Shown here one piece after another: positions 1 to 40,908 of a DNA stretch of 40,908 nucleotides. A model generated the notes under the pieces. That model worked only from the letters and a program-made list of their open reading frames with translations, was not told where the DNA came from and ran no database searches. How positions within the stretch are numbered: position 1 is the stretch's first letter; every line of letters begins with the position of its first letter. Source of the DNA: a virus (Duplodnaviria > Caudoviricetes). Made by a program: the position numbers and the translations under genes. Location: the IMG/VR virus record IMGVR_UViG_3300031949_000090, positions 1 to 40,908 of that record; one strand, 5' to 3'.

Positions 1-23
1 GCGGCGAGATTGGCCAGTGCGAA

Positions 24-212
24 TGTAATGGGCCAGGGGAGATGACACGGGATCATGCTGGATTTAGCGGGATTTCCGGCGCGCGCGATGGCCCGCGGTC
101 GGGCGTATTGAAGGGTAGTTGGCACGGGCGCGCGCCTGGTGATGCCGCTGGGGGGCTGGAAACGGGGGTGAGGGGGCGCGCGCCGAGCGCGAGCAGGAAT
201 TCATAGTTGGCA
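24..212 (+). repeat. Left end (attL-like) with putative transposase-binding sites
   Basis: TGTAATGGGCCAGGGGAGATGACA (24-47) matches the reverse complement of the right end at 18/24 positions; GTAGTTGGCACGGGC at 115-129 and TAGTTGGCA at 204-212. Confidence 0.8.
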
Positions 213-276
213 TAAAACCGCGCAATAGTTGCGCGGTCGGCACGGGGCGACGGGCGGTCGATGGATCGTCGAAGGG

Positions 277-1338
277 TCATCGATTCCCCCTGTTGTCCAG
301 CGGCGGGGGTTCGTAGCCTGCGGCTCGAGCTCTGGCCCGGATGTCCTCGGCGATCGTCTTGCGGCGCTGCTCGGAATCGCCGCGGAGCTGGAGGTCCTGG
401 AATCGCCGCTGGAGGGCGTTGCGGTCCTGTGTGCTCAGCATCGGATCGTTCAGGTCCATCTGGCCGACCTTGAGAACGGCCGGGCTGGCGAGCTGCTCGA
501 TGAAGGCGGCGGTGGACTTGCTGCAATTCGGATGGAAGGGGGGCTCGCTGGGGAGCTGGGTGATGGCGGGGAAGCGGGGGTGATTGCCGGAGAGAGAGAA
601 AACCTTCCCCACGTAAGCGGTGCAGAAGTTTTTGCTGATGCGGCCGAGGATGATGACCAGGTCGATGCCCTCTTCGTTCAGGCGTTCGTGGCGGGCGATG
701 GTGCTGGCCTCTCTGGCTCGGGTGTGAACGACCATCTTGGCGTACGAACCGGCGTCGAAGTCCATCGGATCTCCGTTCTTGTTGATCACGGTCACGACGT
801 TGCCGTTGTGGATTTTCTTGAGGCGTTCGCGGAGTTCGCGGATGGGCTGGGCGGGCTTGCCCTCGATGACGCCGCCGGCGATGAGGCGGTTGACCTCCTC
901 CACCTTCAGGCCGTTGTCGGCCATGGCGTGGAGGGTTTTTCCCAGGGCCTTTTGGGTGGAGTCGATGGAACGGGCGATGTCGGCGGCGGTGTCGCGGGCG
1001 ATGACCTCCACTGTGCGGGTGTCGATCAGCGCGAAGTTGGGCCGGAGGACGTCGTTGGCGAGGTCGGGCGGGATGCGCATAGCATCGATCATGCGCTGGG
1101 CGCCGAGGCGGCCATCGCGCTGGGCCTGCTGTAGGGCGGCGGCGGCGATCTGGTTGGATGTGGACTTGAGCTTTTGCAGCTCGCGCACGACCTGGGCGTA
1201 CTGGCTCTGGGCGCGGGCGCGGGTCCATTCGACGCTGGGTCCGCCGGGGGGCTGTTCGATCAGCACGCGCAGCTTCTTCGCCGCCTCCTGCCAGTAGGAG
1301 GCGAGGATGTCTTCGTAGCTGGGCGGGCGTTTAGCCAT
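277..1338 (-). CDS. Phage minor capsid / head morphogenesis protein (Mu gpF / SPP1 gp7-like role)
   Basis: Motifs YAKMVVHTRAREA, C..YVGKVFS, PPFHPNC typical of minor capsid proteins. Confidence 0.85.
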   Translation of the reverse strand: MAKRPPSYEDILASYWQEAAKKLRVLIEQPPGGPSVEWTRARAQSQYAQVVRELQKLKSTSNQIAAAALQQAQRDGRLGAQRMIDAMRIPPDLANDVLRPNFALIDTRTVEVIARDTAADIARSIDSTQKALGKTLHAMADNGLKVEEVNRLIAGGVIEGKPAQPIRELRERLKKIHNGNVVTVINKNGDPMDFDAGSYAKMVVHTRAREASTIARHERLNEEGIDLVIILGRISKNFCTAYVGKVFSLSGNHPRFPAITQLPSEPPFHPNCSKSTAAFIEQLASPAVLKVGQMDLNDPMLSTQDRNALQRRFQDLQLRGDSEQRRKTIAEDIRARARAAGYEPPPLDNRGNR

Positions 1339-1380
1339 TGCGGGAGTTGCCAGTTGCCAGTTGGTAGTTGCCAGCGGAGA

Positions 1381-1818
1381 TCATCTTCCCAGCTTCCTGT
1401 TGATTTCGTCCTGGATGAACTCGGGGAACTTGTCCTTCTCGGCGATGACGGCGGTTTCGAGGTACTTCGCCTGGCCTTGCTCGTGGGTGTAGTCCAGTCG
1501 CTCGTGCTGGACGGCGGCGTATTCGGCGTTGAAGCCGCTCACCTGTTCGACCTTGTCGCCCGTGCCGACCGGCGGTTCGACGGTGGCGGAGTTCTTGAGG
1601 AATCCGGGCTGGGCGGTCTTGGCGAACTTGCGGGCCGGAGGCGGGCCTTTGACCATGTATCCCTTGTTCACCGGGGCGAGGTCGGCGGCCACGCCGATGA
1701 GGTGGCGGGAGAACTTGTTGACTGCTTCGGGGACGGCCTGGTCGGCGATGATTCGTTCGGCCTCGGAGAGGCCGGCGAGGAAGGAGGAGATGTCGGTGCT
1801 TGCGCTCATGAGTTGCAA
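1381..1818 (-). CDS. HK97 gp10-like tail completion/neck protein
   Basis: LAPV..G.L..S...GFNAEYAAVQHE...GQAKYLE pattern. Confidence 0.8.
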   Translation of the reverse strand: MQLMSASTDISSFLAGLSEAERIIADQAVPEAVNKFSRHLIGVAADLAPVNKGYMVKGPPPARKFAKTAQPGFLKNSATVEPPVGTGDKVEQVSGFNAEYAAVQHERLDYTHEQGQAKYLETAVIAEKDKFPEFIQDEINRKLGR

Positions 1819-1857
1819 TCCGTTGCAAGGCGGCGATCAGCTTTCAGCGGTCAGCTT

Positions 1858-2286
1858 TCAGCTATCGGCTGCGGCCTCCTGTTCCTGGCGGCGGGAGATG
1901 CTCTTGAGCATCTCGATCACCGCGTTGGCCTCTTTAAAATTGCAGTCCTCGGGTCGGCCGCAGCGGCCCTTGGTGACCCGGCGGATCAGGCCGGCCATGT
2001 CGTAGTTGTCCACCGCCGCGGCGAGTTCGGCGATCTTGTGGAGCTGCCTCGCGTCCGCGTCGATGCCGCGTCGAAAGGTCTTCGATCGCCAGTAATCGGC
2101 CGGCTGGCCGAGGTGGCGGAAGCCTCGGTGTTCGAGGTGGGCCATGACGTCCTCGAAGGATTTGTTGGTGAGGTCCTTTGACGATTTCACGCCGGCGATG
2201 TTGGCGAGGATCTCGCGGTAGTCGGCCTCGTCCAGGCCGAGCTGGCGGCGGGCGGCGTGGATGAGGGTGAGTTGTTGGTTGGTCAT
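1858..2286 (-). CDS. gemA: GemA/Gp16 family regulatory protein (DUF1018)
   Basis: IHAARRQLGLDEADYREIL..GVKSSKDL..RGF and C-terminal EANAVIEMLK; hallmark of transposable phages. Confidence 0.9.
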   Translation of the reverse strand: MTNQQLTLIHAARRQLGLDEADYREILANIAGVKSSKDLTNKSFEDVMAHLEHRGFRHLGQPADYWRSKTFRRGIDADARQLHKIAELAAAVDNYDMAGLIRRVTKGRCGRPEDCNFKEANAVIEMLKSISRRQEQEAAADS

Positions 2287-2314
2287 TGGTCACTCGTCAG
2301 TAAGCGGTCAGCGA

Positions 2315-2713
2315 TCAGCTTTCAGCTATCAGTCTCGCCGGCCGGATCATCTCGGCGATCTCCGCTCGCTCGCGTTTGATCCGGCGCTTAGCGCGACAGC
2401 GGGCCTCCCTCTTCTTCGCCAGGGAAAGCCGCACTGGATCGCATCGCAGGTCCCGGAAGTGCTGTGGATCCCAGAATATCTTGTATCCGCGCAGATCGCG
2501 CGAGCCGTCGTAACTGACGGTATTGCATTCGCCGGGCGGGGCGATCGCGTAGATCTCCGCCTCGGCGACGATGTGTTTGCCGACGCGGAAGAGCAGCGCA
2601 TCGCCCTCCTCCGCCCGCGGTTTCCACCGGCCGATCGACCAGAGGCGCACATAACCTGGCGGGCATTCGCCGAAGAGCCATGCCTCATGCTCGGGGGGGA
2701 TGTTGATGGTCAA
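2315..2713 (-). CDS. Hypothetical protein, possibly ASCH/PUA-like
   Basis: TTG start after GGAGGG overlapping the upstream stop; GDALLF...IVAEAEI resembles PUA/ASCH strands. Confidence 0.55.
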   Translation of the reverse strand: MTINIPPEHEAWLFGECPPGYVRLWSIGRWKPRAEEGDALLFRVGKHIVAEAEIYAIAPPGECNTVSYDGSRDLRGYKIFWDPQHFRDLRCDPVRLSLAKKREARCRAKRRIKRERAEIAEMIRPARLIAES

Positions 2714-3147
2714 GGCAATCCCTCCTGGAGTGTGCGGCACATGGGGCAGCGGGTGATGGACATGGCCGGCAGGCCGGCGCAGGTGGGGCAGACGTTCAGG
2801 GCGGCGGTGATGACCGATGCGCCGTGGCTGGTCTGCTGGGCATCCAGGGCGACGTCCTCGGCGACGCCGGCCAATCCCTCCAGGCGATCAATCTCTTCCT
2901 GTAGCCGCTTCACCTTCGGAACGTCCTTCTCCGCGCGCGGGCTTATCATGCGGTAGGCGTGCTTCACTTGGTCCACGGTCCCGCCGGTGCGCTGGGCCTC
3001 GGCGACACAGAGCAGGTGCATCGCCTCGGTGTCGAGCATGAACCATCGCAGATCGACATCAAGCCGGATGCGCTCCAGTACATAGTGGACGGCCTGCTCG
3101 GCCGGGGTCAGGCACTGATCGACGGCGATAACCGTGTCCCGCATCAT
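2710..3147 (-). CDS. Hypothetical protein with C-terminal CxxC..CxxC zinc ribbon
   Basis: GGAGG RBS before ATG 3147; CPTC...CPMC; coupled to neighbours. Confidence 0.65.
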   Translation of the reverse strand: MMRDTVIAVDQCLTPAEQAVHYVLERIRLDVDLRWFMLDTEAMHLLCVAEAQRTGGTVDQVKHAYRMISPRAEKDVPKVKRLQEEIDRLEGLAGVAEDVALDAQQTSHGASVITAALNVCPTCAGLPAMSITRCPMCRTLQEGLP

Positions 3148-3413
3148 GGCAGGTCCTCCATCAGGCTGGGATCGTCGGCGTGTCCATCGCGGGCGACGTG
3201 GTAGTCGGCGGCCTTCCGCGCGCGATCGCGGCCGGATTCGGTGATACGGATGGCGTTGCGCCAGCCGCGGCTGGTGGGCACGTCCCAGCGCTCCGCATAG
3301 CCGCGGGCGATCAGGGCCTTGGCTGTTGAGCGGTCGCTGAGGGAGACACCAATGGGCGAGGCCAGGGCGGCGCGGAGGATGGCGAGCTGGAGGTTGTGGA
3401 GCTTGCGCTTCAT
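3144..3413 (-). CDS. Hypothetical winged-helix-like protein
   Basis: ATGA overlaps on both sides; ALIARGY...IRITESGR pattern. Confidence 0.6.
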   Translation of the reverse strand: MKRKLHNLQLAILRAALASPIGVSLSDRSTAKALIARGYAERWDVPTSRGWRNAIRITESGRDRARKAADYHVARDGHADDPSLMEDLP

Positions 3414-4546
3414 GATGGCACCTCGTTCCATTCGCGGCCGTCGAGGAGGCGGCCGGCGGCTTTCTTGCCGACGCGGGCCATGATGTAATCATCCATATAT
3501 AGAGATTCGCCGCCGATCGCGCGCGCGTGCCCATTGCCGCCAAGGATGATCTTGTCTTTATCTTGGACCCCGACGGCGGAGCCGGCGGGAATATACTCCC
3601 CCCACTGTTTGAAGAAGAAGGCGGTGCCGGCGGATTGGCACTGGTCGCGGATGTCGCGGGGCCAGTCGGGGTGCATGGGCCGGGCGTGGGGGCCGCTCTC
3701 GCCGCCGACGATGACCCATGATCCGTAGTTGCCCTCGTGCTGATCTTCGGGGTGATCGCTCGGCGACTGCAGCCAGGGTGGACCGTTGACGCCCCAATCC
3801 AGCCATGGGGTCAGGTCAATCGGCCCCAGCAGCGGCTCGATCGACAGCCCGAGCACGGGGGCTAAGCCGACGCAGGCCAGCAGCTCCGGGATCCGCTTGT
3901 CGGCAGTCGCCTGATCCTCGATGCTGGTCAGGAGCCAGACGTTCTCGCGATACCACGATGCGCTGATGTTGCACTGCCGGCAGACCCACCCATCCTCATT
4001 GGCGTCGAGCTCAAACAGGCGCTCCCTTTGGATCTCATCCTTCAGGTCGCTGAAGGCGCCGCACTGCTGGCACCGATCCCATGGCGTCTTATGCCACTTG
4101 TCGCGAATGTTTTCCGGCCGCTTGGTCAGCAGCAGCCAGTCCAGGTTCGGCGTGCGTTCGATGAGATCGAACAGCCGCCCGCGGGCGTCGGCGACGGCGG
4201 CGTGGGAATCCTTCGGCATCGTGTCTTCCCCCTCGAAGACATCCATCAGCGAGCCGCAGAAGACGCGCGGGCGGACCTTCTGCGGGCAGGCATCGGAGTG
4301 ATCGCCGGCATTGCAGTCGAAGCTCTTGATGCACGCGGCGGCGGCGTTCCACGCCAGCGGCTGGCGCCAATAACTCTCGGCGGCGATGGCCCGGCTGCCG
4401 TCCCTGCCCCAGATCCCGAGCACGCCGGGATTGCGCTTGCTGGTCGCCTCGGCGTAGCAGTGGGCGCAGCCTGGAGAAACCTTCGTGCACCCGCGCCAGG
4501 GGTTGAAGGTGTGCGTCGTCCATTCGATCTTGCTGTTGGCACCCAT
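3410..4546 (-). CDS. Phage Gp37/Gp68 (DUF5131) radical-SAM-like protein
   Basis: SKIEWT.HTFNPWRGCTKVSPGCAHCYAE, LLTKRPEN, SIEPLLG, WVIVGGESG, FFFKQWG. Confidence 0.93.
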   Translation of the reverse strand: MGANSKIEWTTHTFNPWRGCTKVSPGCAHCYAEATSKRNPGVLGIWGRDGSRAIAAESYWRQPLAWNAAAACIKSFDCNAGDHSDACPQKVRPRVFCGSLMDVFEGEDTMPKDSHAAVADARGRLFDLIERTPNLDWLLLTKRPENIRDKWHKTPWDRCQQCGAFSDLKDEIQRERLFELDANEDGWVCRQCNISASWYRENVWLLTSIEDQATADKRIPELLACVGLAPVLGLSIEPLLGPIDLTPWLDWGVNGPPWLQSPSDHPEDQHEGNYGSWVIVGGESGPHARPMHPDWPRDIRDQCQSAGTAFFFKQWGEYIPAGSAVGVQDKDKIILGGNGHARAIGGESLYMDDYIMARVGKKAAGRLLDGREWNEVPS

Positions 4547-4917
4547 TACGGCGTCTTCCTTCCCATCTGATCCGGGGTGACTTCGCCGGCGTCGAAGTGC
4601 CGGCGGCGGTCCTGCCCGCCCATGGCCCGCTCGATCTCCGGCTCGTACTTCTTGCACATCTCGGCCACGGCAAAGGCGAGCCGCTCGCTACGGATCTCCG
4701 CGCCGACCAACCAGTCCAGGTAGAGCGGATCATCGGCGAGGATCTGCCCGAGCTGCTTTCCCTTGTACTTACCGAACGGCATGATGACATTCTCCGGCCG
4801 GGAGGCGTGGGTCAGCTCGGTCGGCAGCTCGGTCGGCCGGCGCGGGGCGGGCGCGTAGTACTGATGGGCGATCCGGTTTGTGTTGTCGCTCATGCTGGAT
4901 CGGGGTCTTATTTTCAT
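4546..4917 (-). CDS. DUF3820 / exonuclease-X C-terminal-like protein
   Basis: MPFGKYKGKQL....DPLYLDW motif; start may be 4893. Confidence 0.7.
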   Translation of the reverse strand: MKIRPRSSMSDNTNRIAHQYYAPAPRRPTELPTELTHASRPENVIMPFGKYKGKQLGQILADDPLYLDWLVGAEIRSERLAFAVAEMCKKYEPEIERAMGGQDRRRHFDAGEVTPDQMGRKTP

Positions 4918-4954
4918 GGTTGGTAGTTGGTAGTTGGTAGTGGGTAGTTGGTAG

Positions 4955-5215
4955 TCAGACGACGCACGGATGGGTCAGGGCCTCGTACTCGCGCCGATGC
5001 TCCAAAGCGAACTGTCCCGCATTCTCGCACCGGCTTTTAAGGGACTGCAAAACATCGCTGGCGATCGCGCGAGCGAGCTTCTGCTGGAGGATCTGCCAGT
5101 CCGGCCCCTCCGTGATCTCTACGGACAACTGGACCACGGCGTGGAGCTGGTCGATGCGCACGTGCATCTCCACGATCGTTTGCGTCTCGGATTTGCTGGT
5201 CGCTTCGTGGCTCAT
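4955..5215 (-). CDS. Hypothetical protein
   Basis: GAGGAG RBS; protein-like composition; in operon orientation. Confidence 0.6.
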   Translation of the reverse strand: MSHEATSKSETQTIVEMHVRIDQLHAVVQLSVEITEGPDWQILQQKLARAIASDVLQSLKSRCENAGQFALEHRREYEALTHPCVV

Positions 5216-5246
5216 GATCGGCTCCTCGGTTGCGTCGTCGGTTGCG

Positions 5247-5271
5247 CCCTCCCTTACGGTCGGGCCTCGTT
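5247..5271 (-). repeat. 25-bp REP-like element AACGAG.C.CGACCGTAAGGGAG.G (copies at 9721-9745 minus and 32213-32237 plus)
   Basis: Three near-identical copies, each on the sense strand just after a stop codon. Confidence 0.8.
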
Positions 5272-5275
5272 TTGT

Positions 5276-6436
5276 TCATCCCGCCGCGGCGACTCTGGAC
5301 GTCATCCGCAGGCTCATATCCTTCTCCAGTTGCCCCGCCGCCCGCACGCCCAGGCGCTCGCGCTGCAGGTCCTCCAGCATCTCCAGCGTGATCGCCCGGC
5401 CGTCGGCGCCGGGCTTGCTCATCAGCAGCCCGACCAGGATCGCCACCGTCCGCAGCCCGCCCATCTTGGGCTTGTTGCTCAGTTCCTTCAGATACTGCTC
5501 GGCCTCGCCCGTCGCCCGAACCTGCATGCCGGCCAAAACCTTGCGGATGTCATCGACGTTGTGCAGGCCGGGACCACCATCCGACCGGCTGGCGGCATAC
5601 GTCAGATCCAGCCACCACTTCACCCGGCCGTAGATCTGCTCCACGCTGTCCCGATCGTTGCGGGCCGTCTCGATGTAGTTGGCGATGTCGGCCGTGCCGA
5701 TCCAGAGCATGGGACAGCCGGTCAGATCGTGCAGGTCTCGCAGCGCGTGCAGGCCCTCATCCTTCTGCCGGCCACAGAGCTTGTGCACCTCATCCACGAT
5801 GATCAACCGGCCGGAGTCCTTCAGCAGCGTCACGAGCTGCTCCTGGAGCTGATAGCTGGTCAGCTTCAATCCGGTGAGCCGGAGCTGCTTGGCCAGCGTG
5901 TCATACACGGCCAGCTTGCTCATCCCGGCCGTGCTGATGCGCATCAAGACGCTGCCGGGAATCTCTCCGCGAAGGAACTGCGCCGTCATCGTCTTGCCGA
6001 TGCCGCTGGGCCCGTGGACGATGTAGATGCCCGGCTCATTGTGCCGCATGGCCATCTTGGCCACGCCGATGATCTCCAGCGCCGTCGTCGTCTTGACGAA
6101 GCGATCGTCCTTCGGGGCCGACTCGCGCGCGAGCTGGATCTCCGTCCACTTGTCGATCTGGCGGATGCGGCTCTCCGTGTCGCCGGCATAGTTCCCGCTG
6201 AGCACCTGGCTCAGCGTGGAGGGCTTGATGCTCAGCGATCGCGCGGCCCATCCCTCGCTCTTGCCCAGGCGGGCCAGCAGCTCGCGAAAGCGGGTGATGA
6301 TTGCGGTGGTCAATTCCGGCGTCAGTTCCTGGTCATCGCGCAGCATCCGTGCATCTCCTAAAAGCCTGGCTTCCGTCTCCAGGCGCTTGGACCAATGTTC
6401 AGGCAACGGCTCGTTGGCCTGGCGTGGGCGCATCAT
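5276..6436 (-). CDS. MuB-like transposition ATPase (AAA+ with N-terminal HTH)
   Basis: Walker A GPSGIGKT, Walker B LIIVDEVH; directly downstream of MuA. Confidence 0.93.
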   Translation of the reverse strand: MMRPRQANEPLPEHWSKRLETEARLLGDARMLRDDQELTPELTTAIITRFRELLARLGKSEGWAARSLSIKPSTLSQVLSGNYAGDTESRIRQIDKWTEIQLARESAPKDDRFVKTTTALEIIGVAKMAMRHNEPGIYIVHGPSGIGKTMTAQFLRGEIPGSVLMRISTAGMSKLAVYDTLAKQLRLTGLKLTSYQLQEQLVTLLKDSGRLIIVDEVHKLCGRQKDEGLHALRDLHDLTGCPMLWIGTADIANYIETARNDRDSVEQIYGRVKWWLDLTYAASRSDGGPGLHNVDDIRKVLAGMQVRATGEAEQYLKELSNKPKMGGLRTVAILVGLLMSKPGADGRAITLEMLEDLQRERLGVRAAGQLEKDMSLRMTSRVAAAG

Positions 6437-8565
6437 CAGTCATCCTCCGCGAAAGCGGCCAAGGTCGGACTGATCGTTCTCTCCATATGCTCGCGCCCAC
6501 GCCCATGCCCGCGCCCGCGGGGGCTCATGCCCTCCGCCCCCGCGGCCCGGCGGAGCATCTGATGATCGTCATTTGACTGCCCCTCGAAGCCCGTTCGAAC
6601 CGGGCGTAAAGTGGGCGTCGGCGGCTCGGGAAGCGGGCTTTCGGCCGAGCGCCGGCGCGACTCGGCCAGGGCATCCTCCACCAGCAGCTCCGTGGGCGAA
6701 TCGATCCGCCGCATGCCCCGCGCCTGGACGGCGGCCAGGGCCTTGTTGTGCTCCTGCATCTTCCGATACGCCGCGCGGTACTGCGGCTCATCGGTGGTAT
6801 CGAAGATCTCCCGGCCGGTCATCTGCACCGTGCAGATGCGATGCTGGCCGGCGTAATGCCAGACCTGGCAGCAGGTGACATCGGCCGGGTCGTAGGCGAC
6901 GATCACCTTCTGCCCGAGCAGCGGGCGAAGGGCCGGATCGCCCCGGCCGTAGTTCCGGCCCGCGAAGGTGAGGCCGTTCTTGCCCACCTTCAGCCCGTCC
7001 TTGCCGCCGCCGGCGAAGCGCAGCAGGCACACATCCAGTGCCTCCATCGTCAGCAGGTTCTTCACCGTCAGGCACTGCTCGTAGATCTCATCGGGGCTGC
7101 GTCCGCCCATGCCGTCGCCGGTGTGCTCCTGGGCGTGATAGGCGCCGTCGAGCCACGCCGTCGCTTCGGCAACATAATCCTCGAACGTCGGCACGCGATT
7201 GGTCTTGAGCACATCCTTGAGCCGCTCGGGCTTGCGGTGGGTCGCCCCGCCGGTGTAGGTGGGGGTGAAGACGCCGAATTGTTCTTCGAACGTGCCGAAG
7301 AACGGCTCGATGCACTTGGCTTTGGGGTTGAACGGCCGGGCGTGGAGCTGCTTGATCCCGAGCAGGCCATAGACGCCGCGGAAGCGTTCCAGGTCGTTAT
7401 CAATGTGGATGCGTTGTTGCCGCTCCTTCTTGGTCTTGCCATCCCAGAACCACGCATCGTAGTCTTTTCCGTTGTCGGTGTAGGCGTGTTCCGGCCGGCA
7501 CATCTGGGCGCGGATGATGCCATCGCGCAGGGCCAGTAGGACGGTCGACGAATCCGGCTCGATGGGGCTGAACGCCCGGCCGATCAGCTTGCGGCTGCGG
7601 ATGTCCAGCCAGCCCGTGAGCCACGGCCGGATGATCTTGCCCTTGTAACTGACCAGCGTGTCGCAGATGTGGTGATCGCCGACCCAGAGGTCGTGCGTCC
7701 GCATGTCCCGCTCGATCGTCTGGCCATTCTCCGAGACGCGGATGCGGGTGAAATCCCGCAGGCAGGAAGCCGCGCACAGATCATCGAACGCCTTCTCGCC
7801 CTTCCGCGCCCGCGTCCACCGGCCAAGCTGCGTCTGCTTGAGCATCTGCGCATACCGCCGGGCCGAGCGGGCCGAGGGGATGGCCAGGCCCAGCTTGCGG
7901 GCCTCGGCCCGGGCCAGCCGGTAACACGCCGTTGGCGATGGCTCGCCCTCCTCCAGCATCCACTTCTCCAGCAGCGGCCAGAAATCGGCGAAGGGGGAAT
8001 CCTCGCCGCCCTTGGTGCCCGCCCGCCGGCCGTCCAGCAGTCCCTGGCAGCCGGCCCGTTCGAACTTCGCCGTCCAGCGATCGAGTGTCCTCGGCGCCAC
8101 GCCCGGATGTTTCACCAGGAACTCCGCCGCCGCCTCGTCTTTGCGCTGGGCCGCCGCCCGCGCCCGCATCTTCATCCACGCCAGGACGATCGCCAGCCGG
8201 CCCTGGGCGACGGACCGGCTGGGCTCGGGGACGGCGAGCCAGTCGAATTTCGCGGCCCGCTCTTCCGGTGTGCCGGCGAAGTTCTTCAGCCGCGGATCGG
8301 CGTGTTCGGAGACCTGCCAGACGTCCAGGCCGAACCGATCGGCCTTCCGCGCCAGCGCCCGATCGGACAGATCGCCCAGGCATTTATTCCGCATCGCCCC
8401 CACTGTGATCCCCGCCAGGCGGGCGGCATCGTCGATCCAGATCCAGCGGCAGCCGTTGGAGTAGTCGGCGACCTCGGCGCCCGCGCCCGCGCCCAGACGC
8501 ATCCGGGGGAAAGCAACCGCAGAGGCCGCAGAGATCGCAGAGGTTGGGGGGAGGTCATTGGTCAT
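6436..8565 (-). CDS. MuA-like DDE transposase
   Basis: WVGDH, YTDNGKDY, PKAKCIEPFF catalytic pattern; HTH N-terminus; C-terminal V.YDP.D Mu transposase domain. Confidence 0.95.
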   Translation of the reverse strand: MTNDLPPTSAISAASAVAFPRMRLGAGAGAEVADYSNGCRWIWIDDAARLAGITVGAMRNKCLGDLSDRALARKADRFGLDVWQVSEHADPRLKNFAGTPEERAAKFDWLAVPEPSRSVAQGRLAIVLAWMKMRARAAAQRKDEAAAEFLVKHPGVAPRTLDRWTAKFERAGCQGLLDGRRAGTKGGEDSPFADFWPLLEKWMLEEGEPSPTACYRLARAEARKLGLAIPSARSARRYAQMLKQTQLGRWTRARKGEKAFDDLCAASCLRDFTRIRVSENGQTIERDMRTHDLWVGDHHICDTLVSYKGKIIRPWLTGWLDIRSRKLIGRAFSPIEPDSSTVLLALRDGIIRAQMCRPEHAYTDNGKDYDAWFWDGKTKKERQQRIHIDNDLERFRGVYGLLGIKQLHARPFNPKAKCIEPFFGTFEEQFGVFTPTYTGGATHRKPERLKDVLKTNRVPTFEDYVAEATAWLDGAYHAQEHTGDGMGGRSPDEIYEQCLTVKNLLTMEALDVCLLRFAGGGKDGLKVGKNGLTFAGRNYGRGDPALRPLLGQKVIVAYDPADVTCCQVWHYAGQHRICTVQMTGREIFDTTDEPQYRAAYRKMQEHNKALAAVQARGMRRIDSPTELLVEDALAESRRRSAESPLPEPPTPTLRPVRTGFEGQSNDDHQMLRRAAGAEGMSPRGRGHGRGREHMERTISPTLAAFAEDD

Positions 8566-8807
8566 TTGGACTCAGTCGGCAGGGTGACCGCTCGAACGAA
8601 TTCTCGTTCACTCAATTCATCAGTGCAGCCCTCGTTAAACCACTCAACAATCGCGCGACCCCAGGCAACTGGATCACCCTGAAACGACGGCCTCTCCCCA
8701 TAGCCTCGCACATGCGCGGGCTCTTCTCCGATCTCTTTGTCGAACTCCTCCCACCATTCCTCTTTAGTGGCCTTCTTGCGGACTAGAATCTTGAATTTCA
8801 TTCTCAT
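8562..8807 (-). CDS. Small acidic hypothetical protein, lower GC
   Basis: RBS supplied by the upstream repeat; stop overlaps the MuA start (ATGA). Confidence 0.65.
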   Translation of the reverse strand: MRMKFKILVRKKATKEEWWEEFDKEIGEEPAHVRGYGERPSFQGDPVAWGRAIVEWFNEGCTDELSEREFVRAVTLPTESK

Positions 8808-8846
8808 CGCTCACTCCGCGTTCTCCGCGTCTCTGCGGTTGCCTTT

Positions 8847-8882
8847 CCCCTTCGTGCCTATTGCCTCAGTGCCTTCGTGCCT
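8847..8882 (-). repeat. ~35-bp AGGCACGA-unit element (copies at ~10415-10449 minus and ~16645-16679 plus)
   Basis: AGGCACGAAGGCAC..AGGCA..AGGCACGAAGGG found three times. Confidence 0.8.
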
Positions 8883-9262
8883 TCCTCAGTGATTCTCCAC
8901 ACATCCGCCAGCGCTCCGGTCGGCGTCGGGCGCCGCTGGCCTGTGCGCTCGATCACGCCATCGGCCATCAATCCGCCCGCCCCGCCCAGCCGGCCACTGA
9001 TCTGATTCGGCGTGACCGGCATTGCCTCCCGACTACCTACTACCAACTCCCTACTCATCGCCTCCGCCATCTCGTGACACGTCATGCCGCGATCGCCCGC
9101 CGCGGCGAGCAGCTCGAGGATCTCCCGCTTACGCCGCGCCTCGGACTTCGCGGCTAGGTTCGCGGCTCGAAAGCTCGTCCCCACCGGCCCGCCGGGCGAC
9201 GGGGCGAGATGCCCCAGGCCGGGGGGAAGGGGGCGAGGATCGCGAGAGTCGAAGAGCGTCAT
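8858..9262 (-). CDS. Winged-helix DNA-binding protein
   Basis: ILELL...GMTCHEMA...ISGRL...GVIERTG.RR.T.TG..A.VW. Confidence 0.7.
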   Translation of the reverse strand: MTLFDSRDPRPLPPGLGHLAPSPGGPVGTSFRAANLAAKSEARRKREILELLAAAGDRGMTCHEMAEAMSRELVVGSREAMPVTPNQISGRLGGAGGLMADGVIERTGQRRPTPTGALADVWRITEEGTKALRQ

Positions 9263-9426
9263 GTCGTGCTCGCTCCATCGCGGCGGCCGGCGTGACGATG
9301 CCTCCGATGTCCAGGAACATCTCCAGTTCCGGCCCGCTCAACCGGCTGATCAAATGGTCGCGTTCTGTCATTACTCGTTCCCATCGGATCCATCCTTCGT
9401 AAGGGCCGTCCGTGATCCCGCTCGGT

Positions 9427-9660
9427 TCACCGCGGAGACGCAGAGGTCGCGGAGATCGGCGCGGCCGTGTTCGAGCCGATGCAAATTTCACCCGGCTTCT
9501 GCGGGAAAGCTCGAAAGTGTTGAAAGCCCCGGACATTCGGCACGCGGTGCGATCGCAGCCACGGGGCGCAGCCATTGCGAGGATCGATCACGGGCACGGG
9601 CTTCTCGCACATGGGGCACAACGCCTTCACGCAAAATCCGATCTTCCGATGCGTCCTCAT
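9427..9660 (-). CDS. Small Cys-containing hypothetical protein
   Basis: GGAG RBS from a repeat arm; CPMC...H..C; stop lies inside the second repeat arm. Confidence 0.55.
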   Translation of the reverse strand: MRTHRKIGFCVKALCPMCEKPVPVIDPRNGCAPWLRSHRVPNVRGFQHFRAFPQKPGEICIGSNTAAPISATSASPR

Positions 9661-9752
9661 CACAAAACTCCGCGTTCTCCGCGTCCTCTGCGGTTCAATT
9701 CCCCGGCCTGTCGGCCGGTGCACTCCCTTACGGTCGTGCCTCGTTGCGATCC

Positions 9753-10394
9753 TCAAAACCCCGTCGCCTTGCCCACCGGCAGCCGGCTCGGGTTGATCGG
9801 GCCGTTGTAGTCGTCGCCCGCGCCCGAATCCCGGAAGGCCGGTCGGGCCTCGCCCAGGTCGGCCATGGCCTTGACGGCATCGGGGTGATCGGCCGGCCGG
9901 TAGCGGCTGCCCTTGCGGATGCTGCCGGGGCAGACGGCCTGGCGGATGTACTTCTCACTGAGGCCGTTGCGTATGGCCCACTCACCGGCCGGTCTGGCGC
10001 CGGCCGGCAGATCGTCCAGGCAGACGATCAGGCGCTTGGGCTTCACCGGCCAGCCGCCCTTGTTGCGGGCCGGCTTGTCCGCCTTGGCCTCTTGGCGCTC
10101 TTGCTTCTCTTGGCGTGGGCGCCCGCGCACTTGGCGCGGGCGCGGCCGGCTCGGGGAGCGGGTAAGGATTTCTGGAACCGCTTCCCCGGCCGGTGCGTCC
10201 GCGGGGAACATCCCCGCGGAGGAAGTTGGTAGTGGGTGGTCGGTAGTCGGTAGAGCCGGCGCGGGCGGCGGCGCGGGCGCGGGCAGTGGCTCGCTGGCGC
10301 GGGAGAACTCGGCCCGGATCAGGTCCAGGCCGGCGCGAACGGCCGATTCGTCGGCCACGTCGATCTCCAGAATCACCAGTTTCATCTTCGCCAT
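9753..10394 (-). CDS. Hypothetical protein with Pro-rich linker
   Basis: GGAGG RBS; operon orientation. Confidence 0.6.
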   Translation of the reverse strand: MAKMKLVILEIDVADESAVRAGLDLIRAEFSRASEPLPAPAPPPAPALPTTDHPLPTSSAGMFPADAPAGEAVPEILTRSPSRPRPRQVRGRPRQEKQERQEAKADKPARNKGGWPVKPKRLIVCLDDLPAGARPAGEWAIRNGLSEKYIRQAVCPGSIRKGSRYRPADHPDAVKAMADLGEARPAFRDSGAGDDYNGPINPSRLPVGKATGF

Positions 10395-10459
10395 GTCTGC
10401 CTCCGTGCTTTCGCCCCTTCGTGCCTATTGCCTTCGTGCCTTCGTGCCTCCCGCGCGGG

Positions 10460-10942
10460 TCACGCCTGTCCGTTCTCGCAATCCAGAAACTCCCGCCGAT
10501 CACGATCGCTGTAGTCGTCGTCGCCGGCCAGCCGGGCGAAGCGCTGCTCGTCCCGCAGCATCTCCTCCTCGCGATCGGTGCGCTCATCCGGGATCACCAA
10601 CGTCCCCGCCCCCACGGCGTCCAGGTCGGCGAGAAAGCGGTCCATGGACTCCTCATCCATCTGCTCAACTAAAATGTTCTCCAGGCGGCTATCGCTCAGG
10701 TCCAGCTCCTGCATCCGCGCCAACAGATCGCCCTGGCGGTCCTCCATGGCGGCGATGCGCTGGCGCAGGGCCGCGCCGTCCTGCGGCCGGACGATCAGGT
10801 TCGATAACAGCATCCGGGCATCGGCGATTTTCACGCTCAGCCGGTGATGCTGGCCGACGAGATGCCGGGCGCGGCGGTCGGGGAGGGTTTCGGGGTTGGG
10901 GTTTGGGGTTTGGGGTTGTGGGTTGTGAGTTGCGAGATTCAT
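10460..10942 (-). CDS. Hypothetical coiled-coil protein
   Basis: AAGGAG RBS; ATGA overlap; N-terminus encoded by repeat array. Confidence 0.65.
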   Translation of the reverse strand: MNLATHNPQPQTPNPNPETLPDRRARHLVGQHHRLSVKIADARMLLSNLIVRPQDGAALRQRIAAMEDRQGDLLARMQELDLSDSRLENILVEQMDEESMDRFLADLDAVGAGTLVIPDERTDREEEMLRDEQRFARLAGDDDYSDRDRREFLDCENGQA

Positions 10943-11244
10943 AGTCCTTCTCCTTGATTTTTTTCCGCCTCGTTACACGCCGTCTCCCAGATGTGCCGCC
11001 GCTTCCAGGAAGGATGCCGGACGTTGGATTTGTCTATCGTGTAATCTTTCCCTGGCTGCTGGCGGAGCGCAGCGAATCGAACATCTAGCGCAAACCAGTG
11101 CTCGAAGCACGGAAAGATGACAGTCGCCCAGTGGCGGCGCACATCAATGACGTGGGCGTCCATCACCTCATTGCGCTCCGGATGACCTCGGAGCCATCGG
11201 CCCGTCAATACAATGCGAATGCAGTCGCCTAATCTGATGCTCAT
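10939..11244 (-). CDS. Hypothetical protein, lower GC
   Basis: GAGG RBS before ATG 11244; stop overlaps the next start. Confidence 0.6.
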   Translation of the reverse strand: MSIRLGDCIRIVLTGRWLRGHPERNEVMDAHVIDVRRHWATVIFPCFEHWFALDVRFAALRQQPGKDYTIDKSNVRHPSWKRRHIWETACNEAEKNQGEGL

Positions 11245-11292
11245 GCCTGCCTCATGAAATCCAAAATCCAAAATCAAAAATCAAAAATGACT

Positions 11293-11571
11293 TCACGCCG
11301 CCTGCACGTCGCCGCGGAGTTTGCCGATCTCCTTCATCAGGGCCCGGCGGGCGATGGTCCGCAGCAGCCGCGGCCGGTCGATCATTTCCAATATCCCGTT
11401 GCGGAGGCGGAAGTCGCCGGCCCATGCGCGGTTGCAGCACTCGCACCACAGGCGCACGCACTGGAGCTGCTCGCCGCTGGCGATGTCCGTGGACAGTTCC
11501 TTGGTCACCGCCTCCCGCGCCACCGCCGCATCGCAGCCGGGACACCGATAAGATTCGATCAGGTCAATCAT
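11293..11571 (-). CDS. Zinc-ribbon hypothetical protein
   Basis: CPGC...CECC; GGAG RBS. Confidence 0.65.
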   Translation of the reverse strand: MIDLIESYRCPGCDAAVAREAVTKELSTDIASGEQLQCVRLWCECCNRAWAGDFRLRNGILEMIDRPRLLRTIARRALMKEIGKLRGDVQAA

Positions 11572-11618
11572 GGTTGGCTCCAAAGTTGCCAGTGGTCAGT
11601 TGTCAGTTGCCAGCTATA

Positions 11619-11864
11619 TCAGTATCGATCCCGCTTCAGATCACCGGCCTTGCGGCTGGCCAGCGCCGCCCGGCACACCTCGTGTACCGCCTCGGCCGTC
11701 GCCCGCCGGCCCATCGACCGGCACACGTCCCGGCCCATTCGCCCGGCCATCTCCGGCCAGGTCAGCAGCGTGTCGATCGACATGTCCCGGCAGTGCGTGT
11801 GCATCCACTCGCACACCAGGTCCGTCATCGTGCCCCGATCCTTGATCGCATCCTCGCGCGGCAT
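11619..11864 (-). CDS. Hypothetical protein
   Basis: AAGGAG RBS; follows the methyltransferase by 3 bp. Confidence 0.65.
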   Translation of the reverse strand: MPREDAIKDRGTMTDLVCEWMHTHCRDMSIDTLLTWPEMAGRMGRDVCRSMGRRATAEAVHEVCRAALASRKAGDLKRDRY

Positions 11865-11867
11865 GGG

Positions 11868-13250
11868 TCAGCTCTCCTTCCTTGGCCTGGCCAGGTGCGC
11901 CTTGATCCATCGCTTGCTCGCCTCGGCGACGGCGGGATCGATCTCGATGCCGACATATCTCCGGCCCAGCGCCAGCGCCGCCCGGGCTGTGGTGCCCGTG
12001 CCGTGGAAGGGATCGAGCACCATTTCGCCGGGATTGCTGGCGGCCAGGATGATGCGCTTGACGAGAGCGGCCGGCAGCTGATTGACCGCGCGCTTGTCGG
12101 GGATGCGCTCGGCGGCGTTGTCCACCAGGCGGGCGAGCTTGCGGTCCGTCCACGCGCCCCACACGTTGCCCGGCAGCTTGCCGTCGCCATCGGCGCGGGG
12201 GTCTCCGTTCTCGCTGCGCCAGCTCGGAACGTAGATCCGCGTGTCATCGTGATGGAACGTGAAGTCGGTCGGGTGGACCGTGTAGTGGTGGATGACGCGG
12301 TAGCAGTCGGTCCAGGAGTGGGGGTTGTGCGAGCCGAAGCTCTCGGCCCAGATGATCATCTCCTGGCGGTGCAGGCCGTTGGCTCGCAGCAGCGCGCCGA
12401 CGTCCTCGGCGTAGCGGCTGGACATCATCACGAACACGCTCGCGTTCGGCTTGAGCACGCGCGGCAGCCGAGTGATGCAGCCGGCGACGATCTCCATCAA
12501 CTGATCGCGCGAGAGGTTGTCGTCGAAGCCGTTGTACTTCTCGCCGATGCCGTAAGGGGGATCGGTGAAGACCAGGTCGATGGAGTTGTCGCGGATCTGC
12601 TCCATCACCTTGCGGCAGTCGCCGACCAGGATGCCGCAGGATTTCTCATCGAACTGCACCGGCCCCGCCTCCTCGGCCGCCTTCTTCCATTGCTTGGCCT
12701 TGGCGGCGCGCTGTGTCTGTCGCTTGGCCTGGGGCAGCGTCATCCGGCCTTCAAACACCTGTCGGAAGATCTTCTTGTCCCGCTCGAAAACGGCGCGGGC
12801 GTCGGCAACGTAGCGGCCGCTGACCCCGAACAGTTCCCCAACCTGATCGCGGGCCCTGCCGTTGTCTGACCCTGTGGAAATATTTCCACACCCCCCGCTT
12901 TCCATGCGGAAAAGGGCCAATTTCTCAAAATGAGGCAGCATGCTCACCGCCGCCGCGGCCTTCTGGCTTTCGGTCATGTTGCGGTGCACGGCTTTGGAGT
13001 AGACGAAGGCCAGGGCTTCCGCATCCGTCTTGGCTTTGGCGGTGATCGTCGGCAGGGCGATGCCCGTCTCGATCGACACGCGGAGGCGGTTGCGGCCATC
13101 CAGCAGCTTGCCCTGGTAGAGAACGGCCGGGTCGGTGAACGCCTGGGCCCGGAGCACGTCCGCCTTGAGCGCGGCGTAGTCGGCCTCGCCCATCATCGGC
13201 AGCAGCTCGGCGAAGGGATGGGGCTGAAGATCACCGTTTGACTTGCTCAT
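11868..13250 (-). CDS. ParB-like N-terminal domain fused to beta-class N6/N4 DNA methyltransferase
   Basis: HPFAELLPMM..LLDGRNR (ParB-like); DPPY motif IV followed by VLDPFHGTGTT motif I. Confidence 0.9.
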   Translation of the reverse strand: MSKSNGDLQPHPFAELLPMMGEADYAALKADVLRAQAFTDPAVLYQGKLLDGRNRLRVSIETGIALPTITAKAKTDAEALAFVYSKAVHRNMTESQKAAAAVSMLPHFEKLALFRMESGGCGNISTGSDNGRARDQVGELFGVSGRYVADARAVFERDKKIFRQVFEGRMTLPQAKRQTQRAAKAKQWKKAAEEAGPVQFDEKSCGILVGDCRKVMEQIRDNSIDLVFTDPPYGIGEKYNGFDDNLSRDQLMEIVAGCITRLPRVLKPNASVFVMMSSRYAEDVGALLRANGLHRQEMIIWAESFGSHNPHSWTDCYRVIHHYTVHPTDFTFHHDDTRIYVPSWRSENGDPRADGDGKLPGNVWGAWTDRKLARLVDNAAERIPDKRAVNQLPAALVKRIILAASNPGEMVLDPFHGTGTTARAALALGRRYVGIEIDPAVAEASKRWIKAHLARPRKES

Positions 13251-13286
13251 GACTCGTCCTTGTCGCTTACAATCCATCGCGCGGTA

Positions 13287-13958
13287 TCATTGGCCCGATG
13301 GGCACACCTCTAATTGATCAGATCGTCGAGGACGCTTCGGTCCGCCTGTTCGGTCCCGATCACGCGCGGCTTTTCGGTGGCGCTGAACCTCTCGAACTGC
13401 ACGACCTAAAACCTCGGGAACGTCGATCGTTCGCGCTGGGCCTGAAGAAGAATCTGCGCTGCTCGTCGGATGATGAATCCCTGGCGTTCTGGACGCACAT
13501 GCCATCCGCGTGGTATCCGCACAAGCTCTTCCAGCTTCGCCTGGCGTATCGGTGCCTGCGTCACGTTCTGGAGCTGGCGGAGAACCCGCGGGGCGATCGG
13601 GAGATTTTCTCGCTTCTGGCGGATGTACGGGCGGCGGGGAGAAGCATCCCGTTACACTCAGGCTTGACAGCGATCCGACTGGTTCTGGATCGAATAGAGA
13701 GAACGGGCGAGATTGAGCGGTGGCTGAAACGCACGCAGCGTAGACGGTCCTGAGCAGCATGACGCTGATGTGCGGCTGGGGCACGTTGCACGCCAGGGCG
13801 AGGATCGCCTGCAACTGGCCGGGCTTCATGCCGAAGTGCAGGGCGTGCATCAGCCACGCTTCAGCCTTGGCGTGAACCAGCTTGTCGCCGACGATGGCCG
13901 GCATCTTCAGCCAGGCCAGATCCCGCAGCGGTCGAACTTCATCGTTTCGCTTGCTCAC
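13287..13958 (-). CDS. Hypothetical protein; 3' two-thirds antisense to 13298-13753
   Basis: AGGAG RBS before GTG 13958; N-terminal 70 aa are protein-like, remainder low-complexity. Confidence 0.45.
   Translation of the reverse strand: MSKRNDEVRPLRDLAWLKMPAIVGDKLVHAKAEAWLMHALHFGMKPGQLQAILALACNVPQPHISVMLLRTVYAACVSATAQSRPFSLFDPEPVGSLSSLSVTGCFSPPPVHPPEARKSPDRPAGSPPAPERDAGTDTPGEAGRACADTTRMACASRTPGIHHPTSSADSSSGPARTIDVPEVLGRAVREVQRHRKAARDRDRTGGPKRPRRSDQLEVCPSGQ
13298..13753 (+). CDS. Counter-oriented hypothetical protein (probable leaderless moron)
   Basis: TATCAT (-10-like) 7 nt before ATG; globular helical composition. Confidence 0.6.
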   Translation: MGTPLIDQIVEDASVRLFGPDHARLFGGAEPLELHDLKPRERRSFALGLKKNLRCSSDDESLAFWTHMPSAWYPHKLFQLRLAYRCLRHVLELAENPRGDREIFSLLADVRAAGRSIPLHSGLTAIRLVLDRIERTGEIERWLKRTQRRRS

Positions 13959-14205
13959 CGTTCGCTCCTTTGAGTCTGCGTTGCCTCTCCGCTTCGCCGG
14001 CCGCGATGATGGCCATGAACTCCGCCGCCGTCTCTCCGGGCTGGGCGATGTACAGATCCAGCAGCTTGCCGTGGGTGCGATACCACCAATCGTGAAATCG
14101 GTTGGGGTGTACGTGCAGGGCATCCGCCGCCCGCTGCGTGTCGAACAGATAATCCGCGCGGCGATCCTCCGTGATCGAGCCGATTCTTCGCTCGATCGAT
14201 CCCAT
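13939..14205 (-). CDS. Hypothetical protein
   Basis: GAGGA RBS before ATG 14205. Confidence 0.5.
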   Translation of the reverse strand: MGSIERRIGSITEDRRADYLFDTQRAADALHVHPNRFHDWWYRTHGKLLDLYIAQPGETAAEFMAIIAAGEAERQRRLKGANGEQAKR

Positions 14206-14324
14206 GAAAGTCCTCAATTAACGATGCCGTTAGTTCACCCCCCAGATGGTCGGCGACGCCGCTGCATCCGCCGGATAGGCTGCTCAGGATGGATGCTCGA
14301 TTGCCCATAACCTTCGCGTTGGAT

Positions 14325-14627
14325 TCAGCCGGCCTTGCGGCGGCGGTGCTCGGAAAAGCCCGCGGGGCGGGCGGCGGGATTCTCTTCCCGCCGCCGCCCT
14401 CGCGTGGCCGTCAGAAGTTCACGCTCTACGTCTTCGCGCTCGATGCCCAAAGCCCGCGCCAGCCGAACGACGTTGTGGCCGCGGATGTTGGGCCTCGCCT
14501 GTCCAAGCCACACGCGGAGGGTCCAGTAGGAGATGCCCGCGTTGCGGCAGAATTCAGACTGATCCACGCCGAGATTCTCGATCTCTCGTTTGAGCCATTG
14601 ACCGAAATGGACAGTTTCGACCGCCAT
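14325..14627 (-). CDS. Cro/Ner-role XRE HTH regulator, first early gene
   Basis: HFGQWLKREIENLGVDQSEFCRNAGISYWTLRVW; divergent from the repressor. Confidence 0.85.
   Translation of the reverse strand: MAVETVHFGQWLKREIENLGVDQSEFCRNAGISYWTLRVWLGQARPNIRGHNVVRLARALGIEREDVERELLTATRGRRREENPAARPAGFSEHRRRKAG
14354..14409 (-). terminator. Intrinsic terminator/attenuator-like hairpin within the 3' end of the cro-like gene
   Basis: GCCACGCGAGGGCGGCGGCGGGA-AGAGAA-TCCCGCCGCCCGCCCCGCGGGC followed by TTTT. Confidence 0.6.
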
Positions 14628-14636
14628 GATGCACCG

Positions 14637-14665
14637 AGGGTAATATCGCCCATTAGCGTTGTCAA
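14637..14665 (-). promoter_or_regulatory. Early promoter (sigma70-type)
   Basis: TTGACA-N17-TACCCT, 9 nt before the cro ATG. Confidence 0.75.
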
Positions 14666-14733
14666 GCGTTAATTGGTGATTTTTATTTGCGGCGATTGTC
14701 AGGGAGAGGTAACGTGCGTCCGGTCCGCCCTTT

Positions 14734-15498
14734 ATGGAACAAAGGCACTTCGGAAAATTTCTGCGCCAGGCGGTGGAACGATCGGGTATGCGGAAGAAAG
14801 ATGCCGCCGCCAAGATCGGCGTAGAGGCTGTAACCCTGCGCGCCTGGTTCAACAGCGCAGCGCCGAATATAAAGCCGGAAAGCCGCGTGAATCTTGCGAA
14901 ATTCCTCGGCATTTCTCCGGCGGATTTGGAGGAGCGGCTTCGGCAAGCGATGCTGCACGATCCGGCGACGCAGAAGCGCTGGGCCGCACAGGAGCGGGCG
15001 GTGCGAGAGGGCGGCCACAGCATTCACGATCAGGTCGCCGCGGGGGCTCCGATCGGCGAGGACGAAGAGGAGGAGCCTGACCGCAGCGTGGAGCCGTACA
15101 GCGAGATGAAGGTCCCGGAGATCCCGCTGTTCGAGCTGTCCCTGGCCGCCGGGCCGTGGGTGGATGTGGAGGGCGTGGGCCACCGCGAGGACCTGCTGGT
15201 TTTGGAAGAGCCGCGCTTCCGCGTGCGACTGGCCGGCGATTCAATGCAGCCGCGCTATCGCAGTGGGGCCGTGGTCGAGTTCCGCACGATCATGCCGGAT
15301 GACATCGAGGTGGGAAAGGATTATTATGTGCAAAAGAGCGACGGGACGGCCACGTTCAAGCGGGTGGCCGGTATGGATCAGGAGGGCCTGACGCTGGCGG
15401 CGATCAACAAGCGCAAGTACCCCAAGCCGTTGCGGGTGGTCTGGCAGGAGTTCGCCCGCGCGGCCCGGGCGGTGGCGATTGTGGAACTGATCGACTGA
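14734..15498 (+). CDS. CI-like repressor (XRE HTH plus S24 peptidase)
   Basis: N-terminal HTH; LAAG cleavage site, GDSMQP and ATFKR catalytic Ser/Lys. Confidence 0.92.
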   Translation: MEQRHFGKFLRQAVERSGMRKKDAAAKIGVEAVTLRAWFNSAAPNIKPESRVNLAKFLGISPADLEERLRQAMLHDPATQKRWAAQERAVREGGHSIHDQVAAGAPIGEDEEEEPDRSVEPYSEMKVPEIPLFELSLAAGPWVDVEGVGHREDLLVLEEPRFRVRLAGDSMQPRYRSGAVVEFRTIMPDDIEVGKDYYVQKSDGTATFKRVAGMDQEGLTLAAINKRKYPKPLRVVWQEFARAARAVAIVELID

Positions 15499-15510
15499 GC
15501 ACAGGAGGCC

Positions 15511-16350
15511 GTGATGATTCGGTGTGCCGTGATCGTGCTGATGGGTTGCGCCGTTTGTATGGCGCAAGTCGGGACCGAGGAGGCGTACGAGCGGCTGCGG
15601 CGGCGACAAGCCGAGCGAGAGGCACGGGGGGAAATGCCGACGACACGGCCCGCTCCCCGACAGAAAGAGGCTCCGGGGCCGCCGCCGCCAGCGGCGCCAA
15701 CGCCGGCGCCGGCAGAGCCGACAGACACTGGGATCGGCATCTTCCCGGTTGCCGATGGACTTGTGCGCGTTCACTATTTGTCGAAGCTGGTTTATTTGGG
15801 AGCCCGCACTGAACCGTACTACGGATTCATCTCCGCGAGCTATCGCGATTCCGGCGGCGTCCAGGACTCGATCGCCGGCTTCTTCCGCGTCTCCGGCAAG
15901 CCGGAGAAACTCGATATTCGAACGACCGACGAGCGCATCTTGACCATCGTCGAATCGCCTTCGGTTGGCCAGGGCTTTTCCTTCCTGAATGAAGGCGAAG
16001 TGATCGTCGAAATTCGGTTGGCCAGTGTTGTAGCGAAGATTCCCATACGGGTTGTTCGCCTGCCGTTTAGCGAGGGCGACTCCACGGATCAGATCGTGGA
16101 GCTGATCGGGCTGCCGGATGGCGTAAAGCAGGTAACCGTGTCCTGGCCAAAGACGAAACAGGTTGATGAAATCACCTACATGCCCGATGCCGCACAGCGG
16201 GTTGCCCACGCCCAGCATTGGCGATGGAAAAGTCATCCGGGATTGGTCGTCGCGATTGTTGACGGGAAAATTCGGACGATCAGAACGAGCCCGGAGCGAG
16301 ATATTCACGCCTGGGTTGCCGACGAGATGCGATGGATACGAGGCCAATGA
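15511..16350 (+). CDS. Secreted/periplasmic hypothetical protein co-transcribed with the repressor
   Basis: AGGAGG RBS; signal-peptide-like N-terminus; Pro-rich PTTRPAP linker. Confidence 0.75.
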   Translation: MMIRCAVIVLMGCAVCMAQVGTEEAYERLRRRQAEREARGEMPTTRPAPRQKEAPGPPPPAAPTPAPAEPTDTGIGIFPVADGLVRVHYLSKLVYLGARTEPYYGFISASYRDSGGVQDSIAGFFRVSGKPEKLDIRTTDERILTIVESPSVGQGFSFLNEGEVIVEIRLASVVAKIPIRVVRLPFSEGDSTDQIVELIGLPDGVKQVTVSWPKTKQVDEITYMPDAAQRVAHAQHWRWKSHPGLVVAIVDGKIRTIRTSPERDIHAWVADEMRWIRGQ

Positions 16351-16369
16351 TTTTTTCTGATGTTGGCGC

Positions 16370-16397
16370 TTGACATCGCCGAAGAGGTCGCTAGCGT
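16370..16397 (+). promoter_or_regulatory. Sigma70-type promoter
   Basis: TTGACA-N16-TAGCGT. Confidence 0.6.
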
Positions 16398-16402
16398 AAG
16401 AA

Positions 16403-16525
16403 GGATCGTGGTGGCTTGGCCGTCAGAAGCGTAGCCGCCGCGAGAGGAAAAAATCGAAGTCAACAAGCCCGCGGGGACCCTCGTCATAAGAGACAGTCGG
16501 TCTGCGCGGGCGTTGTCATTTTTGA
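16403..16525 (+). ncRNA. Candidate ~120-nt two-hairpin small RNA
   Basis: Promoter upstream; 11-bp stem 16406-16416/16433-16443 with 16-nt loop; second stem 16463-16516 followed by a T-rich tract. Confidence 0.5.
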
Positions 16526-16813
16526 TTTTAGAGTTTTGATTTTTGATTGCAAAATCGAAAATCGGAAATCGGAAATCGAAAATCCAATTCCCGCCGCAGA
16601 CCGGCCCTACGGAAGGGTCCGGCGTGATGGAGCACGAAGAGGCGAGGCACGAAGGCACGAAGGCAGCAGGCACGAAGGGTGCGCTGGTGTCAGTGGCCAG
16701 TTGCCAGTTGCCAGTTGCCAGGGCGACGGCGGGGTCGCTGCGCCGGGCCCCTCGCATCATCGGCCGGGACGGCCGGGAGCTGCACTTCGACCCGCAGCGG
16801 TTCCTGGAGCTGG

Positions 16814-17203
16814 TCAAGGCTGATTCAGACGCGACTCGGCGATCAGAAGCCCATCGTGGACCAGACACACCAGCATTGGCCGAGCCATTAAACTCCGGGC
16901 CAGGACTGCGAGCTGCGATTCATCGGCACTGTCGATCGCATCCCCCATCATGTGCAGCGCCATCCGGCAGTAAGTCACCTGTTCCGGATCGGCGTTCTCA
17001 CAAATCCAGTGGCGGAAAGCGGCGTCGTTGCGGATCTCCTGAACTGCTGACCGAGTTTGTCGAGCGCCAGTCTTCGTCGGAACAAACGACGGCGAAAGCG
17101 CATCGGCGAACCGCCAAAGCACCTGGGGGAAAGCGGCCATCCGCAGGCCCTGGATCACGCGCTGCATCTGGCTCCGCACGTCGGGAGAGGGGGAATCGCT
17201 CAT
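16814..17203 (-). CDS. Counter-oriented hypothetical protein
   Basis: Helical composition; upstream 42-bp block duplicated in front of 17272-17658. Confidence 0.6.
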   Translation of the reverse strand: MSDSPSPDVRSQMQRVIQGLRMAAFPQVLWRFADALSPSFVPTKTGARQTRSAVQEIRNDAAFRHWICENADPEQVTYCRMALHMMGDAIDSADESQLAVLARSLMARPMLVCLVHDGLLIAESRLNQP

Positions 17204-17271
17204 GAGTGCATTCTCCCCGATCCGGGCCATCAATCAAACGCGCCGCGGCGGAAGGGGGGCGGCGATGATCG

Positions 17272-17658
17272 TCACTCCAACTCCCCCACGTGCCTGGCCA
17301 TCATCTCAAGAGCTGTGCGAACCTGGTCGATCGCTGCTGGCGCTGATGCGAGATGAGTCCGAAGCGAACGCACCTCGTCGTCGGGAGCTGAGAGCGCTAC
17401 TGAGTGGTGGAACTGGAAGCAGTGCAGAATCAGCCGCACGTCTTCAAGCGTGGCACGCTCGCTGGCGAAGTATCGAAGCTCGGGATCATCGACTAATTGA
17501 TCTAGTTTCGCGAGTAACAGCAGCGGACTGGCAGGCCGCGTTGGTTCGAGCTCGATCAGCCGCTGAACGGCGTATTCCAGCGTCGCTGGCAGGACGGATC
17601 GGCAAAGCTGCAAGATGCGCGTGGCGCATTCTCCGCGGATGTCAGGGGGTGTGCTCAT
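17272..17658 (-). CDS. Counter-oriented hypothetical protein
   Basis: Leu-rich helical composition; shared upstream TTGATT-N16-GAGAAT / GGGGAG block. Confidence 0.6.
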   Translation of the reverse strand: MSTPPDIRGECATRILQLCRSVLPATLEYAVQRLIELEPTRPASPLLLLAKLDQLVDDPELRYFASERATLEDVRLILHCFQFHHSVALSAPDDEVRSLRTHLASAPAAIDQVRTALEMMARHVGELE

Positions 17659-17973
17659 GCTGACATTCTCCCCGATTCCATTGGTCAATCAAACCGATCG
17701 ACGCCCCGGCCGGCCGATACTGGCGCGCCCGGACGGGCAAAAGAGGCCGGCGGCGCGGTCGGGGTCGAAGAAGCGGTCAGCGATCAGCGATCAGCGATCA
17801 GTTCAAGTACTACTGAGATTCACCACACCCGACGCGGCTGTGAGTGCTGCCAGTGAGTGGGCGCCGGCGGACCTAGGACCGTCGCGAGAGGCCGGCCGAA
17901 TGGGCGACGCGGAAGCCCGAGAACATGCCCAGGACATCGACGGCAGGCAGAACACGGCGAATTGTTTTCACCG

Positions 17974-18005
17974 GGCGGCTGATCCGCGCAGCCGCCGCGT
18001 TTTTC
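17974..18005 (+). terminator. Terminator-like hairpin upstream of the lysis genes
   Basis: GGCGGCTG-ATCCGCG-CAGCCGCC then GCGTTTTT. Confidence 0.45.
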
Positions 18006-18147
18006 CCTTCGAACCTTACTACGGGTGCCGAAACCACCGGGCCGGGAGTTTTCGAAAGCTCCCGGCCCGAGTGGTGGGCCATAAACAACCCAATCTTCAC
18101 CCTCGGCGATCTCTGCGTCTCTGCGGTGAATCTTCCCGGAGGTCCGC

Positions 18148-18375
18148 ATGAACACCCTTCAATTGATCCTGCGCAGCCGCAAGGTCTGGGTCGCCCTGGG
18201 CGGTTTGGTCATCAGCATCCTGGCGACGCTGGGGATGGACAACTGGGAGCCGGTCGTGATCGCCGCCGTGGCCCTGGCCGGCATGGTGATCGGCGGGATC
18301 GCCTATGAGGATGGGCAGCAGAAGGGCCGGGACGTGATTGTGCATGCGACGGATGAGATCGCGGAATCGAACTGA
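18148..18375 (+). CDS. Putative holin (2 TM)
   Basis: GGAGG RBS; SRKVW followed by two hydrophobic helices; first late gene. Confidence 0.65.
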   Translation: MNTLQLILRSRKVWVALGGLVISILATLGMDNWEPVVIAAVALAGMVIGGIAYEDGQQKGRDVIVHATDEIAESN

Positions 18376-18412
18376 CAAGGTGACAAGGTGAGGGGGTGAC
18401 AAGGTGACAAGA

Positions 18413-18709
18413 ATGAAACTGGCAACGCACAACTCGCAACTCACAACTCGCCGGGAAACCGGCATCTGGCATCTGGCGGCTCTGCTGCTGGCGATCGCAC
18501 TCCTTCTGGTAGCGGGCGGCTGCGCCGATGGATCGGCGCAGTCGGCCCGTTTGTTCGCGGCCCAGAAGCTGTGGGGCGCCATGGGCCCGGAGTATCGCGA
18601 TTACGTGGCGGCGGACGGGCAGCTCGATGATGAGTCGAAGGCCATTCGAGGAAGAACTGCCGACCTCATGGATGAGGCCACGCAGCAAGTGACGAGTGGA
18701 AAGGACTGA
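18413..18709 (+). CDS. Lipoprotein, possibly spanin-like
   Basis: Hydrophobic stretch ending LLVAGGC lipobox; lysis position. Confidence 0.6.
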   Translation: MKLATHNSQLTTRRETGIWHLAALLLAIALLLVAGGCADGSAQSARLFAAQKLWGAMGPEYRDYVAADGQLDDESKAIRGRTADLMDEATQQVTSGKD

Positions 18710-18769
18710 GGACTGAGTGGCGGGATTCCCAACTCAGTCCTCAGTCCTGAGCAACTTTTAACTCTGACC
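18695..18769 (+). repeat. GACTGAG/CTCAGTC hairpin element, copy 1
   Basis: AGTGGAAAGGACTGAG...CTCAGTCCTCAGTCCTGAGCAACTTTTAACT; near-identical copies at 34789 and 35119. Confidence 0.9.
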
Positions 18770-18777
18770 GGCGAATC

Positions 18778-19095
18778 ATGAACGACGACATGTACCTGAG
18801 CGAGATCAAGACGATCCTGGCCGATGCTCTGGCGATGATGGCCGGCGAGCCGCGGGAGGCCAAGGCCGAGTACGCGGCGTTCATCGCGGAGATCAGCCCC
18901 CAGATCGGCCGGTACGCCGCCGCGGCGGCGGCGGGCGAGCCGCGGGCGGCGGATACGCTGCGGCATCTGGTGGCTCAGGCGGAGGCCAAGGCGGCGGTGA
19001 TGCAGATCGCGGTGACCAGCGCATCGCAGCAGGCCCTGGGCCAGGTGATCACGGTCATCGGGCTGGCGGCGGCGCGGTGGCTGATGAAAATCTGA
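18778..19095 (+). CDS. Hypothetical Ala-rich protein with hydrophobic C-terminus
   Basis: Phage-like codon usage; lysis region. Confidence 0.7.
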   Translation: MNDDMYLSEIKTILADALAMMAGEPREAKAEYAAFIAEISPQIGRYAAAAAAGEPRAADTLRHLVAQAEAKAAVMQIAVTSASQQALGQVITVIGLAAARWLMKI

Positions 19096-19102
19096 GAACA
19101 AT

Positions 19103-19285
19103 ATGGCCTATGTAGGAACCATAAACGTCGAAGTGAGACTCGCATGGTGGTTTCCATTGATCCTACTTTGCGCTCGCGTGTTCCTACTTTGCGGCGCTTC
19201 GGTGCACTCGTCATCGTTACATAGACTGTTTCGCCTTTGCTCCACGACGCGCATCGTTGGCTTCGGCCGGAAGGGGCGGGCGTAA
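19103..19285 (+). CDS. Small hydrophobic hypothetical protein, lower GC
   Basis: TAATG overlap with the next gene. Confidence 0.4.
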   Translation: MAYVGTINVEVRLAWWFPLILLCARVFLLCGASVHSSSLHRLFRLCSTTRIVGFGRKGRA

Positions 19286-19659
19286 TGGAATTCCGCGACG
19301 TGCTCCAGGCGGTCATCTTCGTCGTGCAACTGGCCATGGGCGTGCTGATGAAGAAGTTGTCCGACCAGCAGAAGCTGATCAAGGAGGGCAACCGGGAGCG
19401 CGATGAGGCCATGCGGGCGCTGGTGAAGGCCGAGACGCGGCTGGAGGTGTCGAGACTGGACGGCCCGATGAACCGGCTCACATCGGAGCTGGAGCACGTG
19501 GGCCAGCGGTTGAGCCGCGGCGACGGCCGGTTCGATCTGCTGACGGCGAACGATCACAAGGTGGAGATGGATTTATTGACCAAGATCGCGGCGATGCAGG
19601 AGAAAATGGCGACGCGGGATGACCTGCGACTGCTGCGCGAGGAGATCAAGCGCGGATGA
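19285..19659 (+). CDS. Membrane-anchored coiled-coil protein (Mu gp25/DUF2730-like position)
   Basis: N-terminal TM plus coiled coil; synteny. Confidence 0.65.
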   Translation: MEFRDVLQAVIFVVQLAMGVLMKKLSDQQKLIKEGNRERDEAMRALVKAETRLEVSRLDGPMNRLTSELEHVGQRLSRGDGRFDLLTANDHKVEMDLLTKIAAMQEKMATRDDLRLLREEIKRG

Positions 19660-19700
19660 CCGAAAGAGGCTGACAGCTATCAGCCGGCAGTCTGTGGACT

Positions 19701-20072
19701 ATGGAAACTGTGATGCCCATGCGAACGACCGAATACGACGCGATGCAGAGGCCGCGGCAGATCCGCCGGCGGATGATCGTGCTGGCCAAGCTCCAGGGCC
19801 CGCATCATCACGAGCGCTGGATACCGGCCCGCGCGTTTCTCGCCGCCGCGGATGACCTGGGCGAGAAGGTGCGCGATGAGGATGAGTGTGATGACCTGCT
19901 GAGCGACCTGCTGGCGCTGGCGCTGCTGGAGGAGTGGCAGCCGATGGGCCTGTCCGGCAAACAGCAGAGCTTCGCGCAACGGCGAGTGCGGCTGACGCAC
20001 CGCGGCTACGCCCTGTGGAGCCAGGAGTTGGATCCGATCCCCGAGATCGCGGATGAGAGACTCGGAGACTGA
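19701..20072 (+). CDS. Mu gp26-like winged-helix protein
   Basis: RRRMIVL...VRLTHRG; located before DUF3486. Confidence 0.6.
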   Translation: METVMPMRTTEYDAMQRPRQIRRRMIVLAKLQGPHHHERWIPARAFLAAADDLGEKVRDEDECDDLLSDLLALALLEEWQPMGLSGKQQSFAQRRVRLTHRGYALWSQELDPIPEIADERLGD

Positions 20073-20152
20073 TTCACCGCAGAGACGCAGAGGACGCAGA
20101 GAAGAGATTTTGAACTGGCAACTGACAACTGGCAACTAACAACTTTCGACGC

Positions 20153-20674
20153 ATGGCACGCAGCCCCGACTTTTTTCGACAACTGCGAGGCGGTCCCGAT
20201 CGTGTGGACGGGGCGCCATCGTTGGAGGAGCTTGAGGAATTCGGGAGTCAAGACGGGATAACGGGGCCGGAGTGTTTGCGCTGGCTGACCAAGCGTAACG
20301 TTTCCACCAGCCGGGCGGCGGTCGCCCGCTGGCTTCAGGATTTCAAGCTGGAGTATAAGACGCGCCGGGCCAGCGAGGTGGCGAGAAGCTGCCTGGCCAC
20401 CGCTCGCGAGGGAGATCCGCTGGCTGTGACCGAGGCGACGCTGGTGAAGATGGAAGAGGCGGTCTTCGAAAAGCTGGTGAGCGGTGACGAGCTGTCCGCC
20501 GGAGAGCTGAAGGACCTGTCCACCGCGATGGGCACGCGGCTGAAGTCGCGGAGAGAGCTGCTCGACCAGCGGCGGATCGGCCGGGATGAGTTGGGCAAGC
20601 TGGCGGGTGAGTCGAAGAAGCGGCAGATCACGGCGGAAGACATCGAACGGGTTTCGAAAGCGGTTTTTGGATGA
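20153..20674 (+). CDS. DUF3486 / Mu gp27 family (small terminase role)
   Basis: WL......SRAAVARW; C-terminal IT.EDIE...AVFG; directly before the large terminase. Confidence 0.75.
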   Translation: MARSPDFFRQLRGGPDRVDGAPSLEELEEFGSQDGITGPECLRWLTKRNVSTSRAAVARWLQDFKLEYKTRRASEVARSCLATAREGDPLAVTEATLVKMEEAVFEKLVSGDELSAGELKDLSTAMGTRLKSRRELLDQRRIGRDELGKLAGESKKRQITAEDIERVSKAVFG

Positions 20675-22116
20675 TCGAGGCAATCGAACAATCTCAGCAG
20701 GTCGCGCCGAGCGTCTACCGCTTCGACCCGTCGCAGCGGCGGCTGATGGACGATCAGTCGCGCGTGATCATCGTCAACTGGCACCGGCAGAAGGGCAAGG
20801 ACTTCACCGCCGCCGCTAAGGCGATCCGCCAGGCATTGGTGAGCAAGCAGAGCTGGTACATCGTATCGCTCACCCAGCGCCAGGCCGATGCCACGTTCGA
20901 CAAGTGCAAGGCCGCGGCCAAGTCGTTTATGGAGCTGCTGAAGATCGCCGGCACGACGGATGAATCCAGCTACGCCAGCGAGCAGTGGGACAAGGAGCTC
21001 AAGCAGGGCTTCACGTTCCTGGCTCGCACGATCCGCTTGCCCGGCGGCGGCAGTGTGACCAGCCTGCCCGGCCGGGACCCGGACACGCTGGCCGGACTGA
21101 CGGGCAACGTGATCTTCACGGAGTTCGGCTTGTTCCCCAACGGCGGCTTCGATCACTGGCGGGTGGTATTCCCTCTGGCGACGCGCGGCTTTCAGGTGAT
21201 CGTGATCTCCACGCCGCGCGGCAAGAACACCAAGTTCTATGAGCTGTGCCAGAATATGGACGGCGCGTACAGCGTGCACTTCTGCGACATCCACCACTCG
21301 ATCGAGCACGATGGGTTCATCCTTCGGGATAACGCCGGTGAGCCGACGACGCTGGAGAATTTTCGCAAGCTGTATGGGGATGCGGCCGGTTTCCAACGTG
21401 AGTATGAGTGCCTGTTCACCGGCGACGCCGCGGCCCTGATCCCCTGGGCGGAGCTGGAGCGGGCGGCGGGGCTGGCCAATCCCGATGGCTTCATCTTCCG
21501 GCGGATCGACGGCGGCCGGGAGATCCGGCCGGCCGAGATCTTCCGCGGTGCCCTGGCGGGCAAGTCGATCGCCCTCGGCTGGGACGTGGCCCGACGCGGG
21601 CACTTATCGGTGATCGCGGTCAACCGGCTGGTGACCAAGCATCCGTCGCGGCTGATCGCCATGGTGGCCATGCGGGACTGCACCTTCGAATACATGCGCC
21701 ACGTGGCGACGACGATCATGGACACGACGCGGCAGAGCGTCGGCTTCGGCGATGCGACCGGCCTGGGCATGGAATCCAACGAAGTCCTGGAGAAGAAATA
21801 CCGCGACCGCTGGACGCCGTACATGTTCACCGCCGCCAGCAAGCGAGAGGTGGCCAGCGCCCTGCGGACGGGATTCAGCGACGGCATGCAGACGCTGCCG
21901 GGGATGGATGAGCACAAGTTCATCGCCGCGGATCTGTACGCGATCCAGGCCGATCAGAGCGGGGCGAATCTGCTGTTGAGCGAAACACCCAACCCGCTGC
22001 TGGAAGAGAGCCATTGCGACATCGCGTATGCGATCGGCCTGGCGCGGCTGGCGGGAGCGAAGAACGCGCGGATGCCCCTGCCAGCCCCGCTGATGCACAA
22101 GCCGGCGGGATGGTGA
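20671..22116 (+). CDS. terL: Terminase large subunit (Mu gp28-like)
   Basis: RQKGKDF, ISTPRG, FQREYEC.F, LGWDVAR, DATGLG, HCDIAYA. Confidence 0.92.
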   Translation: MIEAIEQSQQVAPSVYRFDPSQRRLMDDQSRVIIVNWHRQKGKDFTAAAKAIRQALVSKQSWYIVSLTQRQADATFDKCKAAAKSFMELLKIAGTTDESSYASEQWDKELKQGFTFLARTIRLPGGGSVTSLPGRDPDTLAGLTGNVIFTEFGLFPNGGFDHWRVVFPLATRGFQVIVISTPRGKNTKFYELCQNMDGAYSVHFCDIHHSIEHDGFILRDNAGEPTTLENFRKLYGDAAGFQREYECLFTGDAAALIPWAELERAAGLANPDGFIFRRIDGGREIRPAEIFRGALAGKSIALGWDVARRGHLSVIAVNRLVTKHPSRLIAMVAMRDCTFEYMRHVATTIMDTTRQSVGFGDATGLGMESNEVLEKKYRDRWTPYMFTAASKREVASALRTGFSDGMQTLPGMDEHKFIAADLYAIQADQSGANLLLSETPNPLLEESHCDIAYAIGLARLAGAKNARMPLPAPLMHKPAGW

Positions 22117-22166
22117 ATGGAGAGTGGCTCAGTACTGAGGACTGAGGACTGAGAAGAGAGTCACGG

Positions 22167-23645
22167 ATGATCTGGGTCAATGAACAAGTCGCATCGTTCG
22201 GTCGCAGCGTGGGGGCCGCGCCGCGCTACCTGAGCGAGGAGCATCAGCTCGCCTGGCAGCGGCTGCGCATGGCCCGCATGCTGTTCGAGGGTCGGCATCG
22301 ACAATTCTTCTGGGATGAGGCGCGCACGCAGTTCGACTATCCGATCACCCGCGTGGGCGATCGCCAGTGCCGTCTGTATCTCACCGTGAACCTCCTTCGG
22401 CTGGTGAGCGTGAAGACGGCCGATCTGCTGTTCGGGGCCAAGGCCAAGCTGGATGCGCCGACCGTGCCCCAAACCGATGCCCTGGACCTGCTGGCCCGAC
22501 GCTCCAAGATCCACAGCCGGTTCCACACGGCCGTCGTCCAGGCGTCCTGGGCGGGCGGGAGCTACCTGCTCGGCACGACCTACCGCGGCGAGGGGTATCT
22601 GGACAACGTCGAGCCGGATGACATCTATCCACTGGGCCAGCGCGGGCCGGATGACCAGTATGAAAGGTATGTTCGCTACGCCACGGCCAACATCGGCACC
22701 GAGCAATCCCCGCTGATCGTGCTGCTGGAGACGAACTACGAGCCGGGTAGGATCGCCCGCAAGCTCTACCAACTCCAGGGGGACAAGCGGCAGAAGGAAT
22801 TGAACCTCGACCAGTGGCCGCACTGGTCGGCGGCGCAGGGCGGCGTACCGGCCAATGACGTGCGCACCGGCGTCGGCGACAACGTCATCACCTACATCCC
22901 CAACGAATGCGGCGGCAACCTGGGGCTGAGCGACTATGACGGGATCATCGAGGTTCAGGACACGGTCAACGCCAAGTTCGCGCAGGTGGCCCGCGTGCTC
23001 ATGAAACACAGCGATCCCAAGCTGGCCATGCCGGAGACGGCGGCGGATGAGAAGGGGAATGTGCGGGCGGACCACGATCTGTTCTTCTTCCGCACGAAGG
23101 ATGAGATGCCCACCTACATCACCTGGTCGGCGGAGCTGTCGGCCGCGATGCAGGACCGGGAGGCGGCGATCGACGCCTTTTGCGTCGCCAGCGAGATGAG
23201 CCAGATCATCCTGGGAATCAAGAAGGGCGCCGCCCCGGTGGCGGCGCGAACGCTACGGCTGGAGGCGACCAACAGCCTGGCCAAGGCGGGCCGGAAGGCC
23301 CCCAACATCGAGCCGGCCATCGCCCGCGCCGTCGAGATCGCCCAGCGTCTGGATCAGACCACCGCCCTGCGTCGCAGCTACCCGGTCGATCCGATCGGCG
23401 TGGAGATGCGCGATGGGCTGCCGGTGGATGAGCTGGACGTGGCCCAGACCGTCTCGACGTACCGCGCGGCGGGCGTGATGAGCGTTGAGGACGCCGTGGA
23501 GCGGCGCAAGGAAGATCCCGACTCGGCCTTCACCGAGGTGCAGCGGATCAAGGCCGAGCAGGCGGCCAGCGCCCCGCCGATCTTCGGGCCGTTCACGGAA
23601 CAGCCTGAAGAAACGCCGCCCGCGACGGAGCCGGCCGCGGCCTGA
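22167..23645 (+). CDS. Portal protein (SPP1/A118-like)
   Basis: NLLRLVSVKTADLLFG, YIPN...GLSDY, YITW; position after terminase. Confidence 0.85.
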   Translation: MIWVNEQVASFGRSVGAAPRYLSEEHQLAWQRLRMARMLFEGRHRQFFWDEARTQFDYPITRVGDRQCRLYLTVNLLRLVSVKTADLLFGAKAKLDAPTVPQTDALDLLARRSKIHSRFHTAVVQASWAGGSYLLGTTYRGEGYLDNVEPDDIYPLGQRGPDDQYERYVRYATANIGTEQSPLIVLLETNYEPGRIARKLYQLQGDKRQKELNLDQWPHWSAAQGGVPANDVRTGVGDNVITYIPNECGGNLGLSDYDGIIEVQDTVNAKFAQVARVLMKHSDPKLAMPETAADEKGNVRADHDLFFFRTKDEMPTYITWSAELSAAMQDREAAIDAFCVASEMSQIILGIKKGAAPVAARTLRLEATNSLAKAGRKAPNIEPAIARAVEIAQRLDQTTALRRSYPVDPIGVEMRDGLPVDELDVAQTVSTYRAAGVMSVEDAVERRKEDPDSAFTEVQRIKAEQAASAPPIFGPFTEQPEETPPATEPAAA

Positions 23646-23814
23646 TCGACGGGGCGTCGATCGACAATCGAATAGCCATTGAATCCGGAGATAGGCACCC
23701 GGCGTAAGGCCCCGAGCGTGATGCGGGGCATGAGGGCGTGTGAATGTGATGCTGAATCGCATCAAGAATATTTTCAGCAGGTTTAACGCCGGCAACGCCG
23801 GTAAGGAGCTTTCG

Positions 23815-24414
23815 ATGGCAGAAGCCACGAACAACAACGGCTCACCGCCGGCCACGAACGGCGGAATCACGCTGGAGCAGATCCAGCAGACCATCGCGGC
23901 GGCGGTCAAGCCGCTGGCGGAGGCCCAGGCCAAGCTCACCGCCGACCTGGACGTCGTCGCCAGGACGATGGCCGAAGAGGCCAAGCCCGCCGCGGGCGCG
24001 GCGGCGGGCGGCGCGGGCGGCAAGAAGGAAGAGGCCCCGGCCGGCCTCACGCTGGAGCAGGTCAAGGGCCTGCTGGACGAGCGGGACAAGAAGGCCAGCG
24101 ACTCGGCCGGCCGGACGGCGTTTATCGCCAGGACGCTCGGCAAGCTGCCGACCGCTTACCAGGGCCAGCTCGGGCAGGACCCGGCCAAGTGGGACGCCGA
24201 GGCCAAGTCCATCCAGTCTCAGTTCGAGACGGATGCCAAGGCCATGGGTGTGAAGCTGGAGAACCTGGGCACACCGGCCGGCGACGGCGGCAAGACTCCG
24301 GCGGCCGAGAAGCCGGACCTGTCCAAGATCCCGGCCTTCGAGCTGCTCCACATGGGCGTGGAGAGGCTCCCGGTGCCCACCGCGGCCGTCGCCCCGGCCG
24401 AGGCGGCGAAGTAG
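23815..24414 (+). CDS. Capsid scaffolding protein (putative)
   Basis: AAGGAG RBS; Ala/Glu/Lys-rich helical protein directly before the capsid gene. Confidence 0.65.
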   Translation: MAEATNNNGSPPATNGGITLEQIQQTIAAAVKPLAEAQAKLTADLDVVARTMAEEAKPAAGAAAGGAGGKKEEAPAGLTLEQVKGLLDERDKKASDSAGRTAFIARTLGKLPTAYQGQLGQDPAKWDAEAKSIQSQFETDAKAMGVKLENLGTPAGDGGKTPAAEKPDLSKIPAFELLHMGVERLPVPTAAVAPAEAAK

Positions 24415-24501
24415 CGGCAAAGGAAACGATCAGGCGGAGCGGGCGACGCAACAGGTGATGAAACGCGACGCGACCAAGAGAAACGAAAGCGAGATGCAGC
24501 A

Positions 24502-25419
24502 ATGGCGATGACCTTAGTTCAATTCAAGGCCCTTTTCCCGGCCGATCCGATGCGGCTTGGACTGGTGGATTCCATTCAGGAGCAGAGCGCGATCCTGCCC
24601 CTGCTCAACTTCATCCCGGTGGATGGCTTCAGCTATCCCTACAGCGAGACTGCCAGCCTTCCGGGGATCGGCTTCCGCAACATCAACGGCCAGTACACCG
24701 ACTCCGAGGGCGTCATCAACCCGCGGTCGGAGAAGCTCGTGCCGTTCGGCGGGAGCGTGAAGACGGACAACTGGATGGTGGACCTGCGCGGCGGCCGGGC
24801 GCGGACCGTTCAAATCTCCAACAAGATCCGGGCGGCCGGCCTGTTCTTCGACTGGGCGTTTTTCAAGGGCGACAGCGCCGTCAACGCCATGGCGTTCGAC
24901 GGGCTTCAGGCCCGGATCAACACGACAGGGTCTCAGTGTTTCTGGGCCGGAACGCACGGCGGGGCGCTGACCCTCCCGCTGCTGAACGAGGCGCTGGACG
25001 CCGTCCGCGGCCCCAACAGCGGCAAGACGATCCACTGTAGCAAGGCCGTTCGCCGCAAGCTGACCAGCCTCGTGCTGGCCGAGGCGGGCGGCGCGGCCGT
25101 GATGGACGCCCAGAAGCAGTTGGCCGAATTCGACGGCGCTCGCATCATCCCGATCGAGGAGGACAACGCCGGCAACGCGATCCTCGGATTCAATGAGACG
25201 CGCGGCAACTCCGATGTCACCACCAGCCTTTACATCACGCGCTACGGCACCTCGGCCGATGAGTCGGACGTCCAGGGCCTGGCGGCGACGGGCCTCTTCA
25301 AGGCTCGCGTGCCCGTGAACATGGGCGAGTATGTTCGCGACGTGATCGAGACGCTGATGGGCATGGGGATCTTCCACGGCAAGAGCGTGGCCCGCATCGG
25401 CGGGATCCTCAACCAGTGA
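24502..25419 (+). CDS. Major capsid protein
   Basis: LNFIPVDGFSYPY....LPGIGFRNIN..Y, FFKGD, FDGL, VARIGGI; size and position. Confidence 0.88.
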   Translation: MAMTLVQFKALFPADPMRLGLVDSIQEQSAILPLLNFIPVDGFSYPYSETASLPGIGFRNINGQYTDSEGVINPRSEKLVPFGGSVKTDNWMVDLRGGRARTVQISNKIRAAGLFFDWAFFKGDSAVNAMAFDGLQARINTTGSQCFWAGTHGGALTLPLLNEALDAVRGPNSGKTIHCSKAVRRKLTSLVLAEAGGAAVMDAQKQLAEFDGARIIPIEEDNAGNAILGFNETRGNSDVTTSLYITRYGTSADESDVQGLAATGLFKARVPVNMGEYVRDVIETLMGMGIFHGKSVARIGGILNQ

Positions 25420-25524
25420 TTCGCTGAGCGGCGAGGGCGCGGCCCCGCGGCCGGGTAACGGCGGGGCCGCACGGCAAAACGTAACGACTGACCGGCCCCA
25501 CGCGGGCCTTAACGAAAGGAACAG

Positions 25525-25986
25525 ATGCTTTCAATTATCGGAATCGCGATCGGCCTGGGCGTGCTGGCGATGGTGGCGATCGCCATGGCGCCGGCCATGG
25601 CCGACGTGGAGAATCGCGGCATTCCTGGCCCACAGGATGCAGAACTCGTCCTCCAGGCCGGGGTGACCAAGACGGTGGACTTCGACGGGGCCGGCCTGCA
25701 CCTGGGAACGGGCTTCGCGCCCGGCGGGATCGGCAAGCTGATCTCCGCCGTCATCACTGTGACGGCGCTGGACCAAACCACGGGCAATGAGACCTACGCC
25801 TTCCACCTGGAGGAGTCGGCGGACGATCAAACCTACGTCGATTGCGGCGTTCCATTGGCCGTGGCGGCGACGGGCGTCTTCGTGGCCAAGGGCATCCAGA
25901 CCCTGCCCTACTCCCGGCTCGTCCTGGACGTGGATGGCGACACGCCCAGCATCACGTACAGCGCGAACCTCAACCCGCTGGCCTGA
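25525..25986 (+). CDS. Capsid cement/decoration protein (putative)
   Basis: Beta-rich, ETY.F.LEES.D...YSRL; follows the capsid gene. Confidence 0.6.
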   Translation: MLSIIGIAIGLGVLAMVAIAMAPAMADVENRGIPGPQDAELVLQAGVTKTVDFDGAGLHLGTGFAPGGIGKLISAVITVTALDQTTGNETYAFHLEESADDQTYVDCGVPLAVAATGVFVAKGIQTLPYSRLVLDVDGDTPSITYSANLNPLA

Positions 25987-26065
25987 AACCTTTAACCCCC
26001 GCGGTCGATCGGGAAACCGGCGATCCGCGGCATGGCAATGACGCCTTTTAAGAAAGAGGAATCAG

Positions 26066-26314
26066 ATGGCAGACAAAGCGAAGAAGCAACCCGCGGCGAG
26101 CGGCGAAGCGAAGAATGGCAAACCCTCGCATCACTTCGAGATCCGCACGCCCAGCCCCGTCTTCACGGGTGAGCGGTGCGGCCTGAAATTCCGCGACGGC
26201 GTGGCCGGGACGGAGGACGGGTTCCTGGCCGAGTCGATGCGGCAACTGGGCTACGCGGTGATCGACCTCGCCGCTCCCGCGCCCGCGACAGACCCGCTGG
26301 CAACTGGCAAGTAA
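26066..26314 (+). CDS. Hypothetical head-associated protein
   Basis: GAGGA RBS; FTGERCGLKFRDGVA. Confidence 0.65.
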   Translation: MADKAKKQPAASGEAKNGKPSHHFEIRTPSPVFTGERCGLKFRDGVAGTEDGFLAESMRQLGYAVIDLAAPAPATDPLATGK

Positions 26315-26368
26315 CAAATAACAACTTTTCCGGCAACCAACAACCGGCAACAACTTTAAGGAGCAATC

Positions 26369-27295
26369 ATGCCAAGCGACAGAAGAACACGGGAGATCAT
26401 CGATGAAGTGGTGGCGGACAAGGCCAGCGGCGGCGTCCGCTACTTCGTGGATGCCAACGCCGGCAGCGACGGCGCCAACGGCTTGAGCTGGGTCACGGCC
26501 CTGGCGACGATGGCCGCGGCGTTCGCGAAGATCGCATCCGGCGACACCATCGTCTTCCGCGGCAACGTGCGCGAGCAGCTCACCACGCCCACCGGGGCGG
26601 CGGATGTCACCATCCTCGGCGTCGGCAACCGGCCCCGACACGCCGACACGCACCCGCTCAACGGCGAGCTGGCCGCGGCCACGTGGAAACTGCCGGCCAG
26701 CGGATCCACCAACAACCCGCTGCTCATCCTCCGCAACCCCGGCTGGCGGCTGGAGAATTTTCTGGTTGCCGCGCACAGCACGAACTATGCGTTCCGTTTG
26801 GAGCGCACGGCCGATGAGGATGCCACCGAGCAGGATGCCAGCCATTCATCGTTCATCGGCATCCGCTTCGCCAGTGGGGCCGGCGGGATCAGCGATACCG
26901 GCGGCTGCTTCAACGTGACGATCCGCGACTGCTGGTTCGGGGCCCTGACCACCGCCTGCATCCTGGGCGTCGGCAACATCGGCGTGGGCCAGCTGATGTG
27001 GCACATCACCGGCAACCACTTCAACAACTTCACCAACGGCGTGAAGATCGCCGGCCACGAATGCGTGATCCGCGGCAACTTCTTTACCGATGGTGGGACG
27101 CCGAACACGACGTTCGTCCTGAACACTAACAACGGCGGCGGCCGGGACAATTTCGTTGTGGACAACTACTTCCAGACGCTCACGGCCAACTTCAACGATC
27201 CCGACGTCGTCGGCTGCGCCACGGACGTTTGGAACAACGTGTCGATCGACGGCACCGCCAACATGATCGGCCGCGAGGTTGGACAGCCGGCGTAG
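26369..27295 (+). CDS. Right-handed parallel beta-helix (pectate-lyase-like) protein
   Basis: YFVD...GSD...G.SW..A..T...A......GDTI cap motif; repeated I..N.F strands. Confidence 0.8.
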   Translation: MPSDRRTREIIDEVVADKASGGVRYFVDANAGSDGANGLSWVTALATMAAAFAKIASGDTIVFRGNVREQLTTPTGAADVTILGVGNRPRHADTHPLNGELAAATWKLPASGSTNNPLLILRNPGWRLENFLVAAHSTNYAFRLERTADEDATEQDASHSSFIGIRFASGAGGISDTGGCFNVTIRDCWFGALTTACILGVGNIGVGQLMWHITGNHFNNFTNGVKIAGHECVIRGNFFTDGGTPNTTFVLNTNNGGGRDNFVVDNYFQTLTANFNDPDVVGCATDVWNNVSIDGTANMIGREVGQPA

Positions 27296-27338
27296 GGCGG
27301 ATTCACCGCAGAGACGCAGAGAACGCAGAGGTCAGATC

Positions 27339-29012
27339 ATGAAACGTGAAGATGTGAAACGTGATGCGAGGCGGGGCGGATGGCCGCTGGTTGTCCTGGC
27401 GGCGCTGCTGCTAGTCCCGGGCATCCTGGCTGTCGGTGCGGATGAGCCGGCGGCCACAACCCGGCCAGCACTCAGCCCGCAGCACTCGGCCCTGGTCACT
27501 CTGCTCACCGATGCCCTGGCAGAGGGCCAGGCGGCGGGCGAGAGGGCGGGCCAGCTCAGTGACGAGGTGAAAGGACTGAGGACTGAGTTGGAAGCGGCTC
27601 GGGCCGCGGCCGCGGCGGCGGAGAGTGCGGCGTCCGGAGTCCGGAGAGAGGAGTCCGGAGAGGGGAGTCCGGAGTTCCAGACTCCAGACTCCAGACTCCA
27701 CCCCTACCAACGCGGCCAGGTGTATGAGATCGACAAGACGATCAAGGTCACCAGCGGCCAGCGGCACATCGCGGTCGGTGGGCAGTCGGCAGTGGGCAGT
27801 GGGCAGGAAGAACTGCCACCGCCGGTGCTGCTGTGGACGGGGCCGAGAAACGGCGGCCCGATCATGCAGGTTGTCGATGGCGCCACGGACGTCGCCATCG
27901 ATGGCCTGCTGTTTCGCACGCCGTTCGACCAGGCCCCCTACGAGCAGAACGTCCCCCATGCCATTCGCCTGGGGGCGGCGTCGAAGATCGTGCTGAGCGA
28001 TCTCACCTTCGAGCACGTGGGTTACGCGATCAATGGGAACGGCCGGCCGAGCGATGTGACGATCGAGAATTGCCGCTCGCTCCTGGAGACCGGCCTCCGC
28101 GCCTACTTCGTCTGGGGCGAGGGCGAGGGCTGGCGGATCCGCGACTGCGTGGCGGTGAACTCGACGCGCGAGCATATCGTTCGCTTCGCGGGCTTCAGCG
28201 ACGTGGAGATTACGGGGTGTGATTTTCAAAACATGGACCGGACGGGGAGCGGTCAGCAGTCAGCGGTCAGCGGTCAGCCCGACAAGGCGGATACGGCCAA
28301 GGGCGTGTTCACGATCCAGCATGGCGAGGGGGCGCGGATCATCGGCAACCGCGTCGTCGGCGGCGGGATCGGCGTGGGGCCGCTGGGCGGGCCGGATGGG
28401 GCGGCCAGCGAGCGGGCACGGCTGGAGAGGTTGGGGTTGTCGCCGGCCGAGGTGGAGGAAGCGATCAGCGGTCAGCGGTCAGCGGTCAGCGATCAGCCCG
28501 CGCATCCGGACTCGCAACTCGCAACTAACAACTCGCAACTCACAACTCGCTTGACCACAGACGTCCTCGTCGCCGGCAACCGGCTGGTCAACAGCCTGAT
28601 CCAGGTCAACGCCGGAGCGCATGATGTCACGATCGCCAAGAACACGATCGACCGCGATCGCGGGCTGTGCATCCAGGTGATCTGCGTGGACCCGGACATC
28701 TCGGCCCGGTCGATCAGTGGGATCACGATCGTCGCCAACGCCATGAGCATGGCCGGGGACCGCCAGAACTTCTTGCGGGTCATCGGCGGGGACGATGCCC
28801 GGGCGGCCGGGCAGGTGCTCTACGCCGGCAACAGCCACGTCGGCCAGCTCGTCGCGCCGCTGGGGGTGGCGGTGCGGCTGGATTTGAGAGGTCAGCTTTC
28901 AGCGTTCAGCGGTCAGCCGTGGCCGCTGGCCGAGGGGTGGCGGGCGGGTAACGTCTGGACAGCGGGAAGCATCGTGCAGGTGGGCAATAAACAGGAGCGA
29001 ATCACACCATGA
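27339..29012 (+). CDS. Signal-peptide-bearing right-handed beta-helix protein carrying in-frame repeat inserts
   Basis: Hydrophobic leader; DVTIENC, DVEITGCDF, I.GN.V strands; eight repeat-coded segments. Confidence 0.75.
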   Translation: MKREDVKRDARRGGWPLVVLAALLLVPGILAVGADEPAATTRPALSPQHSALVTLLTDALAEGQAAGERAGQLSDEVKGLRTELEAARAAAAAAESAASGVRREESGEGSPEFQTPDSRLHPYQRGQVYEIDKTIKVTSGQRHIAVGGQSAVGSGQEELPPPVLLWTGPRNGGPIMQVVDGATDVAIDGLLFRTPFDQAPYEQNVPHAIRLGAASKIVLSDLTFEHVGYAINGNGRPSDVTIENCRSLLETGLRAYFVWGEGEGWRIRDCVAVNSTREHIVRFAGFSDVEITGCDFQNMDRTGSGQQSAVSGQPDKADTAKGVFTIQHGEGARIIGNRVVGGGIGVGPLGGPDGAASERARLERLGLSPAEVEEAISGQRSAVSDQPAHPDSQLATNNSQLTTRLTTDVLVAGNRLVNSLIQVNAGAHDVTIAKNTIDRDRGLCIQVICVDPDISARSISGITIVANAMSMAGDRQNFLRVIGGDDARAAGQVLYAGNSHVGQLVAPLGVAVRLDLRGQLSAFSGQPWPLAEGWRAGNVWTAGSIVQVGNKQERITP

Positions 29013-29425
29013 GCAAGGCATCCAACTATCTCGAAAACGCGCTGCTGAACAGCCTGTTCGGCAAGACGAGCGACCTGGGCGCACTGGCCAGCGTCCCGAC
29101 GATCTATCTCGCGCTGCTGACCGCCGCCCCGAACGACGCCAGCACCGGCAGCACGATCACGGAGGCCAACTACACCGGCTACGCCCGCAAGCAGACCGCC
29201 GCCAGCGACTGGAACGCCGCCAGCGGCGGGGCGATCGACAACCTCAACGCCCTGGCGTTCGATGCCTGCACCGGCGGCTCGTCGACGGTCACGCACTTCG
29301 CCCTGGTCGATGCGGCCACTGCCGGCAACGTGCTCGCGTATGGGGCCCTGGACGCCAGCCCGGCCGTCAGCTCGGGCATCACGCCGCAATTCGCGGCTGG
29401 AGCGGTGGAACTCTCACTGGATTGA
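29009..29425 (+). CDS. Virion structural protein (tail-fibre-associated family)
   Basis: SNYLENALLN..F, YLAL.TA.P, GYAR, THFAL.DA.T.GN.L..G.L. Confidence 0.8.
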   Translation: MSKASNYLENALLNSLFGKTSDLGALASVPTIYLALLTAAPNDASTGSTITEANYTGYARKQTAASDWNAASGGAIDNLNALAFDACTGGSSTVTHFALVDAATAGNVLAYGALDASPAVSSGITPQFAAGAVELSLD

Positions 29426-29429
29426 TCCG

Positions 29430-30548
29430 ATGGCCAAGATCATTTTAGTCACGGGAGATCCACGATCGGGCACGAGCCTGATGATGAACATCCTCATTGC
29501 GCTGGGGATCGGCGTGGTCGGCGAGAAGTTTCCCATGGAGGCTAGGCTTGCCAAGGTCCTGAAGGAGAATCCCGGCCTGCCCCAGCGAACGATCGACCAG
29601 CTTCAGCGGCGAATCGATCACGCCAAGACGATGAACCCGATGGGCTTCTGGGAGGACGGGCGGATCGTCACGCGCGGCCTCAAGACCGTGACGCCGGAGC
29701 AAGGCGGCAAGGCCGTGAAGATCATCACGGCAGGCGCCTGGCTTCGCCCTACCGGCCGGGGCACCGATCCCGCCTGCTACGACAAAGCGATTCTGTGCCT
29801 GCGCGATCCCCGCTCGGTAGCGGTCAGCCAGGAGGATCTGATCGGCGGCGCGGAGATCGCGGGCTTCGGGGCCTGGGAGTTTCCCAAGTTGCCGCAACGT
29901 CCCAATCGGTATCTGTCGGGTACAGGCATGTTCGCCCGCTGGCTGGCCGATCAGCCGCAGACGACGCGGGACCGCTTTCTCCCTGTGGATTACGACCAGC
30001 TTTGCTCGGACCCGACCACTCAGATCCGCCGGATCGTCCAGCATCTTGGGCTGAACCGCCCCGACATCGCGCCGGCCGTCGCGATGATCGACACGAACCT
30101 GCGACGATCGCAGCCGGCCGACTTCCCGGAGAACTTGGCGATCGATGGGGCGGTCGCGATGCGTGTCTATCAGGCACTGAAGAGCGGCGACGATCTGTTG
30201 GTCGCCAAAGCCGAGGTGGCGGCCGAGATCAGCCGACAGCGCGAAGAGGCGGCCGGCTGGATCGATACAGAGTACGGCACGCTTGTTCGCTGCAATGCCG
30301 ACCTGGCCCGGAGCCTGGCGGTGAACAGCAAGGAAGTCCGGACCAAGCTACTTGCGACGGCCGCGTCCCTGGACTACCGACGTTCACCCTACTACGGCGG
30401 CGAGAGCGACCAGACCTACACGATCAAGCGGGCGGCCGACCTGGGAGATCTGACGCGCAAGCGCGTCATCTGCACGCATGAGCGGTTCGCCGGCGAGCAC
30501 ATGACGATCGAGCATTTCGCTGAACTTTTCCGGCGGAGGTTTAAGTAA
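29430..30548 (+). CDS. Sulfotransferase-family protein
   Basis: 5'-PSB loop VTGDPRSGTSLMM, 3'-PB LRDPRSVAVS, VDYDQL..DP...IRRI..HLG. Confidence 0.8.
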   Translation: MAKIILVTGDPRSGTSLMMNILIALGIGVVGEKFPMEARLAKVLKENPGLPQRTIDQLQRRIDHAKTMNPMGFWEDGRIVTRGLKTVTPEQGGKAVKIITAGAWLRPTGRGTDPACYDKAILCLRDPRSVAVSQEDLIGGAEIAGFGAWEFPKLPQRPNRYLSGTGMFARWLADQPQTTRDRFLPVDYDQLCSDPTTQIRRIVQHLGLNRPDIAPAVAMIDTNLRRSQPADFPENLAIDGAVAMRVYQALKSGDDLLVAKAEVAAEISRQREEAAGWIDTEYGTLVRCNADLARSLAVNSKEVRTKLLATAASLDYRRSPYYGGESDQTYTIKRAADLGDLTRKRVICTHERFAGEHMTIEHFAELFRRRFK

Positions 30549-31246
30549 TGCCCATCGTCGGCTTTCCAAATCAGATCCAAGTCACGCTCGGACCCAACTG
30601 GACCGGCTTGAGCGGTCTGCCCGGCACAACCGATCCGCCATTGAGCGAAGACGACGTTCTTGTCCTTACGGAAGTGCCCGATCAGTTCTGCTGGTCAGAG
30701 GATGGGACGCTAACACCCAGCTCGACGAATCGGATCGTGTTTCGCCCGCAGGGCACTGGCAGTGCAGTCGGGGGCAGTCTCTGGGATTGGTGGCTGTATG
30801 GCCGGATTTCGGTGGGTGACAGCGGGTCTCTCCATTCGTTTGTATTCAGTTACGGCGTCACCATCTTCTCCGTCAGCAACAGCGGCTATTCGTACAACTT
30901 TTTGGACATTTTCAACGGGCTATTCGACTCAATCCGCACGTCCTACGCGGCGGCTGGGCAAGAGGCCGTCACCTACGGCTACGGCTGGAATCCGGGCATC
31001 TTCAAGTCGATGGAGGAGTACGTCGAGGGCGGCGAAGAGGCGATCAGCGGCTCGGCCGCGATGGCAATGTCGGCCAGCGGGAATCTCACGGGGATCGGCG
31101 CGTTGGCGGGATCCGCGGCCATTGCATTAGCCATGAGCGGAGCTTTAACTGATGCCGCCGGCGAGGCAGTGTCGCTCACGCACGGCACGTTCCGCAGAAT
31201 CGGCCAGAGCGTCTCCCTCACCCACGGAACATTTAGAAGGGCATAA
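30548..31246 (+). CDS. Hypothetical structural protein
   Basis: TAATG coupling; aromatic-rich N-terminal part; Ala/Gly/Ser C-terminal part. Confidence 0.7.
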   Translation: MPIVGFPNQIQVTLGPNWTGLSGLPGTTDPPLSEDDVLVLTEVPDQFCWSEDGTLTPSSTNRIVFRPQGTGSAVGGSLWDWWLYGRISVGDSGSLHSFVFSYGVTIFSVSNSGYSYNFLDIFNGLFDSIRTSYAAAGQEAVTYGYGWNPGIFKSMEEYVEGGEEAISGSAAMAMSASGNLTGIGALAGSAAIALAMSGALTDAAGEAVSLTHGTFRRIGQSVSLTHGTFRRA

Positions 31247-31248
31247 AC

Positions 31249-31641
31249 ATGATCACCATCGGCGGATATTCGGGCGATGAATTCGACACGACCGCGCAGG
31301 TTGTGGATGACGACACGGACTACGTGCAGATCGCGACCATCCAGGCGGCCGGTCGGGCCGTCGTGCTCCTGGGCGACGTCGGCGCCGGCGGGGCCCTGGC
31401 GGCCCTGAAGATTTCAGCCAGCCCCGTGCTGGCCGGTACGCACGTGGACCTGCTGGAAGACGCCGACTTCTCGACCGAAGTCGCCGCGATGCCGTGGTGC
31501 CTACCGGCCACTCCCCACACGACCGCCGCCGGCGGGGCCTTCGCCCTGAAGCTGGACGCCGGCGCGGGCGAATACACGATCTGGGCCAAGAAGGCGACGA
31601 CGGATACGACCTTGAGAATCCGCGGGAGGATTCTCAGGTAG
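31249..31641 (+). CDS. Hypothetical structural protein
   Basis: In operon; beta-rich. Confidence 0.7.
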   Translation: MITIGGYSGDEFDTTAQVVDDDTDYVQIATIQAAGRAVVLLGDVGAGGALAALKISASPVLAGTHVDLLEDADFSTEVAAMPWCLPATPHTTAAGGAFALKLDAGAGEYTIWAKKATTDTTLRIRGRILR

Positions 31642-31704
31642 CGGTCAGCGGTCAGCCGTCAGTAAGAAGCTGATCGCTGAGAGCTGAGAGCCGGGAGCTG
31701 AACC

Positions 31705-32211
31705 ATGAGCGCATATCTCACAACCACCGAAGCCGACGCCCTGGCGGCCACCCTCCCGGCCGCTTCCCTGGCCGCGTACCTGGCGGCCACCACGGCCGCC
31801 AAGGCGGCGGCGCTGGAGCTGGCGACGATCGACATCGACTCGGCCATGCGCTATCAGGGCCGGCGGTATGACGGCACGGGCGAGCAAGTCCTGGAATTCC
31901 CCCGCTACAACGGCTCGGGCGACACGGACGGGGTCGCGACCGTCTGGGACTGGGACGCGACCGAAGAGGAGGCCGTGATCCCCCTCCAGGTGAAGCTGGC
32001 CGTTCTTTTCCAGGCCGATGGCATCCTGAGCGGCGCCGTGGCGACCCGGACAAGCGCGGGCGATCGCATGATCGCATCAGAGAGCGTCGGCGGGATGTCC
32101 CAGAGCTATCACGCTCCCGCCACGATTATGACCAGCGGCGGGATCCTGCTGGTGACCCGCGCGGCGGAGCTGATGAAGCGGTATCGGCTGCGCAGCGGAA
32201 GTTTGTTATAG
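31705..32211 (+). CDS. Head-tail adaptor (DnaT-like family)
   Basis: Y.T..EAD...AL..AT..ID....YQG.R.....Q.LEFPR...IP.QVK.A. Confidence 0.8.
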   Translation: MSAYLTTTEADALAATLPAASLAAYLAATTAAKAAALELATIDIDSAMRYQGRRYDGTGEQVLEFPRYNGSGDTDGVATVWDWDATEEEAVIPLQVKLAVLFQADGILSGAVATRTSAGDRMIASESVGGMSQSYHAPATIMTSGGILLVTRAAELMKRYRLRSGSLL

Positions 32212-32238
32212 CAACGAGACGCGACCGTAAGGGAGTGT

Positions 32239-32595
32239 GTGCTGTTCATGTTGACCAACGCCACCATCACGAGAATCGACGCACCGGCGACGCGCACCGC
32301 CCTCGGCGGTGAGAACTGGACGCCCGGGTCGACGATCGCACTGCGATGCTCCTGGCAGCGGCCGCGGGCCTCGCAGCGTCAGACGCTGGGAGCGGCGATC
32401 GCCGAGGCCTCCGCCGTGATCTACGTCCCCGGCAACGTCGTCGCCACGGTCCGGACGGGCGGCCGGGTGGTTGTGCGCGTGGATCTGGAATCGTCCGATC
32501 GGACCTATCGCGTCCTGGCCAGCGAGCCGGCGGTAGGCCCCGGCGGCACTGCCGGCAGGTTGACCAACACGGAAGTTTACGTGCAGGCGGCATGA
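32239..32595 (+). CDS. Head closure protein (putative)
   Basis: Position after the adaptor; beta-rich; RBS supplied by a REP-like element. Confidence 0.65.
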   Translation: MLFMLTNATITRIDAPATRTALGGENWTPGSTIALRCSWQRPRASQRQTLGAAIAEASAVIYVPGNVVATVRTGGRVVVRVDLESSDRTYRVLASEPAVGPGGTAGRLTNTEVYVQAA

Positions 32596-33074
32596 TCACG
32601 GACATCAACAACTTCCTGCTCTCGCTCGCCTCGGCGATCGCCGCCGCATCGGGCGTGGCCATCCCGGGCGGTTTGTCGGTTCATCGCAAGGACGAGGCCT
32701 CTTCGAACGCCGTTTACACGGTCCTTCGCGTCTACGGAGGAGCGGACAACGCGAGCTTCGCCGGCATGCGGGATGAGCGGATCGCCTTCCAGCTCGACAC
32801 GCGCGGCACGAACGATGACGCCGGCGTCTTGACGCAGGCCCGCAAGCTCCACGCCACGCTCCTGGACTCTGACGGCCGGCCGCAGATCTCCTGGTCGATC
32901 CCCGGCAAGCGGCTGAGCGCTGCCGGGGCGATCGAAGTCGATCCCGGCGGGAGCTGGGTGGCGTGGGTCAGCCGGATCGAGCAGGTCCCAGGGATCATCG
33001 GCACCGATGAGCAGGGCCGGTCGATCGCAACGGCGAATTATGAAATCGAATTCGAATATGTGCCGGCGGCGTAG
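32592..33074 (+). CDS. Tail terminator protein (putative)
   Basis: FQLDTRG...A..L...L...IGTDEQGR.I..ANYEI; directly before the tail tube genes. Confidence 0.7.
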   Translation: MITDINNFLLSLASAIAAASGVAIPGGLSVHRKDEASSNAVYTVLRVYGGADNASFAGMRDERIAFQLDTRGTNDDAGVLTQARKLHATLLDSDGRPQISWSIPGKRLSAAGAIEVDPGGSWVAWVSRIEQVPGIIGTDEQGRSIATANYEIEFEYVPAA

Positions 33075-33095
33075 CCGGGCAGAAAGGACTGGATC

Positions 33096-33527
33096 ATGAA
33101 CGAGCATCAAAAGACATTCGGCATCACGCTGTTCTACGGCGCGGCCGGCGGGGCGGCGGGGACGGCCCTGGCGGGCATCGTCGGCATCGACGGACTGCCG
33201 GACCTGGTCTTCGACGAGACGGAGATCACGGAGCTGGACCAGGCGAACAAAATGAAGCAGTGGGCGCTGAGCGTCGCCGACGCCGGCAATCTGGGCGTCA
33301 CACTGGCGATGAAAAACGGGACGCTGACCACGCTGCTGGCCATGGCCGACACGGTCGATCGGGCCTGGAAGATCGCATTCATCAGCGGCTCGACGCTGAC
33401 CTTCGAGGGGCCGCTGAAGCGTGTGGGCCTGGCGGGCGCGAGCGGGGCCAACAGCGTGATCAACGTGCCGATCACCGTGCGCGTCAATTCGCTGCCGGTG
33501 TACACGCCGTTTACGCCGCCACCGTAG
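33096..33527 (+). CDS. Tail tube (major tail) protein, copy 1
   Basis: ITELD....KQW...VADAG.L.VTL...WKI.F...TLTFEG pattern. Confidence 0.8.
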   Translation: MNEHQKTFGITLFYGAAGGAAGTALAGIVGIDGLPDLVFDETEITELDQANKMKQWALSVADAGNLGVTLAMKNGTLTTLLAMADTVDRAWKIAFISGSTLTFEGPLKRVGLAGASGANSVINVPITVRVNSLPVYTPFTPPP

Positions 33528-33583
33528 TAGAGGAATCATCGGCATAGCTGACAGCTTTTTGAGACAACCGAAAGGAACGGAGC

Positions 33584-34006
33584 ATGAACGAGCATCAAAA
33601 GACATTCGGGATCACGCTGTTCTACGGAACGGCCGGCGGTGCCGCGGCGACGCCGCTGGCGGGGATCGTCGGCATCGACGGCTTGCCGGACCTGGTCTTC
33701 GACGAGACGGAGATCACGGAGTTGGACCAGGCGGACAAGATGAAGCAGTGGGCGTTGACCGTGGCCGACGCCGGGACTCTCTCTGTCACGCTGGCGATGC
33801 GCAACGCCACGCTTACGACGCTGCTGGCTTTGGCCGACACCGTCGATCGGGCCTGGAAGATCACGTTCAGGAGCACCGCGACGCTGACCTTCGAGGGCCC
33901 GCTGAAGCGCGTCGGCCTGGCGGGAGCGAGCGGGGCCAACAGCGTGATCAATGTGCCGGTCACCGTGCGCGTGAATTCGCTGCCGGTGTACACGCCGTCG
34001 GCGTGA
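33584..34006 (+). CDS. Tail tube (major tail) protein, copy 2
   Basis: About 89% aa identity to copy 1 over the first 138 residues. Confidence 0.8.
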   Translation: MNEHQKTFGITLFYGTAGGAAATPLAGIVGIDGLPDLVFDETEITELDQADKMKQWALTVADAGTLSVTLAMRNATLTTLLALADTVDRAWKITFRSTATLTFEGPLKRVGLAGASGANSVINVPVTVRVNSLPVYTPSA

Positions 34007-34102
34007 GGCAGAGGAAGAGTTGCCAGTTGGTAGTTGGTGGTTGCCAGGCAAGACCAACTACCGACTACCGACTACCCACTACCAACTTTGAGCGGAGCAA
34101 AC

Positions 34103-34459
34103 ATGCCCGAATCGATTCGAGAGAAACTCAAGAAGCCGCGGATTGTGTGCGTCGAGGACAAGGTCCTGGGCAAGATCCACGTGAAGCTGATGCCGGCCAG
34201 CAAAGTGCTGAATCGGCCGTTCCGTCCGAAGATACCGGACGACGCCGAACCGGCCGTCGTCGCGGCCGCCGTGGCGGAGAGCAACGAGGAGATGCTGCAC
34301 GACGTCGTCGCGTACATCTACCAGGAGGATGGCTCGCCCACGTGGGCCAGCCTAGACGAGCTTAGGGACGAGCTTCCGGAGATTCTTTGGGACGGCGTCC
34401 GCCGGATGAATGAGGCCATCCGCAAGGCCAATAGCGGAGAGGACGCCGAAAAAAACTAG
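34103..34459 (+). CDS. Tail assembly chaperone (G-like)
   Basis: Between tail tube and tape measure; ends GAA AAA AAC TAG. Confidence 0.75.
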   Translation: MPESIREKLKKPRIVCVEDKVLGKIHVKLMPASKVLNRPFRPKIPDDAEPAVVAAAVAESNEEMLHDVVAYIYQEDGSPTWASLDELRDELPEILWDGVRRMNEAIRKANSGEDAEKN

Positions 34460-34803
34460 CCGCCTCGCCGGCCCAACAGTTGATCTGCCAGGCGGCGATC
34501 GCGCTGGGCAAGTCGATGGATGAGGTCGGGGAGATGCCGATGGCCGACCTGCATCTTCTGGATGCGTGGCTGGCCGGCCGGGAAAGAGCCCGGGCGAAGG
34601 AGATGGACCTGCGGGCGGCGCGGCAGATCGACATGCTGACGCGGGTTCGCAACGGCGATCGAGTCGAGTTCGCCGATGTCTTCCCCTCGCTGGACACGAC
34701 CGGCCGGGGAAAACTGATCACGGATCCGGATCAGATCGAGCAGATGTTCGCCGCCTGGGCCGGTGCCATGGGCGGGAAGAGAGAGGCAAGTGGAAAGGAC
34801 TGA
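34456..34803 (+). CDS. -1 frameshift extension of the tail chaperone (GT-like)
   Basis: Open -1 frame after A AAA AAC; AIALGKS..E...M...L..W pattern; lacks its own good start. Confidence 0.7.
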   Translation, partial: LAASPAQQLICQAAIALGKSMDEVGEMPMADLHLLDAWLAGRERARAKEMDLRAARQIDMLTRVRNGDRVEFADVFPSLDTTGRGKLITDPDQIEQMFAAWAGAMGGKREASGKD

Positions 34804-34889
34804 GTACTGAGGACTGAGTAACGGAATCCCAACTCAGTCCTCAGTCCTGAGCAACTTTCAACTTCTGATGTCCTGAGCAACTTTTAACT
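34789..34889 (+). repeat. GACTGAG/CTCAGTC hairpin element, copy 2
   Basis: Matches copies at 18695 and 35119. Confidence 0.9.
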
Positions 34890-34899
34890 GGAGTTAGTT

Positions 34900-35133
34900 A
34901 TGAAAACCATCAAGTGCATCGTGATCCTGGAACACGCCGTTCCCGGACAGCATTTCAAGCTCGGCGACGAGGTCCGGCTGCCGGAGAACGTCGCCAGCCG
35001 CCGCCTGGCGACGGGGCACGTGAAGCTGGCCGAAGGCGAACGGCCGCTGGAGCCGGCCCGCGTTATCCGGCCGCAGATCAGCGATCAGCCGTCAGCGGTC
35101 AGCGAGCAGCAGAAGAAAAGTGGAAAGGACTGA
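34900..35133 (+). CDS. Small hypothetical protein flanked by direct-repeat elements
   Basis: GGAG RBS; F..GDEV.LP...A...LA.G.V. Confidence 0.7.
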   Translation: MKTIKCIVILEHAVPGQHFKLGDEVRLPENVASRRLATGHVKLAEGERPLEPARVIRPQISDQPSAVSEQQKKSGKD

Positions 35134-35235
35134 GTGCTGAGGACTGAGTAACGGAATTCCCAACTCAGTCCTCAGTCCTGAACAACTTTCAACTTTTCCC
35201 GCGTCCTCAGTCCTGAACAACTTTTAACTCTGACC
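35119..35235 (+). repeat. GACTGAG/CTCAGTC hairpin element, copy 3
   Basis: Matches copies at 18695 and 34789. Confidence 0.9.
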
Positions 35236-35242
35236 CAACCCC

Positions 35243-37477
35243 ATGGCTTTCCAGACCGGCTCCATCACGACCACCGTTACAGCGGACCTCAAGCCGCTGC
35301 GGGAGGAGCTGGCGCGCGGAGCGGCGGATGCCAAGAACTACTCCATCGTCGTCGATAAGTCGCTGGCGTCGATCGAGCCGGCCGCGATCGCCGTGGGCAA
35401 ACAGATCCCCCAGTCCATCTCCGCGGGGATGGCCCAGGCGGCGGCGGCGACCGATAAACTCTCCGCCGACATCCGCTCCGAGATGGCCTCTGTCCAACCG
35501 GCCGTTCAATCCGTAGCCGATGCCATCCAGACGCAAATGGGCGCGGGCCTCGCCGAGGCGGGCCAGCAGGCGGCGGCGATGGCCCAGGGGATCAAGGCGG
35601 AGCTGTACGACATCGAACCGGCCGTTCAAGCGGTCGGGGCGACGATCCCCACCTGGGCGGTGGGACTGGGCGATGCCCGGCGGGAGATGACCGGCCTGGC
35701 CTCGGCCACCAACATGGCCGCCCAGGCGAGCGCCAAGGCCGGCCAGAGTTCGCGCGGGTTCATCCAGGACATGAAGGCGGAGTTCGGCCGGGGCAGCGAC
35801 CTTGGGCAGACGATCCGCATGCTCCAGGGGTTTGGGCCGGTCGCGGGATTCAGTTTGATCAGCATGGGCCTGGCCAACGCCGCCGGCGAGGCGCGGAAGC
35901 TGGCCGATGCGATGCGCGACACCGACATGTCGGCCGGTCAAATGACCGAGGAGTTGATCGGAATGGTTCCGATTCTCGGCGGGATCTGGAAGGCCGGCCG
36001 GGACATCCGGGAGATCATCACCGGCGAGCAGGCGGCCATCCGCGCCATGAACGTGGAGGCGGAGCGGACGAGCCTGGTGATGAAGCTGCGGCTGGAGATC
36101 CAGGAGCGGAACATCGCCGCCACCAGGCGGGATGCCGAGGCGATGGCCGACTTGAATTTCCAGATCGCCAAGCTGGCCGCCGCCAAGGCCGGCAAGCCGA
36201 CCGAGGGCATGGACCTGGCTAAGTCAGCTGCCGATCGGGAGAAGCAAATCCGCGACGAGGCGGATGCGGAGATCCGGGCCGGTCGGGAGGCGAACGAAAA
36301 GCTCGCTCCCCTCTATGCGGAGCGAGAGCGACTAGCGAAGGCCAGGGATGATGCGCAAGCAAAGCGAGAACGATTTGAATCGTCCCCAGCGCGGCGAGAG
36401 GGGTTGATTGCGGAGGAACAGAGGGCGCTGGCGGAGTGGAAGGCGTTGGACAATCAGATCCGCGGCCTTCAGAACGCGGCCCGGCCCGTTTCAGTTATTG
36501 AATCCACCCGCGATGAGAGGCTTGGTCTGGTCGGGCAACTGGCCGCCGATGAGGCCGCAGACCTGGCCCGCCGCAGCGGTGAGGAATTCGTTCGCGAGCT
36601 CGAGCAGCAGAAGGCCCGGACGATCGAGATCGAGCGGTCCGCCGCCGTGGAGCGAATGCGGATCCAACAGGGCGATCACGCCGCGGCGCTGCTGGAGCTC
36701 AAGCACGCTCACGATGAGCAGCTCGCCGAGATCGGCCGGTGGAGGATCGAGCAGACCAAGAAAGCCACCGCCAGCCTGCCCACCGGCATCCCGCTGGCCG
36801 GGCCGATGATCTCCGGCGCCCTCACCGCACCGATCTCCGCCGTCGCCAGCGCTCGCGAGGCGGCCGCCGGCGAGCAGCACGCAGCGGCGATCGCCGCCGC
36901 CAATGCGCGCAATGCCCAGGCGGCCATCGATGCCAATGAGCGGGTGAAGTCGTCGATCGCGGACATGCGGGCCGAGTTGGCCGGTTTCACCCTCAGCGAT
37001 GTGGAGCGTGAGGTATCCGCCTGGCAGCGCCAGAACAAGGACGCCACACAGGCCCAGATCGACCAGGTCCGCCGGCTCAAGACCGAACTCGCCGCGGCCT
37101 CCGATGCCAGGACGATGACGCAGGAGATCGACCGCTGGCGCGACAGCCTCAAAGGACCGGCCGAAAAATACGATGAGATCCTCGCCAAGCTCCGCACCTG
37201 GCGGGATGAGCAGAAAATCACCGGCGATGAGTTCGCGGCCGGCGTGGAGCAGGCCCAGGACCAATTGCGCTCGGCCCAGCAGAAACCCGAGCCGCAACAG
37301 AGCCGCATGGCGCAGTTCATCAAGGCCGGCAGCGCTGAGGCGGCGCGGTTCACCTTCCAGGCCGGCCGGCAGAAGGATGACGTGCAGAAGGATCAGCTCA
37401 ATGTGGCCAAGCGACAGGAGACTCTCCAGAAGGAGATCCGCGATCGCCTGGCGTTCCAGGTTGTTGACATTGGATAG
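35243..37477 (+). CDS. Tape measure protein
   Basis: 744 aa, Ala/Gln-rich helical; GSI...VTAD N-terminus; follows the chaperones. Confidence 0.85.
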   Translation: MAFQTGSITTTVTADLKPLREELARGAADAKNYSIVVDKSLASIEPAAIAVGKQIPQSISAGMAQAAAATDKLSADIRSEMASVQPAVQSVADAIQTQMGAGLAEAGQQAAAMAQGIKAELYDIEPAVQAVGATIPTWAVGLGDARREMTGLASATNMAAQASAKAGQSSRGFIQDMKAEFGRGSDLGQTIRMLQGFGPVAGFSLISMGLANAAGEARKLADAMRDTDMSAGQMTEELIGMVPILGGIWKAGRDIREIITGEQAAIRAMNVEAERTSLVMKLRLEIQERNIAATRRDAEAMADLNFQIAKLAAAKAGKPTEGMDLAKSAADREKQIRDEADAEIRAGREANEKLAPLYAERERLAKARDDAQAKRERFESSPARREGLIAEEQRALAEWKALDNQIRGLQNAARPVSVIESTRDERLGLVGQLAADEAADLARRSGEEFVRELEQQKARTIEIERSAAVERMRIQQGDHAAALLELKHAHDEQLAEIGRWRIEQTKKATASLPTGIPLAGPMISGALTAPISAVASAREAAAGEQHAAAIAAANARNAQAAIDANERVKSSIADMRAELAGFTLSDVEREVSAWQRQNKDATQAQIDQVRRLKTELAAASDARTMTQEIDRWRDSLKGPAEKYDEILAKLRTWRDEQKITGDEFAAGVEQAQDQLRSAQQKPEPQQSRMAQFIKAGSAEAARFTFQAGRQKDDVQKDQLNVAKRQETLQKEIRDRLAFQVVDIG

Positions 37478-37488
37478 GGACACGAAAC

Positions 37489-38382
37489 ATGAGTTACTAC
37501 ACCACAGCACAGGCGGCGGCGATCAATCGGGCCAACCGGCCCATGGAATCGGCCGGCATCCCCATGAGCGATGAGCTCGAGGACATCCGCGATCTGATCG
37601 ATGATGGCTCGATCGCCATTACGGCTGAGGCGGATGACATCGACTCGCTGGCCAAAGGCGGCGGCCACTTCACGCAGGATGCGGACCTCACGACGGGGCT
37701 CACCTTCGCCTATGACGCCGGCCGGTTCCACAACGGCCTGGCGATCGTCAGCGTCGCCGCCGACACGATCCTCCTGACGGCCAGCCAGACCAACTACGTG
37801 GAGGTCGATCGAGCGGGGACGGTCAGCGCCAACACATCCGGCTTCACCTCCGGCCGGTTGCCGCTGTACACGGTTGTGTGCGATGCCGGGGCGATCACGA
37901 CGGTCACCAGCTCCAAGCCGCTGATGACGCTAATCGGACTGGCCGGGACGGTGGGGAGCATGCTCTCCACGGCCGCGGCGACCAAGGAGACGACGATCCA
38001 GCTCGGCACGATCAGCGCCACGACGACGATCCGGGCCATCTGCCCGGCCGTGGCCGGCGTGCTGACTAAGGCGTCGATCGCGGTGGGCACAACCATCGCC
38101 GCTGATGACACCGACTACTGGACGATCGGCATCGTCAACAAAGGACCGGCCGGCAGCGGCACAACCGCGATGGCCGACGCCGCCGACGATGCCAATAGCA
38201 CCAAGGCCACGGGCGGCAGCGGCATCACCGGCAACGTCAAGCGCAACCTTACGCTCCACGGCACGCCGGCCAACCTGGTCACCGCCGCCGAGGACGTGCT
38301 GGAGATCACGTTGACCAAGGCCGGCAGCGCCGCCGACCTGGTCGGGGCGACGCTGCGGCTGGACTTTACATTCACGGCATAA
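37489..38382 (+). CDS. Tail-associated structural protein
   Basis: Thr/Ala-rich beta protein; TTGLTFAYDAG...LTASQTNYVEV. Confidence 0.7.
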   Translation: MSYYTTAQAAAINRANRPMESAGIPMSDELEDIRDLIDDGSIAITAEADDIDSLAKGGGHFTQDADLTTGLTFAYDAGRFHNGLAIVSVAADTILLTASQTNYVEVDRAGTVSANTSGFTSGRLPLYTVVCDAGAITTVTSSKPLMTLIGLAGTVGSMLSTAAATKETTIQLGTISATTTIRAICPAVAGVLTKASIAVGTTIAADDTDYWTIGIVNKGPAGSGTTAMADAADDANSTKATGGSGITGNVKRNLTLHGTPANLVTAAEDVLEITLTKAGSAADLVGATLRLDFTFTA

Positions 38383-38385
38383 CCG

Positions 38386-39228
38386 ATGACGACTTGGCTT
38401 AAAGTCCGGATGGTCAGTGAGACGTTCAAGGACGCCGGCAGAACGGCATCGGCGACGCGCGTCTTCGAGTGCGTGGCCCAGGGCTTCGCACCGGCCGATG
38501 AGGCCCTGAGCGCCTCGGCCGGCGGCGTGGAGGTCCCCGGCGACGACGACAGCTTCAGTGCCACGCGGGTGAACTGCCGGGTCACCGACCGCAATGTCGA
38601 GCGCAAGACGCCCAGTCACTTCACCGTCACCATCGAGTATTCCGACCCCACCAGCGGCAAGACCGAGAAGATGCTGATCGGAGCCGACGCGGGGATTGAT
38701 GAGTCGAAGGAGGTTATGTGGGTGGAATACGCGATGGACGAATCGGACCCGCCCAAGCCGGTGCGAACGGCAGCCGGCGAGCCGTTCGAGCAGGGCCCGC
38801 AGAGGCCCGTGAGCATCAAGGTGTTTAACTACACCAAATACGTCAACGCCGCCACGAAGGCGAACCTTGAGGCGGCGGACGACACGGTGAATGCCGGCTC
38901 GATCAGCATCAAGGGCAAGACCCGCCTGCCTGACACGTGCTGGCTGGACGTGAGCGGCTTCGAGCAGGTGGGGGCCAACACGCACAAGGCCACGTACCAG
39001 ATTAAATACAATCGCCGCGGCTGGATCGACCGCCCGCTGCATATCGGGCACTACGAGTTGATCGACGGCAAGCCTCAGCCCATCCCCGATGCGCTCGGGG
39101 GGACCATTGGTAAGGGCTGGCCGCTTAACGAGAACGGCACGCGCAAAACGAACATCACCGACACGCCCGAGACCCTCTTGTTCCGGCCGTTCGCCGCCAA
39201 CGCCTGGTCGGGGGTGCCCCTGTCATGA
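38386..39228 (+). CDS. Tail tip / distal tail protein (putative)
   Basis: Position after the tape measure; VTIEYS, N.AGEPF-like motif. Confidence 0.6.
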   Translation: MTTWLKVRMVSETFKDAGRTASATRVFECVAQGFAPADEALSASAGGVEVPGDDDSFSATRVNCRVTDRNVERKTPSHFTVTIEYSDPTSGKTEKMLIGADAGIDESKEVMWVEYAMDESDPPKPVRTAAGEPFEQGPQRPVSIKVFNYTKYVNAATKANLEAADDTVNAGSISIKGKTRLPDTCWLDVSGFEQVGANTHKATYQIKYNRRGWIDRPLHIGHYELIDGKPQPIPDALGGTIGKGWPLNENGTRKTNITDTPETLLFRPFAANAWSGVPLS

Positions 39229-39755
39229 GCGAGAGCGCACCAGCCATGTTCAGCCTCAGATCCGCCAAGCGGATCGCCGCCGCCGTGCGCGACTGGGAAG
39301 GCGACATTCGTCGCCGATCCGGCGCCGGCCTGGGCGAGTTGAAGTTGCGGCCGGGCCTGCCCATGCACGTCCGCGTCACGGGCGTCGAGAACGATTACCT
39401 CACCGTGAAGCGCGTGCATCCTGAGACCAACGCGATGGTGGGCGATGCGTTTAAGGCCGCCAAGCCGCGTGAGCTTCGGCATGATAAGAAGCATTACGAT
39501 GGCATCACCACGCTGACTACGACGGACGCCCAGACCGTGGAGGTGGGCGATGGCACCGACACCGAGACGTGGATCGTCAAGCCTCCCTACATCCCCGACC
39601 CGGCCGATGAGGGCTACGAAGCCACAGAGCTGCTGGTGCTGATCGTCGCCGCCGGCATGGGGGCAACATTCGAGGACGGCGATCCCGCCGAGGACGTGCC
39701 CATCCACGCCGTAGACCTGAACATCGCCGGGCGAGTCTGGGGGCTGAGCACATGA
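39225..39755 (+). CDS. Hypothetical tail protein
   Basis: ATGA-coupled on both sides. Confidence 0.65.
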   Translation: MSESAPAMFSLRSAKRIAAAVRDWEGDIRRRSGAGLGELKLRPGLPMHVRVTGVENDYLTVKRVHPETNAMVGDAFKAAKPRELRHDKKHYDGITTLTTTDAQTVEVGDGTDTETWIVKPPYIPDPADEGYEATELLVLIVAAGMGATFEDGDPAEDVPIHAVDLNIAGRVWGLST

Positions 39756-40723
39756 GCTTGAGCGATTACAGATTCCACGTGTCGCCGCTGGGTTCATTCC
39801 TCATCTCACCATTGGGAGCCCGAGGGATTCCCGGCGGCGACCTGTATGTCGCGGGTTCATTCCAGCGGTGGAACGGTGCAGGATGGGATACGGTGGGGGG
39901 AGGGGCCGCTTGCCGACGCCTGATCAACTATCAGGGCGACCTGGTGGTCGGTGGAGATTTCAGCACGGTCAACGGCGGCACAGTGAGCGCCCGGCGCGTG
40001 GCCGCATGGGACGGCGCATCGTGGAGCACGTTCGGCAGCGAATGGCAGGGCAACGGTGTATGGGCCATGACCGTGTGGGATGGCAAATTGGTTGTGGGGG
40101 GTTCTTTCGGCACGCACACCGCCTATTGGGATGGCTCCAGTTGGACGGTGATAAACACCGGCCTATCGACAAACACCTGCGTCAACCTTTGCGTGCATGG
40201 CACCGATCTTTACGGCACTTTCCAGAACGACCGTATCAGGAGATGGACAGGCACCACGTGGCAGGCACTTGGCACCATCCAGCCCGACACTGCCAGCCAC
40301 GGTTTAGTCAGCCATGCGGGAACCCTGTACGCCAGTGTCGCCGCAGGCACGGGCGACTACCGCGTTTATAGTTGGGACGGCTCATCATGGACCCAAGTCG
40401 GCAGCAGCTTCGCCGGCTATGTTCCGCACCTGGCGAGCATCGACGGCACGCTCTACATGGCTGGATTTTCCCAGAACACGCCAACGCAGATTGCCATCGT
40501 CGCGTACTGGTCAGGCTCATCATGGGTCACATTGGGGACGATCTCCGGCGCGTGGGCTAACCAGAGGCTCGGCATCTACAAAGGCAAGCTGATACTGGTC
40601 GGAGGCCAGGGCGGCAACAGAATTTTAGAATGGGATGGGTCAGCGTGGGGATGGCCAGTCCCACCCGGCGGCGGCGGCGGATACCAACCAACATCGGCCG
40701 CCGACATGATCGTCTGGCCATGA
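39752..40723 (+). CDS. Beta-propeller protein, putative receptor-binding protein
   Basis: Seven W(D)G.sW repeats with G.LY/LVVGG blades; lower GC; last gene. Confidence 0.75.
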   Translation: MSLSDYRFHVSPLGSFLISPLGARGIPGGDLYVAGSFQRWNGAGWDTVGGGAACRRLINYQGDLVVGGDFSTVNGGTVSARRVAAWDGASWSTFGSEWQGNGVWAMTVWDGKLVVGGSFGTHTAYWDGSSWTVINTGLSTNTCVNLCVHGTDLYGTFQNDRIRRWTGTTWQALGTIQPDTASHGLVSHAGTLYASVAAGTGDYRVYSWDGSSWTQVGSSFAGYVPHLASIDGTLYMAGFSQNTPTQIAIVAYWSGSSWVTLGTISGAWANQRLGIYKGKLILVGGQGGNRILEWDGSAWGWPVPPGGGGGYQPTSAADMIVWP

Positions 40724-40832
40724 CGCACGGAATTTCAGGGGCGGTTCGAGGGCCGATCGACGGCCCGTCGAACTGACAAAATGGCAGGAAAAAGCCGGGC
40801 AGCGGCCTCCCGGCTTCCGGTATGCGCCGTAG

Positions 40833-40882
40833 GCCCGTGCCAACTACGTGGCCCGAAATGCCAACTACCGTGGCCCGCTACA
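40833..40882 (-). repeat. Right end (attR-like) with tandem transposase-binding sites
   Basis: Two TGCCAACTAC(C)GTGGCCCG units (from 40838 and 40859), then terminal CA; GCCCGTGCCAACTAC is the exact inverse of 115-129. Confidence 0.85.
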
Positions 40883-40908
40883 ACCGTGCTCCCCGGATTT
40901 CCGGGCAC

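What the first reader, a model, noticed from the sequence alone, without database searches (positions are those of the whole stretch)
14354..16525. Candidate trans-acting sRNA targeting an attenuator at the start of the transposase operon
Seen: the loop of hairpin 1 of the predicted sRNA (TGGCCGTCAGAAG, 16417-16429) is identical to plus-strand 14405-14417, and AAGCCCGCGGGG (16465-16476) is identical to 14356-14367. Both are therefore complementary to the minus-strand early mRNA, at the 5' base and at the 3' arm plus U-tract of a terminator-like hairpin inside the cro 3' end. Established: P1 C4 and P4 CI are short phage RNAs that pair at two sites to control early transcription. Inference: an RNA switch (antiterminator or terminator stabiliser) gating MuA/MuB expression; I do not know of one in transposable phages. 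Caveat: the second match is within a stem and may partly reflect generic terminator sequence.
Basis: partly seen in the sequence, partly recalled or inferred. Interest (0 to 1): 0.85.

Follow-up and report, generated by a model that had tools for sequence, protein, structure and literature searches.

The report
Phage RNA switch at early terminator
A Mu-like phage encodes a predicted small RNA whose two short sites match a predicted transcription stop signal in its first early gene, the match co-varies in ten related phages, and the RNA likely decides whether transcription runs on into the transposase genes.

Summary
Both matches are real and not chance (0 of 1000 and 0 of 200 shuffles). The window is a whole Mu-like phage with relatives in Phycisphaerae. 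The same layout (TTGAC promoter after the repressor, structured RNA with sites a then b; early-strand hairpin flanked by a' and b', then a U-rich tail) occurs in 10 phages, with looser two- or three-site versions in 5-6 more. Site a changes completely between phages yet keeps matching its own target. In 10 of 10, a' forms the bottom 2-5 bp of the hairpin. The RNA is probably about 200 nt, not 120: a downstream segment frees the buried site b. No Rfam family matches, C4 and IsrK included; unlike C4 and CI it is a separate gene on the opposite strand. Best reading: an RNA antiterminator at a tR1-like terminator after cro (0.42). Rivals: trans terminator/second immunity (0.27), reverse control of late transcription (0.15). 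No expression data. New variant of phage antisense control; not found in print in my searches.

The parts
16370..16397 (+). Predicted sigma-70-type promoter of the RNA (TTGACA, 16 nt, TAGCGT)
   Evidence: One of only two TTGAC[AT]-N16-18-NANNNT sites in the 40.9 kb window; TTGAC[AT] stands at the same place in 12 of 12 members printed and in L258, L266, L273
16404..16612 (+). Predicted regulatory RNA, long form; ends inferred, not mapped
   Evidence: Fold z -5.4 for 16403-16526, z -6.9 for 16404-16612 (inflated by the heptamer hairpin); no Rfam match
16417..16429 (+). Site a, specificity site in the loop of hairpin 1 (16406-16443)
   Evidence: opening cost 4.2 kcal/mol; full or full-1 match to a foreign target in 3 of 132 cells
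16465..16476 (+). Site b, 5' arm of hairpin 2; complementary to the 3' arm and first two U of the early hairpin
   Evidence: opening cost 22 kcal/mol in the short form, 3.7 in the long form
16498..16515 (+). Anti-b strand: pairs with b (short form) or with the downstream segment (long form)
   Evidence: (inverted repeat I1)
16518..16582 (+). Heptamer-repeat hairpin (TTTTGAT / AATCGAA type) inserted in the RNA; L037 has a similar insertion at another place in its RNA
16590..16603 (+). Anti-anti-b segment that captures anti-b and frees b
   Evidence: real downstream sequence lowers the cost of opening b from 20.7 to 3.7 kcal/mol; 0 of 25 shuffles do as well
14405..14417 (-). Target site a'; its 5' 8 nt are unpaired, its 3' GGCC is the base of the hairpin's 5' arm
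14354..14409 (-). Terminator-like hairpin (about -47 kcal/mol) with U4 tail, inside the 3' end of cro
   Evidence: model R1 finds this element only at phage loci
14356..14367 (-). Target site b': 3' arm of the hairpin plus two U
14325..14627 (-). cro/ner-like HTH gene, 100 aa, read through the hairpin; its one close relative is 80 aa
14637..14665 (-). Predicted early promoter (TTGACA, 17 nt, TACCCT)
14734..15498 (+). CI-like repressor (HTH + peptidase S24)
5276..8565 (-). MuA-like transposase (6436-8565) and MuB-like ATPase (5276-6436), downstream in the early orientation
   Evidence: no sigma-70-like promoter found between them and the hairpin

Best explanation
A separately promoted, predicted RNA of about 200 nt carries two sites complementary to the two flanks of a predicted terminator in the first early gene, and likely acts as an RNA antiterminator that would let transcription run on towards the transposase genes. 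Shown: the complementarity, its covariation across phages, the promoter-like sites and the gene order. Predicted: by default the early transcript folds a long hairpin followed by 3-5 U and stops in or just after cro, like lambda tR1. The loop site a would catch the unpaired 5' part of a' on the nascent RNA, zip into the bottom 2-5 bp of the 5' arm, and pull the stem end 2-6 nt away from the U tract, so release fails. After read-through b would invade the freed 3' arm, paid for by the anti-b/anti-anti-b refold. Site a gives each phage its own key. Inferred purpose: a delay or dose gate on MuA/MuB in phages where no Mor/C activator was found. The pairing itself I put at about 0.9; the number below is for this direction.
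For: Covariation: 10 phages with the same layout; own-target score 23 or more in 5 of 19 repressor-anchored loci against a maximum of 21.2 in 342 foreign pairs; of 5 new MuA-bearing loci found by the repressor alone, 3 clear and 1 probable. a' is the stem base in 10 of 10, blocking it retracts the stem 2-6 nt, tails hold 41 U in 80 nt against 17% background; L031 changes both strands of this base together. a-only binding to the nascent RNA is favourable in 9 of 9 computed (-6 to -15 kcal/mol). In L002, L009 and L259 the extra sites lie on the 5' side of the early hairpin, the geometry of engineered STAR antiterminators (10.1101/022772, passages). A duplex must reach within 11 nt of the RNA end to cause release (PMC3351154, passages), so a retracted stem should fail. 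Four transitions inside a cores are all G-U pairs for RNA(+)/mRNA(-).
Against: Site b is a near-perfect 5' arm with an A tract reaching 1-5 nt into the U tract: the geometry that triggers release in oligonucleotide assays, and b is predicted exposed in the long RNA. The promoter looks constitutive: no operator shared with the early promoter region (a weak test), which suits a lysogen-made repressor better. C4 and CI both repress. L046 has a poor tail (2 U of 8), and L044, L077, L009, L034 show no U tract after the early hairpins. The G-U count is small (4 of 5 transitions overall), and the seeds came from a scan that allowed only that type. 12 of the 19 loci show no pair (one, L047, has a truncated target zone), and two further ones (L015, L009) were missed by that rule. 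All structures are predictions.
Confidence: 0.42

Rival explanations
1. The RNA is a repressor and second immunity layer: a tethers it to the nascent early RNA and b replaces the imperfect cis 5' arm, making a perfect duplex up to the U tract and forcing release, which damps leaky transposase expression in lysogens and blocks homoimmune superinfection (P4 CI logic).
For: b is perfectly complementary to the 3' arm plus 1-5 U in all 10 core members, while the cis stem base has bulges, mismatches or G-U pairs; oligonucleotide-mediated release has this geometry; b is freed in the long RNA; apparently constitutive promoter just after the repressor region; two prophages of one genome (L037, L041) share b but differ in a; in the window early release would also leave cro without a stop codon.
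Against: The new members L258, L266, L273 already have good terminators on their own; the cis base pairing of a' is kept, even by compensatory change, which this model does not need; L002, L009, L259 have no site on the 3' arm.
Confidence: 0.27
2. The direction is reversed: the terminated early (cro) RNA is the effector and the right-hand RNA is the leader of the late operon, like lambda pR'; capture of b by the early RNA switches the leader fold and allows late transcription.
For: No Mor/C family match in the window or 5 related phage records (records are classed incomplete); this promoter is the only strong one facing the late genes; b matches the very 3' end of a terminated early RNA; the b / anti-b / anti-anti-b switch sits on the right-hand RNA; in L002, L077, L034 a third site lies in the loop of the right-hand RNA's own terminator.
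Against: In the core family the tail after hairpin 2 has few U runs (34 U of 72, scattered); opposite-strand genes and further terminator-like hairpins lie before the holin-like gene (window 16814-17658 and 17974-18004; L046 5695), which one pairing event cannot bypass; anti-anti-b is made only after read-through.
Confidence: 0.15
3. The pairing acts after transcription: the RNA unzips the protective 3' hairpin of the cro transcript, or makes a duplex cut by RNase III, shortening the life of early RNA; or the two RNAs titrate each other.
For: Full b pairing covers U residues that are inside polymerase at the moment of decision; two-site complexes are stable, -4 to -30 kcal/mol net with the long forms; several looser members lack a U tract.
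Against: No continuous duplex over 15 bp; the site order fits capture during transcription; in L046 the element lies upstream of the cro-like gene, where it protects no mRNA end.
Confidence: 0.12
4. The repeats are DNA-level protein sites, remnants of duplication, or chance.
For: Crossed repeat pairs of this size occur by chance in GC-rich DNA when position is not constrained; promoter-free scans reach scores of 23-25 in unrelated places.
Against: Fixed position, reversed site order, non-palindromic sites that change together in each phage, conserved folds, and no signal in colinear or reverse-strand controls above 21.2.
Confidence: 0.04

Closest known systems
P1/P7 C4 antisense RNA (Rfam RF01695)
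   Same: Short phage RNA pairing at two separate sites, one variable site giving phage specificity (PMC5320573, passages).
   Different: C4 is cut by RNase P from the transcript it regulates and masks a ribosome-binding site; here the RNA has its own promoter on the opposite strand 2 kb away, b' lies 7-150 nt before the next start and covers no SD, and the model gives no hit at the element.
P4 CI RNA with seqA/seqC
   Same: Multi-site pairing that sets premature termination of the early replication operon (PMC4825925, passages).
   Different: CI is processed from the same leader and its sites flank it; here the target is an intrinsic-terminator-like hairpin in or after cro and the RNA is a separate gene. 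That CI termination is Rho-dependent is recalled, not checked.
Gifsy-1 IsrK (RF01394)
   Same: Prophage sRNA that raises read-through and downstream expression in trans.
   Different: IsrK acts on its own read-through transcript, mainly on translation; no model hit.
Engineered STARs and oligonucleotide-mediated termination
   Same: Trans RNA bound to the 5' arm blocks an intrinsic terminator (10.1101/022772); a strand bound next to the U tract releases the RNA (PMC3351154). Sites a and b have these two geometries.
   Different: Those are synthetic; here both geometries sit in one natural RNA with a conserved refolding switch.
Lambda N at tR1; pR' leader RNA and StxS
   Same: Terminator straight after cro that gates early genes (recalled); a constitutive late promoter giving a short RNA that acts in trans (PMC7547250, listing and start of abstract only).
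   Different: N and Q are proteins and processive; StxS targets were not examined. No such protein was identified here, but none was excluded.

Membership tests
C4 antisense RNA (RF01695) | Match to the covariance model | tested here: not met
   No hit at the element at E up to 10 or E up to 5; direct search of 4 records gave only two sub-threshold hits, the window's at 23237-23324
C4 antisense RNA (RF01695) | Three-stem fold closed by P1, RNase P processing from a precursor | tested here: inconclusive
   The window RNA folds as separate hairpins without a closing stem; L015 and L031 could form one; processing is not testable
C4 antisense RNA (RF01695) | Two-site pairing with a variable specificity site | tested here: met
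C4 antisense RNA (RF01695) | Site b masks the ribosome-binding site of icd/ant | tested here: not met
   b' ends 7-150 nt before the next start codon and covers no SD in the members listed
P4 CI RNA / seqA-seqC | RNA encoded within, and processed from, the regulated leader | tested here: not met
   Separate promoter, opposite strand, about 2 kb away
P4 CI RNA / seqA-seqC | Pairing causes premature termination and immunity | not testable with these tools
   Direction unresolved
IsrK (RF01394) | Match to the covariance model | tested here: not met
   0 of 4 records
c4-a1b1 motif (Weinberg 2010) | Match to the motif alignment | not testable with these tools
   Listed without an Rfam accession in PMC2864571; supplements not read
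Intrinsic terminator (target element) | GC-rich hairpin followed at once by a U-rich tail | tested here: met
   10 of 10 hairpins at -37 to -55 kcal/mol, 41 of 80 tail bases U; the simple scanner, which asks for 5 T in 8, did not list the window's site
Mu-like transposable phage | MuA and MuB divergent from the repressor, Mu gp27-like gene and terminase | tested here: met

The most novel reading that the evidence does not exclude
One RNA, two opposite jobs. The short form (b buried, net two-site binding about 0 kcal/mol in the window) uses only site a and antiterminates the early transposase operon; the long form made when late transcription reads through frees b, which completes a terminator in trans and shuts transposition off for packaging. 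This would be a natural two-state RNA timer standing in for N- and Mor/C-type proteins, with site a as a swappable key, and it accounts for all three conserved features (a over the stem base, b up to the U tract, the b-release switch).
Probability: 0.15. Interest if true: 0.93.

Novelty: new variant of a known kind. Interest (0 to 1): 0.78.

Why it matters
It is a new, sequence-defined RNA-RNA control family in transposable phages of Planctomycetota, a group with almost no described phage regulation. Whichever way it acts, it would be a natural trans-encoded RNA working directly on an intrinsic terminator, so far mainly an engineered device, and it sits on the operon whose leaky expression mutagenises the host. 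Ten natural pairs with different a sites form a ready orthogonal set, and one in vitro transcription assay can settle the direction.

Tried and rejected
Direct searches with the window's repressor (viral contigs) and Cro (genomes) found no useful relatives. BLASTN of the RNA found no homologue; members were found by layout. Pattern scans of collections gave only chance hits or known members. 80 MuA-anchored viral loci added no new member of this family. Unconstrained repeat-pair scans are swamped by chance. Translation-start masking as the general mechanism was rejected. A shared operator between the two promoters was not seen (diagonal mean 9.4 against 9.3). MAFFT alignments of the RNAs were too poor for a consensus fold; a six-row target alignment gave 8 of 16 pairs with a two-sided change but a covariation term near zero, so I do not count it as support. 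No RNA holder was listed for the region, which is no evidence either way. Earlier scan notes returned nothing. Taxonomy look-up of a family name gave nothing. L027, L096, L105, L242-L256 were examined and dropped as members; L013 is unresolved.

Full report
Context. The window is a whole 40.9 kb virus record. It has MuA (6436-8565) and MuB (5276-6436) on the minus strand, a cro-like HTH gene (14627-14325), a divergent CI-like repressor (14734-15498), a Mu gp27-like gene and a terminase. Named terminase relatives come from Phycisphaerae/Planctomycetota, so the host class is inferred.

The observation. Both identities hold exactly. Shuffling the RNA gave a two-site total of 25 nt in 0 of 1000 trials against the early zone and 0 of 200 against the whole window. 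Free scans for crossed repeat pairs of 22 nt or more find 32 in the window, so the lengths alone prove little. Only two sites in the window fit TTGAC[AT]-N16-18-NANNNT: one at 16370 in front of the RNA and one at 14665 in front of cro.

Conservation. Terminase-anchored loci showed the same layout in L041, L037, L046, L031, L040 and L015. In each, a promoter-like TTGAC follows the repressor region, the RNA has a then b, and the early strand has a', a long hairpin, b' and a U-rich tail. Site a is unrelated between phages but matches its own target; a full or full-minus-one match to a foreign target occurred in 3 of 132 cells for a and 4 of 132 for b, the latter among L037, L041, L046 (the diagonal is perfect by construction). 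In a fixed-rule test on 19 repressor-anchored loci, 5 scored 23-25.4 with their own early zone, while 342 foreign pairs peaked at 21.2 (90 of these cells are zero because 5 loci had no promoter match); colinear and reverse-strand controls peaked at 21.2 and 19.4. The rule was shaped after seeing the first members, it missed L015 and L009, and 12 loci showed no pair, so the system is patchy. As an out-of-sample test I fetched 14 new loci by the repressor domain alone: L258, L266 and L273 are clear members, L259 is a probable variant, 10 show no pair (2 of them have about 1 kb or less downstream). MuA was checked for 5 of the 14 and lies on the same contig in all 5: L258, L259, L264, L266, L273. 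L002, L044, L077, L034 and L009 form a looser group: L002, L044 and L077 have three sites in reversed order, and L002, L077, L034 end in a canonical terminator. A model of the target hit 2 of 150 Phycisphaerae genomes, only at prophage loci already known, so it is not a generic terminator. L037 and L041 lie in one genome and share b but not a.

Anatomy of the target. In 10 of 10 core members the 3' end of a' forms the bottom 2-5 bp of the stem by pairing with b'; blocking a' retracts the stem by 2-6 nt; 41 of 80 tail bases are U against 17% background; b covers the 3' arm and 1-5 U. The element begins within 10 nt after the stop of the first early gene in L041, L037, L040, L015 and L009, lies inside the ORF in the window, L002 and L034, and upstream of the cro-like gene in L046. 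The distance to the next start is 7-150 nt, so it is not a ribosome-site mask. No promoter-like site lies between it and MuA; two weak minus-strand terminator-like hits before MuA are at chance level. A single transcript to MuA is inferred.

Anatomy of the RNA. Site a is accessible (1.6-6.2 kcal/mol to open in the first seven core members; about 12 in L258). Site b is buried in hairpin 2 in the 120-nt form. In the 6 of 9 members where it costs 14-21 kcal/mol to open, the real downstream sequence lowers this to 3.6-7.4, better than 24 or 25 of 25 shuffles; the other 3 cost only 7-9 already and show no such effect (L266 is cut by its contig end). In the window the releasing segment is 16590-16603, beyond a heptamer-repeat hairpin, so the RNA is probably about 200 nt. 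Net two-site binding in the window is +0.2 kcal/mol for the short form and -17.8 for the long (loop-closure costs not included). The true 3' end is unknown.

Mechanism. Binding of a would remove the stem base next to the U tract, as STARs do by design (10.1101/022772, passages); release needs a duplex within 11 nt of the RNA end (PMC3351154, passages). In L002, L009 and L259 all extra sites are on the 5' side. I therefore commit to antitermination at a tR1-like site (0.42). Against it, b has exactly the geometry that forces release, the promoter shows no shared operator, and C4 and CI repress; a trans terminator giving second-layer immunity gets 0.27. Mor/C was found in 0 of 6 phage records, all classed incomplete, and this promoter faces the late genes, so a reversed model gets 0.15; opposite-strand genes and further terminators argue against it. 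RNA decay or titration gets 0.12, chance or DNA sites 0.04. Shown: sequence, covariation, gene order. Predicted: folds, energies, promoters, terminator. Inferred: expression, direction, purpose.

Comparison. Rfam gave no hit at gathering score in the window and nothing meaningful at relaxed E-values in the window or five relatives; C4 and IsrK models do not hit the element. It works like C4 and CI in using two sites with one variable key (PMC5320573, PMC4825925, PMC12197685: passages), but it fails their defining layout. The c4-a1b1 motif has no Rfam accession in PMC2864571 (passages); its supplements were not read and could bear on this. Searches for a small-RNA control in transposable phages or Planctomycete Mu-like prophages returned nothing describing it; PMC9936078 (passages) mentions only a possible attenuator in a Pseudomonas phage. 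The library lacks most subscription journals. Lambda N/tR1 and Mu Mor/C are recalled.

Verdict. A real, conserved, undescribed RNA-RNA switch family; direction unproven; interest 0.78.

Noticed in passing
L213 888-1087 and 4908-5027; also L216, L227, L206, L201, L228, L235, L186, L220: A second group of Mu-like phages carries an unrelated conserved promoter-plus-hairpin RNA about 4-5 kb upstream of MuA, with two short matches to a hydrophobic ORF just before a ner-like gene. Possibly a parallel invention or a type I antitoxin.
   Followed up: partly
window 277-2286, minus strand: Minor head and neck genes lie at the left end, at the tail of the early-oriented gene run, directly after a phrog_286 gene (GemA-like, label recalled), with no Mor gene.
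   Followed up: partly
window 17974-18004; L046 5695, L041 7295, L040 2600, L009 7215: Terminator-like hairpins stand just before the first late (holin-like) gene, so late genes seem to need an unidentified antiterminator or activator.
   Followed up: no
window 16814-17203 and 17272-17658, minus strand: Two protein-like ORFs lie on the opposite strand between the RNA and the late genes; only the second was scanned (PHROGs, no family).
   Followed up: no
window 14325-14417: cro runs 30 codons through the hairpin (100 aa against 80 aa in P0122), so release there would give a Cro mRNA without a stop codon; L002 and L034 also have the element inside an ORF.
   Followed up: partly
window 14204-14223 and 14667-14686: A 20-nt inverted pair with the core CGTTAATTG lies next to the early promoter and in front of the second early gene; possible operator.
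   Followed up: no
window 16518-16582; L037 4722-4795: Heptamer-repeat hairpins are inserted at different places inside the RNA without breaking the site pairing; such short tandem repeats are frequent in intergenic parts of the window.
   Followed up: partly
L013 6037-6098 and 3183-3275: Possible further two-site pair (15 and 11 nt), without a matching promoter or hairpin.
   Followed up: partly
L041 6803, L037 4710, L031 5900, L040 2225, L009 6830 (approximate): An AACTGA motif is shared in the linker before b in several RNAs but is absent in the window; unexplained.
   Followed up: no

Follow-up and report, generated by a model that had tools for sequence, protein, structure and literature searches.

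How does a phage express an operon that runs into genes pointing the other way? The question is posed by a segment of a 40,908-nt viral sequence (positions 1 to 40,908 of IMG/VR record IMGVR_UViG_3300031949_000090; the window), in which two small minus-strand genes, M1 and M2, lie between co-oriented plus-strand genes and are crossed by a chain of plus-strand ORFs. The window is a Mu-like transposable phage. It encodes a Mu transposase (6436-8565), a MuB-type ATPase, GemA and a Mu gp27-like small terminase (Pfam and PHROG matches); its early genes are transcribed leftward and its late genes rightward, and a CI-like repressor (14734-15498) is followed by small and large terminase, portal and head genes, again by Pfam and PHROG. 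A Logan contig is identical to the window over 12800-18402; it possibly represents the source sample and hence serves as an assembly check only. The sole relative with a named host is L015 (= G001), a prophage in a Phycisphaerales genome, and this host carries a Rho gene.

The chain consists of three ORFs. P1 (16624-17205, +), which can start at GTG 16624 or ATG 16627 behind a GGAAGG-like Shine-Dalgarno (SD) sequence, has its first ~60 codons outside M1 and the remainder antisense to that gene (16814-17203, -). P2 (17202-17663, +) spans the predicted M1 promoter and the whole of M2 (17272-17658, -). P3 (17657-18151, +) spans the predicted M2 promoter and then 450 nt without genes, in which a terminator-like hairpin (17974-17996) lies, and runs onto the first late gene (18148-18375, +). 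The ORFs are joined by an ATGA overlap between P1 and P2, ATGCTGA between P2 and P3, and ATGA between P3 and the late gene. These coordinates, junctions and the nesting of the two M genes agree with the initial annotation. That annotation had also drawn attention to a CATG palindrome supplying an ATG to both strands. It is indeed present at both junctions but unremarkable, as 113 of the 237 called ATG starts (48%) have CATG, and 32 of the 237 have TCATG; moreover, both junctions sit in a duplicated 42-nt stretch and are therefore not independent. The first late gene encodes 75 aa with two hydrophobic segments and has a coding score of 0.66. It had been called the holin; no holin family matched it in Pfam or PHROGs, where the only hit was a weak, unrelated Pfam one, and we call it holin-like by its size, hydrophobicity and position at the head of the late genes.

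M1 (129 aa) and M2 (128 aa, about 20% identical to M1) are real paralogues in an unnamed family of helical proteins of ~130 aa. M1 has homologues at about 50-52% identity, and a profile search returned 13 proteins, 12 M-family members and one repeat protein. The paralogy is supported by hhalign (E = 1.4e-4 over 116 columns), and M2 scores E = 1.6e-14 with a profile built from outside proteins alone. The family alignment gave a seven-helix AlphaFold2 model with a pLDDT of 95; fold and family searches returned no significant match to a known family or fold. The best structural matches (Z 5.6, rmsd 2.9, 80 aligned residues; Z 4.8, rmsd 4.1, 102 aligned) fall within the range common among helical proteins. 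The second, weak match is PDB 1mw5, the orphan protein HI1480 of Haemophilus, which is probably encoded in a Mu-like prophage. An R-N-x5-H string in M1 had suggested a HEPN protein; this was rejected, the residues not being conserved. The converse reading of the locus, that the plus-strand ORFs are the genes and the minus-strand ORFs their shadows, could draw on the orientation of the plus-strand ORFs, shared with the late operon, and on their SD sequences. Conservation, the confident fold and the database gene calls nevertheless all belong to the minus-strand proteins, and the codon-position pattern fits them too, the second position being the most conserved. The M1 homologues, the profile search and this pattern refute that reading, to which we assign virtually no probability.

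A duplicated element precedes both M1 and M2; it has promoter-like hexamers at a distance of 6 nt from the ATG. The predicted M1 promoter (17210-17237, -) reads TTGATT-16-GAGAAT, and the predicted M2 promoter (17665-17692, -) is its duplicate. In sequence comparison only, the -10-like position is conserved in six genes that have such an element. The spacing from the M1 promoter to the ATG is of the leaderless type, although a GGGGAG overlaps the promoter. M1 and M2 are accessory genes with predicted promoters of their own, pointing against their neighbours; from their genomic position, one might guess at a lysogen-stage role in exclusion or defence.

Around G001, a search of 401 genomes at class level and 141 at order level found the M family in one genome each, the same genome both times; it was absent from the GenBank phage set searched, and scans of viral contigs with M1, M2, L, A1 and P0017, both as single proteins and as alignments, returned no relatives. 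Before counting, we left out the window itself (L011), a second record of the L015 sequence (L013), short spurious matches (L014, L016, L017), the repeat protein (P0011), near-duplicates of L005 and L007 (L006 and L008, respectively) and hits to a sequence pattern (L032-L035). One of the last, L033, was also rejected as a member: it scores E = 0.019 on its own selection motif, shows no apparent relationship outside it and contains 3 stops in the register discussed below. Two clear M-family paralogues, about 15% identical, lie in L012, a 2.4-kb contig (1-2414) on which four small genes stand in tandem, every one preceded by a repeated module of promoter and hairpin; the contig looks like an expanding cassette array. 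Remote members are suggested by weak profile matches among 2,788 six-frame ORFs, namely the first L012 gene (E = 0.009) and a gene of the G001 early operon (E = 0.018). Gene L of the window (13298-13753, +; 151 aa), which lies backward within the early operon, is possibly another: its match to M2 is weak both by BLASTP (E = 9e-5) and by profile (E = 0.8 in the same ORF set). It has no SD sequence, and a TATCAT stands 7 nt before its ATG.

Is the open plus strand more than an accident of base composition? Where the first codon positions of the two strands face each other, the register is 123:132 in the notation of PMC2174442. The overlaps of M1 and M2 are both in this phase, and so is that at 13.3 kb, where gene L lies opposite a minus-strand ORF (13958-13287); the claim that all three share one register, distinct from the in-register frame, was thus borne out. 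123:132 is the stop-richest antisense register of this phage, with stops at 290 of 8,169 codons against 58 of 8,193 in register. In 24 ordinary genes, it has 0.0355 stops per codon, compared with 0.0217 and 0.0071 in the other antisense registers, and among 5,097 windows of 129 codons, 144 contain no stop in it. Codon shuffling predicted 4.8, 3.8 and 4.1 stops opposite M1, M2 and L, respectively, and none was observed (P = 0.003, 0.010 and 0.008; 0.008, 0.045 and 0.089 when the order of amino acids was kept). A shadow ORF of a GC-rich genome was rejected as an explanation, since the open frame is 123:132 and the in-register frames contain 2 (M1), 6 (M2) and 4 (L) stops. The entire chain, from upstream of M1 to the holin-like gene, arose under a strict rule in 1 of 6,000 simulations with synonymous permutation and in 33 of 6,000 with phage codon usage; under a loose rule it arose in 26 of 3,000. 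We regard the open plus-strand chain as almost certainly a real feature under selection.

The initial annotation would have been contradicted by frames interrupted in relatives. The core M-family genes for which DNA was available number six (M1, M2, two in L012 and one each in G001 and in L028 of G405). Their pairwise identity is 15-52%, they occupy late-leader, early-operon and tandem-array positions, and the 123:132 frame is stop-free in all six, even between members diverged to <20% identity. The same register is open in gene L, in the remaining two L012 genes and in one backward gene each of the G001 early operon and of G002. Over eight genes, shuffles predicted 32.1 stops and none was seen; three further genes likewise have none. 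Among 148 ordinary co-oriented genes of 80-200 aa, only 4 have this frame free of stops. A second line of evidence comes from the proteins. In 123:132, a stop is unavoidable wherever Phe precedes Ile, Met, Thr, Asn or Lys, whatever codon is used, and in 11 M-family proteins lacking DNA this dipeptide class was never seen where 8.06 were expected (P = 1e-4); in 363 called proteins used as control, 530 were seen against 520.5 expected. One of the 11, P0016, is also represented by DNA, namely by L028. The open-frame and dipeptide P values are not independent, the family members being related, though deeply diverged. In a wider survey, a mechanically defined class of nested genes had 7 open among 16. 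Operon genes that are themselves split by nested ones had diluted this class, and for this reason a hand-curated list of counter-oriented genes from five Mu-like records was used. All 11 genes on it have some operon-strand frame open; this is the case for 75 of the 148 ordinary genes.

These numbers bear on the possibility that the frames are open merely through high GC, codon bias and the pattern of amino acids in M, and were inherited from one ancestor with no ongoing selection. The genes with open frames are indeed related, a GC content of 65% yields many long spurious ORFs (268 of at least 60 aa in the window), and with amino-acid order fixed P is 0.05-0.5 for M2, L, the second and fourth L012 genes and the L015 gene taken singly. 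Against this, the open register is the stop-richest one and is rarely open in the control genes, the family has diverged below 20% identity, and in eight genes the stop-forming codon pair was used at none of 79 opportunity sites. In addition, the dipeptide avoidance holds in independent proteins, and the SD sequences and ATGA junctions recur. We therefore consider a mere by-product very improbable. The shared register itself is best explained by common ancestry of the cassette; most stops in 123:132 are removable by changes silent in M.

Restart signals accompany the open frame. The restart ATGs of M1, M2 and the G001 gene are each preceded by an SD-like tract whose strength matches that of the top 0-2% among 97 control genes with CATG starts. 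This tract is the complement of Pro-containing codons at the N-terminus of the M family; for P2 it is a purine-rich stretch (17184-17195, +) complementary to the N-terminal Ser/Pro codons of M1 and on a par with the top 2% of the controls. In G001 the antisense ORF ends at the same TCATGA junction as in the window, and the ORF after it crosses non-genic DNA for 285 codons and enters the first late gene in frame; the whole chain was reproduced in 2 and 5 of 6,000 strict-rule simulations. That late gene (L015 6668-7999, minus) is lipoprotein-like, and its 285-codon upstream extension starts from the CATG of the M gene. On the minus strand of L012 there are five ATGA links, and one of these uses a linker of 21 codons that spans a hairpin. 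Where the backward gene lies in an early operon (window, G001 and L028), the antisense frame extends an upstream gene at its C-terminus; the ORF of the window (13287-13958, -) has ~70 coding-like codons and then a non-coding-like extension through all of L, the codon score falling from positive to about -0.9 where L begins, and stops in ATGA right before the methyltransferase gene. Unrelated cargo shows coupled open chains too, though more weakly. In G405 a single 453-codon ORF (13773-15134; L030) crosses three backward genes, one of them ribbon-helix-helix-like by eye, together with their promoter, all in a single register, and overlaps the first late gene by an ATGA at its end; as a late chain it is weak (444 and 99 of 6,000 strict-rule simulations; 1,217 of 3,000 under the loose rule). 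In G004 most of the leader, which contains no backward gene, is covered by a coupled ORF of junk-like character; this case is weak too (599 of 6,000). The G002 chain ends 23 nt short of the next gene and fails the coupling rule, and the antisense ORF of L028 has no terminal restart overlap. In G003, L005 and L007, no late-leader chain exceeded one real gene; at this position G003 has co-oriented genes, L005 has a divergent layout, and the L007 leader appears interrupted by a transposase-like gene. The ribosome relay proposed in the initial annotation gains from the recurrence of ATGA-coupled chains and from frames that stay open in relatives, but the chains of G002, G405 and G004 are weak or short.

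Are the plus-strand peptides themselves products? The locus had been described as dual-coding. If this is understood as functional plus-strand proteins, the data do not support it: with a codon model trained on this phage, P1, P2 and P3 score -0.45, -0.63 and -0.27 bits per codon, where training genes range from 0.07 to 0.72 and M1 and M2 are near 0, and 12 distant M pairs show no excess antisense identity (z -1.2 to 1.4). The antisense peptides consist to 54% of Ala, Arg, Ser and Pro and are fused to different upstream sequences in each phage. P1 had no Pfam, PHROG or Atlas match, and its N-terminal 64 aa matched only dispersed low-complexity repeats. The antisense peptide is probably not functional. 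True dual coding, with the antisense ORF specifying for instance an M inhibitor or an extension of the upstream early gene, still has points in its favour. The 123:132 register gives both proteins the most freedom, and a functional antisense pair is reported from a transposable phage, olg1 and gene 10 of Fc02 (PMC9936078). Furthermore, three close M1 homologues have an antisense amino-acid identity of 0.32-0.34 against a null of 0.22-0.24 (z about 3), an excess of 0.09-0.10 compared with 0.024 +/- 0.027 in 38 control pairs, of which the highest is 0.08. From these three close pairs, a weak constraint on the antisense peptide is possible. Four-fold sites are 43-57% identical, inside the control range, which counts against dual coding, as do the distant pairs, the composition and codon scores of the peptides and their unrelated upstream partners. 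We judge dual coding doubtful.

What would the chain then be for? In our preferred reading, to which we give a probability of about 0.6, the stop-free, coupled plus-strand ORFs act as a translated spacer, an anti-termination relay that would shield the operon transcript. The transcript would start upstream of P1, either at a promoter at 16370 or by read-through from the repressor operon; ribosomes would enter at P1 and start anew at P2, at P3 and at the first late gene, and their coverage would block Rho loading and may override the hairpin at 17974-17996. As a likely consequence, the M genes would be on in the lysogen and silenced once the operon transcript runs across them; this silencing during lytic transcription is proposed by analogy with phage 80alpha (PMC11087260), and the mutual exclusion of lysogenic and lytic transcription put forward in the initial annotation is likewise putative. 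Shielding from Rho by ribosomes is established, uncoupled translation exposing Rho sites and silencing downstream genes, and Rho suppresses antisense transcription (PMC12360218). The chains over non-genic DNA (P3, G001, G004) are in keeping with translation itself, and not a product, being what is required. The relay region lacks the bias of C over G typical of Rho sites (C 0.30, G 0.33), and a late promoter could lie between M2 and the holin-like gene, in which case the chain would be unnecessary for the late genes.

A related possibility is that the chain is translated mainly for the operon polymerase to win head-on collisions and thereby shut the M promoters, or else to feed ribosomes to the first late gene, and less to prevent termination. 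P2 and P3 pass directly over the M promoters, the L012 stops are located in promoter-proximal repeats, promoter collision regulates the noncontiguous operon of 80alpha (PMC11087260), and polymerase processivity has been linked to interference in a preprint (10.1101/2020.09.23.310730). On the other hand, the holin-like gene has a strong SD sequence of its own, and junk-like coupled ORFs also cover a leader without a backward gene, albeit in the weak case of G004. This possibility overlaps with the translated spacer and is compatible with it; as the main purpose of the chain, we find it unlikely.

A start for the transcript is suggested by a sigma70-like promoter just after the repressor operon (16370-16397, +; TTGACA-16-TAGCGT), found in our own consensus scan and scoring below the threshold of a promoter-tool scan. 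TTGACA-type sites occupy the same position in G002 and, by eye, in G405. The site is a candidate start for the transcript crossing M1 and M2, the role it was given in the initial annotation; more obviously, it would drive a structured RNA complementary to the early leader. This RNA candidate (16405-16530, +) contains exact copies of early-leader sequence, 16417-16429 matching 14405-14417 (13 nt) and 16465-16476 matching 14356-14367 (12 nt), and would for this reason be complementary to the early leader transcript. The folding z of 16400-16620 is -6.8, mostly from a long hairpin. Rfam gave no family at gathering score for the candidate, and no C4 or CI family up to E = 5 in 13000-19500. The RNA may work like P4 CI and P1 c4, as an antisense immunity RNA. 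By eye, L028 has the same pairing between its RNA segment and its own leader. A long low-complexity inverted repeat with no assigned strand (16495-16606) is a possible terminator for both the small RNA and the M transcripts.

Several known systems resemble parts of this arrangement. As opposite-orientation genes between co-oriented ones, M1 and M2 have the layout of noncontiguous operons. In the ith/tha operon of 80alpha (PMC11087260, PMC11034616), a small backward gene with its own promoter lies inside a longer temperate-phage unit, as M1 and M2 with their predicted promoters may do here, and the two parts of such operons can be expressed in alternate life-cycle stages. The layouts are alike; in the present phage, co-transcription is putative. 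The accessible portions of those papers describe no conserved coupled open frame opposite the backward gene, and the word 'translated' is absent from the main text of the atlas. In the ambigrammatic narnaviruses (PMC8316113), a reverse ORF that has no known homologues is kept free of stops despite great sequence divergence, and its function has been proposed to be translation as such, as we propose here. Those are eukaryotic RNA viruses with an in-register frame over the whole segment, whereas the present case is a gene family of dsDNA phages in the 123:132 register, coupled to its neighbours by starts and stops. ATGA overlaps (PMC2174442) and the proposed shielding by ribosomes (PMC12360218) are shared with ordinary translational coupling, in contrast to which the units coupled here seem to be spacers without a product, lying antisense to real genes. 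Fc02 olg1/olg2 and gene 10 (PMC9936078) also belong to a transposable phage, in which a gene expressed in the lysogen lies antisense to one of the early operon; in that phage, exclusion activity is reported for olg1 and gene 10 alike, whereas our operon-strand product looks unconstrained and its frame is part of a chain. Finally, the P4 CI RNA and Gifsy-1 IsrK-orf45-anrP (PMC4825925) combine a constitutive promoter, a small RNA heading a longer transcript and downstream genes that need translational coupling. Our RNA candidate, complementary to the early leader, would be similar; it has no Rfam match, and the portions of that source available to us do not describe those transcripts as crossing backward genes. 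The literature searched, which includes few subscription papers and no supplements, nowhere describes spacer ORFs coupled across backward genes of a phage. The contribution of this locus is one gene family carrying an open frame in the stop-richest register, together with a restart signal, to different genomic positions.

Such a family could be a portable, self-contained and non-polar cassette, with its own promoter on one strand and an open frame, ribosome-binding site and restart codon on the other; we put this at slightly below an even chance. If true, the M cassette drops backward into early and late operons and multiplies in tandem while downstream genes are still expressed, and the open-frame constraint is strong enough to ban a class of dipeptides from the M protein. 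If the translated-spacer reading is correct, selection can preserve an open frame simply because it is translated, in a family diverged to less than 20% identity, and long conserved antisense ORFs need not be protein-coding. It would also add a layer of translation to noncontiguous operons and explain how backward accessory genes persist in long operons of phages without evident antitermination. Cassettes of this kind would have a signature recognizable in sequence, with no Phe before Ile, Met, Thr, Asn or Lys and no xTC, xCT or xTT codon before a codon starting with A.

Other features of the window were seen in passing. A minor head or head-morphogenesis gene (277-1828, minus) is not grouped with the head genes but closes the early-strand operon, a position that G001 and G002 appear to share. 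The DNA methyltransferase (11868-13250, minus) has an N-terminal extension of ~200 aa that is ParB-like by eye and has no Pfam hit. A sulfotransferase-family gene (29430-30548) follows a beta-helix protein within the block of virion genes, and two near-duplicate major tail protein genes (33096-33527 and 33584-34006, both phrog_158) stand in tandem. Short low-complexity tandem and inverted repeats with units of 7-8 nt abound in intergenic DNA, for instance at 16495-16606, 16690-16720, 17775-17800, 18373-18450 and 18695-18750; possibly REP-like dispersed elements, they are also common in other contigs of the sample, where they give depth peaks.
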